64,000 bases of DNA from a bacterium (lineage in GTDB: Bacteria > UBA8248): assembly GCA_965213625.1 (NCBI GenBank), contig CBDBZU010000004.1, positions 3,648,001 through 3,712,000 of the forward strand. Reading direction: 5' to 3'. The notes under the pieces are model-generated. The model had not been told where the DNA came from and did no database searches. It saw only the letters and a list, made by a program, of their open reading frames with translations. Position numbers and translations under genes: made by a program. Of the stretch, positions 1 to 64,000 are shown in pieces; the first letter of the stretch is position 1; every line of letters begins with the position of its first letter.

Positions 1-777
1 CGGAAGCTCGGCGCTGCCCCGGAACACCGTGCCGAAGGTGTAAAAACCCTTGTTCACCCCGCCGAGGATGTCGTCCTTATGCACACGCACGTTGTCGTAA
101 TAGCTCTCGGCATTGGGATACAGCCTGTAGCCAAGCTTGTCATGCACGTTGCCGTAAGAGACCCCCTCCTGATCACCATGTACGAGAAAGCAGCTGGTTC
201 CCTGATGAAGCGGAACAGTGGGGTCCGTTCTCGCAAAGACCAGCAATATCTGCGCCCAACTCGTGAGAGAAGTGAACCGTTTCGCACCGTTGAGGATGTA
301 GTAGTCGCCATCCTCGACCGCCGAGGTCTTGAGACCCAGCGCGGGGTCGGACTGTCGGTAGATGTTGTCCGAGCCATAATCGGGTTCGGTGATGACGAAC
401 GAGCCCACGCAGTCGTGATCTTCCACGAACATCTTGCCCCACTTTTCGATCTGCGCCTCCGTGCCGCACTTGAAGATCGCGTTCGATATCTTCCAGCACT
501 GGCTCAGGCACTTGATGACGCCGATCTCGATTTGCGCGCCCGTCCAGAGACAAAGGGCCTTGGTCGTCGTGTCGGCCCCGATGCCGCCATGTTCTTCCGG
601 CACCGCCATGGTTCGCAGGCCGAGTTGCGACGCCTTGTTCAAAAGCTCGCCCGGATAACAATCCTTCGGGTCGGGCCGCCTGTCCATCTCCGCGGCGACG
701 GGCGCGACCTCGCGCTCCATGAAATCGCGGGTCAGATCGGCCAGGGCCAGTTGTTCTTCGGTGAATGGATATTGCAT
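1..777 (-). CDS. Acyl-CoA dehydrogenase, 5' part (runs off the window start)
   Basis: Not in the ORF track. Manual translation from ATG at 777 (RBS GGAGGAG) gives MQYPFTEEQLALADLTRDFMEREVAPVAAEMD...VPEEHGGIG...DDILGGVNKGF, typical of ACAD N-terminal and middle domains. Confidence 0.85.
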   Translation of the reverse strand, partial: MQYPFTEEQLALADLTRDFMEREVAPVAAEMDRRPDPKDCYPGELLNKASQLGLRTMAVPEEHGGIGADTTTKALCLWTGAQIEIGVIKCLSQCWKISNAIFKCGTEAQIEKWGKMFVEDHDCVGSFVITEPDYGSDNIYRQSDPALGLKTSAVEDGDYYILNGAKRFTSLTSWAQILLVFARTDPTVPLHQGTSCFLVHGDQEGVSYGNVHDKLGYRLYPNAESYYDNVRVHKDDILGGVNKGFYTFGTVFRGSAELP

Positions 778-886
778 AACTCCTCCAAATCATCAAGAAG
801 AATTCTCATCGAAAGTGAGTGTATATTCCTTGGTTATCCTCTCGTGCTCGTAGTGTCAACTTCTAATCCGGATGGCTCTCAGATCT

Positions 887-2545
887 TCAGGCGCTCGCAT
901 GGCGCGATGCCGCCTCACGCAATTCATCGGATATGGGTAATTTAACGTGAGCCGGCGTTCCATCAGACCCCAGTGATATATGAATGTTAGCCAGCCAGGT
1001 CTCATCGTCACGCTCGGGATAATCAGACCGCGTGTGCGCACCCCGGCTCTCTGCCCGCAAGGACATCGAGCCCAGCATCGCCTCGGCCGTCAGGCACATG
1101 AGCCTCGCCTGGGCATGGCGCGAGACGAGCGAAGAAGGGGGAGAGGACACTGCAATCTTCTCTTTTTGAGCGGTGATTCTCACCAGTCCATCCGCCAGCG
1201 CTTCCGAAGTCCGCTCGATGCCTCCAGCCGAAAACATGGCGTCGCGTAAGTTTTCTTCGATTTCATCGAGTTGATCTTCACTCGATTCATCAGCGCCTCG
1301 CAGGTCTCCCTCTTTCTTCTCGGGTGGTCCGCCCTCTCCTTCCACATGAGCAGCGGTCCGGCCCGCCCGGTCACCCATGACGGCGCACACGGTGAGGCCC
1401 CCGCTCGCGAGACGATTCGCCCCGTGCAGGCCGCCACCGTTCTCACCGGCGGCGAAGAGGCCGTCCACGTCCGTCCGCCCGTTCGTGTCGATGATAACGC
1501 CGCCCATGCACGAATGCGCCGCGGGAGCGATTTCTATCGGCTCTTTTCGCACGTCGAGACCCGCCGCCTCGAAATCGTCGATGATCTCACCCATCACGTC
1601 TCTCAGCCCTTCGTAGGACACCTTCGTCAAATCGAGATAAAGGCCGCCGTTTTCGGTTCCCCGCCCCTCGACGATTTCGCGGTGCATCGCGCGGGAGAGC
1701 ACGTCGCGCTTGGCGTGCTCCATATCATCAGGCGCATAGCGGGCCATGAATCGCTCGTTCAGGCTGTTTCTCAACCGCGTTTCGGGGAAAGAAAGCGCCA
1801 TTCCGCCTGAGTTTCTGCCCCTGAGTTGCGGTGGATGGGCCATTGCCGTCGGCGTGAACTGCACGAATTCCATGTCCCGCAACCGCGCCCCCGCGTCGAG
1901 AGCCGCCCCATAGCCGACTCCCGCGACGCCCGGCGCATTCGTCGTGATGGGGTACATCCCCCCCAATCCGCCCATCGCGAGTATCGTGGCGCGTGCATGC
2001 ACCCGTACCAAAATTCCGCTTCTCTCTTCTTGAAATTCAGCCCCTACGACTCTTCCGCCCCCGTCACGCAGCACTCCGATGAAGGACAGCCCCTCCAGAA
2101 TGCGCGCTCCGCTCTGCGCGAGCCGCGCACCCAGAATCGTCATCATCCTGGGCCCGCCTCCCGGCACGCGCGCTCCCCGGGGATAGGTGTGGCCGGGGAG
2201 TTTCGTGGGCGTCATCCGCCCGTTTTTCCCCAGGAAAGGAACCACGTGAGCGCGCAAGCGTTCTATCGCGCCGCCCGATTCGGCTGCGACCGTGCGCACC
2301 AGGGCAGGGTCGGACATGAACCATCCGCTGCGGTAATTATCCGCCACCATGGTTTCCACAGAATCATCCGGCAGGGAGAAACCGTCCAGTATCGTTGCGA
2401 AAACGCCGCCCGCGCGCGCGGAGTTGCCTGTCAGGCCGGCCTCGCCCTTCATGGCGATGCAGACGTCCGCCCCCTCTTCGCGAGCGGCCAGAGCGGCCAG
2501 CGTGCCGGCCAGCCCGCCGCCTACGACCAATACGTCCGTGCGCAT
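887..2545 (-). CDS. FAD-binding protein of the L-aspartate oxidase / fumarate reductase flavoprotein family
   Basis: DVLVVGGGLAG, DMEFVQFTPT, AH-x-x-MGG, GLFAAGE, LHGANRL and ESRGAH motifs. GNSARAGG lacks the covalent-FAD His of SdhA. Start could be 2545 or 2554. Confidence 0.85.
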   Translation of the reverse strand: MRTDVLVVGGGLAGTLAALAAREEGADVCIAMKGEAGLTGNSARAGGVFATILDGFSLPDDSVETMVADNYRSGWFMSDPALVRTVAAESGGAIERLRAHVVPFLGKNGRMTPTKLPGHTYPRGARVPGGGPRMMTILGARLAQSGARILEGLSFIGVLRDGGGRVVGAEFQEERSGILVRVHARATILAMGGLGGMYPITTNAPGVAGVGYGAALDAGARLRDMEFVQFTPTAMAHPPQLRGRNSGGMALSFPETRLRNSLNERFMARYAPDDMEHAKRDVLSRAMHREIVEGRGTENGGLYLDLTKVSYEGLRDVMGEIIDDFEAAGLDVRKEPIEIAPAAHSCMGGVIIDTNGRTDVDGLFAAGENGGGLHGANRLASGGLTVCAVMGDRAGRTAAHVEGEGGPPEKKEGDLRGADESSEDQLDEIEENLRDAMFSAGGIERTSEALADGLVRITAQKEKIAVSSPPSSLVSRHAQARLMCLTAEAMLGSMSLRAESRGAHTRSDYPERDDETWLANIHISLGSDGTPAHVKLPISDELREAASRHASA

Positions 2546-2568
2546 CTCTTCCACGATTCCTCCGAATA

Positions 2569-3258
2569 TCAAGCAGCGGGATAAGGGAGCGGGTCGCGCT
2601 CCCCGATTTCCTCGAACCCCTTACGCCTCAGGATGCAGGCGTCGCACGAACCGCAGGGCCGTTTCTCATCCAGCGGATCGTAACAGGTGTGGGTGAGAGA
2701 AAAATCCACCCCCAAATCCAGACCCTTGCGCGCGATGTCGGACTTTCGCATCGCACTCAAAGGCGTATGAATTTCGAGAAGCGCACCTTCTACGCCGGAT
2801 TTCGTAGCCAACCGCGCCATTTGCGTATAAGCGTCAATGTATTCTGGGCGGCAATCGGGATATCCCGAATAATCGAGCGCGTTCACACCGATGTAGATAT
2901 CGCTCGCACCCTTGACCTCGGCCAGGGCGAGCGCATAGCTCAAAAAAATGGTGTTCCGCGCAGGCACATAAGTTACCGGTATCCCCTCTCCGATGTCGGC
3001 ACGCTCCTTGGGAACTTCGATGTCGCCGGTGAGTGCACTACCGCCGATGGGACGCATATCGATCGACAAAACCGTATGGCCGCCTGCGCCGATTTGTTCC
3101 GCCACTTTTCGGGCGGCCATCAACTCGCAGCGGTGTCTTTGCCCATAGTCGAAACTGAGCGCCTCGCAGGCGAATCCCTCCCGTTTCGCGATGGCCAGAA
3201 CGACGGCCGAATCCATGCCGCCGCTCAAGAGGACGACCGCCACTCTTTTCTCGTCCAT
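2569..3258 (-). CDS. queC: 7-cyano-7-deazaguanine synthase
   Basis: [28 protein letters not shown] and CGSCDAC motifs; start MDEKR at 3258. Confidence 0.95.
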
Positions 3259-3378
3259 GCGCAATTTCCTGTCTATGACCGCTCGGATGAGCTGTTCTGC
3301 GAAAAACCGCATAATAGGGTATTCTAGCGGTTCGGCAAAGGCGAAATGTGTGTTTTTCTCAACCCAAAGGAGCGGACG

Positions 3379-4179
3379 ATGCCCGTGGCGACTGTGAACG
3401 GCGTGAACCTCACATACACCGTGAAAGGAGACGGCGCGCCCCTGGTCGCGATGCACGGATTCGCCAACTCCATATACACCTGGGAGCCGGTGATGGATGC
3501 GCTTTCCCGTCGCTTTCAGGCCTTCACCTACGATCACAGAGGCCACGGGGGGTCGAGCAAGCGACAGGGCCCATTTGGTATCGAAACCCTCACCGATGAC
3601 CTGCTCGCCCTTCTCAACTTCTGGGGGCTCGACAGGGTCCACCTCATGGGACACAGCATGGGCGGGCGGGTGGCCCTGTGGTGCGCACTCGAACACCCCG
3701 AGAGGGTCAACAGCCTGATGCTCGTCGGCGCATCCGCCGCAGCGCCCGAAGGAGAAATGAGGGGACGATTCGAGTTATTGCGAAAGATTGCGCTCGATGA
3801 GGGGATAGAAACAGCCCTTGCGAGCGAGGGGATGCAGGCGACGCTGCCCCGGGACTATATCGATGGAGCAAGCGCGGAAGAATTCAGAAAACGCTTCCTC
3901 AAGAACACCCCTGAGGATTACGCCGCGGCGGTGGACGCCATCCTCGACACGCCGGACATGAGGGAGCGGCTGGGTGAAATCAACGTCCCCACCTGGGTCT
4001 GCGCGGGCGAGGGGGACGCCGGGCCGATGGCATATGGGGAGATGTTCGAAGAGCAAATACCGGGTTGTGTGAGAACGATTATCCCCGCCTGCGGGCATTT
4101 CCCGATGCAGGATGCGCCCGAGGCTTTCTGCGCCGCGTTCGATGACTTCGTCGAGACGGCGATTGATACGGATTCATAA
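3379..4179 (+). CDS. Alpha/beta hydrolase (enol-lactone hydrolase-like)
   Basis: HGF oxyanion motif, DHRGHG, GHSMGG nucleophile elbow, C-terminal CGH; RBS AGGAG. Confidence 0.85.
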
Positions 4180-4196
4180 CTCATAAGGAGAACCCC

Positions 4197-4598
4197 ATGA
4201 CACACGACGAGGCGCTGGCCTTCCTGAACAAGCAGCAATACGGCGTCCTGAGCACCCTTCTCGAGGACGGCAGATCGCACCCCACGCCCATCGTGTTCGA
4301 TTATGCAGACGGCGTCGCGGAGATATCCATGACGTGGGACCGCGTGAAGGCCAAAAACCTGAGGCGCGACCCCAGGGCCACGCTTTGCGTGATGCCGCAG
4401 GACAACTTCTACCCCTACCTCTGCGCGGAAGGAGAGGCCGAACTCGTTGAAGACCCGGACGGCACGAAAAACCTCGACCTCTACCGCCGCATCACCGGAA
4501 AAGACCCCGACGACCTCGACGAATACCTGCAAGCGATGAAGAAAGAGAAGCGACTCGTGGCGAGGCTGAGCGTCAAGCGGATGTATCCGGTTAACTGA
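4197..4598 (+). CDS. PPOX-class (pyridoxamine 5'-phosphate oxidase-like) flavin/F420-dependent oxidoreductase
   Basis: LSTLLEDGRSHPTP and KAKNLRRDPRATL motifs. Confidence 0.8.
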   Translation: MTHDEALAFLNKQQYGVLSTLLEDGRSHPTPIVFDYADGVAEISMTWDRVKAKNLRRDPRATLCVMPQDNFYPYLCAEGEAELVEDPDGTKNLDLYRRITGKDPDDLDEYLQAMKKEKRLVARLSVKRMYPVN

Positions 4599-4657
4599 GT
4601 TGTCAGTTGTTCATGCTATAATTCGGAGAGAGACCCATCAAACAAGGAGGATGCCTC

Positions 4658-4972
4658 ATGGCCGTTACCGCAGTTGTCCGCTTCCCGTTTCCAGAAGTGA
4701 AAACCGAGGAGGAGCTGATCGCGTCTTTCGAGAGTTCCTCGGCTCTCTACCACGGTGTGCCCGGCCTCTTGCGCAAATACTATCTGATGTCCGAAGACCG
4801 GATGTCAGGGGGCGGGGTCTATATTTTCGAGTCACGCGCCGACGCCGAGCGTGTCCACGACGAGGTGTGGCGCAACAGGCTGATCGAACGCATGGGCGTC
4901 GAGCCCGACGTCCAGTACTTCGACTCGCCCGTCATCGTCGACAACGAAGCCAGGGCCGCCACCACCGCATAA
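4658..4972 (+). CDS. YdhR-like putative monooxygenase, copy 1
   Basis: VPGLLRKYYL...GGGVYIFES...PVIVDN; RBS AGGAGG. Confidence 0.8.
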   Translation: MAVTAVVRFPFPEVKTEEELIASFESSSALYHGVPGLLRKYYLMSEDRMSGGGVYIFESRADAERVHDEVWRNRLIERMGVEPDVQYFDSPVIVDNEARAATTA

Positions 4973-4983
4973 GGAGGACGTTC

Positions 4984-5301
4984 ATGGCCGTCACCGCAAT
5001 CGTTCGCTTCACGCTTCCCGAGGGAAAGACCCAAGAGGAGATGGCCGCGGCCTTCGAACACTCGGCCCCTCTCTACCGCGACGTACCGGGGCTGGTGCGA
5101 AAATACTACCTGGTGTCGGACGACGTTCGCACCGGAGGCGGGGTCTACCTGTTCGAGTCGCGCGAGGATGCCGAGCGGCTCTACGACGACGCCTGGCGCG
5201 CCGGGATACGCGAGCGCCTGGGAGTCGAACCCACGATCGAATTCTTCACCTCGCCGGTAATCGTGGACAACGAAGTCGGAGCGATATCGACCGCTTCTTG
5301 A
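4984..5301 (+). CDS. YdhR-like putative monooxygenase, copy 2
   Basis: VPGLVRKYYL...GGGVYLFES...PVIVDN; RBS AGGAGG; true start inside ORF 4600..5301. Confidence 0.8.
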   Translation: MAVTAIVRFTLPEGKTQEEMAAAFEHSAPLYRDVPGLVRKYYLVSDDVRTGGGVYLFESREDAERLYDDAWRAGIRERLGVEPTIEFFTSPVIVDNEVGAISTAS

Positions 5302-5401
5302 CCCCTAGGCGATTCGCGCTCTTTTCCTAGCTCGCCCAGGGGAGGAGATACGTTCGTTCACATTCCAATGATGGAATGTCCAATTAAAGCCGGGAGGTCG
5401 T

Positions 5402-5980
5402 ATGTTCCGGGCGAATGCGCTGATGCTCTACCTCGTCTTCCTGGTGTTCGCCGTGGGCGGGAAAATTGGTCTTCACTACCTGGCCACCGGAGAATTCGGC
5501 ATTCGCACGGTGAAACGGGATGCTCCCCAAAAAGCCAAATTCGCAAGCATCCTCCTGATGACATCATTCATCGGGACGTTCGTTGTTTCTCTCCTCGATG
5601 CCGCCGAAACGATTCAGCCACAAGTCGAACTTGGCGGGTCCATAAACACGACCGGCGCAGCAATATCTCTGGCCGGAATCGCCATCATGGTAATCGCCCA
5701 ATATCAGATGGGAAGCGCATGGAGGTTCGGCGTCGATCAATACGAGAAAACCGATTTGGTGACGGGGGGCTTCTACTCTCTCGTCAGGAACCCTATCTAC
5801 AGCGGTGTGTTCCTGTTCTTAATCGGCCTTCTGGTGTTGCTGCCCCACATATCGATGCTGTTATTCATCGCCATGGCTTGTTTAAGCATCGAGATGCAGG
5901 TGCGCTTCGTCGAAGAGCCGCATCTTCGTGACCTACACGGCGCCGCTTATAAAGATTACACCGAGCAGACGGGCCGCTAA
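5402..5980 (+). CDS. Isoprenylcysteine carboxyl methyltransferase-family membrane protein (possibly clipped at the C-terminus)
   Basis: LVTGGFYSLVRNPIY and EEPHL...YKDY motifs; hydrophobic segments. Confidence 0.8.
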   Translation: MFRANALMLYLVFLVFAVGGKIGLHYLATGEFGIRTVKRDAPQKAKFASILLMTSFIGTFVVSLLDAAETIQPQVELGGSINTTGAAISLAGIAIMVIAQYQMGSAWRFGVDQYEKTDLVTGGFYSLVRNPIYSGVFLFLIGLLVLLPHISMLLFIAMACLSIEMQVRFVEEPHLRDLHGAAYKDYTEQTGR

Positions 5981-6024
5981 TTCCCAAGGCTTCTACGCAA
6001 ATTCAGTCGATAGGGGAAAATAAC

Positions 6025-6840
6025 TCAACCCACGAGGGCCTCGAGTCGCGCGCAGATATCAGGAGGAAGCGCGCCGCCGCCCGATGCCGCCGCGTTCTCG
6101 CTCATGCGGCCCGCCCTGCCGGTGGCGGGGATGACGCTGGAGACCCTCTCGTCCGCGAGTAGGTATTTCAGGAGCGCCTGCCCCGGCGTTCCTGAATGAT
6201 GGGCTTTCAGTTCCGGCATGCGGGCGATACTGCCTCCGGGACCAAGCAGGCCGCTCTTCAAGTGACTGAAAGGCCGCATGACGATAACGCCCAGGTTCAT
6301 CCGCTGCGCCAGGGGCAGAACCTCCTCGCGGCACTGCACCTCGCCCAGATAGTAGGGTATCTGGATCGCGTCGTAGGCGTCCGTCTTCATGGCTTCGATG
6401 AGTTCGGGGAAATTCTCGGGCCTCCTGTCGGTGATTCCCAGATGACGTATTCTGCCCTCTTCCTGATACGCCTTCATTACGGGCGTCACCTCGCGCCAGC
6501 CCGCCATGTTGTGAATCTGTAAGAGGTCGATGACGTCCGTGCGAAGGTGTCTGAAGGAGCGCTCGATGCTCGCGCGGGCCGCCGATGCGCTCGACTCCCA
6601 CACCTTGGTCGCCAGGACGATCTTCTCCCTGGCGCCTTCCAGCGCCTCACCCAGCACCCGCTCGGAATCCCCGTATATCGGCGCGGTGTCGAAAAAATTG
6701 ACCCCGCAATCCAGGCATTCCCGGACGATTTCGACGCACCGGGCGGGTTCGCTGCTCGCCATGTGCATGAAATTGTGCGAAGTGCCCAGGCCGATTTCGC
6801 TTACCTGCAATTCGGTCCGGCCGAGACGGCGATGGTTCAT
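6025..6840 (-). CDS. Aldo/keto reductase
   Basis: LGRTELQVSEIGLG, FFDTAPIYG, LATK, IDLLQIH. Confidence 0.9.
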   Translation of the reverse strand: MNHRRLGRTELQVSEIGLGTSHNFMHMASSEPARCVEIVRECLDCGVNFFDTAPIYGDSERVLGEALEGAREKIVLATKVWESSASAARASIERSFRHLRTDVIDLLQIHNMAGWREVTPVMKAYQEEGRIRHLGITDRRPENFPELIEAMKTDAYDAIQIPYYLGEVQCREEVLPLAQRMNLGVIVMRPFSHLKSGLLGPGGSIARMPELKAHHSGTPGQALLKYLLADERVSSVIPATGRAGRMSENAAASGGGALPPDICARLEALVG

Positions 6841-6877
6841 GTGCTCACTCCAGTTGAAGGTCTATGTCTTTCGCGCT

Positions 6878-7561
6878 TTAACCCGCCGCTCTCGCCAGAA
6901 TCTCGCGGTAGCCCTCATACACCGCCTCCCCGTAGGCGGGCGGGGCGTGGACTTCGGTGAGCTTGCCGTCCTCAATCGTCTTATCCGAAGCGTAGGGATT
7001 GAAGACGGCCTCCCCGTTCGGGAAGATGAGGGTGGGGCTGGTCATCGACATGCCCTCTTCGTCCCTCAAGCGCATGGCTTCCCTGTAGTCATCCATCACG
7101 CCCTCCTCGTATGCGCCGGATTCCAAATCCGCGCGCACTTTGGCGCCATCGAGGCCCGCTTCTTCCGCCATATCGCACAAAACCGCGTCCTCATCCACGC
7201 GTTTTCCCTCGTAGAAAAAACCGCGCCTGATCGCAAGATCGTAGACGCGCGCCTTTTCGGGGTCCAGCGCGTAGGCGCTCGCATAGGCCTGGAAGGCGCG
7301 GATGGTTGTCCTCAGGTATTCCTCGTGCGGCCAGCTTCTGCACGGCGAGAGCGGTTCCTGAACGGCTATCAGGGGCCATTCCTGGTCCACGATGTAGCGC
7401 GGCGCCGGGCGGTCGTTGATGACCTCCAGCGGAAACGCGCGCCATTTAAGCTGCAGCTTGTCCTCGAACTCAGGCATCACCTTGTCCAACCGCGCCGCGG
7501 CCATGTACGCCCAGGGTCAGTGGTATTCGTGAAAAATCTCGACAACCGCCGTTTCCGCCAT
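6878..7561 (-). CDS. DsbA/FrnE-like thioredoxin-fold protein, probable selenoprotein (in-frame TGA at 7519-7517)
   Basis: RBS GAGGAG and ATG at 7561 give MAETAVVEIFHEYH-(TGA)-PWAYMAAARL, in frame with ORF 6878..7504. The TGA occupies the Cys of the CPW motif; WRAFPL and TSPT (cis-Pro) follow. Confidence 0.8.
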
Positions 7562-7731
7562 CTCATCTCCTCACTCGAAAAAAGTCTTATGATGAAATCA
7601 GGACAGAGAGCGTCCCCTACCCGATGATTTACACCCCGGATTCATCAAGGGCAAGTTGTTTCCTATGCTCCATGCCTCATGTACTCGATAAAAGCTGTGG
7701 TATCATGCCGAAAATTTTGGAGACCGCAGGA

Positions 7732-8148
7732 ATGAACCCTGAGGATCAGACACTCGCCTCCATACTCGCAGGCGCCGAGACCATCGCCGTGGTCGGTCTT
7801 TCGGACAATCCCTCGCGCACGAGCCACCGAATCGCCTCATATATGCAGGAGGCGGGCTACCAGGTCATTCCCATAAATCCCGGAATAAAATCCGCCCTCG
7901 GCGAGATGGCCTATCCCAGCCTGGGTGAAGTTACCGAGCGTATCGACATCGTGAACGCCTTCAGGCGATCCGAGGAAATACCCGCCCTGGTGGATGACGC
8001 CATCGAAAAACGCCCGCGAGCGTTCTGGATGCAAAAGGGCATCACCCACCCCGGCTCCGCGCGCCGCCTGGAGGATGCAGGCATCACCACGATTCAGAAC
8101 CTCTGCATCAAGACCGCTCACCGGAAACTCGCGCAAACCCCTCGATGA
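7732..8148 (+). CDS. CoA-binding protein (YccU-like)
   Basis: IAVVGLSDNPSRTS, VIPINP, FWMQKGI. Confidence 0.9.
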   Translation: MNPEDQTLASILAGAETIAVVGLSDNPSRTSHRIASYMQEAGYQVIPINPGIKSALGEMAYPSLGEVTERIDIVNAFRRSEEIPALVDDAIEKRPRAFWMQKGITHPGSARRLEDAGITTIQNLCIKTAHRKLAQTPR

Positions 8149-8158
8149 GAATGGGCCG

Positions 8159-8992
8159 CTGCGAATCTCGCAAAAACTCCATCGCTACCTGCTCCTCGGC
8201 GCAGGCGCTTTGTTGGTCGTGGGAATGTTTGGGTTTTTAGAGAATTTCCTGCTTTATCATCCCTACCGGGAAATCGAGGTCACGCCCAAAGCCTATCGAA
8301 TAGCGTATGAGGACGTCTCCTTCAGTGCAGAGGACGGCGTGCGCCTTCACGGCTGGTACGTTGCTCCCAAAGACCCTGACGGTCCGGTACTCCTGTGGAC
8401 GCACGGCAACGCGGGCAACCTCTCACACCGTGCGGAGAACATCGCGCTCATCCAGAAAGAACTGGGGGCGGGCGTGTTCATCTTCGACTACCGGGGATAC
8501 GGCAAGAGTGAGGGTCGACCTAGCGAGGAAGGTCTCTATGCCGACGGCAGGGCCGCGTACGCCTGGCTCGCCGAGCGCGTGCCGCACGAGCGTATTTTTC
8601 TCTTCGGACGCTCCCTGGGCGCCGCCGTAGTAGTGAAACTCGCCGCGGAAGGAAAGAAAGCGCGCGGCCTCATCCTGGAGAGTCCCTTCGAGAGCACTCT
8701 CGCCATGGGCAAGAAGATGTTCCCTTTCCTGCCTGTGGGATGGCTCATCTCCCCGAAATTCGACAGCGCGGCCATGATACCCAAAGTGAAGATGCCCCTG
8801 TTCGTTCTGCATGGGGATAAGGACGGAATCGTCCCCTACGCGCAGGGGCTACGGCTCTTCGAGACTGCCGGCTCTCCGCACAAGCGATTTTTCACCATCA
8901 AGGGTGCGGGCCACAACGACACGTATTACGCGGGGGGTGCGCCCTACTGGGAGGCGTGGCGGGATTTTTTGGAAAAACCCGAGTCAGGGTGA
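8159..8992 (+). CDS. Alpha/beta hydrolase (ABHD13/BEM46-like); start uncertain
   Basis: HGNAGN, DYRGYGKSEGRPSE, GRSLG, HGDKD, GAGHND; N-terminal hydrophobic anchor. Confidence 0.8.
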   Translation: MRISQKLHRYLLLGAGALLVVGMFGFLENFLLYHPYREIEVTPKAYRIAYEDVSFSAEDGVRLHGWYVAPKDPDGPVLLWTHGNAGNLSHRAENIALIQKELGAGVFIFDYRGYGKSEGRPSEEGLYADGRAAYAWLAERVPHERIFLFGRSLGAAVVVKLAAEGKKARGLILESPFESTLAMGKKMFPFLPVGWLISPKFDSAAMIPKVKMPLFVLHGDKDGIVPYAQGLRLFETAGSPHKRFFTIKGAGHNDTYYAGGAPYWEAWRDFLEKPESG

Positions 8993-9790
8993 ATCGGGAG
9001 TCGGGTTCGTCTTCCTGGCCCTGCGCCTCGCCCGGAACTCCTGCAGCAGCCTTTCGTGATGTACGCTCGTGAAGAAACTCTTAACGAACGAATCCGCCGG
9101 ATGGTTGATGAGGTTCTCCGGCGTATCGACCTGGACGATAACGCCGTCGCGCATCACGGCGATTCTGTCGGCAATCTGAAACGCATCCGTCAAATCGTGC
9201 GTCACCAGCAGGCTGATCGCCCCGATCTCGTCGTGCACTCTCCTCAATTCTTTTCGGACCTCCAGCCTGGCGACCGGATCGATGTTCGCCAGTGGCTCAT
9301 CGAGAAGAAAAACCTGCGGGGGGATGGCGATGGCGCGGCCGATGGCAACTTTCTGCTGCTGGCCCGCGCTCAAGCTGTCCGGACTGCGGCGGGACCATTT
9401 TGGGTTGATCCCCAAACGCCGCATCACGTCCTGGGCGCGCTCGTTCAGGATGCCCGGCAGCCAGCGGCGGATTTTAAGCGCGAAGCTTAGGTTCGAGTAT
9501 TTTTTCTCATCGAAAACCTTCATGTGCGGCCAAAGGGCATAACTCTGGAAAACGAGCTGCACCCCGCGCCTACCGGGCGGGATGCCGTTCAGCCGCACGC
9601 CGTCCAAATAGATGTGACCCGCATCCTCATCTTCCACGCCGGCGATCAGGCGCAAGAGCGTCGATTTGCCGCAACCCGTGGGACCGACGAGCACCATGAA
9701 TTCCCTGTCATCCAGCGCAAGGGACAGGTTGTCGACCGCGCACACGTCGTCGAAATCTTTCTTGAGTCCCGTAATCGTCAGACGGCTCAT
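8984..9790 (-). CDS. ABC transporter ATP-binding protein (MalK-like)
   Basis: Walker A GPTGCGKST, LSAGQ signature, LLDEP, VTHD. Confidence 0.9.
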   Translation of the reverse strand: MSRLTITGLKKDFDDVCAVDNLSLALDDREFMVLVGPTGCGKSTLLRLIAGVEDEDAGHIYLDGVRLNGIPPGRRGVQLVFQSYALWPHMKVFDEKKYSNLSFALKIRRWLPGILNERAQDVMRRLGINPKWSRRSPDSLSAGQQQKVAIGRAIAIPPQVFLLDEPLANIDPVARLEVRKELRRVHDEIGAISLLVTHDLTDAFQIADRIAVMRDGVIVQVDTPENLINHPADSFVKSFFTSVHHERLLQEFRARRRARKTNPTPDSP

Positions 9791-9807
9791 GCCTCTCTCC
9801 GGCCCAT

Positions 9808-10164
9808 TCAATTTTCAAGCGCGAGTTTGTTCAGCGCCTCCATGCCCGGCGTGAAGATTTCCTCCAGCACGAGCGGCCCATCGCCCGCGTTTCGCGTGGA
9901 GTGCTCCTGGTTCGGCGGAAAAATCACGACGCCGCCGGGACCGAGCTCCACTTCCTTCCCGCCGCACGCGAACCTCGCCCGTCCTTCGAGCACGATCGTC
10001 ATCTGCTCGTTCGGGTGCGAATGGGGGTTGTACATGTCCACACCTGCGCGAATCGTCTGGCGAAGTACTGTCAGGCTCTCGCCCGCCACTACGCGTTGAA
10101 TCCTCTCGCCGGTATCGTGCGCTGCCATCTCCTCGAAATGATAGTGTTTCACGCTTTTCTCCAC
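9808..10164 (-). CDS. Cupin-domain protein
   Basis: HSHPNEQ...PPNQEH...EIFTP cupin motifs. Confidence 0.85.
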   Translation of the reverse strand: MEKSVKHYHFEEMAAHDTGERIQRVVAGESLTVLRQTIRAGVDMYNPHSHPNEQMTIVLEGRARFACGGKEVELGPGGVVIFPPNQEHSTRNAGDGPLVLEEIFTPGMEALNKLALEN

Positions 10165-10298
10165 CTGAATGGATGAAACTTTACGAAAAATTTAAGCTCC
10201 GCTGCGGGAACCGCCTGATTCATCGTATATAAGTATTTGCATCGGCTCAAACCTTCTCCTAAAGTGTTCACAGGCCGTATTTATCTTAGGAGACCACC

Positions 10299-10823
10299 AT
10301 GAAGCGAACCCTCATATGCATCATCGCCATCGCATTGATCGCCGCGTTCTGGACCTTTCACCAGGCGGGCGCATCGGGACTCGGACCCGGCGCGCAAGCG
10401 CCTGAGCTCAAGGGCGGGCCCTGGATTGGCGGCGAGCCCGTCAAGCTCGAAGAATTGCGCGGCAAGGTCGTTCTCCTCGACATGTGGACGTTCGCCTGAA
10501 TCAATTGCGTGCGGGAGATCCCCACGCTGCGTTCGTGGCACGAGCGCTATGAAGACAAGGGGCTGGTCATCATCGGGAACCATGCGCCCGAGTTCAACTT
10601 CGACAGGAAAAAAGAAAACATCGAAGAGGCAATGGCCAAGCTCGGCATCAAGTACCGCGTCGTGATGGACAATGACTTCAAGAACTGGGACGCCTTTCAG
10701 AATCGCTTCTGGCCGACGAAATACCTGATCGACAAAAAGGGTATCGTGCGTTTCAAGACGATCGGTGAGGGCAACCACGAGCGCACCGAGGCGATGATCA
10801 TGAAGCTGCTCGCCGAAAAATAA
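10299..10823 (+). CDS. Exported redoxin (TlpA/DipZ-like), probable selenoprotein with UxxC (TGA at 10497-10499)
   Basis: ORFs 10299..10499 and 10509..10823 share a frame. Joined they read GKVVLLDMWTFA-(TGA)-INCVREIP...GNHAPEF...WPTKYLIDKKG, the DipZ-type WTFxCINC motif. N-terminal signal peptide; hairpin at 10507-10527. Confidence 0.88.
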
Positions 10824-11812
10824 TGAAAACCGAGGAAACGACGCAAAATCCCCCAGCCGCTCCTGCATATCCCTATTCATCGCTCTTAAGGATTACTCAC
10901 TGGCTGAACGTACCGCTTCTGCTCCTGATGATGGCGAGCGGGTTTCAGATATGGTGGGCGTATCCCGCCTTCGGCCCGGACAGGCCCAACCCAGAGGCCA
11001 TCTACGAGGCGCTCCGGGGGACGGAAACCCAGGTAGACCCGCGCGCCATCAATATAGGGGGCGACTACAGGGTTTTCGTACAAGGCCTCACGAAGACATT
11101 CGGCATCGGCGGGTGGCTCGCGGGCGCGCTGCGCTGGCACTTCGCCCTCATGTGGCCCTATACCATCAACGGGCTGATCTTCCTGTTCCTGCTCCTCCTG
11201 ACGGAAGAAGGGAGGCACTACCGCATCAAGCGGGCGGATTTTTCGGGCGCCAAGGAGATGCTTCTCCATCCAATCAAGACCTTTCACCACCCCCCGGGAG
11301 AGGGGAAATTCAACCCGATTCAAAAACTCGCCTACAACGTCGTCATACTGGCCGGGGTGATGTCCGTTCTGACTGGCCTCGCCATTCTGAAACCCGTCCA
11401 GCTCAAGTGGCTGACCTGGCTTTTCGGGGGCTATCAGCCGAGCCGGTTCCTGCATTTTCTGGTGATGCTGTTTCTCGTCGTTTTCATTGTCGGCCATTTC
11501 CTGATGGTGATTTCCCACGGATGGCGGCGCGGGCTCGCGCCCATGATCGTCGGGATCAAGGCGGAGCGCGAAGCCTTTCTTGCCAGGCAAAAGCAATTCG
11601 CCAGGAGGCTTGGGCGCGTCGCCGAGGAGGCGGCGATCCTGATAATTTCCTTCTGGATTGGAGGCCTCGTTGCGGATATGATGAACGCGGCTTTGGGCGG
11701 TGAGGCTCAGGGCCTTTGGTTCGGCGCGCCGGGCTATCTCCTGGTACGGTTTGGCCTCATGCGCGGACGGCGCGTCGGTGATTTCTGGCGCAAGGCGAGG
11801 ATGGGAAGCTGA
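10823..11812 (+). CDS. Cytochrome b/b6-domain membrane subunit (YdhU/PhsC-like) with a C-terminal extension
   Basis: RITHWLN, LRWHF, KFNPIQKLAY, RFLHF...GHFLM heme-ligand His pattern; TAATG overlap with the upstream gene. Confidence 0.85.
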   Translation: MKTEETTQNPPAAPAYPYSSLLRITHWLNVPLLLLMMASGFQIWWAYPAFGPDRPNPEAIYEALRGTETQVDPRAINIGGDYRVFVQGLTKTFGIGGWLAGALRWHFALMWPYTINGLIFLFLLLLTEEGRHYRIKRADFSGAKEMLLHPIKTFHHPPGEGKFNPIQKLAYNVVILAGVMSVLTGLAILKPVQLKWLTWLFGGYQPSRFLHFLVMLFLVVFIVGHFLMVISHGWRRGLAPMIVGIKAEREAFLARQKQFARRLGRVAEEAAILIISFWIGGLVADMMNAALGGEAQGLWFGAPGYLLVRFGLMRGRRVGDFWRKARMGS

Positions 11813-12096
11813 TGAACACGGAAGAACAAACGGAATTCGTATTACCGACCCAAATGGCGAAGCGCAGACTGTTCGCGGGCAGGCTGGTTTTGAGCGTCGT
11901 ATGCATCAACGCCGTTCTGGCCCTGATCGCCGCATATATCCTGAGCGGGCCGATGGCCTGGATAACGAGTTTTGGGTTCGGCTTTCTGACGTGGGCCTGC
12001 ATTCTGTACCCAACCTCTCTCATCCTGGCCGTCCCGATCATCGCCCCCGTCGTCATAAAGGTGCTGAAGCCGCCGCCTGAGACGCCCGGAGAGTGA
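11812..12096 (+). CDS. Small membrane protein of unknown function
   Basis: Hydrophobic helices; TGATG coupling to the upstream gene. Confidence 0.65.
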   Translation: MNTEEQTEFVLPTQMAKRRLFAGRLVLSVVCINAVLALIAAYILSGPMAWITSFGFGFLTWACILYPTSLILAVPIIAPVVIKVLKPPPETPGE

Positions 12097-12911
12097 AGAT
12101 GAGAAAAGGCGAAAAGCGAAGCCCGGGTTCCGGCGAGGGCAAGTCGACGTCTTCGCGGCGCGGATTCATGAAAATGCTCCTTGCACTCGCCTCCGCCTTC
12201 ATGGCCGGGTGCTCGCGCCTCAATGAGGAGCCCGGTGTGCAGGCCGTGCTGAGCTGGTTCGACCGTCTGAACCACAAGGTGGGCCTCATGACGGACAGCA
12301 ACTACCGTCTGGCGCGCACCTATCCCCGGAATGCCGTTCAGCCCGAACAGATGCGGCCCAACGGCTCGGTGGTCACCCCGAACTCCCAAATCATCGAGAC
12401 CCCTCCCGAGGAATGGCGGCTCGTCGTGGGGGAGGCCCATCTCAGAGAGGGCCAGATGATGAAGCGTCACTGGGTCCGGGAATACACGCTGGCGCAGCTA
12501 CGCCAAATGCCCGTGCTGGAACAGACGGTGGAGCACATCTGCGTGGAGGGCTGGAGCGCGATATGCCACTGGCGGGGAGTGCACCTCGCGCGCTTCATCG
12601 AAATGCACAAGCTCAAGCCCGAGAGCCGCTACGTGTTCTTCCTGTGCGACGATTTGCTCGCCACTGCGAACGGGCACGAGCGCTACAGCGTGACGTTCGA
12701 TCTCAAGCAAGCGATGCACCCGCAGAACGTCCTCGCGTATGAGTACAACGGCGAAACGCTGCCCCTGAACCACGGCGCTCCACTTCGCCTCGCCTCGCCC
12801 ACGAACGTGGGCTGGAAGAGCGCGAAATTCCTCCGTTACGTCTTCTTCACGAACGAGGACCTGGGCGGGTTCTGGGAGAAGCAGGGTTATCCGCGCTATT
12901 ACGGCTTCTGA
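12093..12911 (+). CDS. Sulfite oxidase-family molybdopterin oxidoreductase (MsrP-like), Tat-exported
   Basis: SRRGFMK twin-Arg motif, possible lipobox MAGC, HICVEGWS (Mo-ligand Cys), HPQNVLAY...HGAPLRL...GWKSAK, GGFWEKQGY. Confidence 0.88.
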   Translation: MKMRKGEKRSPGSGEGKSTSSRRGFMKMLLALASAFMAGCSRLNEEPGVQAVLSWFDRLNHKVGLMTDSNYRLARTYPRNAVQPEQMRPNGSVVTPNSQIIETPPEEWRLVVGEAHLREGQMMKRHWVREYTLAQLRQMPVLEQTVEHICVEGWSAICHWRGVHLARFIEMHKLKPESRYVFFLCDDLLATANGHERYSVTFDLKQAMHPQNVLAYEYNGETLPLNHGAPLRLASPTNVGWKSAKFLRYVFFTNEDLGGFWEKQGYPRYYGF

Positions 12912-12944
12912 TGAACCCGGGAACCTTGGCGAACGTTGTTTCCA

Positions 12945-13249
12945 GCAGTTGTTGAAAAAGTCCTGATAAATGAAGGTTCGACACGATAGGATTGCAGGGG
13001 CAGTTCGTTCGAGCTTCTCTTTCCCAGGAAGCTCGACACTCCTGCGGGCGAATGTGGTTTTGCTCGTCATTCCGGCGAAAGCCGGAATCCATTTGTTTTG
13101 CCTTTGTTTTTAGCTTCTGATTGATCCCCGTCAACGACGAGGAAATGAAAAGCCAGTATATCGTCATTCTGCATTAGAATGGATTCCGGCTTTCGCCGGA
13201 AAGACGGCGGTGGTCAATTCCGAGCGAGGAGGTTTTTTTCAACAACCCC
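12945..13249. mobile_element. MITE-like element with IS1182-type ends enclosing an inverted REP pair
   Basis: GTTGTTGAAAAAG ... TTTTTTCAACAACCCC ends; flanks TTCCA/CTCCA; internal CGTCATTCCGGCGAAAGCCGGAATCCAT (~13066) and its inverse (~13179-13206). Confidence 0.65.
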
Positions 13250-13282
13250 CTCCATCTACGACTGATACCCGATTTTAACCCC

Positions 13283-13310
13283 TTGACAGCAACCGAACGT
13301 TAGATAGAAT
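13283..13310 (+). promoter_or_regulatory. Sigma70-type promoter of the TRAP operon
   Basis: TTGACA-16 nt-TAGAAT. Confidence 0.6.
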
Positions 13311-13419
13311 GTTTTTGTTAACAAACACATGGCATGGGAGGTAATCGGGGGCGGCGTCTCAATGGTTGAGATAGGTCGTCCCTATTTTTATGCGTTAACT
13401 CGAAGGGAGGGAACGGCAG

Positions 13420-14481
13420 ATGGCGATCAGGAAACTAACGACGATCGGATTTATGATCTGTGCGCTAAGCGTCGCGCTGGTGGCGTCGAGCGTCGGCGAG
13501 GTGGATGCCGCGAAGCGCATACGCTGGAAAATGGCGAGTTGGTTCCCGAGCAAATTGACCCAGCTCGGCTCGATGGGCAAAGCCATGGTCGACCGTCTGG
13601 AGCGGGTTTCCGGCGGCAACATCAAGATCAGGTTCTTCGAGCCCAACGCGCTTATCCCGGCCAAGGAGTGCTTCGACGCCGTGGCCAAGGGCTCGGTGGA
13701 TGCGTGCTGGTCGACGCCCGGCTACTGGTACGGCAAGGAGCCGGCTCTCGCGATGTTCGCAGCCGTTCCCTTCGGCCCCAGAGCCGGCGAATATATGGGC
13801 TGGATTTTCTACGGCGGCGGCTACAAGCTCTGGGACGAAATTTACAAGAAGCACGGCCTGAAATCGTTGCCCTGCGGCGTCATCGCGCCCGAAGCTTCGG
13901 GCTGGTTCCGCAAGGAGATCAAGAGCATCGATGACTTGAAGGGTCTCAAGATGCGCTTCTTCGGGCTGGGCGCGAAGGTCATGCAAAAAATCGGCGTTTC
14001 CACCCAGCTCATCGCGGGCGGCGACATCTTCCCGGCGCTCGAGCGCGGCTCCATCGACGCGACGGAATACTCGATGCCCGCGATCGACCTCAACCTCGGC
14101 TTCTACCAGGTGGCGAAGCATTACTACTTCCCCGGCTGGCACCAGCAGTCGACGGTGTTTGAATTGCTGCTGAACAGGAAGGCCTGGGATGCGCTCAACG
14201 ACACCCAGCGGGCGCAGATTGAGGTATCGTGCGGCGACGCGTTCCGCCAGGGGCTCGCCGAGGGCGAGGCAATCCAGGGCAAGGCTCTGGTCGAACTCAA
14301 GAAGAAGGGCGTGCAGATCCACCGCTGGCCCCAGTCGATCCTGGACACGCTCGAGAAGAAATGGGCCGAAGTCGCAGCAGCGGACGCCGCGCGCGACGCG
14401 ACCTTCAAGAAGGTCTGGGAATCCTACAGCGCGTTCCGCAAGGAATACGCGGTATGGAAGGACCTCGGATACTTAAGGTAA
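13420..14481 (+). CDS. dctP: TRAP transporter substrate-binding protein (TakP-like, keto/monocarboxylate)
   Basis: Signal peptide, WKMASWFP, GWFRKEIKSIDDLKGLKMR, YYFPGWHQ. Confidence 0.9.
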   Translation: MAIRKLTTIGFMICALSVALVASSVGEVDAAKRIRWKMASWFPSKLTQLGSMGKAMVDRLERVSGGNIKIRFFEPNALIPAKECFDAVAKGSVDACWSTPGYWYGKEPALAMFAAVPFGPRAGEYMGWIFYGGGYKLWDEIYKKHGLKSLPCGVIAPEASGWFRKEIKSIDDLKGLKMRFFGLGAKVMQKIGVSTQLIAGGDIFPALERGSIDATEYSMPAIDLNLGFYQVAKHYYFPGWHQQSTVFELLLNRKAWDALNDTQRAQIEVSCGDAFRQGLAEGEAIQGKALVELKKKGVQIHRWPQSILDTLEKKWAEVAAADAARDATFKKVWESYSAFRKEYAVWKDLGYLR

Positions 14482-14526
14482 TACCCGTGTGACGGCGCGC
14501 TGCGCCGTCTCGCTTGCAAAACTTAC

Positions 14527-14567
14527 AGGCGCCGGAACCGTAACGGTCACGGTTCCGGCGCCTTTTT
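14527..14567 (+). terminator. Stem-loop with U tract between dctP and dctQ
   Basis: AGGCGCCGGAACCGT-loop-ACGGTTCCGGCGCCT followed by TTTT. Confidence 0.7.
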
Positions 14568-14595
14568 CGCGTACGTTGCGCCGGGAAGCCTATTG

Positions 14596-15174
14596 ATGCG
14601 GCAACTGTTTCGAATACAAGAGTTTCTCGCCCGGATCGTGGTCAGCGTCGGGAAGCTCAGCGCCTGGCTCTCGATTCCGCTGATGTTCGTCATCATCTTC
14701 GACGTCGTGACCCGGCGCTTCCTGGTGCTGGGATCGACCAAGCTGCAGGAAGCCGAGTGGCACCTGCACGCGGTCCTGTTTTTACTGTGCATCGGCTTCT
14801 GCTATATCGAGGACGCCCACGTTCGGATCGACCTGCTTCGAGAGCGGCTGAGTTTGCGCGCCAGGGATTGGGTCGAGTTCATCGGCTGCATCATTTTCGT
14901 GATCCCCTACTGTCTCATCGTCACCTATTTCGCCGAGGACTTCGTCGAGAGGTCCTGGGCGGTCGGCGAGGCCTCGGACTCCGCGACCGGCCTCCCCTAT
15001 CGTTGGGCGATCAAGGCGGGCCTGCCGATCGGGCTGTTCGTCCTGCTCCTCTCGGGGATCACCATTCTGCTGCGCAAGATCATCGAGTTGTTCGGCCCGG
15101 CGGACCTCAGAGAACTCATCCCCCGGAAGGAAGAACGCCCGACCGAACAGATCGACCAGATCGGGCCGAACTAG
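14596..15174 (+). CDS. dctQ: TRAP transporter small permease
   Basis: EAEWHL, HVRIDLL, four transmembrane segments. Confidence 0.88.
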   Translation: MRQLFRIQEFLARIVVSVGKLSAWLSIPLMFVIIFDVVTRRFLVLGSTKLQEAEWHLHAVLFLLCIGFCYIEDAHVRIDLLRERLSLRARDWVEFIGCIIFVIPYCLIVTYFAEDFVERSWAVGEASDSATGLPYRWAIKAGLPIGLFVLLLSGITILLRKIIELFGPADLRELIPRKEERPTEQIDQIGPN

Positions 15175-15186
15175 GGACGCCTGCGC

Positions 15187-16551
15187 ATGTTTTATATCGA
15201 AGATTACCTGCCGGCCTGCATGTTCATCACCCTGGCGATTCTGCTGTTCTCGGGCTTCCCGGTCGGATTCGTTCTCGGCGGCGTGGGACTCGCCTTCGGC
15301 TTCATCGGCATGTATTTCGAGGTTTTCTCCCAGGTCGAGTTCTTCAACCTCGTGCTCCGCATCTGGGGATTCGCAGACAACCTGGTGCTGGTGGCGATTC
15401 CGATGTTCATCTTCATGGGGACGATGCTGGAACGCTCCGGCGTCGCCGCCAATCTCCTGTACTGCCTCCAGGTGGTGCTGCGGCGCACGCCGGGCGGGCT
15501 GGCGCTCGCCGTCACGGTCATGGGCACGATCCTCGCGGCGACGACCGGCATCATCGGCGCGTCGGTGGTGATGATCAGTCTGATGGCGCTGCCGGTCATG
15601 GTCGAGCGCGAGTACAACCTGGAGCTCGCGACAGGCACCATCGCCGCCTCGGGCACGCTCGGGATACTGATACCGCCCAGCATCATGCTGGTCATCATGG
15701 CCGATCTCCTCGGGCGTTCGGTGGGAACCCTGTTCGTCGCGGCCATCTTCCCCGGCCTGATACTGTCGGGGCTTTACTTCATCTATATCTTCACCAGATG
15801 CGCTCTAAACCCCGCCCTGGCGCCGCGCCTGCCCAAGGAGATGGGTCCGCAGACGTCGGGCGAACTGCTCCTCCTATTGCTCAAGGGCCTGGTGCCGGCG
15901 GTTTTCCTGATCGTCCTGGTGCTGGGGTCGATAGTCGCCGGTTGGGCGACGCCCACCGAGGCGGCCGGGGTCGGCGCGGCCGGCGCGACGCTGCTCGCCA
16001 TCGTCAACCGGCAGCTGACCTGGTCGGTCCTGAAAGACGTGGTCGAGCGCACCTCACTCACCAACGCGATGCTGTTCTTTATCTTCGTCGGGGCGACCGC
16101 CTTCTCCTACGTCTTCCGCTCGCTAGGGGGCGACGACTTCATCCAGGACGTGATCTATTCCGTGGGAACGAACCCATGGTGGATCCTGATGATCCTGATG
16201 GCGGTGACTTTTATCCTCGGGTTCTTCTTCGACTGGATCGAGATCACGCTCATCGTGCTACCTGTGTTCGCGCCGATCCTCGCCGAACTGGATTTCGGCG
16301 ACCACCTGCCCAAGAGCGAGGTCATCTACTGGTTCTCGATTCTGATGGCGGTCAACCTGCAGACGTCGTTCCTCACGCCGCCGTTCGGCTTCGCGTTGTT
16401 CTACATGAAGGGAGTCGCCCCGCCCCAGGTGCGTCTACAGCAGATTTATCGCGGGATTATCCCCTTCGTACTCCTGCAGCTCATCGGGCTGGGGCTGGTC
16501 ATCGTCTTCCCCGAAATCGCCATGTGGCTGCCGAGGGTGCTGCTCGACTAG
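15187..16551 (+). CDS. dctM: TRAP transporter large permease
   Basis: AIPMFIFMG, GTLGILIPPS, TPTEAA, SFLTPPFG. Confidence 0.92.
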   Translation: MFYIEDYLPACMFITLAILLFSGFPVGFVLGGVGLAFGFIGMYFEVFSQVEFFNLVLRIWGFADNLVLVAIPMFIFMGTMLERSGVAANLLYCLQVVLRRTPGGLALAVTVMGTILAATTGIIGASVVMISLMALPVMVEREYNLELATGTIAASGTLGILIPPSIMLVIMADLLGRSVGTLFVAAIFPGLILSGLYFIYIFTRCALNPALAPRLPKEMGPQTSGELLLLLLKGLVPAVFLIVLVLGSIVAGWATPTEAAGVGAAGATLLAIVNRQLTWSVLKDVVERTSLTNAMLFFIFVGATAFSYVFRSLGGDDFIQDVIYSVGTNPWWILMILMAVTFILGFFFDWIEITLIVLPVFAPILAELDFGDHLPKSEVIYWFSILMAVNLQTSFLTPPFGFALFYMKGVAPPQVRLQQIYRGIIPFVLLQLIGLGLVIVFPEIAMWLPRVLLD

Positions 16552-16925
16552 CGCATTTCGGCCTCCTCTGCTCCACACCCTGAACACCTCGCAAATCTAA
16601 CGATTCACTGGAGATCATGGCGTCTCGCCGCATAATCCGCGATGGATCATTTTTCTTCACTTGGCCGGGCAACCCGTATAGACTTGTCCCTGACTCCCTA
16701 TCCGCACGGGATATCGGAGTCTAGCCGCTAGTGACAGGGAAGTTTTCCCATGCTCGATGACCCTGCAAGCGCTCCTGATACCGAAACGCAGCGTCTCCCT
16801 CGCTTATCGCTCCGACTCATCAAATTCTCCGGCGCAATTCGTCCGATATCGGCCTTTTCACTCCGGTTGAACAGCGCCGCGTCCAGCCGCCGTTTCGAAT
16901 CGAGAAAAAGATGGAGGGACCGACA

Positions 16926-17867
16926 ATGGCAGGCAGACGTAAAATAATCCTGTTGACCGGCGCGACTGGATACATCGGGGGAAGGCTGCGCCGCCGTCTC
17001 GAAGCCGACTCGCACCAGGTCCGGTGCCTGGCGCGCCGCCCCGAAATCCTTGAAGCGCAGGTCGCGCCGAGTACCGAGGTAGTGCGCGGCGACCTCTTAA
17101 GGCCGGAAACGCTCCCGGCAGCCATGCGCGGCGTATCCACGGCCTACTACCTCGTGCACTCGATGGCGTCCGGTGGAGACTTCGCCGCAGAAGACCGCGA
17201 GGCCGCAATAGGGTTCGCATCCGCAGCCCGGGCGGCAGGGATTGAGCGCATCGTCTATCTGGGCGGGCTGGGAAACGAGGATGAACTGTCCGACCACCTC
17301 GCGAGCAGGCAGGAGGTGGGCCGCATTCTCCGGGACTCCGGGGTCCAGACGATTGAGCTGAGGGCCTCGATCATAATCGGTTCGGGAAGTCTCTCGTTCG
17401 AGATGATCCGCGCGCTGGTGGAGCGGCTGCCCGTCATGGTGACGCCCCGGTGGGTCCGCACGCTCGCCCAGCCCATCAGTATAGATGACGTCATCGAATA
17501 CCTTATCGCCGCTCTCGACGCACCCGCGGGCCACAGCCTCGTCCTGGAAATCGGGGGAGCCGAACGCGCCTCCTACGGGGACATCATGGCGGAATACGCC
17601 CGCCAGCGGGGGCTCCATAGAGTGATGATCGCCGTGCCCGTGCTCACCCCCCGCCTCTCCAGCCTGTGGCTCGCGCTGGTCACGCCCGCCTACGCCAGAG
17701 TCGGCCGCAAACTCGTCGATAGCCTCCGCAACGAGACGACCGTGAGCGACCAAGCGGCCTTGGGCATGTTCGGCATCCGCCCTCACGGTCTGGCCGAAGC
17801 GATCGGACAAGCGCTGGCCGGCGAAGAACGCGAGTTTGCGCAAACGCGCTGGCCCAAGGCGTCTTGA
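16926..17867 (+). CDS. NAD(P)H-binding SDR/epimerase (YbjT-like N-terminal domain)
   Basis: ILLTGATGYIG, AYYLVHSM, HLASRQEVG, IIGSGSLSFEM. Confidence 0.85.
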   Translation: MAGRRKIILLTGATGYIGGRLRRRLEADSHQVRCLARRPEILEAQVAPSTEVVRGDLLRPETLPAAMRGVSTAYYLVHSMASGGDFAAEDREAAIGFASAARAAGIERIVYLGGLGNEDELSDHLASRQEVGRILRDSGVQTIELRASIIIGSGSLSFEMIRALVERLPVMVTPRWVRTLAQPISIDDVIEYLIAALDAPAGHSLVLEIGGAERASYGDIMAEYARQRGLHRVMIAVPVLTPRLSSLWLALVTPAYARVGRKLVDSLRNETTVSDQAALGMFGIRPHGLAEAIGQALAGEEREFAQTRWPKAS

Positions 17868-17893
17868 CAAGCCCGCTCCCGCTTCCCTATAAA
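17864..17893 (+). promoter_or_regulatory. Sigma70-type promoter for the tRNA
   Basis: TTGACA-18 nt-TATAAA, about 65 nt upstream of the tRNA. Confidence 0.6.
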
Positions 17894-17958
17894 CCCCTTA
17901 CGCTTGGGAGCCGGCGCCGATTCCGGTAGAATGCCGACTCAAGCAAAACGCCTCTCAC

Positions 17959-18033
17959 TCCGGCGTAGCTCAACGGCAGAGCAATCGGCTGTTAACCGAT
18001 GGGTTGTAGGTTCGAATCCTACCGCCGGAGCCA
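17959..18033 (+). tRNA. tRNA-Asn (GTT)
   Basis: Acceptor stem TCCGGCG/CGCCGGA, anticodon arm ATCGG-CTGTTAA-CCGAT, T loop GGTTCGAATCC, encoded CCA. Confidence 0.97.
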
Positions 18034-18170
18034 GGAGTGCATTTATACTATTGTATTTCAAGGGGTTACAGAATCAAAAGAAAGGCTATCCCAACACTTG
18101 CCCCAACACAATAACACCATAAGCAAAGCATTTTCCGGCCCTGTAAGGCCCTCGAAAAGGGAAAAAACAC

Positions 18171-18293
18171 ATGAATTGGAGAAAAAATAAAAAAAGTACG
18201 TCTCAGAATATATGGAAGACGATTTTCGTCCTCGTTGGTTGTGTCATTTTAACCGGATGCTCGATGGACGCGGGTGGCTTCCAACTGTTTTAA
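18171..18293 (+). other. 40-aa ORF with a lipoprotein signal (remnant or small lipoprotein)
   Basis: MNWRKNKKSTSQNIWKTIFVLVGCVILTGCSMDAGGFQLF; lipobox LTGC; AGGG upstream. Confidence 0.35.
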
Positions 18294-18477
18294 GTTAAGT
18301 AAATTGCCCGAAGAACATAAAACACTCTTTCCGGGGGTCTAAATCGGGGAGGAAGAAGTTACTAGCTCTCATCCTGCGCCAACGCAGCGAGTTTTTCAGG
18401 GGGCTCTTCACCGCTACCGGCCAGATAACCGGGTCATTTGGCCCGGTTCCTCTCATCTGCCTCCGCTCGATCCCCCC

Positions 18478-19599
18478 TCAAACGCCGCTTTTCGCTTTTT
18501 TGAGCGTCGCGACGTTCACCGGGTGCGCGTTGCGGCGGCGCTTGTCGACGCGGACGCCTAGGCGCGCGGCATCGGTGATACTCAGGCCCGCTTCCTGCAA
18601 TTCTTTCCGGCTGAACCCCTTGCCGGGCCGCCAGCTCCCACGGGCATCTCTTACGAGAGGGAGGAATCCGTTATCCGAGGGCTCTTCCGGCTGCTCCAGA
18701 GGCGCTTCGGCGGCTACCGGGCCAGCCTCGGGCGCGCGCTCCTCGGGGATTTCCGGCTCAAGAGCTGTCGCCTCCACGACACTTTCGGCTATCTCCAAGA
18801 CGGCTTCTTCGTTTTCGAGTGGTAGTTCTTCCTCATCCGGCGACTCTTCCGGCGAGGCTTCCAATTCAGCCTCGGTCAGCGTCTCGAGCTCGAGTCCATC
18901 TTCCTCATACGGCGCTGCATCACTCTGCGGCAACGGCTCATGCGGCGAGACATCCTTGACCGGCGCCGCTGGGGGTTCCTCGGCCCCCTGAACGATTTCG
19001 TCCATGGCTTCCGGATCACTCTCTTGAGGAGTTTCCGTCTCGGGCGGGGAAGTCTCAACAACGCTTTCGAGCTGGAGTTCTTCAACTTCCTGAACAGGAT
19101 CGTCCGCAGCTTCCGGATCGATCGCTTGAGAGATTCCCGGCGCGGGCGCAGACGCTTCCGCTACACTTTCCGCTGCGACTGAGGGTGCTCCATCATCTTG
19201 CTCAGACGTCTCCGCCTCACCCAGCGACGCTTCTGATTCCGTTTCGGTCAACGAATCGAGTTCGAGGCCATATTCCTCGAACGGAGCGGCTTCAAGAGAT
19301 GGTTCCGGCGCATCCGGCGTCTCATCCGAGACTGGCGCCGTCAACGATTCCATGGCGGGGGCAGGGTCGCTATCACCAGCGTCCGCTCCGTTTGCCGAAT
19401 CCATGCGAGGCGGCTCATCGGCAGCCAGCAGTTCCAATTCTTGATGAGAGTCATAGCCGCTGTCCTCCGTATCTCCCGCCGTATAAGGAACTCCCGGCTC
19501 GATGGCCGAAGGAGGCGGAATTTCGTAAGTTTCTTCTTCCGGCTCGGCAGAGGTGGAACCCTTGCGACGCGTTATACGGCTCAAAAAATTTTTCTTCAT
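18478..19599 (-). CDS. Acidic low-complexity protein with a C-terminal ribosomal L13e-like domain
   Basis: C-terminus RPGKGFSRKELQEAGLSITDAARLGVRVDKRRRNAHPVNVATLK matches the recalled eL13 consensus R.GRGFS..EL..AG......R.LG..VD.RR.....NV..LK; RBS GAGGGTGG. Confidence 0.8.
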   Translation of the reverse strand: MKKNFLSRITRRKGSTSAEPEEETYEIPPPSAIEPGVPYTAGDTEDSGYDSHQELELLAADEPPRMDSANGADAGDSDPAPAMESLTAPVSDETPDAPEPSLEAAPFEEYGLELDSLTETESEASLGEAETSEQDDGAPSVAAESVAEASAPAPGISQAIDPEAADDPVQEVEELQLESVVETSPPETETPQESDPEAMDEIVQGAEEPPAAPVKDVSPHEPLPQSDAAPYEEDGLELETLTEAELEASPEESPDEEELPLENEEAVLEIAESVVEATALEPEIPEERAPEAGPVAAEAPLEQPEEPSDNGFLPLVRDARGSWRPGKGFSRKELQEAGLSITDAARLGVRVDKRRRNAHPVNVATLKKAKSGV

Positions 19600-19790
19600 G
19601 TCGATACCACCCTCATTGAGTCAAAAACTCACCAGTGGATAAACTATCGTCGAGAAATTACAGGGGGCGGTAAAAGAGGAGAGAAAACTTATTGATTAAG
19701 ACTAGCGATAACAAATACTTGGTGTCAAGCCGCGCACGCAATTGGGTATGCTCAATGACTTCAAGTACGGGAAGGCCGAGTGAGGATATT

Positions 19791-20558
19791 CTATTCCTCG
19801 CCCACCTCACCCGCCAGTTCCTCGGCGGTTCGGATGATGAGTTCGATGTCCCTGTCCCGCGAGAGGCGGTGGCCGCCGTCCTTGACGAGGGTCAGGCGCA
19901 CGTCGTCACATTTCAAGACCTTCGTCAGTTTCAAGGAAACTTCCCAGGACACGGTCTCATCCGCCATTCCGTGGATGAGGCGCACCGGGCAGTTCACATC
20001 GATCTCGCCGCGCAGGAGCAGGTGATCGTCCCCTTCATCGAGCAGCCTTTTGGTGACGCGATACGGCTCCTCCCAGATGTTGGGCGCGTGCATGACGTAT
20101 CCGCGCTCGTCGAGTTCTCGCTTCAACTCTTCGGTGAGCCTGTGCTTCTTGAAACCATCCGTAAAATCTGGTCCCGACGCTATGCCCACCAGGCCCTTCA
20201 CGCGTTCGGGCCGGGCCAGTGCGGCGAGCAGCATCATCCACCCGCCCATGCTGGAACCCACGAGCACCTGAGGACCCTGAGCTACTTCGTCCAGTATCGT
20301 GAGGGCGTCCCCCGCCCATTCGCCGATGGTTCCGTCTTCGAATTTACCGGAAGATTCCCCGTGTCCGCCGTAATCGAAGCGAACGTAGGCGCGCCCGACC
20401 TTTCGGCAATGGGCTTCAAGCGCGCTCGCCTTCGTCCCGCTCATGTCCGAGCGGAAACCGCCCAGAAACATCAGGCCGGGCGATTCGCCCTCCAACCTGA
20501 AATAGGCGAGCGAAGCGCCGTTTTCCCTGTTCAGAAAACTCGTTGCTGAGTCGGGCAT
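19791..20558 (-). CDS. Alpha/beta hydrolase (ABHD10-like)
   Basis: GGFRSDMSGTKA, FDYGGHGES, GSSMGGW, GGHRLSR. Confidence 0.88.
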   Translation of the reverse strand: MPDSATSFLNRENGASLAYFRLEGESPGLMFLGGFRSDMSGTKASALEAHCRKVGRAYVRFDYGGHGESSGKFEDGTIGEWAGDALTILDEVAQGPQVLVGSSMGGWMMLLAALARPERVKGLVGIASGPDFTDGFKKHRLTEELKRELDERGYVMHAPNIWEEPYRVTKRLLDEGDDHLLLRGEIDVNCPVRLIHGMADETVSWEVSLKLTKVLKCDDVRLTLVKDGGHRLSRDRDIELIIRTAEELAGEVGEE

Positions 20559-20565
20559 TTTCGTT

Positions 20566-21099
20566 TCAGGATGAATTGTTGAGATGTTCGAGCAACTGCG
20601 CGGCGACGCCACGGACGGCAGCTTCCGACTCCTCGTCCACGCAGCGGCCGTCCTCATCGAAGACATTGTGGACGCTCCCGACCGAGGCCTGGCCGGGCAG
20701 AACCTCTCCGCCGATGTGGGTGAGAATTTGCCTCAGGTGCGCGAGGGCGTTGTCCGCGCTCGGTCCCATCGCCACTCCCAAAATGGCGACGGTCTTCCCC
20801 TCGAACGTGGAGGGATAGCCCAGATTGTCTATCGCCAACTTGAGCGTGCTGCTGATGCTCCCGTGATACTCGGGCGTCGCGATGAGGATGCCCGCCGCCT
20901 TCGTGACGAGTTGCTTTAGCATGTCGGGGTCTTTCGACTCGCTCGGCTGCCCGGGCAGGGGAAGATCGAGTTCGCCCAAGTGGACGCGGTTGATCTCAAA
21001 ATCGCCTTTCGCCAGCTCATCAAGCGCTAGGGCAAGGGCTTTATCGGTATTGTTTTGCGGCCTGCGGCTGCCGCCGAAGACGAGGATATAGGGGGTCAT
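20566..21099 (-). CDS. NAD(P)H-dependent FMN reductase
   Basis: GGSRR, ATPEYHGSISSTLKLAID. Confidence 0.88.
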   Translation of the reverse strand: MTPYILVFGGSRRPQNNTDKALALALDELAKGDFEINRVHLGELDLPLPGQPSESKDPDMLKQLVTKAAGILIATPEYHGSISSTLKLAIDNLGYPSTFEGKTVAILGVAMGPSADNALAHLRQILTHIGGEVLPGQASVGSVHNVFDEDGRCVDEESEAAVRGVAAQLLEHLNNSS

Positions 21100-21114
21100 T
21101 TCGTGCTTTTTCGA

Positions 21115-22221
21115 TTACGCTGCGACGCCGGCGGGTTCGGGCAGTACGACGGGATTGGTGTCCTTGAGAAGCGGCAGGACCTCCCTGCCGAAAATTTCCG
21201 CTTCTTCCTTGTGGGGCCACCCGTTCATGATGAAATGCCGCACGCCCGCGTCGTAATATTCGCGGATGACGCTCGCCACCATGTCCGGCGTGCCGACGAA
21301 CATCGTTCCCGCACCGCCGCGCACCTTGTTCACGCCCATCCAGATGGTATCGGTGAGCCAGAGATTTCCGCGCGAGCCCATCTCGTTGATGCGCATCTGG
21401 CCGGTCGATTCGGTGTTGTTCTTCATGTCGTTCCAGGTGCCCGTGTTCGAGATGTCACTCTTGTCGATGAGCGCCTCGGCGGCGCGCACCGCCTCCTTCT
21501 TCGTCTCGCGCACGCAGACCAGATGGCGAATTCCGTAGCTGAGCGGGCGCTCACGCTCGTATCTTTGAGACTCACGCCTGCCCTCCTCGATATCCTTCCC
21601 GACGATTTCGGGTTCTGCGGCGTACATGACGTGCACATCCCCATGCTCCCACGCCACGCGCTTGCCAGGGTCGGAGCTGCCCGCCAGGAAAACAGGGGGA
21701 TTCGGCTTCGTCACCCGCTCGGGGAAGATACCGGCGTTCTCGATCTCGAAGAATTTGCCCTTGTAGTCCAGCGGGCCGTCCGCGTTCCAGAGCTTTCGCA
21801 CCACGTCGAGGAACTCGCCCGTACGCGCGTAACGATCTTCGTGCGGCATGAAATCCCCGTACCTTTTCTGATCCACGGGCGTGCTACCCGTCACCACGTT
21901 CAGGGTGCAGCGCCCGCCTGTCAGGTAATCGAGGCTGTTCGCCTGTTGCGCAGCGTAGATTGGACCGGTGATTCCGGGCCGGAAGGCCACGAGGAACTTT
22001 ATCTTCTTCGTCCGGCTTGAGATCGCGCCAGCGGCCGTCCAGGCGTCGATGCAGTGCGTACCGCACGGGACGAGGATGTTGGCGAAGCCCGCCTCCTCGG
22101 CCGTCGCCGTCACTTCGGCGAGATAATCCAGGGTGGCGGGACGATCGGGCTTCTTCTGGTTCACCTGCGTCCCGTCTCCCGCCCTGTGGGAACAGAGCGC
22201 CCAAATGTATTCGGTGGACAT
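21115..22221 (-). CDS. LLM-class flavin-dependent monooxygenase (SsuD-like)
   Basis: AEEAGF, TKKIKFLVAFRPG, LNVVTG, AGSS, VGTPDMVA. Confidence 0.88.
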   Translation of the reverse strand: MSTEYIWALCSHRAGDGTQVNQKKPDRPATLDYLAEVTATAEEAGFANILVPCGTHCIDAWTAAGAISSRTKKIKFLVAFRPGITGPIYAAQQANSLDYLTGGRCTLNVVTGSTPVDQKRYGDFMPHEDRYARTGEFLDVVRKLWNADGPLDYKGKFFEIENAGIFPERVTKPNPPVFLAGSSDPGKRVAWEHGDVHVMYAAEPEIVGKDIEEGRRESQRYERERPLSYGIRHLVCVRETKKEAVRAAEALIDKSDISNTGTWNDMKNNTESTGQMRINEMGSRGNLWLTDTIWMGVNKVRGGAGTMFVGTPDMVASVIREYYDAGVRHFIMNGWPHKEEAEIFGREVLPLLKDTNPVVLPEPAGVAA

Positions 22222-22456
22222 CTCTCGTCTCCTAAGCGCCTACCTCACCAGCGTGACGCGCGCATCGGAAGAAGCCATAAAGTCTTATCCGGAACAAGGT
22301 CAACAAGATAAAGCCAACGACCTCATGGATCAAGCCCGCGAATCGGCTGCGAGGCGGGGCTGTTGAAAAAGCCCTTGTCGATCGGAATCCACCTCCACCA
22401 GCTCAGTTGCGAGTTTCGCACTTGAACGGTATTGCCAACCGAAAGAGAGAAGAGAA

Positions 22457-22610
22457 CCACTCCCCCCTTGAGGGGGAGTCAGTGAACTGAGGGCGTAAGC
22501 CCGAAAGTGAACTGGTGGGGGGTATAATTCGGAATGGCAATAAAACGCGTTTTACCCCCCACCGATTCAGCCTTCGCAAATATCGCTCGGCTTCATCGAC
22601 TCCCCCTCAA
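22457..22610. repeat. ~155-bp REP/REPIN-like element with CTCCCCCTTGAGGGGGAG palindromes (copy 1, interrupted by the IS)
   Basis: Near-identical to 28545-28706; its terminal palindrome is completed at 24131-24145. Confidence 0.85.
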
Positions 22611-24130
22611 GGGGCTGTTGAAAAACCCCCGGCATTGTGATTGGGTGTAATGACACTATCTCGCCCGAGATGGGAGTTCCCTCGATGATAGGCAGCAAGA
22701 GGCGCGAGCAGATGGATTTGTTCGTGGCCGGTTCGCTGGATCGGCTGATCCCCGAGGATCACGTCCTGATGCGCGTGGACCGCGTACTGGATTTGAGTTG
22801 GCTTCGTGAGGAGGTGGCGGATTGCTATTGCGCGGACAATGGTCGACCGGGGATCGACCCGGAGGTGGCGCTCCGCTTGATGCTTGCGGGTATGTTGCTG
22901 GGCTACGTACACGACCGGCGTCTGCTTCGCGAGGCGCGTGCGCACCTGGCGATCCGGTGGTTCATCGGATACGGGTTGCACGAGGAGTTGCCGCATCATT
23001 CGAGCCTGACGCGGATTCGTCAGCGGTGGGGGGAGGCTCGGTTCAAGGAGATATTCCGCCGGACGGTGCAGGCTTGTCTGGAGGCGAATGTGGCGAAGGG
23101 GGAAGTGGTGCACGTGGACGCCTCGTTGATACGCGCGGACGTGAGCTGGGAGAGCCTGGCGGCGCACCACGCGGAGAAGGTGATTCAGGAGAATCCCGTC
23201 GATGATGAGGTCGGGAAGAAGGGAGGAGGCCGCGGTGGCGGGGGTCCGGTGAGCCGGACGGACCCGGACGCGCGGCTTGCGCGCAAGAGCGCGCGGGCGG
23301 GGTTCGAGCCGAGCTACAAGCAGCACGCGGCGGTGGACGATGAGCGGGGTGTTGTTCTCGACGTGTCGGTGACGGAGGGGACGCGGAACGAGCGTGAGAT
23401 GATGGCGTCCCATATAGAGGCGGTAAGCGAGTTGTCGGGCCGCGCGCCGGAGATGGTGACGGCGGATTCGGGCTACGCGTACTCGAAGGTTTATGGCGAA
23501 TTGGAGCGGCGGGGCGTGGAAGCGCTGATACCAGCGAAGAAGGAACCCAGCCAGAGCCGTGTTCCGCTGCAGTTGTTCCACTACGACGCGCGCAACGAGG
23601 TGGTGAAGTGTCCGGGAGGCAAGACGCTGCGCCCCCGGCAGGCGACGGAGCGGGGGCGCTCCTATGTATCGAAGACGCGGGATTGCGCGGGCTGCGCGCT
23701 CCGTGCGGATTGTCTGTCGAAGTCGCGCACGAGCAGGACGGTGTTGATTCCGCACGCGTATCCGGCGCTGTTGCGCGCGCGTCGGCGGCATGCGCGCTGG
23801 GGGGAGGAGGAGAAGCGTCTCTATGGCCGCCACCGTTGGCGCTCGGAGGGCTACCACGGCGAGGCGAAGAGCCGGCACGGACTGGGGCGGGCGGTGCGCC
23901 GGGGCCTTGCGAACATGCGGATCCAGTCCTACCTGACGGCGATAGCGGTGAACCTCAAGCGGCTGGCCGCCGCTTTTGCGGCGCGTATATTCGCCCTCTG
24001 GACGGCCTGTGCCGCCCGGAGACGCCGGCTGCGCGCACATGGCGCCCTCACGCGCCAATTGGGCTGCCTCCCCGCCGCCGCGTGAGCCGCCAAAACGCCC
24101 GCTTCCAACACCGGGTTTTTCAACAGACCC
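22611..24130 (+). mobile_element. IS1182-family insertion sequence, copy A (1520 bp)
   Basis: 18-bp TIRs GGGGCTGTTGAAAAACCC / GGGTTTTTCAACAGACCC; 5-bp target duplication CTCAA. Confidence 0.9.
22685..24085 (+). CDS. IS1182-family DDE transposase
   Basis: IPEDH, GRPGIDP, PHHSSL, VDASLI, SRTDPDA, ADSGY, C-terminal C-x2-C and NLKRL motifs. Confidence 0.9.
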   Translation: MIGSKRREQMDLFVAGSLDRLIPEDHVLMRVDRVLDLSWLREEVADCYCADNGRPGIDPEVALRLMLAGMLLGYVHDRRLLREARAHLAIRWFIGYGLHEELPHHSSLTRIRQRWGEARFKEIFRRTVQACLEANVAKGEVVHVDASLIRADVSWESLAAHHAEKVIQENPVDDEVGKKGGGRGGGGPVSRTDPDARLARKSARAGFEPSYKQHAAVDDERGVVLDVSVTEGTRNEREMMASHIEAVSELSGRAPEMVTADSGYAYSKVYGELERRGVEALIPAKKEPSQSRVPLQLFHYDARNEVVKCPGGKTLRPRQATERGRSYVSKTRDCAGCALRADCLSKSRTSRTVLIPHAYPALLRARRRHARWGEEEKRLYGRHRWRSEGYHGEAKSRHGLGRAVRRGLANMRIQSYLTAIAVNLKRLAAAFAARIFALWTACAARRRRLRAHGALTRQLGCLPAAA

Positions 24131-24219
24131 CTCAAGGGGGGAGTGGTTGGTTGGCGCTCTGCAGAGAAGGAGTAAAGTTACATCCTTCACTGATCGTCTC
24201 TAGACGTCGAATCATCTAA

Positions 24220-24810
24220 TCAGGGCGCTTTCTCCAGAACGACCGTATAGCGGCGCTCGCGCCTGCGCTCGACAATGACTTTGCGGCGCTCCATACCGTG
24301 CCCCGGCAGGCGCAGCCACATCGAATACTCGCCCGGAGTGAGGTCCGTCACCTCGATCGCCGAGGAAGCTTTGCCGTAATACCGGCTCCCGATGAAGACC
24401 TCCGCACCCGGCGGGTCCGAACGAACGACGAGGCGGCCTGCGCCGTCTTTCGTCAATTTGATCTCGATGGACATTTTCTTCGAACGCATGTCGACTTCGA
24501 CAACCTGCCCGACGTAGCCCGGGAACTCCGCCCGTATCGAATGGCGCCCGAAGTCCACGCCCTTGATCTCTACGGGTTTCAGGGAATAGGTCTCCCCGCG
24601 CGGGTTGCCGTTATATATGACGAAGGCGCCCTCGGGCTTGCTCGTCACGATGATCTCGCCCTTGCCGCTGAGCGTGGCTTCGGCGGCTTTTTTCCCCCGA
24701 GCGCACCCCGTACCCAAGACCAGGGCGCAAAACGTGAATAACATGATAATAGAATGGATATATCGATTCGGCGGCCACATTAAAGCAAAGAATCCGTATT
24801 GCATGCTCAT
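24220..24810 (-). CDS. PEGA-domain lipoprotein (start uncertain)
   Basis: Two PEGA-like repeats (VTSKPEGAFV, VRSDPPGAEVFI); lipobox-like GTGC. Confidence 0.75.
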   Translation of the reverse strand: MSMQYGFFALMWPPNRYIHSIIMLFTFCALVLGTGCARGKKAAEATLSGKGEIIVTSKPEGAFVIYNGNPRGETYSLKPVEIKGVDFGRHSIRAEFPGYVGQVVEVDMRSKKMSIEIKLTKDGAGRLVVRSDPPGAEVFIGSRYYGKASSAIEVTDLTPGEYSMWLRLPGHGMERRKVIVERRRERRYTVVLEKAP

Positions 24811-24976
24811 CCCTCCTGTCGCGCGAGTACTGAGCCATTAAGCAATTTACCCTGTTTGGCGGATGAGGGAAAGCCGCCGTAAAAGATGACCCTGAGCGCG
24901 CTTGCCCATTCCCCGCCCATGAGGAATGATGCGAATGGATTCCACAAAACTTACACACAAGGGAGAAGATTCCAAG

Positions 24977-26671
24977 ATGCGAGGCCACCTGAGAGGACTG
25001 ACGAATTATGGCGATCCGGGCTTCAGCGTTTTCGCAAGAGGCGCTTACGCGCGGGGATTCGGCCTGACGAAAGAGGACCTGGATAAACCCATCATCGGCA
25101 TCGCCCAGACATGGAGCGAACTCAACCCGTGCCATCGCCATTTGAGGGAGATCGCCGAAGCCGTCAAGCGCGGTGTCTGGCAGACGGGCGGCCTGCCCCT
25201 GGAGTTTCCCACCATCTCCCTGGGCGAGATGTACATGAACCCCACGGCCATGTTCTTCAGGAACCTCCTCTCGATGGATACCGAGGAGATGATCAAGGGC
25301 CAGCCCATGGACGGCGTGGTGCTTCTCGGCGGCTGCGACAAGACCCTGCCCGCACAGCTCATGGGTGCGTCCAGCGCGGGGATTCCCGCCATCTGCGTGA
25401 CGGCGGGGCCGATGATCGGCGGACGATTCGAGGACAAGGTGCTGGGCGCGTGTTCTGATTGCCGCGGAACGTGGGCCGAATACCGGGCGGGCAACTACGA
25501 CGACGAGCGGCTCGAGGAAGTCCAAGGTTCGCTCTTTCCCTCCACGGGTACCTGCATGGTGATGGGCACGGCGAGCACCATGGCGTCCCTCACCGAGGCG
25601 ATGGGTATGATGCTCCCCGGCCTTGCGGCGGTTCCGGCGGTGAACTCGAACCGCATCCGCCTGGCGGAGTATAGCGGGCGGCGCATCGTCGACCTGATCG
25701 AGAAGGACATTACGCCCGAGAAGATCATCACGCGCGAGGCGTTCGAGAACGCCATCCGCGTGCTCATGGCCGTGGGCGGCTCGACGAACGCCGTCGTCCA
25801 TCTGCCGGCCATCGCCGGACGCCTGGGGATCGATCTTCCGCTCTCACTGTTCGATGAAATCTCGCGAACTACGCCCATGATCGGCAACATCCGCCCATCA
25901 GGGAAGAAATACCTGATGGAAGATCTCGCGGCGGCGGGCGGCATCCCCGTGGTGATGAAAGAACTCGAACCCCTGCTCCACGGGGACTGCCTGACGGTGA
26001 CGGGGGAGACCGTGACCGAGAACCTCAGACAAGTCCAAGGAGCGCAGCCCTGGCAGGACGTCATCTACACGCGGGAGAAACCAATTTCGGAAGAAGGCGG
26101 CCTCGTCATCGTGAAAGGCTCGCTCGCGCCCGACGGCGCCGTCATCAAGATTTCGGCTGCAAACTCCGATTTACTGACGCACACGGGGCCTGCGGTCGTA
26201 TTCTCATCCCAGCAGGACCTCGTCGAGCGGATCGACGACCCCGACCTCCCCGCGACGGCGGAGAGCGTATTCGTGCTTCAGAACACAGGCCCCATCGGCG
26301 CGCCCGGCTTCCCGGAGGCAGGCTCCATGCCCCTTCCCAAAAAACTGCTCGAAGCGGGCGTGCGCGACGTCGTCCGCGTCTCGGACGCGCGCATGAGCGG
26401 GACGGCGTCTGGAACCATCGTGCTGCACGTGGCGCCCGAAGCGGCGGCGGGAGGCCCCCTCGCCCTGGTCCGGGACGGCGACATGATTACCCTGGACGTT
26501 CCCAACCGAAAACTCGATCTGAACGTCCCGGAAGAAGAACTCGCACGTCGACGCACCGCGCTGGAGCCTGCGCCGCCTCATTACGACAGGGGCTACGGCA
26601 AGCTGTTTATCGAAAACGTGCTCCAGGCGCCCGATGGCTGTGATTTCGGTTTCCTGAAGAAGACGGAGTAA
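24977..26671 (+). CDS. IlvD/Edd-family dehydratase (probably sugar-acid type)
   Basis: NPCH, GGCDKT, GTCMVMGTASTM, GGSTNA, SDARMSGT, LHVAPEAA. Confidence 0.92.
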   Translation: MRGHLRGLTNYGDPGFSVFARGAYARGFGLTKEDLDKPIIGIAQTWSELNPCHRHLREIAEAVKRGVWQTGGLPLEFPTISLGEMYMNPTAMFFRNLLSMDTEEMIKGQPMDGVVLLGGCDKTLPAQLMGASSAGIPAICVTAGPMIGGRFEDKVLGACSDCRGTWAEYRAGNYDDERLEEVQGSLFPSTGTCMVMGTASTMASLTEAMGMMLPGLAAVPAVNSNRIRLAEYSGRRIVDLIEKDITPEKIITREAFENAIRVLMAVGGSTNAVVHLPAIAGRLGIDLPLSLFDEISRTTPMIGNIRPSGKKYLMEDLAAAGGIPVVMKELEPLLHGDCLTVTGETVTENLRQVQGAQPWQDVIYTREKPISEEGGLVIVKGSLAPDGAVIKISAANSDLLTHTGPAVVFSSQQDLVERIDDPDLPATAESVFVLQNTGPIGAPGFPEAGSMPLPKKLLEAGVRDVVRVSDARMSGTASGTIVLHVAPEAAAGGPLALVRDGDMITLDVPNRKLDLNVPEEELARRRTALEPAPPHYDRGYGKLFIENVLQAPDGCDFGFLKKTE

Positions 26672-26675
26672 ACCC

Positions 26676-27722
26676 ATGCGCCGAGTCCGTGTCGTCGCAC
26701 GCATGCTGCCCTGCATCCGCGCATTGCGCGGCAGGCCCGTCTCGCCCGAAATCGAAGAACGCCTCGCCCGCGCGCTGGATGAGGAGAAGATAGAACTCAT
26801 CATCGAGCCCGACGCCAAAACGCGTATGGCGGCGATGGAAGAAGCGGATTTCTTTCTCTGCGAGAACGACCCGCTGCCCGAGGATTTCTACGCGCTCGCC
26901 AAGAAACTCAAGCTCATCCAGGCGGGCGGCTATTTTTTCGAAAAACTGCAAATCGAACGCGCCACGCAGGCGGGCGTGCCCGTGATGACCTTCCCGATGC
27001 CGATCACCGACTCGGTGGCGGACCACACCATGATGATGCTGTTGGCACTCACGAGAAACTTTGAGGAAACGACCCGCGCCTCCCGCGAGGGCTCGGACAA
27101 TCCCCCTTCCCCCCAGCGGCCGGACGGCAGCGCTTTCAACTGGACACAAACGCAGGGCATCGCCCCACTGCGCGGCATGCGGTTGGGCGTTCTGGGCATG
27201 GGCGACATCGGACGCGGCGTGTCCCTGCGCGCCCGCGCGTTCGGGATGGAAATTCTCTACTGGAACAGAACGCCGATGCCAGAATCCGTGAACGAGGCGC
27301 TCGGCGCGCGGCCCGTTGCGCAAGAGGAATTGTTCGAAAACGCGGATGCGCTGCTCGTCGGCGTCGCTCTGAACGAGGAGACACGCGGCATCATCGGCGA
27401 AAGCGTGATTCGAACACTCCCCAAGGGAGCATATCTGCTCAACATCGGGCGCGGGCCGCTGATCGATCAAGAAGCGATGTATCGCGCGCTCACAGACGGC
27501 CACCTGGGAGGCGCCGGGCTGGACGTATTCGACCCCGAACCGTTTCCGCCCGAACACCCTCTACTGCGTCTGCCCAACGTCATTCCCTCGCCTCACTGTG
27601 CGGGCGGTGACGATGTGAACATCGTCCGGGAAATCGAGATTTACTTCGAGAACATCCACCGCGCCCTGAACGGCGAAGCACCTCTGGGCGTCGTGAATGG
27701 CGTCCCCTGGCGGGGTCTATAG
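26676..27722 (+). CDS. D-2-hydroxyacid dehydrogenase family protein
   Basis: GMGDIG, NIGRG, GAGLDVFDPEP, SPHCAG. Confidence 0.88.
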   Translation: MRRVRVVARMLPCIRALRGRPVSPEIEERLARALDEEKIELIIEPDAKTRMAAMEEADFFLCENDPLPEDFYALAKKLKLIQAGGYFFEKLQIERATQAGVPVMTFPMPITDSVADHTMMMLLALTRNFEETTRASREGSDNPPSPQRPDGSAFNWTQTQGIAPLRGMRLGVLGMGDIGRGVSLRARAFGMEILYWNRTPMPESVNEALGARPVAQEELFENADALLVGVALNEETRGIIGESVIRTLPKGAYLLNIGRGPLIDQEAMYRALTDGHLGGAGLDVFDPEPFPPEHPLLRLPNVIPSPHCAGGDDVNIVREIEIYFENIHRALNGEAPLGVVNGVPWRGL

Positions 27723-27725
27723 CCC

Positions 27726-28457
27726 ATGTGCGGACGCTTCACCCTCACCAAACCGATACCCTGGCTCGCAGAGATTCTGGACGTAAAAAACCCCGAAAGC
27801 GTGGGAAGCGTTCCGCCGCGCTACAACGTCGCGCCGGGAACGGAGGTCCTCATCGTTCGCGCGAAAGAAGCTACTGATACGAATGCGCGCGAACTCGCCC
27901 TCGCCCGCTGGGGTCTGGTGCCCTTCTGGGCGAAAGACCCCGATTTCGGGGCCAAAACGATTAACGCGCGCTCGGAGACCGCCGCCCAAAAACCCGCCTT
28001 CCGCGCCGCATTCCGCTACAGGCGATGCCTCATCCCAGCGGATGGCTTTTACGAGTGGGCCGGGAGCCGGAGAAAAAAACAGCCCTTCTTCATTCACCTG
28101 GAAGAGAGAAAACCCTTCGCATTCGCGGGTCTCTGGGAGAGCTGGACTGGGGCGGACGGGAGCATTCTCGAGACCTGTACGATCCTCACGACGGATGCGA
28201 ACGAGAAGCTGGCCGAACTGCACCACAGAATGCCCGTCATCCTGCCCGAGGTGTCCTATGCGGACTGGCTGAACCCGGGCGAGAACCGCTCAAAAAACCT
28301 GCAGCCGCTCCTCAAGCCGTATCCCTCGGAGGCCTTTGCGTATTACCCCGTGAGCGAGCGTGTCAACAGTCCCAGAAACGACGACGCAGCGTGCATTGAA
28401 AAACGAGCTAAAGAAGAGAAACCCCCGGAACTTCAAGGGTCGCTATTCGGGGATTGA
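27726..28457 (+). CDS. SOS response-associated peptidase (SRAP/YedK)
   Basis: N-terminal MCGRF, INARSET, ADGFYEW, HHRMPVIL. Confidence 0.93.
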   Translation: MCGRFTLTKPIPWLAEILDVKNPESVGSVPPRYNVAPGTEVLIVRAKEATDTNARELALARWGLVPFWAKDPDFGAKTINARSETAAQKPAFRAAFRYRRCLIPADGFYEWAGSRRKKQPFFIHLEERKPFAFAGLWESWTGADGSILETCTILTTDANEKLAELHHRMPVILPEVSYADWLNPGENRSKNLQPLLKPYPSEAFAYYPVSERVNSPRNDDAACIEKRAKEEKPPELQGSLFGD

Positions 28458-28544
28458 GGGTTATGTGCCAGATGAATACAGAGCTTAATGGACAGGCACG
28501 GAGGCCTGGCCCTACACACCCACCCTTGCAGAACGCCAACCAAC

Positions 28545-28706
28545 ACTCCCCCCTTGAGGGGGAGTCAGTGAACTGAGGGCGTAAGCCCGAAAGTGAACTG
28601 GTGGGGGGTATGATTCGGAATGGCAAGAAAACGCATTTTACCCCCCACCGATTCAGCCTTCGCATAAACCGCTCGGCTTCATCGACTCCCCCTCAAGGGG
28701 GGAGTG
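28545..28706. repeat. ~160-bp REP/REPIN-like element, copy 2 (IS-free allele)
   Basis: Near-identical to 22457-22610; intact terminal GACTCCCCCTCAAGGGGGGAGT. Confidence 0.85.
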
Positions 28707-28746
28707 AACTTCAAAAGTGTGCATGCAACCAAAATCGCTCCCCGGA

Positions 28747-28816
28747 GCCTTTTCAACAACCCCGACAAGGGGGGTTGGGGGGGTACTCCCTTGACAAAGG
28801 CTTTTTCAACAACCCC
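28747..28816. repeat. Two orphan IS1182-like right terminal repeats
   Basis: CTTTTCAACAACCCC ending at 28763 and GGCTTTTTCAACAACCCC ending at 28816. Confidence 0.65.
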
Positions 28817-28944
28817 ATATACGTCCCCTGCGAACCGTTAGAAAAAACAGGGCGGACACATTCGGGCTTCGCTTCCTCAGCAAAGCCCGACACCCCTACA
28901 GTAGAATCCCCACATCATCCGTAAATCCACTGTAATGGCACAAC

Positions 28945-30138
28945 TCAGGAGATGGACGAACCCTCGGGTTGTTCTTCTATCGGCGCGTCGGTGGTGAGGC
29001 GCTTTTTCGCAGTGGGCGCATAGCCGCCGCCCGCCATGGTGGAGGCGATTTCCAGAATCTCGACCATCGATTCTGGCATTCCCGAGGGATAGGCCTCGTC
29101 GGGACACTTGCTGTTTGTCATGTAGGCGCACGGCTTGCACTCGATGCAGCGGATGACCTCTCCATCGCGCGCTTCGAGCGCCTTGTTCGCATAGTCCGGG
29201 TCCGTGAGCAGGGCGCGCCCCACGCCGACGAAATCGGCGCCCCCATCGAGATACGCCTGAATCCGCGCAGGCTCGAAGGCGGCCCCGTTCGCAACGAGGG
29301 GGACCTCCACCGCCTTTCGCAGACTGTCGAAAGCGGGGTTGTACAAATCGGGCATGACGGGCAGACCCACGCGCGCGTTTCGCGAACAATGGAGAATATC
29401 GACCCCCGCCTCCACGAGCGCAGGCGCAAGTGCCAGCGTATCCTCCACCGTGAAGCCGTTCTCGAAAGGCTCCAGGAGTCCCAGGCGGTAGCTCACCACC
29501 ATCTCGTCGCCCCCGCCCTCGCGCACCGCCTGCGCCACTTCGAGCGGAAAGCGCATGCGGTTCTCAAGCGAGCCGCCGTAACCATCCGTCCGCCGGTTCG
29601 AAGCGGGCGAGAAGAACTGCTGGCACAGATACCAGGTGGCCCCGTGAATCTCGATGATTTTACCGCCCGCCTCGCGCACCCGCCGCGCCGCGTCGCCATA
29701 GGCCCGGACGGCGGTTTTGATGTCCGCCTCGCTCATCTCGCGCGGCACCTCATCCTCGGTGGGATGCGGGACGGGAGAAGGCCCCACCGGCTCCACCCCC
29801 GTGATGGCGCTGAGCGCCGTTCTGCCCGCGTGATAAATCTGAACGGCAAGCGGCGCGCCCGCCACTTCCACCGCCTGGATCAGTTCGCCAAGGGCGGGGA
29901 CGAGCGCGTCGTCGTGCGTGCCGAGCTGGTTGGGAAAGCCCTTGCCCTCCTGGTTGACGTAGGTCGCTTCTGAGAAGCAAATCGCAGAGCCTCCACGGGC
30001 GCGGGCCTTGTAGTGCGCGTGCGACCAGGCGGATGGCGCGCCGTCCTCTTCTGCGCGCGAGGTCGTCATCGCGGACATAAGAATGCGGTGTTTGATGCGC
30101 TGACCGCGAACTTCGATGGGATCCGTAAATTTCGCCAT
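28945..30138 (-). CDS. NADH:flavin oxidoreductase (old yellow enzyme family)
   Basis: QIYHAGR, EIHGA, NRRTDGYGGSLENRMRF, GRALL. Confidence 0.9.
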   Translation of the reverse strand: MAKFTDPIEVRGQRIKHRILMSAMTTSRAEEDGAPSAWSHAHYKARARGGSAICFSEATYVNQEGKGFPNQLGTHDDALVPALGELIQAVEVAGAPLAVQIYHAGRTALSAITGVEPVGPSPVPHPTEDEVPREMSEADIKTAVRAYGDAARRVREAGGKIIEIHGATWYLCQQFFSPASNRRTDGYGGSLENRMRFPLEVAQAVREGGGDEMVVSYRLGLLEPFENGFTVEDTLALAPALVEAGVDILHCSRNARVGLPVMPDLYNPAFDSLRKAVEVPLVANGAAFEPARIQAYLDGGADFVGVGRALLTDPDYANKALEARDGEVIRCIECKPCAYMTNSKCPDEAYPSGMPESMVEILEIASTMAGGGYAPTAKKRLTTDAPIEEQPEGSSIS

Positions 30139-30255
30139 TTCGAGAGTTCTCCCGTAAATCGACATATAAATACCATCGCGGCGAGCACAGCCGCGCCCGC
30201 CGCGATGCGATCTGAAAATCAGGAGGGCGGAAACTGCGCCCGCTCCCCGTTCGTA

Positions 30256-31050
30256 TTAGTTTCTCGCCAGAAATTCCTCGATGTCGCGCAAGGATTCCTC
30301 GAAGCACTGGATGAGGAAGAAGTGGCTCGCCTCCTCGTAAATCTTGATCTCACAACCCGGCACGCGGTCGGCAATCTCCTGCGAGGCGCTCGCCGCGCAA
30401 AGCACGTCCTGCCCGCCCGCGAAAACCTTCGTCGGGCACTTGACCTCGTGCAGCCTGTCGAGCGCGTCGTGCGTGAGACAGGCGTGGGTGGAATGCACGT
30501 AGCCGGGGATGGGGCGATCCGTATCGCCGAGCCCCGCCTCGAACGCGTCGAGTTGTTCCTTGTTCTCGTTGAAATATTGAGGCGGGAAAAAGAAGAGCGA
30601 CTGGTGCATGGCGGCAGGCCCGTAGCCCTGGGCCTTCACCACCTCGTTGATGTTGTAGAGGATCTGGTAGCCGTATCTGTCCAGCTTGCCGAATGAGGCG
30701 GTGATGAGGAGGCTCCGCACGCGGTCGGGATAGTCGAGCGCCATCATCTGTGCGATGGCTCCCCCCATCGAGCGGCCGATGACGTGAGCGGGCTCGGTGA
30801 TGCCCACCGCGTCCATCAAGCCGATGGTGTCGGCCGCGAAATGGCTCGACGTATATGGATAATCGGGCGCGGAACTCCTGCCCGCCCCGCGATTGTCGAA
30901 GGCCAGCACACGGTAGTTCTTCTCCAGGCTCGCGATTTGCGCCTTCCACGCGCTGCAATCGCCCGCGAGGCCGTGGATGAGAACCACGGGCACGCCTTCC
31001 CCGTATTCCTCATAGTAAAGCTCTACATCACCCACCTGAACTTTCGGCAT
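30256..31050 (-). CDS. Alpha/beta hydrolase (RutD / enol-lactonase-like)
   Basis: DNRGAGRS, GRSMGG, ASH. Confidence 0.85.
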   Translation of the reverse strand: MPKVQVGDVELYYEEYGEGVPVVLIHGLAGDCSAWKAQIASLEKNYRVLAFDNRGAGRSSAPDYPYTSSHFAADTIGLMDAVGITEPAHVIGRSMGGAIAQMMALDYPDRVRSLLITASFGKLDRYGYQILYNINEVVKAQGYGPAAMHQSLFFFPPQYFNENKEQLDAFEAGLGDTDRPIPGYVHSTHACLTHDALDRLHEVKCPTKVFAGGQDVLCAASASQEIADRVPGCEIKIYEEASHFFLIQCFEESLRDIEEFLARN

Positions 31051-31158
31051 CTTGTAAATCCTCGTCAGTTAAGAGTCAAAAGCCGCTATTCGACCGCTTG
31101 CGGCTGCTACAGCCTACTGGTGAGACATTGGAAACGCTCTATATCGAGCGCGGGGAAA

Positions 31159-31896
31159 TCAGCTCTTCTTGCCTTCGGCGCCCTCGGCCACCTTGTCCAT
31201 GAACTCCTCGTTGTCGAACACCCAGCCGAGGCAGCGCATGACGTTCTGCATCCCGAAGACGTGCAGGTCGGGCCCGTACATGCTCTTCACGCAATCGGAG
31301 AGCATCACCACCCGGTAGTCGTAGTTGAAGGCGGTGAAGGCGGTGTTCAAAACGCACGTGTTCGTGTTGATGCCCATGAGGCAGACGTTCTTCGTGCCCA
31401 GCGAGTCCAGGAGCATCTGGAGGTCCGTTCCCATGAAGCAGTCGAGGCGCTTCTTGTTGTCGATGACGTAATCGCCCTCTTCCACGAGAGAGGGAATCAT
31501 CTCCGTCGTCACCTCGCCCATGATGTTGTGGTCGTTCACCGTGCTCTTGCGGCCAAGCGTCAAGCGGTTCTTCTCGTCCTGAATATCGTGGAGCGCCTTC
31601 CAGAAGTGGACCCGCATGCCCTCGCTTCCGAGGCCGGGAATTTTCCGGAAGATGAGCTTCACGTGGACGACGGGAATTCCGTGGCTTCTGGCGAAACCGA
31701 GGAGTTCCTCCGCGGCGCCGATGACGCTCTCGCAATCCTCGTCACTCGCCGGCATGGTGGCGACTTCGGGGTCGAGGTGGCCCCGGTGCATGTCGATGGT
31801 GACGATGGTGGTCTCTTTCGGGTCGAGCGAAATCATTTCCTTCAACTGATCCGTCATTTCCGAGCGATCGAGAATCTCTACTTGTTGCGCAGCCAT
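31159..31896 (-). CDS. Isochorismatase-family cysteine hydrolase
   Basis: TIDMH (Asp), KKR (Lys), GINTNTCV (Cys). Confidence 0.88.
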   Translation of the reverse strand: MAAQQVEILDRSEMTDQLKEMISLDPKETTIVTIDMHRGHLDPEVATMPASDEDCESVIGAAEELLGFARSHGIPVVHVKLIFRKIPGLGSEGMRVHFWKALHDIQDEKNRLTLGRKSTVNDHNIMGEVTTEMIPSLVEEGDYVIDNKKRLDCFMGTDLQMLLDSLGTKNVCLMGINTNTCVLNTAFTAFNYDYRVVMLSDCVKSMYGPDLHVFGMQNVMRCLGWVFDNEEFMDKVAEGAEGKKS

Positions 31897-32018
31897 GGCA
31901 CCATCCCCTCTTCTTGAGAATAGATGTACAGGTTCCTGTCGAATGCTCCTAGCATATTACATATCGCCGGGATTGAAAACGGGGGGATGAGCGGACTCGG
32001 GGGGAGGCGCTAACCAAC

Positions 32019-32047
32019 AAAAAAGGCTCCCCACGCGGGGGAGCCTC
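32019..32047 (-). terminator. Rho-independent terminator of the sdh operon
   Basis: GGCTCCCC-loop-GGGGAGCC with an A run on the + strand (U tract on -). Confidence 0.75.
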
Positions 32048-32070
32048 TTGAGAACCGTATTGGTTGCGGC

Positions 32071-32816
32071 CTAGTCGCCCCTCACGGTCGCGCGGATGAA
32101 CTCGCGGTTCATCTTGGCGATGTGGCTGATGCTGATGTCCTTGGGGCACATGGCCTCGCACTCGGCGTGGTTGGTGCAGTTGCCGAAACCCTCTTCATCC
32201 ATCCGGGCGACCATGTCGAGCACCCTCTGGCCGCGCTCGGGGACTCCTTGGGGCAGGTGCGCCAAGTGGGAGACTTTCGCCGCCACGAAGAGCATCGCCG
32301 AGCCGTTCGGGCACGACGCCGCGCAGGCGCCGCAGCCGATGCAGGCGGCCGCGTCCATGGCGGCGTCCGCGTCGGGCTTGGGGATGGGGACAGCGTTGCC
32401 GTCCGGCGCGCCGCCCGTATTCGCGGAGATGAAGCCCCCCGCCTGGATGATGCGGTCGAACGATGTGCGGTCGACCACCAGATCCCTGATGACCGGGAAG
32501 GCGCTCGCGCGCCAGGGCTCGATGGTGATGGTGTCGCCGTCGTTGAATTTCCTCATGTGAAGCTGGCAGGTGGTCGTTCCGTCGAAACCCCCGTGCGCCC
32601 TTCCGTTGATGACCAGCGAGCACATGCCGCAGATTCCCTCGCGGCAATCGTGGTCGAAAGCAATGGGCTCCTTGCCCTCCTCGATGAGACGCTCGTTCGT
32701 CACGTCGAGCATTTCCAGGAAAGACATATCCGGGATGATGCCGCTCACCTGATAGGATTCGAGCCTGCCCGTCGACTGCCCGTCTTTTTGCCGCCATACC
32801 CTGAGGGTGAGGTCCA

Positions 32817-32817
<1 letters not shown>
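32071..32817 (-). CDS. sdhB: Succinate dehydrogenase/fumarate reductase Fe-S subunit
   Basis: [34 protein letters not shown]. Confidence 0.95.
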
Positions 32818-34742
<1,925 letters not shown>

Positions 34743-34766
34743 ACCCTTCTCCTCACCAAGGGAGAA

Positions 34767-35444
34767 CTATTTCAACACACCCGCCAATACGGCCAGCGGT
34801 ATCGACATGAAGCCCAGGGCGACGAGCACGCCGCTCCAGGGACCCAGCCGTTTGATAATCGGGTTGTAAGAGGGATTGTTTATCCCAAGCGACTGGAACA
34901 GACTCGTTACGCCGTGGCTCAGATGAAGCCCCAGGAGAATCATCGAAACCAGATACACGCCCGACACCGCGGTGTTCCTGAATCCGATAATCACCATCCT
35001 GTAGACGTCGTGGCGGCCCTGCGCGTCGTGCAACTGGGCGAATTCGGGGTTCGTGGCGAAGAGCGTGAAATGAAGCAGATGATAGGCGGCGAAGGCCAGA
35101 ACCAGAGCGCCCGTCAACACGATGGAGCGGCCCGCATAGGTGACCACAGTGGAATCGGAGACGGCGTAGGCCTCCGGCCGGGCCGCATTGTTCAGACGCC
35201 AAAGGCGCAGGGCCGAGCCGATGTGCACCAGGAACACGACCAGCAGGCCGATTCGCGCCACCCACAGCATAGCGCCCAGGTCCTTCAAGCCCTTGGCGTA
35301 GGCGTTCGTCGCCTCGGGACCTGCGAACATCAGCAGGTTGCCGAGCAGGTGACCGATGATGAACAAGACCAAAAGAATACCGGTGACGGCCATGGCGACC
35401 TTGGCGCCGATGGATGATTGCAGGACTTTCGCAAACCGGCCCAT
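34767..35444 (-). CDS. sdhC: Succinate dehydrogenase cytochrome b subunit (single five-helix type)
   Basis: MAVTG, GHLLGN, VHI, YHLLHF, LHLSHG. Confidence 0.9.
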   Translation of the reverse strand: MGRFAKVLQSSIGAKVAMAVTGILLVLFIIGHLLGNLLMFAGPEATNAYAKGLKDLGAMLWVARIGLLVVFLVHIGSALRLWRLNNAARPEAYAVSDSTVVTYAGRSIVLTGALVLAFAAYHLLHFTLFATNPEFAQLHDAQGRHDVYRMVIIGFRNTAVSGVYLVSMILLGLHLSHGVTSLFQSLGINNPSYNPIIKRLGPWSGVLVALGFMSIPLAVLAGVLK

Positions 35445-35668
35445 CAAATTGCTCCCCCAAAAGCAAAAAATCTCGAATTCGAGAGGGTTGATTCGTCTAA
35501 TCGGGTGGCAATGTATAGATTCATGCACGCATGGTCAACCGCATTTCGAAAAATCCTCTGTTTTGGATCGGCGCCCTTTTCACCCCGTGGATTATCATCA
35601 ATTTTTACGATATTTTAGTTCGATATCGCCTGATTTTCCGACGACCGACTTCGAGAAGGAATGCCCAG

Positions 35669-36715
35669 ATGCTAAACGGCGACGTATTCGTTTTCGACAA
35701 CGTGGTTCACATGTACGACCTGTCGGATGAGAACCTCGCGCGTCCGGACAGCGGGCTCGATCGCCTCTGGCACCTGCGGATCGGCAAGGGAAGGCGCCCC
35801 GCGGGCCAGGAAGACATTTACGCGGGTGGAGACCCAATCGGCGGGTTCGCCAAGAAATGGACTTCGCGTGAGCTCGGCAAGCTCGTCTTTGAGGATTCTC
35901 AGACCGACATGGCCATGGCGCAGGCGGTCGTGCTCTACGACGTCTACAAGGAGGGCTTCTCCCCCGTTCAGGCGCAATACGAATTCGCAAAGGCGCATCC
36001 GGAGCGCGTCCTGTTCTGCGGCGGTGTGGACCCCAAGTACCCGAGCGTTCAGGGCGCGCTCGAGGAACTGGAGCGCCAGGTGACAGAGATGGACGCGCGC
36101 TCGATGAAATTCTACAACGCCCACATCGACGGGAATTCCTGGCGATGCGACGACCCCGAACTCGCCTATCCGATATACGAAAAAGGACGCGAACTGGGGA
36201 TCAACGTATTCCAGTACCATAAGGGCTTTCCCATCACCCGCGCGCGACTCGAAGACCTGACGCCGCTCGACATCCAACAGGCGGCCATGGATTTCCCCGA
36301 CCTCACCTTCGCCATCCACCACCTCGCGCTGCCCTACTTCGAGGAATGCGTCTACATCGCGGCGCGCTTCGAGAACGTCGTGCTCGTCCTCTCGGGCACG
36401 ATGCACCTGCCCCTCGTCGCGCCCTGGCAGTTCAAGGAGTACATGGGCAGGCTCTTGCGCGACGTGGGTTCGGAGCGAGTCCTCTGGGGTTCGGAAGCGC
36501 CGCTGCTGGGCAACCCCCAGCCCATGATCGAGTGGTTCTGGGAGATGGAGATTGACGAGGAATTACAGGATCGATACGGCTACCCCCCCATCACGGAACA
36601 GGACAAGCGCAACATACTGGGCGAGAACCAGGCGCGGCTCTTCGGAATCGACGTGGAAGCGAAGAAGAAAAAACTCGGTTGGTCGCTTGAGCACGAAGCG
36701 AGTCGGGGTTGTTGA
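35669..36715 (+). CDS. Amidohydrolase family 2 protein
   Basis: DNVVH, YHKG, AMDFPDLTFAIHH, VLWGSE, NILGEN. The stop codon lies inside the MITE left TIR. Confidence 0.85.
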   Translation: MLNGDVFVFDNVVHMYDLSDENLARPDSGLDRLWHLRIGKGRRPAGQEDIYAGGDPIGGFAKKWTSRELGKLVFEDSQTDMAMAQAVVLYDVYKEGFSPVQAQYEFAKAHPERVLFCGGVDPKYPSVQGALEELERQVTEMDARSMKFYNAHIDGNSWRCDDPELAYPIYEKGRELGINVFQYHKGFPITRARLEDLTPLDIQQAAMDFPDLTFAIHHLALPYFEECVYIAARFENVVLVLSGTMHLPLVAPWQFKEYMGRLLRDVGSERVLWGSEAPLLGNPQPMIEWFWEMEIDEELQDRYGYPPITEQDKRNILGENQARLFGIDVEAKKKKLGWSLEHEASRGC

Positions 36716-36916
36716 AAAAGCCAACATGATCGCGTTTGACGCAAAGAGTGTGGCGAATGGAGTTGATTTTGTAGGGGTCGCATATATGCGACCCGGTCAG
36801 TTTGCGGCATGTGGGCCGCATAATATGTCAGACATATATGTCTGACCTACACACCCTCCGGCAAAGCCGTATCCCGTCGCCGTTATACCGGCATTGCAGG
36901 GTTTTTCAACAACCCC
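36705..36916. mobile_element. MITE-like element with IS1182-type ends carrying GTAG-type REP palindromes
   Basis: GGGGTTGTTGAAAAAGCC ... GGGTTTTTCAACAACCCC; internal GTAGGGGTCGCATATATGCGACCC and GTCAGACATATATGTCTGACCTAC. Confidence 0.7.
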
Positions 36917-36951
36917 TTCACAGGGGGGTAAAGACGATGTCCCCCCGACGA

Positions 36952-38471
36952 GGGTCTGTTGAAAAACCCGGTGTTGGAAGCGGGCGTTTTGGCGGCTCAC
37001 GCGGCGGCGGGGAGGCAGCCCAATTGGCGCGTGAGGGCGCCATGTGCGCGCAGCCGGCGTCTCCGGGCGGCACAGGCCGTCCAGAGGGCGAATATACGCG
37101 CCGCAAAAGCGGCGGCCAGCCGCTTGAGGTTCACCGCTATCGCCGTCAGGTAGGACTGGATCCGCATGTTCGCAAGGCCCCGGCGCACCGCCCGCCCCAG
37201 TCCGTGCCGGCTCTTCGCCTCGCCGTGGTAGCCCTCCGAGCGCCAACGGTGGCGGCCATAGAGACGCTTCTCCTCCTCCCCCCAGCGCGCATGCCGCCGA
37301 CGCGCGCGCAACAGCGCCGGATACGCGTTGGGAATCAACACCGCCTTGCTCGTTTGCGACTTCGACAGACAATCGGACCTGAGCGCGCAGCCCGCGCAAT
37401 CCCGCGTCTTCGATACATAGGAGCGCCCCCGCTCCGTCGCCTGCCGGGGGCGCAGCGTCTTGCCTCCCGGACACTTCACCACCTCGTTGCGCGCGTCGTA
37501 GTGGAACAACTGCAGCGGAACACGGCTCTGGCTGGGTTCCTTCTTCGCTGGTATCAGCGCTTCCACGCCCCGCCGCTCCAATTCGCCATAAACCTTCGAG
37601 TACGCGTAGCCCGAATCCGCCGTCACCATCTCCGGCGCGCGGCCCGACAACTCGCTTACCGCCTCTATATGGGACGCCATCATCTCACGCTCGTTCCGCG
37701 TCCCCTCCGTCACCGACACGTCGAGAACAACACCCCGCTCATCGTCCACCGCCGCGTGCTGCTTGTAGCTCGGCTCGAACCCCGCCCGCGCGCTCTTGCG
37801 CGCAAGCCGCGCGTCCGGGTCCGTCCGGCTCACCGGACCCCCGCCACCGCGGCCTCCTCCCTTCTTCCCGACCTCATCATCGACGGGATTCTCCTGAATC
37901 ACCTTCTCCGCGTGGTGCGCCGCCAGGCTCTCCCAGCTCACGTCCGCGCGTATCAACGAGGCGTCCACGTGCACCACTTCCCCCTTCGCCACATTCGCCT
38001 CCAGGCAAGCCTGCACCGTGCGACGGAATATCTCCTTGAACCGTGCCTCCCCCCAGCGCTGACGTATCCGCGTCAGGCTCGAATGATGCGGCAACTCCTC
38101 GTGCAGCCCGTACCCGATGAACCACCGGATCGCCAGGTGCGCACGCGCCTCGCGAAGCAGGCGACGGTCGTGAACGTAGCCCAGCAACATACCCGCCAGC
38201 ATCAAGCGGAGCGCCACCTCCGGGTCGATCCCCGGTCGACCGTTATCCGCGCAATAGCAATCCGCCACCTCCTCCCGTAGCCAGCTCAAATCCAGTACGC
38301 GGTCCACGCGCATCAGGACGTGATCCTCGGGGATCAACCGTTCCAGCGAACCGGCCACGAACAAATCCATCTGCTCGCGCCCCTTGCTGCCTATCATCGA
38401 GGGAACTCCCATCTCGGGCGAGATAGTGTCATTACACCCAATCACAATGCCGGGGGTTTTTCAACAGCCCC
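36952..38471 (-). mobile_element. IS1182-family insertion sequence, copy B (1520 bp)
   Basis: Same TIRs as copy A, in the opposite orientation; 5-bp target duplication GACGA. Confidence 0.9.
36997..38397 (-). CDS. IS1182-family DDE transposase, copy B
   Basis: Nearly identical to 22685..24085. Confidence 0.9.
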   Translation of the reverse strand: MIGSKGREQMDLFVAGSLERLIPEDHVLMRVDRVLDLSWLREEVADCYCADNGRPGIDPEVALRLMLAGMLLGYVHDRRLLREARAHLAIRWFIGYGLHEELPHHSSLTRIRQRWGEARFKEIFRRTVQACLEANVAKGEVVHVDASLIRADVSWESLAAHHAEKVIQENPVDDEVGKKGGGRGGGGPVSRTDPDARLARKSARAGFEPSYKQHAAVDDERGVVLDVSVTEGTRNEREMMASHIEAVSELSGRAPEMVTADSGYAYSKVYGELERRGVEALIPAKKEPSQSRVPLQLFHYDARNEVVKCPGGKTLRPRQATERGRSYVSKTRDCAGCALRSDCLSKSQTSKAVLIPNAYPALLRARRRHARWGEEEKRLYGRHRWRSEGYHGEAKSRHGLGRAVRRGLANMRIQSYLTAIAVNLKRLAAAFAARIFALWTACAARRRRLRAHGALTRQLGCLPAAA

Positions 38472-38499
38472 GACGAGGGGGTGTTTGACGCGATCGGGA

Positions 38500-38620
38500 T
38501 GTAGGGACAACCCTCCGTGGTTGTCCTACGTCAGGACAGGCGCAGGGGCCTGTCCGCTACGGTGAACAATTCGATGATCGGGATTCCCTCCCCCATCGGA
38601 AGGGCTTTTTCAACAACCCC
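38500..38620. repeat. GTAG-type REP pair plus an IS1182-like right TIR
   Basis: GTAGGGACAACC...GGTTGTCC and GGACAGGC...GCCTGTCCGCTAC; GGGCTTTTTCAACAACCCC ends at 38620. Confidence 0.65.
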
Positions 38621-38751
38621 GCGTCGGGCGGCGCGGCGGTCGATTTCACGGGGTTTCGGATTGACCCTCGCCGTTTTCTGAGCGAGGATGAGCCGGACGA
38701 CAAACAACTATTTCAGACAAATCCAAAAGAATAAGGAATGGAGGGTTTTCC

Positions 38752-39882
38752 ATGCAGCCACCCTATGACGGTGAAAAATTAGACCGCCTCATGCAGGACG
38801 CAGGCGTCGACCTCGTTCTGGCCAATACGCGGGAAAACGTGCGTTATCTGTGCGGGGGCTACTACTTTCACTTCCACGAGAGGTTCACGGCCATCGGACG
38901 CGGCCAGTACATGGCGCTGGCGGGCATCCCGCGCGGCGACTCCGAAAAATCGTTCCTGATCGGCGGGGGCGGCGAACTCGGACAGGCGCAGGACCAGAAC
39001 CTCTGGATACCAGAACTCATCCCTTCGGGGAGATATCCGGCGGAAGCCGCGGCGAACGCCGCACAAGCCATCTCCGAGCGCGGACTGGGGAACGGCACTA
39101 TCGCCGTGGAGGGCAACTTCCTGCCCGCCCTCGCAAAGGATGCGCTCCTGAGCGAACTGCCGAACGCGACGTTCGTGGAAGCGCTGCCGATTCTGGAAGA
39201 GCTTCGCGCCATCAAGACGCCAGAGGAGATCGAAATCTACCGGCGCATCTCCCAGTCGGACGCGGAAGCCATTCGCGACGCGTTCGAGACGGCCGCGCCC
39301 GGCGCCACGACGCGCGACGTCGCCCACGCCGTCGAGCGGGGCATGACGGACAGGGGGCTGCACTTCCTGTGGGTCTTCGCCTGCGCGGGTCCGGGCATGC
39401 TGCGCGCCCCGTCCGAAAAGGTATGGGAAAAGGGAGAGATCCTGCATTTGGACGCGGGCGGCTCCCAATCCGACTACCTGACCGACATCTGCCGGATGGG
39501 CGTTCGCGGCGAACCAACGCCCTTGGCCGATGAACTCTACAAGGCATGCCTGGGGACGCAGGATCACGTGCGCGCGGAGATTCGTCCCGGCGCGGTGTGC
39601 GGCGACATCTACGAGAAAGGCACGACATATCTCAAGAACACCGACCACGGCGAGCACGGCAACTTCATCATCCACGGCATCGGCATGGTCTCCCACGAGC
39701 AGCCCTATTTCGGCCCCGGCGTGGAGAGAACACTCGAAGAGGGCATGGTGGTGTCGATAGAGACCGACATCCGCCATCCCGAGGTGGGCTACGTGAAGGT
39801 GGAAGACGCCGTGGCGGTGACGGCGGACGGCTACGAGCCCCTGGGCGACCTGGGACGTGAGGACTGGGTGGTCGTCGACTGA
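38752..39882 (+). CDS. M24 (Xaa-Pro peptidase-like) hydrolase, paralog 1
   Basis: LRAIKTPEE, LDAGG...TD, HGIGMVSHEQP, SIETD, KVED. Confidence 0.88.
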   Translation: MQPPYDGEKLDRLMQDAGVDLVLANTRENVRYLCGGYYFHFHERFTAIGRGQYMALAGIPRGDSEKSFLIGGGGELGQAQDQNLWIPELIPSGRYPAEAAANAAQAISERGLGNGTIAVEGNFLPALAKDALLSELPNATFVEALPILEELRAIKTPEEIEIYRRISQSDAEAIRDAFETAAPGATTRDVAHAVERGMTDRGLHFLWVFACAGPGMLRAPSEKVWEKGEILHLDAGGSQSDYLTDICRMGVRGEPTPLADELYKACLGTQDHVRAEIRPGAVCGDIYEKGTTYLKNTDHGEHGNFIIHGIGMVSHEQPYFGPGVERTLEEGMVVSIETDIRHPEVGYVKVEDAVAVTADGYEPLGDLGREDWVVVD

Positions 39883-41018
39883 TGGAACCATTGTACGACG
39901 AGCAAAAACTCGCCCGCCTGATGGAAGAGGCGGGCGTCGACCTCATACTCGCGCACACGCCCCACAACCTGCGCTACCTGACGGGCGGCTATTACTTCCA
40001 TTTCCGCGAGCGGGTGGCCGCCATCGGGCCGAGCCAGTACCTCCCCTTCGTGGGGATTCCGCGGAAAAACTCCGAAGATGCCTTTCAGGTGGCCTGGCGC
40101 GTCGAGGCCTCACCGAGAAACGAGGTGGACACCTGGATACCCGAGGTCATCTACACGAAGGCGCGGGGAACCGTCGGCGCTGCGGAAACGGCCGCCGAGG
40201 CCATCAGGAAGCGGGGTCTCGATGAAGGAACCATCGCCGTCGAGCGCGCCTTCATGCCCGTGGATGCGATGGAAGCGCTTGCAAACGAGCTACACGGCGC
40301 GCGGTTCGTCGATTCCCTCGCCGTTCTGGAAGAGCTTCGGGCCGTCAAGAGAGAAGACGAACTGGAGATATTCCGGCGCGCGGCGCTTGCGGATTCAGAA
40401 GCCATCCAGGCCGGCTTCCAGGAGGGCGTGCGCGACGTCACGACCCGGCAGGTGGAACAAAGGGTGGAAGAAGAAATGGTGCGGCGCGGGCTTCATTTCC
40501 ACTACGCCTTCACGGCAGCGGGACCGGGCATGAGGCGCGAGCCGTCCGAAAAAATCTGGGAGAAAGGAGAAATCCTCCACATCGACGCGGGCGGATCGGA
40601 GGCGGGCTATATGTCCGACATCTGCAGGATGGGGGTGCGGGGCGAACCGTCCGCCCTGGCCGAGGAGTTGAGACAAGCATGTCTCCACTCGGTAGACGCC
40701 TGCCGGGACGCCATCCGCGCCGGAGCGAGTTGCGCCGCCGTTCATGAACGGGGACACAAGGCGTTCGCGGATACCGGCTTTTCCGATATGGGGATTTTCG
40801 AGGTACACGGAATCGGCATGGTGCAGCAGGAGTTACCGCGATTCGGCCCCGAGGTGGAGCGCGCGCTCGAGGCGGGCATGGTGGTATCTGTTGAGTGCGA
40901 CATCCGTCACGAGGAAATCGGCCACGTGAAAATCGAGGACGCCGTCGCCGTCACCGAAGACGGCTGCGAGGGTTTAGGGGATCTGGGCAGGGACGAGTGG
41001 GCCTGCATCGACTCATAA
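39882..41018 (+). CDS. M24 (Xaa-Pro peptidase-like) hydrolase, paralog 2
   Basis: IDAGG...SD, HGIGMVQQELP, KIED; TGATG overlap with paralog 1. Confidence 0.88.
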   Translation: MEPLYDEQKLARLMEEAGVDLILAHTPHNLRYLTGGYYFHFRERVAAIGPSQYLPFVGIPRKNSEDAFQVAWRVEASPRNEVDTWIPEVIYTKARGTVGAAETAAEAIRKRGLDEGTIAVERAFMPVDAMEALANELHGARFVDSLAVLEELRAVKREDELEIFRRAALADSEAIQAGFQEGVRDVTTRQVEQRVEEEMVRRGLHFHYAFTAAGPGMRREPSEKIWEKGEILHIDAGGSEAGYMSDICRMGVRGEPSALAEELRQACLHSVDACRDAIRAGASCAAVHERGHKAFADTGFSDMGIFEVHGIGMVQQELPRFGPEVERALEAGMVVSVECDIRHEEIGHVKIEDAVAVTEDGCEGLGDLGRDEWACIDS

Positions 41019-41074
41019 GAATTGATTCATAAAACCTGAGGAGAACTTTCATGCCGAGACCATCAGGAGGCTTC

Positions 41075-41635
41075 ATGCGGCTTCAGCACGCCGCCATAAA
41101 AGTACACGACATCGAGGCGGCCAAGGATTTTTACGTGAACACGCTGGGCTTCACCATCTCCGAGATATATGAGCCGGGCACGGTGGGCGATTTTCCCTTC
41201 GGGCTTTGCTTCATGCGGTGCACGGAGCTTCACCACGACATGAACCTCATATTCTGGCCCGAGGGTGAAGGCCCCGCCCCGCCCGAAGGGCGCTCTTTCG
41301 ACACCTTGCAGACGGGCCTGCACCATATCGCGTTTCAGGTGGAAGACCGCACGCAGTTGGACAACTGGGCCTCATATCTCGAAGAAAAAAATATAGAAAT
41401 TTTCTGGGGGCCGTCCATCCACAGCCCCACGCATCCCGAGGGGGACGGCTTCTGGGGCGAGAACCACGCGCTCTACATTGCTGACCCATCGGGCAACTGC
41501 ATCGAGATTTTCTGCGATCTGGCCGTCATGGACCCTTATACGAACCGGGTGAACGAAGAATGGTTCCGGGATCGCCTATCGCGCGACGGCCATCCGCGCG
41601 ACGCGGCGGACCCGCCGGAGGCCTGGAAACCCTGA
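41075..41635 (+). CDS. VOC-family protein (glyoxalase / extradiol dioxygenase-like)
   Basis: LQHAAIKV, FY...LGF, LHHD, GLHHIAF, DPSGNCIEI. Confidence 0.82.
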   Translation: MRLQHAAIKVHDIEAAKDFYVNTLGFTISEIYEPGTVGDFPFGLCFMRCTELHHDMNLIFWPEGEGPAPPEGRSFDTLQTGLHHIAFQVEDRTQLDNWASYLEEKNIEIFWGPSIHSPTHPEGDGFWGENHALYIADPSGNCIEIFCDLAVMDPYTNRVNEEWFRDRLSRDGHPRDAADPPEAWKP

Positions 41636-41763
41636 GTTCGGGGGCAATGGCGTAAAACCAAAGTAAAACATTGCAGGTAAGTATCCTAATTTATATAATC
41701 AGTAAATAAAGGTTTCTTGTTTCGCCAGACTCATAGGGATCGAGTTCCCATAATACGAGGTTA

Positions 41764-44700
41764 ATGGGAACCAATGACATCTATCCTATGCGCACTTCCA
41801 TCAGGAGCAGTCAAGGTACGCCCTCGCGTCCGAAAAATTCACTTATCCGGCGTGCACGGACCTCAATGGCCGCCTTCGCTCTCGTGCCGGCTGCCGTCTT
41901 CGCCCTCATCGTTGGAGAAACGATGGCGGAAAACGAATGCGGTCCTCCCGAACCCGGGCGAGAGATAAGATGCTCTCCCACAAACTACGACTCGGCCGAT
42001 AAGGGCAACATTTTCTATTCCCCCGGAGCTGCGAGCGGTAACTTCAAGATCAGCCTCATCGACGGCCTGGTGATCGACTACGACCGCGACGACCCCGATG
42101 ACGACGTCGGCTTTTCTCCCTCCGACCCTGCAAACCCTATCCATAGCGCCGTCTCGATCATACCCGGAGACACAGATTACTCAGGCGACATCACGATATC
42201 TTCATCCGGCGAGATTACCTCGAACGCAAAAGGCATCTCCGGAGTGCTTCCCGGTGGAGCGGGCGATCTCCGCGCCGAGTTAACAGGCGGAAGCATTACG
42301 ACCAGGGGCAATCGCGCCGCCGGTGTTGAACTCTTTCATGAAGGCGCAGGCGACGTCGTCATTAAGGCCCGGGACCTCGCCATCCTTACGAACGGTTCGG
42401 TCGCCGATGGTATCGGGGCCACTCATAAAGGCGAAGGTGAGATTGGCATAGACGTCCGGGACGTCACCATCACGACGCTGGGCAGGAATGCAGATGGCGT
42501 CTATGGTTTTCATGAAGACCCTGAGTATGAAACCGAGGTCGAGAGTCAAGCCGAGAACGATATTCATATCAACGTCCAGGACACCGGAATCACTACGGGG
42601 GGCGATGAAGCCGAAGGCATCCTCGTGATTCAGGAAAAAACCGGCGAGATCGAAATCGTTGCGCGCGACACCCTCATCCAGACGGATGGCGATGGCGCGG
42701 AAGGCATACACGGGCTTCATCGAGATGAGGGCGATGTCAATATCGCGGTGCATGACACCAGGGTCATTACGACGGGCGCGGGCGCTTCCGGGATACGCGG
42801 CTCCCATGGCGGGGTGGGCGATATCGGTATCGATCTGAGAGACGCCACCATCGAGACCGAGGGGGATAACGCGGACGGCGTCTATGGATTCCATGTTGGT
42901 GACGAGGGAGATATCCGCATCGATGTTCGGGGCGGCGGCGTAACGACAAGGGGCGATGAAGCCGAGGCCGTTCGTGGAACTCTTGAAGGCAAGGGAAGGA
43001 TTCGCATCGACTTGCAGGGCATTGACCTCGTGACGATGGGCCAAGGCTCCGAGGCCGTCATTGCTGTTCATTCAGGATCGGGCGACATCGAAATTAGCGT
43101 GCATGACGTTTCTATCGCCACTGAAGGTCAGGAAGCCGGAGGCGTCCATGGACTTCATCAACGCAACAGCGAAGGTGACGTCCTTATCGACGTGCAGAAC
43201 ACCCAAGTCACGACAATGGGTGCGGGAGCCTATGGGGTCCGTGGCTCCCATGGAGACCTTGGTGACATCAACTTCGACTTAGAGCACGTCACAATCACTA
43301 CACACGAAAGGAACTCCGATGGCGTCTATGGATTTCATGTAGGTTCCGAAGGCGCGATCCGTATCGACGCGCAGAGGGGCGGCATAACGACCAGGGGCGA
43401 TGATTCCGAGGCCGTCCTCGCTATTCATGAAGGCTTGGGCAATATCGATATCGACCTGGCGCAAGTCGCCATCGAGACGGAGGGCGAAAGCGCAGAGGGC
43501 GTCCATGGTCTTCACAGAGAAGACGGAAACATCCGCATCAACGCACAGGGCGGCTCCATTACGACGCAAGGCGCAGAGGCATCCGGGATCCGTGGGACGC
43601 ACGGCGGTACGGGTGACGTCGAGATTAACCTTTCGCAAATCGGCATCACTACCGGGGGAAGGAACGCCGACGGCGTCTACGGTTTTCATGTTGGTTCAGC
43701 GGGCGATATCCGCATCGACGTGCAGGGTGGTGGTGTAACGACCAGCGGCGATGAAGCGGAGGCCGTCCTCGCTATTCGCGATGGCGCCGGAGATATCGAA
43801 ATGGCCGTGCGCGACACCCACATACTGACGGAAGGCCAGGGAGCTGAGGGGATTCATGGGCTTCATAGAGAAATCGGCGATGTTCGCATCGACGTCCGGA
43901 AAGCGGAAGTCACGACATCGGGCGTGGCGTCTACTGGAATCCGAGGCTCCCACGGCGGCACGGGCGAAATCGACATCCACGTTCGCGACACTGATATCGC
44001 CACATTGAACAACAGGGCCCACGGCATCGCAGCCTATCAGGGGGGTTCGGGTTCGGTCCGCATCGTCGTGGATGGAGGAAGCGTCCATGCCACCGGTATC
44101 GACGCCAGCGGCGTTCAGGTGGGCAACGTCAACTCCCGGGGGCGCGTGACGCTCGCGGCCGAAGTGAGTGAGGACGGCTACAGGAAACAGAGCGTCACGG
44201 TGAACGGCTCCGTGACCGGCGGCTTGGGCAGGAACTCGGCGGGCGTGTTTCTCGCAGGAGGCGGCAAGGTCGTCATCGGACCGAAGGGAAGCGTCGGGGC
44301 GGAATCGCGGGTCGCGATTCTCGCGGCGGGAGATACGCCCAAGCTCCACGTCGACATGAATCTGGACGGCCGCCGGGTAGAGCAGGTCATCGGCGAGAAC
44401 TTCATTCAGAACCTCGAAGGCGAGATTACCCTGCTGATCAACAGCGTCATGCTACACGACGGCGCGTCGGGCGCCACCGGCCTCGAAGCCCCGAACGGGG
44501 CGTGGGACGTCAACCTGCTTGAAAGTCCGACCATCGCGACCGGGCTCATCTCATATGAGGACTTCTCCGCCGTCTACGCGCCCCGCGCCGCAGTCTACGA
44601 GGCCCTGCCCGGCTTCCTGCTTCGCCTGAACGCTCGGGGTGCAGCGGGAAAACGCATTGCATCTTCCGATTCGCCCGTATGGATCAGGCTCTCGAACGGG

Positions 44701-45480
44701 CAGGGTTCGTATGAGGCCGAGCGCGCGAGCGTGGGCGCGAAATACGACTTCAATCACTTCGGAGCGGAAGCCGGCTTGAATTTCTCCATGGGTGAGACCC
44801 TCACCGGCTCCATCTCCGCACGCTATACGGGCGGCTCTGCGGAAGTCGAATCGCCAGTCGGGAACGGCGAACTAGAAGCGAGGGGAATCGGGGCGGCACT
44901 CGGCGCTTCGTGGGGCAATGCGAGCGGCTATTACGCGGCCGGCCGCGCCGCCCTGACCGACTACGAAGTAGACGCTTCCACCGAAAAACGAGGCCGATTG
45001 ACCAGGAACGCAGGCGCGCTCGGTTATTCCGTCGGCATCGAGGCGGGCCGGCGCATCGAGCTGGACGAGAAGATACTGGGTCAGGAGATGAAGCTGACGC
45101 CCCGGGCGTGGGTGTCGGGCGCAGGGTTCCTGAGCGCCGACTTCACCGACGCGGTGAACTCACGCGTCTCGCTGGACGATACCCGTCTGCTCACAGGCGG
45201 CCTCGGGCTCATCGCCGAAATCGCGCGCTCATGGGTCGAGGGTGGGCTCTCCCTACGCATCTCGCTGGATGTAGAGCAGACGCTCGGCGGCGCGGAGACT
45301 GTCGCCGTGGTATCGGGCGAGAAACTCGAATCGGAATCAGGGAAAAACCGTGTTCTTTTGGGCATGGGCGGCGTCTACCGCCAAGGGCCGTTCTCGCTGG
45401 GCGCAGAACTCTCCGCCGGCGGTCTCGGCTCGGACGATGAGGCATACTCCGGACGCCTCGATTTCGGGATGAAATTCTAG
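41764..45480 (+). CDS. Autotransporter (type Va) with a repetitive passenger domain
   Basis: Long N-terminal signal region, about 20 repeats of ~29 aa, C-terminal beta-barrel ending YSGRLDFGMKF. Confidence 0.88.
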   Translation: MGTNDIYPMRTSIRSSQGTPSRPKNSLIRRARTSMAAFALVPAAVFALIVGETMAENECGPPEPGREIRCSPTNYDSADKGNIFYSPGAASGNFKISLIDGLVIDYDRDDPDDDVGFSPSDPANPIHSAVSIIPGDTDYSGDITISSSGEITSNAKGISGVLPGGAGDLRAELTGGSITTRGNRAAGVELFHEGAGDVVIKARDLAILTNGSVADGIGATHKGEGEIGIDVRDVTITTLGRNADGVYGFHEDPEYETEVESQAENDIHINVQDTGITTGGDEAEGILVIQEKTGEIEIVARDTLIQTDGDGAEGIHGLHRDEGDVNIAVHDTRVITTGAGASGIRGSHGGVGDIGIDLRDATIETEGDNADGVYGFHVGDEGDIRIDVRGGGVTTRGDEAEAVRGTLEGKGRIRIDLQGIDLVTMGQGSEAVIAVHSGSGDIEISVHDVSIATEGQEAGGVHGLHQRNSEGDVLIDVQNTQVTTMGAGAYGVRGSHGDLGDINFDLEHVTITTHERNSDGVYGFHVGSEGAIRIDAQRGGITTRGDDSEAVLAIHEGLGNIDIDLAQVAIETEGESAEGVHGLHREDGNIRINAQGGSITTQGAEASGIRGTHGGTGDVEINLSQIGITTGGRNADGVYGFHVGSAGDIRIDVQGGGVTTSGDEAEAVLAIRDGAGDIEMAVRDTHILTEGQGAEGIHGLHREIGDVRIDVRKAEVTTSGVASTGIRGSHGGTGEIDIHVRDTDIATLNNRAHGIAAYQGGSGSVRIVVDGGSVHATGIDASGVQVGNVNSRGRVTLAAEVSEDGYRKQSVTVNGSVTGGLGRNSAGVFLAGGGKVVIGPKGSVGAESRVAILAAGDTPKLHVDMNLDGRRVEQVIGENFIQNLEGEITLLINSVMLHDGASGATGLEAPNGAWDVNLLESPTIATGLISYEDFSAVYAPRAAVYEALPGFLLRLNARGAAGKRIASSDSPVWIRLSNGQGSYEAERASVGAKYDFNHFGAEAGLNFSMGETLTGSISARYTGGSAEVESPVGNGELEARGIGAALGASWGNASGYYAAGRAALTDYEVDASTEKRGRLTRNAGALGYSVGIEAGRRIELDEKILGQEMKLTPRAWVSGAGFLSADFTDAVNSRVSLDDTRLLTGGLGLIAEIARSWVEGGLSLRISLDVEQTLGGAETVAVVSGEKLESESGKNRVLLGMGGVYRQGPFSLGAELSAGGLGSDDEAYSGRLDFGMKF

Positions 45481-45936
45481 AGCGCGGACGAAAGACGATA
45501 CCCGGCCAGAACCGCGCCGCGCGAAGGATCTTCCCCGGGAGGGGATTACGCCACGCAGGCGCGCGCCTCTCCGGGAACCTCCCTCCACCGCACGGGCTTG
45601 TCCCTCCCCGGTCGGTTTTTAACCACGCAATTGTCCGCATTTGCCGTCATGACGCAGGCCTGCGAGCGCGCCGGAATCGGATTGCGAACCGTCCTGTCGA
45701 ACCAGGACTGAATTTCCGAAAATATCGATAAATTCACGGGGTTTTTCGATAAATTCATGATGTTTATCAATAAAAAAACTGGTGTGTTTTTCTGAAAATT
45801 CCCAGCCCGAATGAGGCCGAGAATGCCGCTGATTCTACACCGGAGCACCCCGCGCATTTGCTCACGGCTTTCCGTTCAAGGACCGAACGTGGTATATTCA
45901 TACCATATCTACGCTGCCATTGGAGATGCGCCATAT

Positions 45937-48738
45937 ATGGAGACGAATCCTCAGGACATTGGGGAAGTACCGGTAGGAGAGAACGGCTCGTCCCTATCGA
46001 CGAATGGAGCGCAACAGGACGGTCCCGACGATTCGAAGTTTCTGCCCGACTCTGCGAGCGCGCCCACTTCGGCGGATGAAACGGAACTCGACAAGGTAGA
46101 AACCGACGAGTGGCTGGAATCGCTCGACTACGTCCTGCAAACCAGGGGTCCCGAGCGGACGAAAACCCTCCTTCGTCATTTGCAGGTTCATGCGGTGCGC
46201 GCGGGCGTCGTCCGTCCATTTTCGGCGAATACGCCGTATATCAACACCATACCGCTGGAAAAACAGCCCTCATTTCCTGGAGATCGGGGGATTGAGCGAC
46301 GCATCAAGAGCCTCGTACGCTGGAACGCGATGGCCATGGTGGTGCGCGCCAATGCCGAGGACCCCTCCATCGGCGGACACATCTCTACATACGCCTCGGC
46401 CGCTACGCTGCTGGAAATCGGGTTCAACCACTTCTTCCGGGGAAAGAACCATCCCAGCGGTGGCGACATCGTCTACTTCCAGGGCCACAGCGCACCCGGC
46501 ATTTACGCCAGGGCATTTCTCGAAGGGCGCCTGACGGAGAGAAACCTCGAGAACTTCCGGCGAGAGCTTAAAAAGGGCGGCGGCCTCTCCTCCTACCCAC
46601 ATCCCTGGCTGATGCCCGATTTCTGGGAATTTCCCACCGTATCGATGGGCCTCTCTCCCCTGATGGCGATATACCAGGCACGCTATCTGCACTATTTGGA
46701 AGATCGCGGCCTCAAGCCCGCAACGGGCCAGAAGGTATGGGCGTTTCTAGGCGACGGTGAGATGGACGAGCCAGAATCGCTGGGCGCCATCACCCTGGCC
46801 GCTCGGGAAAAACTCGATAATCTGATTTTCGTCATCAACTGCAATCTTCAGCGCCTCGACGGCCCGGTGCGCGGCAACGGGAAAATCATCCAGGAACTCG
46901 AGGCCGCCTTCCGGGGCGCGCGATGGAACGTCATCAAGGTTATCTGGGGGGATGACTGGGATCCGCTCATCGCGATGGATGACGAGGGTGTCCTGCTCCA
47001 GCGAATGAACGAGACGGTCGATGGTCAGTACCAGAAATACAGCGTCGAGACGCTCAGAAAAGGTGATTACGTGCGTGAGCACTTCTTCAGCGGCGACCCT
47101 CGGTTAGAGGCGATGGCCGACATGATGACCGACGTTCAACTCCACAGAATGCGACGCGGGGGACACGACCCCGAAAAAGTGTTCGCAGCCTACCAGGCCG
47201 CCATGAAGTGTAAGGACCGCCCCACGGTCATTCTGGCCAAAACGGTGAAAGGCTATGGCTTGGGCGAAGGGGGCGAAGGCAGGAACGTCACCCACCAGCA
47301 GAAAAAACTCAACGAGGATGAACTCAAGGAATTCCGCTCGCGATTCGAGATTCCCATATCCGATGAAGAAATCGCCGAAGCGCCGTTTTACCGGCCGACG
47401 GAAGATAGCCCCGAAATCCAATATCTCAAGGAAAAGCGGGACAAACTCGGCGGGTATGTCCCCACGAGGCGGAACGTTTCCACGCCGCTCAAACCGCCAC
47501 CAGACGCGTTATTCGAAGAATTCTGGCAAGGCACGGATGGGCGTGAAGTATCGACAACCATGGTATTCGTCAGAATCCTGAGCAAGCTGCTCCGGGATGA
47601 GGGATTGGGCAAACTCATTGTACCCATCGTACCCGATGAGGCCAGAACGTTCGGCATGGAATCATTGTTCCGGCAAATCGGGATATACTCCCACGCCGGG
47701 CAGTTGTATGAGCCCGTCGACCGTGACAGTCTCCTTTACTACAAAGAAGCGCAAGACGGACAAATTCTCGAAGAAGGAATCACCGAGGCGGGTTCGATGG
47801 CTTCTTTCATCGCTGCCGGAACCGCCTATGCCACCCATAGCGTGAACACCATCCCGTTCTACATTTACTATTCGATGTTCGGCTTTCAGCGCATCGGCGA
47901 CCTGATATGGGCAGCGGCGGACATGTGCGCCCGCGGCTTCCTGATCGGTGGGACAGCCGGCAGAACCACACTGAATGGGGAAGGACTCCAGCACCAGGAC
48001 GGCAACAGCCACCATCTGGCTTATCCGGTGCCCAATCTTCTTACATACGACCCGGCTTTCGCATACGAGATGGCTGTGATTATTCAGGACGGCATTCGCA
48101 GGATGTATCACGAGCAGGAGAAAATCTTCTATTACCTCACCGCCTACAACGAAAACTATCCCATGCCGCCCATGCCGGAGGGAGCACAGGACGGCATATT
48201 GAAGGGTATGTATCTCTTCAAGCGCTCGGAGATGGACTCGGGCCTCAAAGCGCAGTTGTTGGGCAGTGGCACCATTATGAACGAAGTGCTTAAAGCGAAG
48301 GAAATCCTGGAGACACGCTATTCGATTGCCGCAGATGTCTGGAGCGTCACGAGTTACAAGGAACTCCGGCGAGACGCTCTCGAAGTCGAGCGATGGAACA
48401 TGCTTCATCCGGATAGCGCACCGAAAACTCCCTACGTGACGCAATGCCTCGCGCGTGCGCCGGGCGTTTGTGTGGCCGCCTCGGATTATGTGAAGGCCAC
48501 GCCCGATTCGATTTCGAAATGGGTTCCCAAACCAATGATATCTTTGGGTACCGAGGGCTTCGGAAGAAGCGAATCGAGAGCTTCGCTTAGGGATTTCTTT
48601 GAAATCGACGCGCGCTATATCGTGCTCGCTACATTGTACAGTCTTGTGCGGGACAAGAAGATATACCCCGAACTCGTGAACAAAGCGATGAAAGACCTGG
48701 AAATCGACCCCGAAAAAAACAACCCGATGATTTCCTGA
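45937..48738 (+). CDS. aceE: Pyruvate dehydrogenase E1, homodimeric type
   Basis: GGHISTYAS, SYPHPWLMPDFWEFPTVSMG, GDGEMDEPES, YSMFGFQR, GEGLQH. Confidence 0.95.
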   Translation: METNPQDIGEVPVGENGSSLSTNGAQQDGPDDSKFLPDSASAPTSADETELDKVETDEWLESLDYVLQTRGPERTKTLLRHLQVHAVRAGVVRPFSANTPYINTIPLEKQPSFPGDRGIERRIKSLVRWNAMAMVVRANAEDPSIGGHISTYASAATLLEIGFNHFFRGKNHPSGGDIVYFQGHSAPGIYARAFLEGRLTERNLENFRRELKKGGGLSSYPHPWLMPDFWEFPTVSMGLSPLMAIYQARYLHYLEDRGLKPATGQKVWAFLGDGEMDEPESLGAITLAAREKLDNLIFVINCNLQRLDGPVRGNGKIIQELEAAFRGARWNVIKVIWGDDWDPLIAMDDEGVLLQRMNETVDGQYQKYSVETLRKGDYVREHFFSGDPRLEAMADMMTDVQLHRMRRGGHDPEKVFAAYQAAMKCKDRPTVILAKTVKGYGLGEGGEGRNVTHQQKKLNEDELKEFRSRFEIPISDEEIAEAPFYRPTEDSPEIQYLKEKRDKLGGYVPTRRNVSTPLKPPPDALFEEFWQGTDGREVSTTMVFVRILSKLLRDEGLGKLIVPIVPDEARTFGMESLFRQIGIYSHAGQLYEPVDRDSLLYYKEAQDGQILEEGITEAGSMASFIAAGTAYATHSVNTIPFYIYYSMFGFQRIGDLIWAAADMCARGFLIGGTAGRTTLNGEGLQHQDGNSHHLAYPVPNLLTYDPAFAYEMAVIIQDGIRRMYHEQEKIFYYLTAYNENYPMPPMPEGAQDGILKGMYLFKRSEMDSGLKAQLLGSGTIMNEVLKAKEILETRYSIAADVWSVTSYKELRRDALEVERWNMLHPDSAPKTPYVTQCLARAPGVCVAASDYVKATPDSISKWVPKPMISLGTEGFGRSESRASLRDFFEIDARYIVLATLYSLVRDKKIYPELVNKAMKDLEIDPEKNNPMIS

Positions 48739-48759
48739 TACAGATCCCGAGGGAGTTCC

Positions 48760-50139
48760 ATGACCATTGAACTCAAACTCCCCGAACTCGGGGAAAACAT
48801 CACGTCCGGAAAAGTGATTGCCGTATTGGTGAACGTGGGTGAAACCATAGCGGTGGATCAATCGGTCATCGAGGTTGAAACCGACAAGGCGCTCATCGAA
48901 GTTCCCTCATCCGTCGGGGGCAAAATAACGGAAATTCATCTCAAACCCGGTGACGACGCCGAGGTGGGAGAAACCATTCTTATCATCGAAGAAAACGATG
49001 CGGGCATGGAGCCTACGCGTAACAAGGAGATTTTCGAGGAAATTTCGACAGACACCGGTGAGCGGAACGACCCGGAAGAAACCCAGCCCTTGCTGATAGA
49101 CGAACCCGCACCTTCTTTAGAGACAATGGGCGAAGATGCCCCGGTGACGGAAGCCGCAGAGGACCCGCCCGAGGCGCCTGCGCCTGAGACTACCGAAAAT
49201 TTATCGCCAAAGCTCACAAAAGAGCCCGCTCCTGCAGCGCCCTCTGTACGCAGAATCGCTCGCGAGGCGGGCGTCGACCTAAGCAATGTGACAGGCAGCG
49301 GGATTGGAGGCAGGATATCTGCACAAGACGTCAGGGAATTCGTGGCGGCGCAAGGGGGCTCCGCCGTCCCGGATGCGCCTGCTCCCGCACTGATGAGCGT
49401 ACCTGTTCAACTGCCTGACCTCACCCGATGGGGTGCGATTGAACGCAAACCCATGTCGGGGATCAGGCGTGCGACGTCTGTGAATCTCACCCGTGCCTGG
49501 ACAAGCATCCCTCATGTGACTCAATGCGAAAAAGCCGACATTTCCGAACTCGATGTTTTAAGAAGAAAATTCACTCCGAAAGCGGAAGCTGCCGGCGGCA
49601 AACTCACCGTAACCGCCATCCTCCTGAAAGTCATCGCTTCTGCTCTTAAGGTCTTCCCGCAATTCAACGCGAGTGTAGACACGGCAACCGAAGAGATCAT
49701 CTACAAAAACTATGTTCATGTAGGTGTTGCCGTGGACACCGAAAATGGTTTGCTCGTTCCGGTAATTCGCGATGTGGACAAGAAGAACATCATCGAGTTG
49801 TCGGTGGAACTGGGCGAAGCCGCAGAGCGCGCTCGCTCACGAAAACTTGCCCCGGATGACATGCAGGGCGGTTCCATCACCATCACGAACCTCGGCGGCT
49901 TTGGCGGCACGTATTTCACCCCGATAGTGAACTGGCCCGAAGTCGCGATTCTCGGCGTCTCCCGAGCACGCATGGAGCCGGTTTGGGCGAAAGCCGAGGA
50001 AAAATTCGAACCGCGCCTGATGCTCCCGCTGATGGTTTCTTATGATCACCGCGTGATAGACGGGGCGGATGGCGTCAAATTCCTGCGGTGGGTGGCCGAC
50101 GCGTTGGAAGAACCCATGCTCATGAGTCTTGAGGGTTAA
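48760..50139 (+). CDS. aceF: Dihydrolipoamide acetyltransferase E2
   Basis: One lipoyl domain (ETDKA), E3-binding PSVRRIARE, catalytic DHRVIDG. Confidence 0.92.
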   Translation: MTIELKLPELGENITSGKVIAVLVNVGETIAVDQSVIEVETDKALIEVPSSVGGKITEIHLKPGDDAEVGETILIIEENDAGMEPTRNKEIFEEISTDTGERNDPEETQPLLIDEPAPSLETMGEDAPVTEAAEDPPEAPAPETTENLSPKLTKEPAPAAPSVRRIAREAGVDLSNVTGSGIGGRISAQDVREFVAAQGGSAVPDAPAPALMSVPVQLPDLTRWGAIERKPMSGIRRATSVNLTRAWTSIPHVTQCEKADISELDVLRRKFTPKAEAAGGKLTVTAILLKVIASALKVFPQFNASVDTATEEIIYKNYVHVGVAVDTENGLLVPVIRDVDKKNIIELSVELGEAAERARSRKLAPDDMQGGSITITNLGGFGGTYFTPIVNWPEVAILGVSRARMEPVWAKAEEKFEPRLMLPLMVSYDHRVIDGADGVKFLRWVADALEEPMLMSLEG

Positions 50140-50275
50140 GCGAACCTCCCAGGGGCAAAAGCGACAGCTTGAACTTTCATGACGGGTAATCACGCTCCCA
50201 GAACCCTCTGAATCGAGCGTCTCCACCGTCATCCATAAGCAACCCTCCCCGAATTATCTTTTGGATATCTTCTTG

Positions 50276-50854
50276 ATGGCGAATCTCGTGGGTGACTGGA
50301 ATTTCTTGCAATACTGGTGGTGGAAACCCTACATCAAACCCCTCATCGGTCTGGCATGGTTTGCAGGCGTCATCGCGCTCGGAGCGATCATCTTCTTCGT
50401 CGTCATGGGAAGCGCCAGACTCTCCGAATACAGAGAAGCCCTCTTCCCTCCCAAAGAACCCGAGATTCCCGAAGACGAAGCGGCCCTCGTCGAGTTTATG
50501 GAGTCTTTCTTCCCGGAAGTGTCTGAAGAGGAAATTCTGTTCATGGAACAAATCCTCGACGACGTCATGAAGGAGGATATCCATCCGCAGATGGCGCGTG
50601 AAATCGAAGCCCGGGGCATCCCCGTTCGGCTGCTGGCACTCCCGCCTCCCGAAATCGTACGCGCAGTGGGGAGCTATCCCGTGGCCGTGTGGATTCCTCG
50701 CCTGAACGCGATTGAGATATACGCATCGGTCGTCAAAAGCGAATGCAGGCGAGTCCCGAGGCGCTACCGAGAAAAAATAGGCAATTTACTATTGCACGAA
50801 ATCGGTCACGCCCTGGGTCTGGATGAGGTGAAAATCAAGGACTTCGGCGTTTAG
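50276..50854 (+). CDS. Membrane-anchored zincin-like metallopeptidase
   Basis: N-terminal TM helix; C-terminal LLHEIGHALGL; start uncertain. Confidence 0.65.
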   Translation: MANLVGDWNFLQYWWWKPYIKPLIGLAWFAGVIALGAIIFFVVMGSARLSEYREALFPPKEPEIPEDEAALVEFMESFFPEVSEEEILFMEQILDDVMKEDIHPQMAREIEARGIPVRLLALPPPEIVRAVGSYPVAVWIPRLNAIEIYASVVKSECRRVPRRYREKIGNLLLHEIGHALGLDEVKIKDFGV

Positions 50855-50859
50855 CGGCT

Positions 50860-52374
50860 CTATTTCTCCGCGCCGTGCCCGTTGCGTTCTGCGGGGTCGG
50901 TCACTTCCAAACTACCCTTAAGCCCGAACAGACGCTGCATTTTCTTCCTGAAGGACGGGGTAAAAAGCTTTTCGGCATAAAATCTCCCCGCCACCCTTTT
51001 ATTCACCTGCGCCAGCGTAGGATACACGTGAACCGTATCCACCACTTCTTTGATGTGCATCTTCTTCCGGACGGCCAGTACGAACTCGTGCAATATCTCT
51101 CCCGCTGCAGGCCCGACCAAATCAGCCCCCACGAGCCTGCCCTTCTCGTCACACACCACCTTGCATATGCCTTCGGTTTCCCCGTCCAGGACGGCTCGGT
51201 CCACCCGGCTCATCGGAAAGCGAAAAACTTGTACGCGATTCGCCCCCAAGGCAGCTTCGGCGTCAGCTTCGCTCAAGCCGACGTGCGCCGCCTCGGGCGT
51301 GGTGTAGATTGTCCAGGGCACGGCATCATAGTTCGTCTTTTTTTTGAGAAACGGGAGCGGAATCCCGAACGGCGCGCTGAAAAGCATGTTCCTGAGCGCC
51401 ACGCCTGCTTCATACTCTGCCATATGGGTGAAGAGAAACTGCCCCCGGATGTCACCGGCGGCGAAGATGCGCGGATTCGCGGTTTGAAGATATTCATTCG
51501 TCTCCACACCGCGTTGGGTATAATTTACGCCCGCCTTCTCCAAATCCATTCCACCCACGTTGGGCGATCGGCCAGTCGCGATGAGCAGTTGATCGCACAC
51601 CCACTCTCTTTTCCCCGATGGCGTATCGGCCTCTAAAAAAATTCCTTCCCCTCGCTTCTCGACTCTTTGCGTGTTCACATTGAAATGGAGTTTCATGCCG
51701 GACTCCGTCAACGAATCCGAAAGAATTTCGGCCATTTCCATATCGAGCCTCGGCAAGAGCTTCGGCGCGCTTTGCAGCACTTCCACATCGGCGCCGAGTT
51801 GCTGAAACGCCTGTGACAGTTCCAGACCTATCGGTCCCGCTCCCAACACCACCAGGCGTCTCGGCAATTCTTCCAAGTCGAAAACGGTTTCGTTCGTGAG
51901 ATAGGGCACGCTTTCGAGACCGGCTATGGGCGGCACGAAAGGAGAACTCCCCATGGACAGTAAAAACCGCTTGGCCCGCAGGGTTCTGTCCCCAATCTGA
52001 AACGTATCGGGACCGGTGAAAGCGCCATCTCCGAAGATCACCTCGATTCCCATTCCTTCGAAACGCTCGGGCGCGTCGTGCTCGCCGATGTGGGCCTGGG
52101 CCGCCTTCATACGCTTCATGACGCGGGGAAAATCGACCCGCACATCGCTTACGTCAATCCCGAATTCGGGCATCAAGCGCGCCTGCGCCGCCAGGCGAGC
52201 CGAGCGAATCAGTCCTTTCGAAGGCACGCATCCATAGTTCAGGCAATCCCCGCCGAGCTTCGCTTTCTCCACGAGCGCGGCTTTAGCCCCCAGTTGGGCA
52301 GCCCCAACGGACGCTACCAGACCGCCGACTCCCCCCCCGATGGATACCAAATCAAACACCGACTCATTTTGCAT
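50860..52374 (-). CDS. Pyridine nucleotide-disulfide oxidoreductase (MerA-like family, no C-terminal CC)
   Basis: GGDCLNYGCVPSK, GAGPIGLE, FTHMAEY, HVYPTL. Confidence 0.88.
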   Translation of the reverse strand: MQNESVFDLVSIGGGVGGLVASVGAAQLGAKAALVEKAKLGGDCLNYGCVPSKGLIRSARLAAQARLMPEFGIDVSDVRVDFPRVMKRMKAAQAHIGEHDAPERFEGMGIEVIFGDGAFTGPDTFQIGDRTLRAKRFLLSMGSSPFVPPIAGLESVPYLTNETVFDLEELPRRLVVLGAGPIGLELSQAFQQLGADVEVLQSAPKLLPRLDMEMAEILSDSLTESGMKLHFNVNTQRVEKRGEGIFLEADTPSGKREWVCDQLLIATGRSPNVGGMDLEKAGVNYTQRGVETNEYLQTANPRIFAAGDIRGQFLFTHMAEYEAGVALRNMLFSAPFGIPLPFLKKKTNYDAVPWTIYTTPEAAHVGLSEADAEAALGANRVQVFRFPMSRVDRAVLDGETEGICKVVCDEKGRLVGADLVGPAAGEILHEFVLAVRKKMHIKEVVDTVHVYPTLAQVNKRVAGRFYAEKLFTPSFRKKMQRLFGLKGSLEVTDPAERNGHGAEK

Positions 52375-52435
52375 CTTTATATCCTCTCCAGACGGCGAAA
52401 AGCGTCTCTCCCTTAACGAACGCGAACCAGTCCGC

Positions 52436-53962
52436 TCAAGATGTTACCTTATCCAATGGTTTCAGCCCGAACAAGAAAAACAAGACCGCTATGAGCAAAT
52501 ATCCTACAGCTATCCCGGGCGCCGCTCCCCAGCCGAAGAAGCTGACGACGCCTCCGGGTGTGATTCGCCAGGCATGAATTACCCCGAGCCAGCTCAATAC
52601 CGCGCCGGCCAGCGCCCATCCTCCCGCCTGCTTCGGTTCCTTGTCGATCAGCTTCGCCACGATAGCCGTCAAGATGATAGACGTAAAAAGAAAACCGCGT
52701 TCCAAGGTGACCATCCCCACAAGGTGAAATCCAGCCTTGGCGAACGCGTCCTGCCCTACTTTCCACAAGTTCGTACCCGCTCCTCTGAGTGAGGATTCCA
52801 CCATCAGCAAGCCCCAAGCGGCGATGGCGGGTATCAGGCCGATGGCCACGGCCGGTCCGTGGCTCTTTGGCACAGCCTGGAAAGCCTGGGTGAGCATCAT
52901 CACTCCGATCCAGAGCATGAGGGCGAAGAGCGCCTCGCCCGGAATGATTTTTGAAAGCGCCGCTATCGAGCCGGTGAAGCAAAGAATCGTCATCACGATT
53001 CCGTTCAATGCGCTGTAGCCAGCGCGCGCCCCGACCTTCTTCCAGGCCGGATGTCCGATATATATGGTCGTCGGGAAACAACTACCCAGACACGCCGCGA
53101 GAAGCGAGCCTGCTCCGTTCACCGCCAGGGAACTACCAGTGTCGTAACTGTCGCCGGCTGCGGCTGCGCTCTCCAGGCACATCAGGCTGCCCACCAGCGT
53201 CATCAGGCCCATGGGGATGGAAACCGCGAGGTAGTCCCATGCCAGCGGACCGAAAAGCGCGTCGGATAAAGGGCCAAGGGCGGAGGATGGAAGCGCCAGT
53301 CCCACAGGCGCGGGAATTCCCCCCGGAAAACCCTTGAATACGGCGGATAAAACCACTCCCACCGCAACCGCCACGAGTCCCCCCGGCACACCGAAGGGAA
53401 ATCTGAATCCGCCAAAATAATGAACCAGGATAATTCCCAGAGGCACCATGGCGAGGAGCGGGTTTTCCCATATCCTGAACGCGAAATCCATGGAGATGAA
53501 CGTTAGCGCAATGCCCCCCAGAGCAGAGAGCAAAGCGGCCCTCGGCGCGACTCGCCTGATACGTTCACCCACCAGCGAGCCTGCGGTCTCGATCACCCCG
53601 CTCACGAAACAGGCCGCCAGACCCGCCTGCCAGGCCGATTCGGCGCTTCCGGTCTTGAGTTTCACGGGCAACATGACGAAAAAGATGAACGCGAAAAGCG
53701 TCACCGTGTTGAGGCCGTAAGGCATGGCGGTCACATCGTCGCGGCCTTCGCGCTTGGCCAGACGGCGCGCCTGCCAGGTGTAGAAAAGATTACCGCCCAG
53801 AAGGCTCAACGCCGCTGCGGGCAGCACACTGCCAAAGATGAGTGAATCTGGAAATCCCAGCAGTCCTTTTAAGAAACCCACGATGAGAAGAAGATTGATG
53901 AGGTTGTCCATCCACAGGCCGAAGAAGCCGTCGACATCACCCTTGACGAACCATCTAGGCAT
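52436..53962 (-). CDS. NCS2-like permease
   Basis: GDVDGFFGL, DVTAMPYG, PTTIYIGHP...GARAGYS; many TM segments. Confidence 0.8.
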   Translation of the reverse strand: MPRWFVKGDVDGFFGLWMDNLINLLLIVGFLKGLLGFPDSLIFGSVLPAAALSLLGGNLFYTWQARRLAKREGRDDVTAMPYGLNTVTLFAFIFFVMLPVKLKTGSAESAWQAGLAACFVSGVIETAGSLVGERIRRVAPRAALLSALGGIALTFISMDFAFRIWENPLLAMVPLGIILVHYFGGFRFPFGVPGGLVAVAVGVVLSAVFKGFPGGIPAPVGLALPSSALGPLSDALFGPLAWDYLAVSIPMGLMTLVGSLMCLESAAAAGDSYDTGSSLAVNGAGSLLAACLGSCFPTTIYIGHPAWKKVGARAGYSALNGIVMTILCFTGSIAALSKIIPGEALFALMLWIGVMMLTQAFQAVPKSHGPAVAIGLIPAIAAWGLLMVESSLRGAGTNLWKVGQDAFAKAGFHLVGMVTLERGFLFTSIILTAIVAKLIDKEPKQAGGWALAGAVLSWLGVIHAWRITPGGVVSFFGWGAAPGIAVGYLLIAVLFFLFGLKPLDKVTS

Positions 53963-54138
53963 TGGAGTACCCCTGTTCAAGGTCAACACTTCAAACCGAG
54001 CGCACCTCAACTTCCGGGATAGTAAAACACGCGGGCTTGTTCACCAAAGCCCCCGAGGCAGTTTTTATCATCCTGCCCGTTTTGGTATGCTTCACGCATC
54101 GACATAAATCACCTTCGTGTTCATCGGGGAGAAAAGCG

Positions 54139-54891
54139 ATGGAAGCTGTCAAAGTCTACACGCGGCACGGCTGATACACCTGCGCCCTTACGAGAGAGTT
54201 TCTCTCGTCCAGCGGTCTGGAAGTCATCAACAGAGACTGCACGAACGACACCGAGGCCCAGGCGGAACTGAAGGCGCTCGGCATCAAGGCCCTGCCCGTC
54301 GCCGTACGCGGCGAGAACGTAGTGGTGGGCTACGACGTGGATGCGCTTCGCGAAGCCTTTGACATCGAACAGGCAGGCGCAGGCCCCCTTTCGTCTGAAC
54401 AAATTCTCCATTATTTCGAGATGGTCTTTGACGCCTTACGCCGCGTGATCCGCCAGATTCCATACGAAACGCTCGACTGGGTAACCCCCGGCAGACCCCG
54501 CACGCTTCGCCAGCTCACATGGCACAGCTTCGAGCGCCCGGACCTCGTGATGCAGACTCACGCATCAGGAGAGTACACAGAAGATATGGTGCGGCGGTAT
54601 GAAACGATGGCGAACGATTATGATACCAACGAAGATATATGCGCCTACGGGGATGAGATACAGGCCAAGCTCACCGATTTCCTGACCGACGGCGGCGAGG
54701 CGCTCGCCAAAAAAGTGTCGAGCTATATGGGGCCCATCACCGTCCATGAGTTGATGATTCTCTCGCTCGGGCACGCCTTCCAGCATTTACGGCAAACCTA
54801 TCACTATTTCGAGATGCTGGAGATTGTGCCGGAAAACCCGCTGCAACCCGAAGACTACGAAGAAGTGCCCGTGCCTACGGATCTCTTTTAG
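54139..54891 (+). CDS. Glutaredoxin-like (UxxC) domain fused to a DinB-like domain, probable selenoprotein (TGA at 54172-54174)
   Basis: ATG at 54139 (GGGGAG upstream) gives MEAVKVYTRHG-(TGA)-YTCALTREFLSSSG...ELKALGIKALPV...VVGYD, in frame with ORF 54322..54891 (LTWH, HAFQHLRQ). Hairpin at 54190-54208. Confidence 0.85.
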
Positions 54892-54921
54892 TCCAGTTTT
54901 GTTTTCCAAGGAGGCCGCTTG

Positions 54922-56199
54922 ATGCCCTCGAATGACACGTTCCCCCTCCGCGCGAACCGCGCCCGCATGAGGCGTGAGTTCAACGCGCAGGCGAAAATCG
55001 GCAAATACGGAAAAACGGGTCTCGACCGCGTGGCCTTCACGCCGGTCTACAACGAGGTGCGCGACCTCGCCGAGGGCTGGATGAAGGATGCGGGCCTCGA
55101 GACGCGGGTCGACGCCGTGGGGAATCTCTACGGCAGAAAAGAGGGCCGCGTGCGCGGACTCCCCGCGGTGATGGCCGGCTCGCATCTCGATTCCCAAAGC
55201 CCGGGCGGACGCTTCGACGGTCCCGCCGGCGTGCTCACCGCTCTCGAAGCGTTCCGGCGCATCGACGAGACGGGAATCGCCCATGATCATCCCATCGAGA
55301 TAGTGGCCTTCGTGGGAGAAGAATCCGCTTGCGGGATGACGGTGTTCGGCAGCAGCGTCGCCACGGGTGTCGTGGGCGTGAAGGATTTGAAGAACACGGA
55401 GCATCCGCCCACGGGAAAATCACTGTACGAGGCAATCGAGGGAGTGGGCGGGAATCCTGCGCGCGTACGTTCGTGCCGGATTAAAAACGACTCGCTCAAG
55501 GCGTTTCTGGAACTTCATATCGAACAGGGCCCTGTACTCGAAACAGCCGAGATACCCATCGGCATCGTCGACAGGGTGGTGGGATACACGAGAGGCGAGG
55601 TTCATTTCACGGGCGTCACGGCGCACTCGGGCGGACAACCCATGCCATACCGCAAGGACGCCGGCATCGCGGCGGCGGACTTCATGGTGCGCATGGAGAA
55701 CATCGTGAACCGCGCGCCCGATTCCCAGCGCGTAACAATCACCTTCGGCGAGATGGAGGCGCTCCCGGGATGGGTATCCATCGTGCCAGGAGGGGCGAGA
55801 CTTTCCTTCGACCTCAGAAGCAGAAGCCAGGCGGTAATGGATCGCACCCTCGCGCGAATGGAAAAAACACTCGCCGCCATCAAGAAGGAGCGAGGCGTAC
55901 AGGGCCGCCTCTCCGACGTGAAGAAACTGGCCGTCTGCCCCGCGTCCAACAACATTCAAAAGGCGCTCCGCCGCGCCTCCAAAGAAACGGGACACGCCGC
56001 GCTCACACTGTCGAGCGGGGGAGTTCACGACGCCTGCCGCATGGCGGCGATATGCCCGATGGGCATGGTGTTCATCCCCTCGGTGGGAGGGCTCTCGCAT
56101 ACGCCCGAGGAATTCACGCATTTCGACGACATGGTGAAGGGCGCTGAGATCCTCGCTTCAGCTATTTCGCATCTCACCAACGAGAAGGTAAAGGCGTAA
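54922..56199 (+). CDS. Zn-dependent hydrolase (allantoate amidohydrolase / N-carbamoyl-L-amino acid hydrolase, M20)
   Basis: GSHLDS, GRFDGPAG, EE, ELHIEQGP, HDA, GLSHTPEE. Confidence 0.9.
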   Translation: MPSNDTFPLRANRARMRREFNAQAKIGKYGKTGLDRVAFTPVYNEVRDLAEGWMKDAGLETRVDAVGNLYGRKEGRVRGLPAVMAGSHLDSQSPGGRFDGPAGVLTALEAFRRIDETGIAHDHPIEIVAFVGEESACGMTVFGSSVATGVVGVKDLKNTEHPPTGKSLYEAIEGVGGNPARVRSCRIKNDSLKAFLELHIEQGPVLETAEIPIGIVDRVVGYTRGEVHFTGVTAHSGGQPMPYRKDAGIAAADFMVRMENIVNRAPDSQRVTITFGEMEALPGWVSIVPGGARLSFDLRSRSQAVMDRTLARMEKTLAAIKKERGVQGRLSDVKKLAVCPASNNIQKALRRASKETGHAALTLSSGGVHDACRMAAICPMGMVFIPSVGGLSHTPEEFTHFDDMVKGAEILASAISHLTNEKVKA

Positions 56200-56316
56200 A
56201 GCCAACGAATCTCTCGATTTTTTCATATTTTGGTGAATAAAAACGTCGTTTATCGGTATATACCGATAAGGGTAGGATTGCATGTGGCAATCCCACCAAC
56301 TTAGGAGACGGCCGAA

Positions 56317-57102
56317 TTGACAACAACCAACAATTCCAAAAGATGGCTGCCCGGCGTTCCGTATGAAGAAATCGAAAAAATCTTCAAAGCCGCACCAGGC
56401 AATGAGATAGATAGCAGGAAGATTGACAGCCCGGAATCCTCCGCCGCGCTCGCGGCCAATACCTTTGGGTTCTTTCTCAATCGAGCGCATGATCTGCCCC
56501 TCCTTCCTGAATGTGACCAAAGGAAATGGCCACCGGTTTCATTGGCTCTTGAAGAAACTGTCCGCTTCCCTTGGCGTGGCGGTCGGCATCCCGTTCTGGA
56601 TGCCCTGGTTATCACGCCATCTGAGCTCATCGGTATCGAGTCCAAAAGGTTTGAGCCTTTTCGAGGAAACAAGAAAGCCTCTTTTTCTAGTGCGTATTGG
56701 AGGCGGGTATGGGGCGAGCGCATGAAGGGTTACGAGAACGTAAGAGACAAACTTCACAACAACGTAAGACGCTATAAACATCTAGACTCGGCTCAACTCG
56801 TCAAACACGCCTTTGCTTTGAGAACGCAAATCCAACCGGGGGGCAAATACGAAGGCCGAAAGGCCACCCTATTCTATATTTATGCAGAACCTGAGTGTTG
56901 GCCAAAAGATGGCAGACCCATCGACAAAAAAATGAAATTTCAACACAAGGAGGAAATTAAAATTTTTACAAAAAATATAATGGAAGACGAGGTGAAATTC
57001 ATTGCCTGCGCCTATGGAAAATTGCTGGCAGATTGGAAACAGAACCGAGCACCAGAAATTCGAGCGCATACAAAAGCCATTGTCCAGCGCTTTTCGCCCT
57101 GA
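56317..57102 (+). CDS. Putative PD-(D/E)xK restriction-endonuclease-like protein (PGN_0703-like)
   Basis: SSAALAANTF, LDAL...IGIESKRFE, QLVKHAFAL; locally AT-rich; TTG start. Confidence 0.6.
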   Translation: MTTTNNSKRWLPGVPYEEIEKIFKAAPGNEIDSRKIDSPESSAALAANTFGFFLNRAHDLPLLPECDQRKWPPVSLALEETVRFPWRGGRHPVLDALVITPSELIGIESKRFEPFRGNKKASFSSAYWRRVWGERMKGYENVRDKLHNNVRRYKHLDSAQLVKHAFALRTQIQPGGKYEGRKATLFYIYAEPECWPKDGRPIDKKMKFQHKEEIKIFTKNIMEDEVKFIACAYGKLLADWKQNRAPEIRAHTKAIVQRFSP

Positions 57103-57260
57103 AATCCCTTTAAGATTTTCAAGTTATTGTAAGCCTAGGCGTATTATGATAAATTTCGCTACCTCAAAATAAGTAAGTATGAATGTATTGCCGCAGACAC
57201 GTTTGCGGCGCAGCGTCTCGAAACCGAAACTCTATGGATAAAATCGAGAGGGAGAAAAAA

Positions 57261-58520
57261 ATGGGCAGGATAATCAGGCACGTCATTCTCGGATTTGCGC
57301 TGCTCCTCGCCGTGAGCATCGCCTTCACGCCCGCGGCGCAGGCGGCCAAAGAAGTGAAGATTGGATTCAGCATGGCGCTGACCGGACCGCTCGGCCCCGC
57401 CGGCAAGGCGGCGCTGCTGGCCATGCAGATCTGGCGCGACGACGTGAACGCCAAGGGCGGATTGCTGGGCCGCAAAGTCAAGCTGGTCTATTACGATGAT
57501 CAGACCAAACCCGCCAACGTTCCGGGTATCTACGCCAAACTCCTTGATGTGGACAAGGTGGACTTTATCGTCTCCGGCTACGGGACGAACCTCATCGTTC
57601 CCGCGCTGCCCATCGCGATGGAGCGGGGCATGGTGTTCATGGGGCTGTTCGGCCTGGATGCGAACGCGAAGTTCAAATACAACAACTACTTCCAGATCAT
57701 GCCGGCAGGCCCCGACCCGATAGTGGACTGGTCGCGCGGCTTCTTCGAACTCGCCAAGAAGCAAAAGCCCCAACCCAAGACGATTGCGCTGCTCTCGGCA
57801 GATTCCGAGTTCGCGCGCAACGCCGTGGCCGGCGCCCGCCGGAACGCGAAGAAATACGGATTGAAGGTCGTCTACGACCAACGCTACCCCTTCCCCGGCA
57901 CGTCCGACTTCACGCCGATTCTGCGCGCGGTCAAGGCAGCGAACCCGGACCTCTTCTACGTGGGTTCCTACCCGGGCGGTTCGGTGGGCATCGTGAAGGC
58001 CGCGCATGAGATCGGCCTCGAACCCAAGCTCTTCGGCGGCGGCATGGTGGGACTTCAATACACCGCCATCCAGATGAACCTCGGCAAACTGCTGAACGGC
58101 ATCACGAACTACTGGTTCTGGGCGCCGGAGAAGACCCTGAAGTTCCCCGGCATCGAGGCCTTCCTGGCGAAATACCAGAAAGAAGCGCCCAAGCAGAAAC
58201 TCGACCCGCTGGGCTACTACCTGCCGCCGTTCGCATACGCCTACGTGCAGTTGCTCGGAAATGCGATCGAGGCCACCAAGAGCTTCGACCAGGCGAAGGT
58301 CGGCGCCTACATCCGCAACAACACCCATTCCACCGTGGTCGGAAACGTGAAGTTCGGCAAGAACGGCGAGTGGGCGACCTCCCGGACGTTCCAGGTGCAG
58401 CTGCAGAACATCAAGAGCAACAAGATGAGCGAGTTCAGCAAACCCGGCAAGATGATCGTGCTGTATCCCGAGGACTTCAAGTCCGGAAACCTCATCTATC
58501 CATACGCGAAAGGCAAGTAA
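57261..58520 (+). CDS. Branched-chain amino acid-type ABC transporter substrate-binding protein
   Basis: Signal peptide, KIGFSMALTG, VNAKGGLLGRKVKLVYYDD. Confidence 0.9.
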   Translation: MGRIIRHVILGFALLLAVSIAFTPAAQAAKEVKIGFSMALTGPLGPAGKAALLAMQIWRDDVNAKGGLLGRKVKLVYYDDQTKPANVPGIYAKLLDVDKVDFIVSGYGTNLIVPALPIAMERGMVFMGLFGLDANAKFKYNNYFQIMPAGPDPIVDWSRGFFELAKKQKPQPKTIALLSADSEFARNAVAGARRNAKKYGLKVVYDQRYPFPGTSDFTPILRAVKAANPDLFYVGSYPGGSVGIVKAAHEIGLEPKLFGGGMVGLQYTAIQMNLGKLLNGITNYWFWAPEKTLKFPGIEAFLAKYQKEAPKQKLDPLGYYLPPFAYAYVQLLGNAIEATKSFDQAKVGAYIRNNTHSTVVGNVKFGKNGEWATSRTFQVQLQNIKSNKMSEFSKPGKMIVLYPEDFKSGNLIYPYAKGK

Positions 58521-58540
58521 CGAACCGGACATAAAACTGC

Positions 58541-58568
58541 GACCGGGGGGAGACCTCTCCCCCCGGTC
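58541..58568 (+). other. Intercistronic stem-loop after the SBP gene
   Basis: GACCGGGGGGAGA-CC-TCTCCCCCCGGTC near-perfect inverted repeat, no U tract. Confidence 0.6.
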
Positions 58569-58597
58569 CGCGTCCGGCTCGTCGCAGGAGCGCATCC

Positions 58598-59470
58598 ATG
58601 CTCAGCTTTGAATTCTTGTTGAACGCACTCGTCGCGGGCCTCCTGCTGGGAGGCTTTTACGCCGCGTTAAGCGCCGGTCTTTCGCTCTCATTCGGTTTGC
58701 TGGACGTCGTGAACATCGCCCATCCGGCGTTCATTCTCTTCGGCTCCTACCTGACTTTCTACGCGAACGAGCACTTCGGGTTCGACCCGGTGCTCGCGGG
58801 CCTTATCTTTGCGGTTCCCGCCTATTTCGTGGGCGTCGCGGTCTACAAAATCTACTACAACAGCTTCGAGAAGACGGGGGCGGAATCCCTGCGCGGACTG
58901 GTGTTTTTCTTCGGACTCTTTTTCCTCATCGAGGTCATACTCATCATCACCTTCGGGGTGGACTACCGCCTCGTCCGCGCGTTCTACATCGGCAAGTCCA
59001 CCTCCATCGGTGCTGTGGGAATCGCCTACCGGCTGTTCGTGCCCTTCCTCGTGGGGGGGATACTCTCCACTGTCCTGTACCTGTTTCTCACAAAAACGTT
59101 TTTCGGGCGCGCCATCATGGGCGTCGCGCAGGATAGCCTCGCGGTGCAGCTCATGGGGGTCGACCCGATTCGCATCAAGACGGTCGCCTTCGGCATCGGC
59201 ATCGCCACCGCCGTGATCGCGGGCTCTTTGCTCATCATCATCGGCCCGGTCGAGCCGACAATCGGACGCGAATACATCGGCCGCGTGTTCGCGGTCACCG
59301 TCCTCGGCGGGCTGGGCAGCATGACGGGCACGCTCGTGGGCGCGCTCATCCTGGGCGTCGCGGAGAGCTTCACCTCTTCGTTCTTCGGCCCATCCTGGGC
59401 GCTGGCCGTCTCGTTCGGCATTCTGCTCATCTGCCTGGCGGTCCGGCCGTCCGGCCTCTTCGGGAGGTAG
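58598..59470 (+). CDS. ABC permease (LivH-like)
   Basis: GLSLSFGLLDVVNIAH, VLGGLGS, RPSGLFG. Confidence 0.9.
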   Translation: MLSFEFLLNALVAGLLLGGFYAALSAGLSLSFGLLDVVNIAHPAFILFGSYLTFYANEHFGFDPVLAGLIFAVPAYFVGVAVYKIYYNSFEKTGAESLRGLVFFFGLFFLIEVILIITFGVDYRLVRAFYIGKSTSIGAVGIAYRLFVPFLVGGILSTVLYLFLTKTFFGRAIMGVAQDSLAVQLMGVDPIRIKTVAFGIGIATAVIAGSLLIIIGPVEPTIGREYIGRVFAVTVLGGLGSMTGTLVGALILGVAESFTSSFFGPSWALAVSFGILLICLAVRPSGLFGR

Positions 59471-59473
59471 CCC

Positions 59474-60433
59474 TTGAGTAACGAAAAGAGGCTCTTCCTG
59501 ATCGTGGCCGCCGTACTCGTAGTCGGGGCATTCCTCATCACGACCCAGATGGAGAACCGCTTCTACTACAAGGCGGCCTACGTCGTCTTGCAGTACGTCG
59601 TCCTGGCCACCGCCTGGAACATCCTGGGAGGCTACACCGGATATGTGAATTTCGGCACGGCGGCGTTCTTCGCCATGGGCGCCTATACCGCCGTGGCGCT
59701 TATCAAGACCTGGAAGCCACCCCTCTACGTGCTGCTCATCTCGGGAGGCATCGTCTCGGGCCTCCTGGGACTCGGAATCGGCTACCTGACCTTGAGGCTC
59801 AGGGGCGTGTTCTTCTCCATCGCCACCCTCGCGCTGGCCGTCGTGCTCCAGATGGTCGTCTCGAACTGGGACTACGTGGGCGGCGGCGCGGGCACGGCCA
59901 TCCTGAAACCAAGGAGCGTGCCGCTGTTCTCGAACTACGACGAGTTCCTCTTCTTCGTCATGGCGGCGCTCGCCGTGGTCGCCGTGGCCGTCGCCTGGCT
60001 CATCGAGAAATCCTGGGTCGGGCGGGGAATGGCCGCCATCCGCGACAACGAAGAAGCGGCCGAGTGCATGGGCGTGCCCATTCTCAAAATCAAGCTGTTC
60101 GCCACCACGGTGAGCGGGGCGCTGATGGGAATCGCGGGCGCGCCGTTTTCCTATTTCGTCGTCTACATCGAACCCACATCGGCCTTTCACCTGGACTACG
60201 CTGTGAACAGCCTCGCCATGCCCATGATCGGCGGCACTACCTCTTGGCTGGGTCCGCTGGTCGGCGCGGTTCTGGTCGGCACTGCCCAGCAGATAGCCAC
60301 CGTCACCCTCTCCGCCGAGATGAACCTGCTCATCGTGGGCAGCCTGCTCGTTGGCTTCGTGGTGTTCGCACCCGACGGCCTCGTGGGCCTGTTCGGCAAG
60401 ATTCGCGCGCGCTTCGTGGGCAAGGAGGCGTGA
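59474..60433 (+). CDS. ABC permease (LivM-like)
   Basis: WNILGGYTGYVNFG, RLRGVFFSIATL, AIRDNE. Confidence 0.9.
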   Translation: MSNEKRLFLIVAAVLVVGAFLITTQMENRFYYKAAYVVLQYVVLATAWNILGGYTGYVNFGTAAFFAMGAYTAVALIKTWKPPLYVLLISGGIVSGLLGLGIGYLTLRLRGVFFSIATLALAVVLQMVVSNWDYVGGGAGTAILKPRSVPLFSNYDEFLFFVMAALAVVAVAVAWLIEKSWVGRGMAAIRDNEEAAECMGVPILKIKLFATTVSGALMGIAGAPFSYFVVYIEPTSAFHLDYAVNSLAMPMIGGTTSWLGPLVGAVLVGTAQQIATVTLSAEMNLLIVGSLLVGFVVFAPDGLVGLFGKIRARFVGKEA

Positions 60434-61158
60434 TGAGCGAGAATCTCCTCGACGTACACGGCGTCACCAAGCGATTCGGCGGATTCAGCGCGCTCACCAA
60501 AGTGGACCTGCACGTGAAGGAAAACGAGCGCTTCGGCCTCATCGGTCCCAACGGCTCGGGCAAGACAACCATGATCAACTGCATCTCGGGCGCTCTCAAC
60601 AACGACGAAGGTAACATCGTCTTCGCCGGACGGGACATCACCAGGATACCCGCCTACCAGCGAACCCGCCTGGGCATCGCCCGCAGCTTTCAGATTCCAA
60701 AGCCGTTCGTCAGCATGACGGTGCTCGAAAACCTCTGCATCCCGCTCGAATACGCCGCCCACCAGCACTCCCACGGAGTGGAACTGCGTGACGAGGCCAT
60801 GGAAATACTCGAGATAATGAGCATGGCGGACAAGGCCGACGTGCGAACCGGGGGACTCACCCAGATCGAACTGCGCAAGCTCGAACTCGCCCGCGCCATG
60901 GCGGCCAAGCCGAGGCTCCTCATATCGGACGAGGCCATGGCCGGCCTCTCCAACACCGAGGTGGACGACATTCTCGAAATCCTCGTGCGTCTGAACGAGG
61001 AGGGCCTCACGGTCATCATGATCGAGCACATCATGCGGGCGGTCATGAACTTCTCGGAGCGCATCGTCGTCCTCGACGCCGGGGAAAAGATAGCCGAGGG
61101 GACGCCCGATGAGATCGTCAACAACAAGGACGTGGAAAGGGCCTACCTTGGCGCATAG
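60433..61158 (+). CDS. ABC ATPase (LivG-like)
   Basis: GPNGSGKTT, IARSFQ, DEAMAG, IEH. Confidence 0.9.
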   Translation: MSENLLDVHGVTKRFGGFSALTKVDLHVKENERFGLIGPNGSGKTTMINCISGALNNDEGNIVFAGRDITRIPAYQRTRLGIARSFQIPKPFVSMTVLENLCIPLEYAAHQHSHGVELRDEAMEILEIMSMADKADVRTGGLTQIELRKLELARAMAAKPRLLISDEAMAGLSNTEVDDILEILVRLNEEGLTVIMIEHIMRAVMNFSERIVVLDAGEKIAEGTPDEIVNNKDVERAYLGA

Positions 61159-61879
61159 CATCGTCGTCGACAACGTATCCGCTGGCTACGGCGCCGTGCG
61201 CGTGCTGCACGGGGTCTCCATCGAGGTGAACGACGGGGAGACCGTGGTGCTGCTCGGCACCAACGGCAACGGCAAGAGCACGCTCATCAAGTGCATTATG
61301 GGCATGGTCCAGCCCGATGAGGGCGCGATTTACTTAGAAGCCGACGGCGAGCGGATCGATCTGGCGGGCAAGAAACCCGAGGAGATCGTGAACCTGGGCG
61401 TCGCACTCGTGCCCGAGGGCAGGCGCCTGTTCCCGCGCCTCACAGTGGAGGAAAACCTTCTCCTGGGCGCCTACCGCGAAGAGGCCCGCCGCGGCATCGA
61501 CCGCAACCTCGCCTTCTCCTTCGAAGCCTTCCCGGTCCTCGCCGAGCGCAAGAACCAGCTCGCGGGCAGCATGAGCGGGGGCGAGCAGCAGATGCTGGCC
61601 GTGGCACGCGCGCTCATGTCCGCACCCAAAGTGCTCCTGGTGGATGAACCCTCCGTCGGCCTGGCGCCCATCCTCGTGAGCCGGGTGATCTCCAAGATCC
61701 GGGAACTGAAAGAAGAATACCAGCTCACCGTCCTCATGGCCGAGCAGAACTTCAATCAGGCGGTCAAGATAGCCGACAGGGGCTACATCATCGTCCACGG
61801 AGAGATAGCCTTCGCGGGCGAGAACACCGAAGCCTTGGTCGGCCACGAACTCGTGAAGAAATACTACCTCGGCGTGTGA
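61148..61879 (+). CDS. ABC ATPase (LivF-like)
   Basis: GTNGNGKST, VPEGRRLF, MSGGEQQ, DEPS; TTG start overlapping the LivG-like stop. Confidence 0.9.
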   Translation: MAHSIVVDNVSAGYGAVRVLHGVSIEVNDGETVVLLGTNGNGKSTLIKCIMGMVQPDEGAIYLEADGERIDLAGKKPEEIVNLGVALVPEGRRLFPRLTVEENLLLGAYREEARRGIDRNLAFSFEAFPVLAERKNQLAGSMSGGEQQMLAVARALMSAPKVLLVDEPSVGLAPILVSRVISKIRELKEEYQLTVLMAEQNFNQAVKIADRGYIIVHGEIAFAGENTEALVGHELVKKYYLGV

Positions 61880-61961
61880 GGCGGCGCGCAGCGCTTCGCC
61901 GCGCGAACCATCAGCTCCTCCTCTGCCTCACCGACCTATCCCGATAACTTAAAAGACGACT

Positions 61962-62399
61962 TTAATACCCCAAGTCCTTAGCGGGGGCATCTGAGGCTAC
62001 CTGTATGACGATGCCCTCGGTTTCATCGGGGTGCAGAAAGAGGATTTCATACCCTCTGGGGGTGTAGGTGCCAGGACCAAAGCCGTGGAGGAACTGGACG
62101 CCGCAATCGGTGAAATGCTTGCCCGCAGCGCCAGTATCGGGCGTCGAGAGCGCGATGTGCGAGAGGCAGGGGCCGCCGTTTCGCTCGAGCATCTTCGTGT
62201 AGAGGTTCTCCGGGTCATAGGGCTGCATGATCTCGATTTCCACGTCGCCCATCCGCAGGAACGTGGCATGCGCCCAGCCGGTATCGGCCACCTGCACGCG
62301 GTTCGGCTCGCAGCCGAGTTTTTCCTGAAACATCCTGGTCGTGTGCTCCATGTCGTCCGTGATGAGGCCCACATGGTGAATCTTCTTGAACATTTTCAT
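61962..62399 (-). CDS. VOC-family protein (methylmalonyl-CoA epimerase-like)
   Basis: IHHVGL, IEIMQP, SHIAL, FLHP...GIVIQ. Confidence 0.78.
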   Translation of the reverse strand: MKMFKKIHHVGLITDDMEHTTRMFQEKLGCEPNRVQVADTGWAHATFLRMGDVEIEIMQPYDPENLYTKMLERNGGPCLSHIALSTPDTGAAGKHFTDCGVQFLHGFGPGTYTPRGYEILFLHPDETEGIVIQVASDAPAKDLGY

Positions 62400-62567
62400 A
62401 CTCCTCGATTGATGATTGCTCTAAAAAGGCGTGTTGCGGAAAACTTTTTCCCACGTGCCGGGCATAAGAAACACACACGCCCCGGAATGTCAAAACTTCC
62501 CGATTTCACCCGCTCCTAACTTTTACTGCCCGAACAATAAAGCTGAAAATACCCCTTTTTCCACTTG

Positions 62568-62596
62568 TTGACACAGGAATAGCGAGATTCTATGAT
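62568..62596 (+). promoter_or_regulatory. Sigma70-type promoter
   Basis: TTGACA-17 nt-TATGAT upstream of the Tat-exported SBP gene. Confidence 0.65.
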
Positions 62597-62683
62597 CCTC
62601 GTATCGAATCATTATTAAAAGGGTATTGGCAGCAGCGCATGAAGCGTCTTCATGTCATTTCATCACCACAAGGAGGAGTATTC

Positions 62684-63970
62684 ATGAGTCGTTTGGATAG
62701 AAGAAAATTCCTGAAAGGTGCGGGCCTCATCGGCGGCATCGTCGCCGCGCAGACCGCGCCCCCCTTCCTGAGAGAGGGTCTCGGCGCCCGGCCGATTAAA
62801 TGGGGTTCCATCCACCCGACGACGGGCCCATACGCCACCGAGGCTTTCGACCAGGTGGAAGGCGTCAAGATCGCCATCGAGGACGTCAACAAGGAAGGCG
62901 GCGTGGACGGACGCGAAGTCAAGCTGCTCTTCCGCGACGACCAGTTCAAATGGGACCAGACCACCACGCACGCGCTCGACCTGATTGACAACCACCGGGT
63001 CGACTTCATTGCGGGCTCCATGGTCGGCCCCGAAGAAGTGCGCCTGAACGAGTTCTCCCGCAAGCGCAATATCATCTATGCGAACTACCCCCAGCACATC
63101 ATGTCCACCCCGGGGAACGCGAAGAAGATGTCGCCCCTGTTCTTCACAGCGAACACCACGCCATACCAGCTATGCGCGAGCTCGCTCACCTATATCGCCA
63201 AGAACAATTTAGGCAAAAAGATTCACTGCGTGTTCGACGACTACATCTGGCCCAAGATGTTCATCCCGGCATTCAACAAACTGACGAAGGACTTCAACCT
63301 CACATGGAACGCGAACAGCTCCGTCTCGTGGGTGCCCTTCCCGACCTCGATGGACTATTCCGCGACGTTCCCGAGAATCCTGAAAGAAAAGCCCGACATC
63401 GTCTACGCGCTCAACTGGGGACAGCGCCAGGTCGCCTTCGTCAAGCAGGCGCGCGAAGCCGGTCTCGACAAGAAGGTGAAGATCGTCCTTGGCGCCACCG
63501 AAATCACGATGCCCGAGGCCGCAGGCCCCGGTTCGTATGACGGCTTCAACGCGGCGATGATGTGGCACCCCTCTCTCGGAAGCAAGTACCCGGCCGCCAA
63601 GGCGCTGAACGACAAGTTCCTGGCGCGCCGCAAGCGTCCATGCTCGAGCTACGGAATGCTCGCCCACGACCTCACGCGTCTGATCCTGGACACGGCGAAA
63701 GAGACCAAGCTCTACAAGCGCCGTGATCACTTCAAGCTCGCGAAGGTGCTCGAAGGCAAGAAATTCCAGTACAGCAAGGGCGAGTGCCAGATTCGCCCCT
63801 GCGACCACGTCTGCATCTCGGAAGTGTTCGTGATGCGCGGAAAATCCAAGGCCGAGATGAAGGATAAATTCGACCACATCGAGGTCATCGGCTCCTCCAG
63901 CGGCGAAGGCAACACCGTCTCCTGCGAGGCGAAAGGCCTGAAAGAACCCGCCAGCGAGAGAAGGGCCTAG
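62684..63970 (+). CDS. Tat-exported ABC substrate-binding protein (Liv family)
   Basis: DRRKFLK twin-Arg motif, VNKEGGVDGREVKLLFRDD, IRPCDH; RBS AGGAGG. Confidence 0.85.
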   Translation: MSRLDRRKFLKGAGLIGGIVAAQTAPPFLREGLGARPIKWGSIHPTTGPYATEAFDQVEGVKIAIEDVNKEGGVDGREVKLLFRDDQFKWDQTTTHALDLIDNHRVDFIAGSMVGPEEVRLNEFSRKRNIIYANYPQHIMSTPGNAKKMSPLFFTANTTPYQLCASSLTYIAKNNLGKKIHCVFDDYIWPKMFIPAFNKLTKDFNLTWNANSSVSWVPFPTSMDYSATFPRILKEKPDIVYALNWGQRQVAFVKQAREAGLDKKVKIVLGATEITMPEAAGPGSYDGFNAAMMWHPSLGSKYPAAKALNDKFLARRKRPCSSYGMLAHDLTRLILDTAKETKLYKRRDHFKLAKVLEGKKFQYSKGECQIRPCDHVCISEVFVMRGKSKAEMKDKFDHIEVIGSSSGEGNTVSCEAKGLKEPASERRA

Positions 63971-64000
63971 GAAACGGCGCACGGAAGCGCCTTTGGAAAC

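Follow-up and report, generated by a model that had tools for sequence, protein, structure and literature searches.

The gene at positions 54139 to 54891 of the forward strand of the window, the whole 64,000-nucleotide stretch of DNA that was analysed, very probably encodes a genuine selenocysteine (Sec)-containing protein in which a glutaredoxin (Grx) domain is fused to a DinB domain, with Sec insertion predicted from comparative sequence data and the architecture from a structural model. The reading frame starts at the ATG at 54139, 7 nt downstream of a Shine-Dalgarno-like GGGGAG read directly from the sequence (54126 to 54131, forward strand), and ends at a TAG stop (54889 to 54891), giving 250 amino acids when TGA is translated as U. 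The UGA is codon 12 (54172 to 54174, forward strand), the U12 of a UYTC motif, and is aligned to the first Cys of CxxC in the homologues. A GGAG-type motif with equal spacing to the ATG is found in the 35 complete homologous loci. In frame, and in this order, follow MEAVKVYTRHG, the TGA, YTC, KALPV (with P53), VVVGYD, LTWH (with H129) and GHAFQHLRQ (with H212 and H216); the elements that the initial annotation had named, namely the start, the UGA, UxxC, ALPV, VVGYD, LTWH and HAFQHLRQ, were thus all recovered at the places it had given them. Its structural reading, a Sec-glutaredoxin with a DinB-like domain attached, is likewise supported, and none of the three findings that it had set as speaking against that reading (translation from 54322 only, a C-terminal domain of another fold, a genome lacking Sec machinery) was obtained.

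A table-11 ORF listing reports only 54322 to 54891 for this region, 189 amino acids from a GTG start. Because this ORF begins at 54322, the ORF track misses the Grx domain, as had been pointed out before. The frame is open between the TGA and 54322, and upstream of the TGA the substitutions in codons 2 to 11 fall mostly on third positions, with minimum changes of 7, 4 and 23 at the first, second and third codon position, respectively.

The N-terminal part, a glutaredoxin/NrdH-like thioredoxin-fold domain (54139 to 54366, forward strand, approximately residues 1 to 76), carries the UYTC motif and Pro53 of ALPV, a proline present in 103/103 homologues. The Pfam Glutaredoxin profile (PF00462) matched residues 4 to 56, spanning the TGA, with an E-value of 1.2e-7 and a score of 32.2 bits (cut-off 22.9). 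A profile match to the PDB Glutaredoxin entry 7c10 (E 7.6e-10) aligned Sec12 to the first Cys of its CPHC, and the identity of the domain to 7c10 is 38-40% over 70-73 aligned columns. Foldseek likewise placed this domain on 7c10/7c12 ("cGrx1") with a TMt of 0.88, with further Grx/NrdH matches to 4hs1 and 1h75. We take 7c10 to come from Clostridium oremlandii and to be natively a selenoprotein. Sec12 is at the N-terminal nucleophile position of a Grx/NrdH-type U-x-x-C motif. Assignment to the NrdH-redoxin/YruB equivalogs was rejected with scores below the NCBIfam cut-offs (TIGR02194, 38.5/85.75; TIGR02196, 43.7/88.55; NF007657, 28.8/131). The known Sec-glutaredoxins differ from the present protein in being free-standing and about 80 residues long, whereas here a DinB domain of 165 residues is added. 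Glutaredoxin (PF00462, UxxC) is counted among the validated bacterial selenoproteins in a 2026 review (PMC13188914).

Support for the UGA as a sense codon comes from its distribution among homologues. TGA occupies codon 12 in 35/35 complete loci of genomes labelled Nitrospinota/Tectomicrobia, a count that leaves out a 36th locus, cut by its contig end, and a full-length match with exactly one TGA was obtained in 25 genomes, including 22/22 of the same genus and two of the same family. Among the usable metagenome homologues, 22/74 have TGA and 52/74 a Cys codon (TGY, within CxxC) at this site, so that for all usable genes the Sec column reads TGA in 58/110 and TGY in 52/110. At the protein level, 36 of the 103 homologues read CxxC at the Sec site. 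The Cys homologues of the whole fusion, which the initial annotation had suggested looking for, are accordingly present: the Cys forms are full-length fusions, and a search with one of them retrieved 1583 clusters at E <= 1e-20. An alignment of 34 Cys forms shows no variation at either Cys of the motif, and the constancy of the second one points towards redox cycling and away from a lone nucleophile. The TGA is kept in 57 other genes, which come from separate assemblies, share as little as about 25% protein identity and have no other in-frame stop, and the tree requires at least four Sec/Cys switches, of which the well-supported branches alone force two. On these comparisons, the predicted protein is a member of a large, as yet unnamed Grx-DinB family with alternating Sec and Cys forms.

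Downstream of the UGA, a SECIS-like hairpin lies at 54190 to 54208 (forward strand). Its arms, ACGAGAGA (54190 to 54197) and TCTCTCGT (54201 to 54208), form a perfect 8-bp stem around GTT (54198 to 54200; GUU in the transcript). In the bSECISearch model, with its distance rule, a bacterial SECIS element is a stem-loop just 3' of the UGA whose apical loop contains a G. The hairpin of the window is of this kind, since it lies just 3' of the UGA and has a G in its loop; the stem starts at the 16th base past the UGA and the GUU loop lies 23 nt past it. Across the Sec-form genes, 90.4% of the cells are paired and 25 cells are changed on both sides in a compensatory manner, a covariation score reached by 0/500 shuffles, whereas in the same columns of the Cys-form genes 35.8% are paired, no better than shuffles. 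Counted at fixed positions, the Sec genes keep 4-8 of the 8 pairs and the Cys genes 2-5 of 8 (Mann-Whitney p 5e-20, a value that is overstated, as relatives are not independent). As a single sequence the hairpin folds in an ordinary way (z = -0.76; 46/200 shuffles fold equally well), so the weight lies with the comparative data. The hairpin also overlaps the conserved peptide T-R/K-E-F-L-S, and part of its conservation is thus due to the protein. No Rfam family matched within 54000-54400 at E <= 1. The perfect 8-bp hairpin noticed earlier at 16 nt past the UGA is confirmed, with its pairing kept across the Sec forms, and it is predicted to guide the reading of the UGA as Sec.

The same genome carries the machinery that such a reading needs, which the earlier reading had made a condition of its proposal. 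The profile scores were 564 bits for selA and 388 bits for selB, two genes that are adjacent, and 333 bits for selD, which carries an in-frame TGA of its own (a Sec-containing SelD). A tRNA-Sec with anticodon TCA scored 75.9 bits, and ARAGORN also calls a tRNA-SeC with TCA. All four exceed the curated cut-offs. The UGA at codon 12 is thus predicted to be read as Sec by the SelA, SelB, SelD and tRNA-Sec of this genome.

We considered whether the UGA could have another meaning. If it terminated translation, the product would be a DinB protein alone, initiated internally, for instance at the GTG at 54322, and the upstream frame would be untranslated or would encode an 11-residue leader peptide. 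The table-11 ORF corresponds to such a product, TGA is the commonest stop codon of the window (24 of its 47 long ORFs end in it), and 39/41 public protein records begin past the Sec site. These truncated calls, however, begin at scattered reference positions, from 13 to 44, as is expected of gene callers that start past an unrecognised Sec codon. Translation solely from 54322 is further contradicted by the Glutaredoxin domain, significant in Pfam, which extends across the TGA and is encoded by the open frame up to 54322, by the coding-type change in codons 2-11, by the TGA of the 57 further genes and by the CxxC homologues of the whole fusion, and we regard it as very improbable.

Decoding of the UGA as another amino acid (Trp, Cys or Gly), by way of a variant code or near-cognate read-through, is what the remaining two of the 41 public records would imply, since they give W at this site (P0010 and P0015). 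Yet the codon serves as an ordinary stop elsewhere in the window, the genome has a complete Sec machinery, downstream of the codon lies a hairpin particular to the genes with TGA, and the site is that of the redox Cys of CxxC, where a Trp would be chemically senseless; this decoding is highly improbable. TGC and TGT each differ from TGA by one base only, such that a pseudogene or an assembly error at a Cys codon could produce the same sequence; but the recurrence of this TGA in separate assemblies, in genes free of further in-frame stops, and the repeated Sec/Cys switches on the tree make an error of this kind almost inconceivable. Sec insertion at codon 12 is the reading that we retain.

The C-terminal part of the protein, a DinB/YfiT-like four-helix-bundle domain (54394 to 54888, forward strand, approximately residues 86 to 250), contains the His triad of the DinB family, with codons at 54523-54525 (H129), 54772-54774 (H212) and 54784-54786 (H216) of the forward strand. 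Pfam DinB_2 (PF12867) matched with 25.0 bits, only 0.2 bits above its cut-off of 24.8; in the Cys homologues scanned it scored 22.4 to 34.7 bits in 7/8. The profile of this domain matched PDB 3di5 (E 4.6e-4) with the three His aligned with H...HxxxH, and the triad reads HHH in 96/103 homologues. With Foldseek, the best TMt was 0.82 to 6iz2, the probability was 1.00 to 6iz2, 2qe9, 2p1a, 3dka and 1rxq, and 2nsf and 8f5v were also matched. Pfam DinB_2, Foldseek and the 3di5 profile thus agree on the DinB fold that had been proposed for this domain. The AlphaFold model of the fusion has a pLDDT of 96.4 and a pTM of 0.91; in it, a thioredoxin-fold domain is predicted to be joined to a DinB/YfiT four-helix bundle in one confidently packed structure.

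DinB-fold enzymes use free thiols such as mycothiol and bacillithiol. With the thiol-dependent enzymes of the DinB/YfiT group (8f5v, 2nsf, YfiT 1rxq and DR0053 6iz2) the present domain shares the four-helix bundle (TMt 0.61-0.82) and the conserved H...HxxxH triad; however, the sequence identity is only 12-17%, and those enzymes lack a fused redoxin domain and draw on a low-molecular-weight thiol in free form. The canonical GSTs resemble the fusion in general plan, with a thioredoxin-fold domain at the N-terminus and a helical domain at the C-terminus, and Foldseek lists GSTs over the full length, but these full-length matches have TM values of 0.27-0.36 and rmsd of 10-18 Å, and only the N-terminal domain fits. 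GST membership was rejected, with no Pfam GST match and a C-terminal fold that is DinB and not GST_C; the resemblance is one of analogy, not kinship. A distant Grx-like fold with Sec is also found in the UXX-star and HUGP/GUXX-star families (NF041212, NF041114, NF041211, NF047338 and NF045501), and NF045501 illustrates that Sec-Grx-like domains do occur in fusions. By their name, the UXX-star/GUXX-star proteins end two residues past Sec, whereas here the motif is UYTC and 238 residues follow the Sec; every score for these families and their relatives was below cut-off (36.8 vs 66 and 21.3 vs 325 among them), and they were rejected as the family of this protein.

Next downstream lies, as had been noted, an M20 amidohydrolase gene (Pfam Peptidase_M20; 54919 to 56199, forward strand), 27 nt 3' of the selenoprotein gene, which starts at TTG 54919 or ATG 54923 after an AAGGAGG and belongs to the hydantoinase/carbamoylase family (TIGR01879, 343.8 bits, cut-off 204). 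It is found directly 3' and on the same strand in 30/36 loci, including loci just 54-57% identical, and is missing in 6/36 within the window's own clade. The M20 amidase is probably co-transcribed with the selenoprotein gene; a promoter and terminator scan of 53900-56400 returned no promoter-like site and terminator-like sites at chance level. The amidase scored below the cut-offs for ErtE (367.5 vs 520) and allantoate amidohydrolase (383.7 vs 399), and a link to ergothioneine catabolism, considered for its ErtE-like score, was set aside, the literature search giving no support for it.

On the other side, the reverse strand carries at 52436 to 54010 a divergent polytopic membrane protein gene, with its likely start at ATG 53962, which is present upstream in 27/36 loci. 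The divergent NCS2-like permease of the initial annotation stands as a divergent polytopic membrane protein; its NCS2 label is weak, coming from the names of ESM Atlas clusters (AGZA/NCS2 permease, score 0.99), with no Pfam or NCBIfam match to the protein, which is possibly an NCS2/AzgA-type permease. Farther along the reverse strand, at 50860 to 52374, a flavoprotein disulfide reductase with a CxxxxC motif is encoded, and such a gene is near the selenoprotein gene in 22/36 loci. Its role as a dedicated reductase was considered and set aside: it adjoins a 2-oxoacid dehydrogenase E2 gene and is, for that reason, more likely the E3 of that complex. The other main branch of the family is without the M20 and permease neighbours and has recurrent TctC (15 loci), PCMT (8) and MmgE/PrpD (6) genes.

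How the two domains would work together can be proposed in some detail. A divalent metal held by the His triad would bind and polarise a small substrate, which would probably carry carboxylate or ureido groups; Sec12 would attack the metal-bound substrate, and Cys15 would resolve the adduct to give a selenenylsulfide. The UxxC motif would then be re-reduced by a cellular disulfide reductase system. The enzyme's own thiol or selenol would in this way stand in for bacillithiol, mycothiol or glutathione. In the window's clade, the carbamoylase-type M20 amidase would either receive the product or deliver it, and the substrate might enter via the divergently encoded permease. This exact course, with the substrate at the His-triad metal, attack by Sec12, resolution by Cys15 and partnership with the M20 enzyme, is put forward tentatively.

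The DinB domain may instead do the chemistry, as a metal-dependent hydrolase, isomerase or S-transferase, with a free low-molecular-weight thiol, while the Grx-like domain serves as a redox relay or switch whose UxxC reduces a mixed disulfide or product, or toggles the enzyme according to redox state. The pair of invariant Cys in the aligned Cys forms, like that of disulfide-cycling dithiol oxidoreductases, is consistent with such a relay, among solved structures the N-terminal domain is closest to free-standing redoxins (the 7c10 Glutaredoxin and NrdH proteins), and DinB-fold enzymes with free thiols exist by their entry titles, 8f5v being a mycothiol S-transferase and 2nsf a mycothiol-dependent maleylpyruvate isomerase. 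On the other hand, the single-chain fusion is kept over a very large family, as judged from the clusters found with one Cys form, and both domains are modelled as one rigid body, which would fit an active site common to both better than a loosely attached partner; neither argument settles the matter, and we hold the relay to be possible, if somewhat unlikely.

The tethered selenolate as catalytic nucleophile, placed at or swinging onto the His3-bound metal, would make this a thiol-independent DinB enzyme which, together with the amidase, would carry out a two-step breakdown or detoxification of an imported ureido, nucleobase-like or S/Se compound, in a family of unrecognised single-chain transferases, isomerases or reductases. 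Taken as a whole this proposal is speculative, and we consider it unlikely to hold in full. If true, it would reveal a Se-metal active site of an undescribed kind, and the Cys/Sec family, which counts more than 1500 sequence clusters, would form a class of single-chain thiol transferases, isomerases or reductases that has so far escaped notice.

The fusion is covered by no Pfam or NCBIfam family, and 65 of the 103 cluster representatives start just past the Sec site. In agreement with the earlier statement that no characterised example was known, our literature search, which covered the main text of papers, returned no paper tying a selenoprotein or a glutaredoxin fusion to DinB; the supplements BSepDB Table S2 and deep-Sep Table S2 may name the family. 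The words "DinB" and "YfiT" had 0 occurrences both in the 2026 review cited above (PMC13188914) and in the paper on deep-Sep (PMC12013277). The source lineage is among those with the richest selenoproteomes, according to a 2026 database paper (PMC13326102).

The gene described here, together with 35 public-genome homologues and 22 on metagenome contigs, makes a set of Sec genes that gene callers truncate or misread, and Grx-DinB may rank among the larger selenoprotein families that lack annotation. Cys forms are found in cultured Burkholderiales, so that genetics is possible, and the idea of a built-in thiol is directly testable by comparing variants with Sec, Cys or Ser. The permanent attachment of a DinB domain to a CxxC/UxxC redoxin of its own suggests that the thiol can be made part of the enzyme.

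The window protein is a SECIS-dependent selenoprotein in which a glutaredoxin-type UxxC motif is fused to a DinB fold carrying a His triad (H129, H212 and H216). Its gene lies at 54139-54891 on the forward strand, from an ATG at 54139, with a Shine-Dalgarno-like GGGGAG read in the sequence seven bases before it, to a TAG at 54889-54891. An in-frame TGA (54172-54174) comes after eleven codons (MEAVKVYTRHG) and is followed by YTC; read as selenocysteine, it gives 250 residues. KALPV, VVVGYD, LTWH and GHAFQHLRQ are all found in this translation, as is every motif quoted in the initial annotation, which had also claimed that the ORF track loses the glutaredoxin domain. Indeed, the table-11 ORF list has only 54322-54891 at this gene and therefore misses the domain.

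The genome holds the machinery for this reading. The genes selA and selB are adjacent, and both score above their curated cut-offs, as do selD, which has one in-frame TGA of its own, and a tRNA-Sec with anticodon TCA. In the selD locus (L011, G000:C4:1518852-1519814) the TGA falls at about residue 10 (…KAGG-U-GSKLG…), and a stem-loop with a GGA apical loop is predicted downstream. TGA is not reassigned in the source organism, since it is the stop codon of 24 of the window's 47 long ORFs. The other 22 genomes of the genus and two more of the family all contain a match that covers the full length and has TGA exactly once. Screening 185,579 species genomes for relatives gave 36 loci, 48-96% identical to the query and labeled in their records as Nitrospinota, Nitrospinaceae, Candidatus Tectomicrobia, one Candidatus Sulfotelmatobacter, or just 'bacterium'; 35 of them have the TGA as their twelfth codon, preceded by M-[ED]-x-V-K-[VI]-Y-T-R-H-G, and a contig end cuts the other one. 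The ten codons ahead of the TGA evolve as coding sequence, with minimum numbers of changes of 7, 4 and 23 at the three codon positions. Among the 41 closest public protein records, 39 begin after the Sec site and two read W there; the latter (P0010 and P0015) come from short contigs, and their gene calls were evidently made with a code in which TGA is Trp. That the window protein is a selenoprotein at all we regard as very highly probable.

The perfect 8-bp hairpin that had been claimed 16 nucleotides past the UGA was confirmed at 54190-54208 (forward strand; ACGAGAGA-GTT-TCTCTCGT), although its fold energy on the single window sequence is ordinary. Of the eight pairs at fixed positions, Sec genes keep 4-8 (eight in 35 genes, seven in eight, six in ten, five in one and four in four) versus 2-5 pairs in Cys genes (two in 21, three in 19, four in 11 and five in one), the compared relatives not being independent of one another. 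In the alignment of 56 distinct Sec-form sequences 90.4% of the hairpin cells are paired, within a stretch that overlaps a conserved peptide, compared with 38-68% in slid controls; none of 500 shuffles matched the covariation score. Both sides have changed in 25 cells across three pairs, G-C to A-U 16 times and A-U to C-G or G-C eight times. In the 51 distinct Cys-form sequences, pairing is 35.8%, not above shuffles or slid controls. The 3' arm requires a Ser codon following K-E-F-L, and this Ser is present in all Sec forms and replaced by Thr, Ala or Gln in most Cys forms. One Sec subclade (…KEFLSV…; metagenome loci L131, L134, L135, L140, L145, L146, L149, L155, L158 and L164) pairs only 4-6 of the eight fixed positions, fewer than other Sec forms; judged by eye, its hairpin seems to be shifted in register, GUUUC serving as the 3' arm.

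The AlphaFold model (104-row alignment; pLDDT 96.4, pTM 0.91) has no weak segment; in it a short linker joins a thioredoxin-type domain (beta-alpha-beta-alpha-beta-beta-alpha, residues 1-74) to a helical bundle (86-226). The proposed fusion of a glutaredoxin with a DinB-like domain is borne out by matches to both folds. Pfam finds Glutaredoxin and DinB_2, and Foldseek against the PDB pairs the N-terminal part with glutaredoxin 7c10/7c12 (38-40% identity), BC3987 and NrdH proteins, and the C-terminal part with the DinB/YfiT proteins 6iz2 (TMt 0.82), 2qe9, 1rxq, 2p1a and 3dka, with the thiol-dependent enzymes 2nsf (mycothiol-dependent maleylpyruvate isomerase) and 8f5v (mycothiol S-transferase), and with ClbS 6anr. 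By sequence, 7c10 is reached at E 7.6e-10, the first Cys of its CPHC aligning with Sec12, and a profile of the DinB domain only reaches 3di5 (E 4.6e-4), whose H...HxxxH falls under H129, H212 and H216. We rejected a GST identity because Foldseek aligns GSTs only poorly over the whole length (rmsd 10-18 Å).

Among 1.84 billion protein representatives, 460 relatives were found at E <= 0.001, 103 of which were aligned. CxxC, mostly PGC[ST]SC, occupies the Sec site in 36 and WxxC in two, while 65 begin 1 to 32 residues past it; all 103 have Pro53, and 96 have the His triad. A single Cys form reached 1583 sequence clusters at E <= 1e-20, under generic names ('glutaredoxin', 'DinB family protein', 'NrdH-redoxin', 'glutaredoxin domain-containing protein') and from organisms including Ramlibacter, Xylophilus, Burkholderia and Herminiimonas. 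Eight Cys forms were scanned with Pfam (Glutaredoxin in eight, DinB_2 in seven); in these and the window protein no NCBIfam model reached its cut-off on the Grx-DinB region. Metagenomes scanned with Cys-form seeds gave at least 568 relatives, from which 80 loci were kept. Adding the genome loci and the window brings the set to 117 genes, 110 of them usable, the other seven lacking the motif region mostly owing to contig ends; the aligned codon is TGA in 58 and TGC or TGT in 52. On a quick maximum-likelihood tree, the clade of the window (36 rows, TRHG-U-[YF][TS]C) is all Sec, and the other main branch (74 rows, WQPG-[C/U]-[ST]SC) mixes 52 Cys and 22 Sec forms over several clades; at least four Sec/Cys changes are needed, two of them forced by well-supported branches alone. 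A related genome carries a second copy (L085, G023:C20:672-1436), 48% identical and also with one TGA, and the locus labeled Sulfotelmatobacter (L078) is of the same divergent type, without M20 and permease neighbors. Related genomes also contain short glutaredoxin-like matches in which TGA occurs once or twice (G001:C1:3013225-3013479, G013:C2:1753352-1753663, G011:C1:3482573-3482812 and G017:C240:13212-13451); these may represent small UXX-star-type genes for Sec-glutaredoxin-like proteins.

Sec-glutaredoxins and many thioredoxin-fold UxxC selenoproteins are already known (PMC13188914). A glutaredoxin-DinB fusion, in Sec or Cys form, was not found in full-text literature searches, nor by word search of two recent selenoproteome papers, and NCBIfam release 20 has no family for it; the family may nevertheless have been listed before.

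The M20 amidohydrolase gene annotated next to the fusion proved correct: it starts 27 nt downstream, after AAGGAGG, and its product is an amidase of the hydantoinase/carbamoylase family (TIGR01879, 343.8 bits; cut-off 204). Scores for allantoate amidohydrolase and ErtE (N-carbamyl-L-glutamate amidohydrolase) were under the family cut-offs. The gene is downstream in 30 of the 36 loci, the most distant of the marine loci among them, and missing in L065, L067, L068, L071, L078 and L079. The divergent upstream gene (52436-54010, reverse strand), annotated as an NCS2-like permease, encodes a conserved polytopic membrane protein of 524 residues and is present in 27 of 36 loci; it may be such a permease, the name coming from ESM Atlas (0.99 to clusters named NCS2/AGZA xanthine-uracil permease), but Pfam and NCBIfam gave no match even at E 0.1, and those clusters likewise share no common Pfam family. 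Beyond it, 22 of 36 loci have a class-I flavoprotein disulfide reductase adjoining a 2-oxoacid dehydrogenase E2 gene, probably the E3 of that complex. A gene of the 'restriction endonuclease associating with ARP' type (PF22558; 56317-57102, forward), located after the M20 gene and before the next conserved one, looks like a variable insertion, since no locus other than the window and L044 (81% identity) has it complete and L062 and L076 have fragments of it. Three long reverse-strand ORFs (57159-58595, 58688-60190 and 60196-61173) have no Pfam or NCBIfam match; the first two are conserved downstream in most loci of the genus.

As a mechanism, we tentatively propose that the His triad would bind a metal holding the substrate, that Sec12 would attack the metal-held substrate, and that the second Cys of the motif, invariant in the 34 aligned Cys forms, would resolve the intermediate to a selenenylsulfide, to be re-reduced by a cellular reductase; the M20 amidase would take the next or previous step. 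We infer this exact scheme as a possibility that falls short of probable. A redox relay or switch in place of the attack by Sec12 is only slightly less likely, and what probability remains goes to chemistry not yet imagined.

The neighbors differ in the other branch of the family, where TctC solute receptors (15 loci), PCMT (8), MmgE/PrpD (6), short-chain dehydrogenase, LysR and an NMT1-type binding protein are found. The six MmgE/PrpD genes are free-standing, next to Cys forms in metagenome loci; in the 721-residue protein record P0161, an MmgE/PrpD-family enzyme is fused to the Grx-DinB module, residues 471-716 aligning with 4-250 of the window protein. To judge from these differing neighbors, the small acids on which the chemistry of the family acts seem to vary from lineage to lineage.
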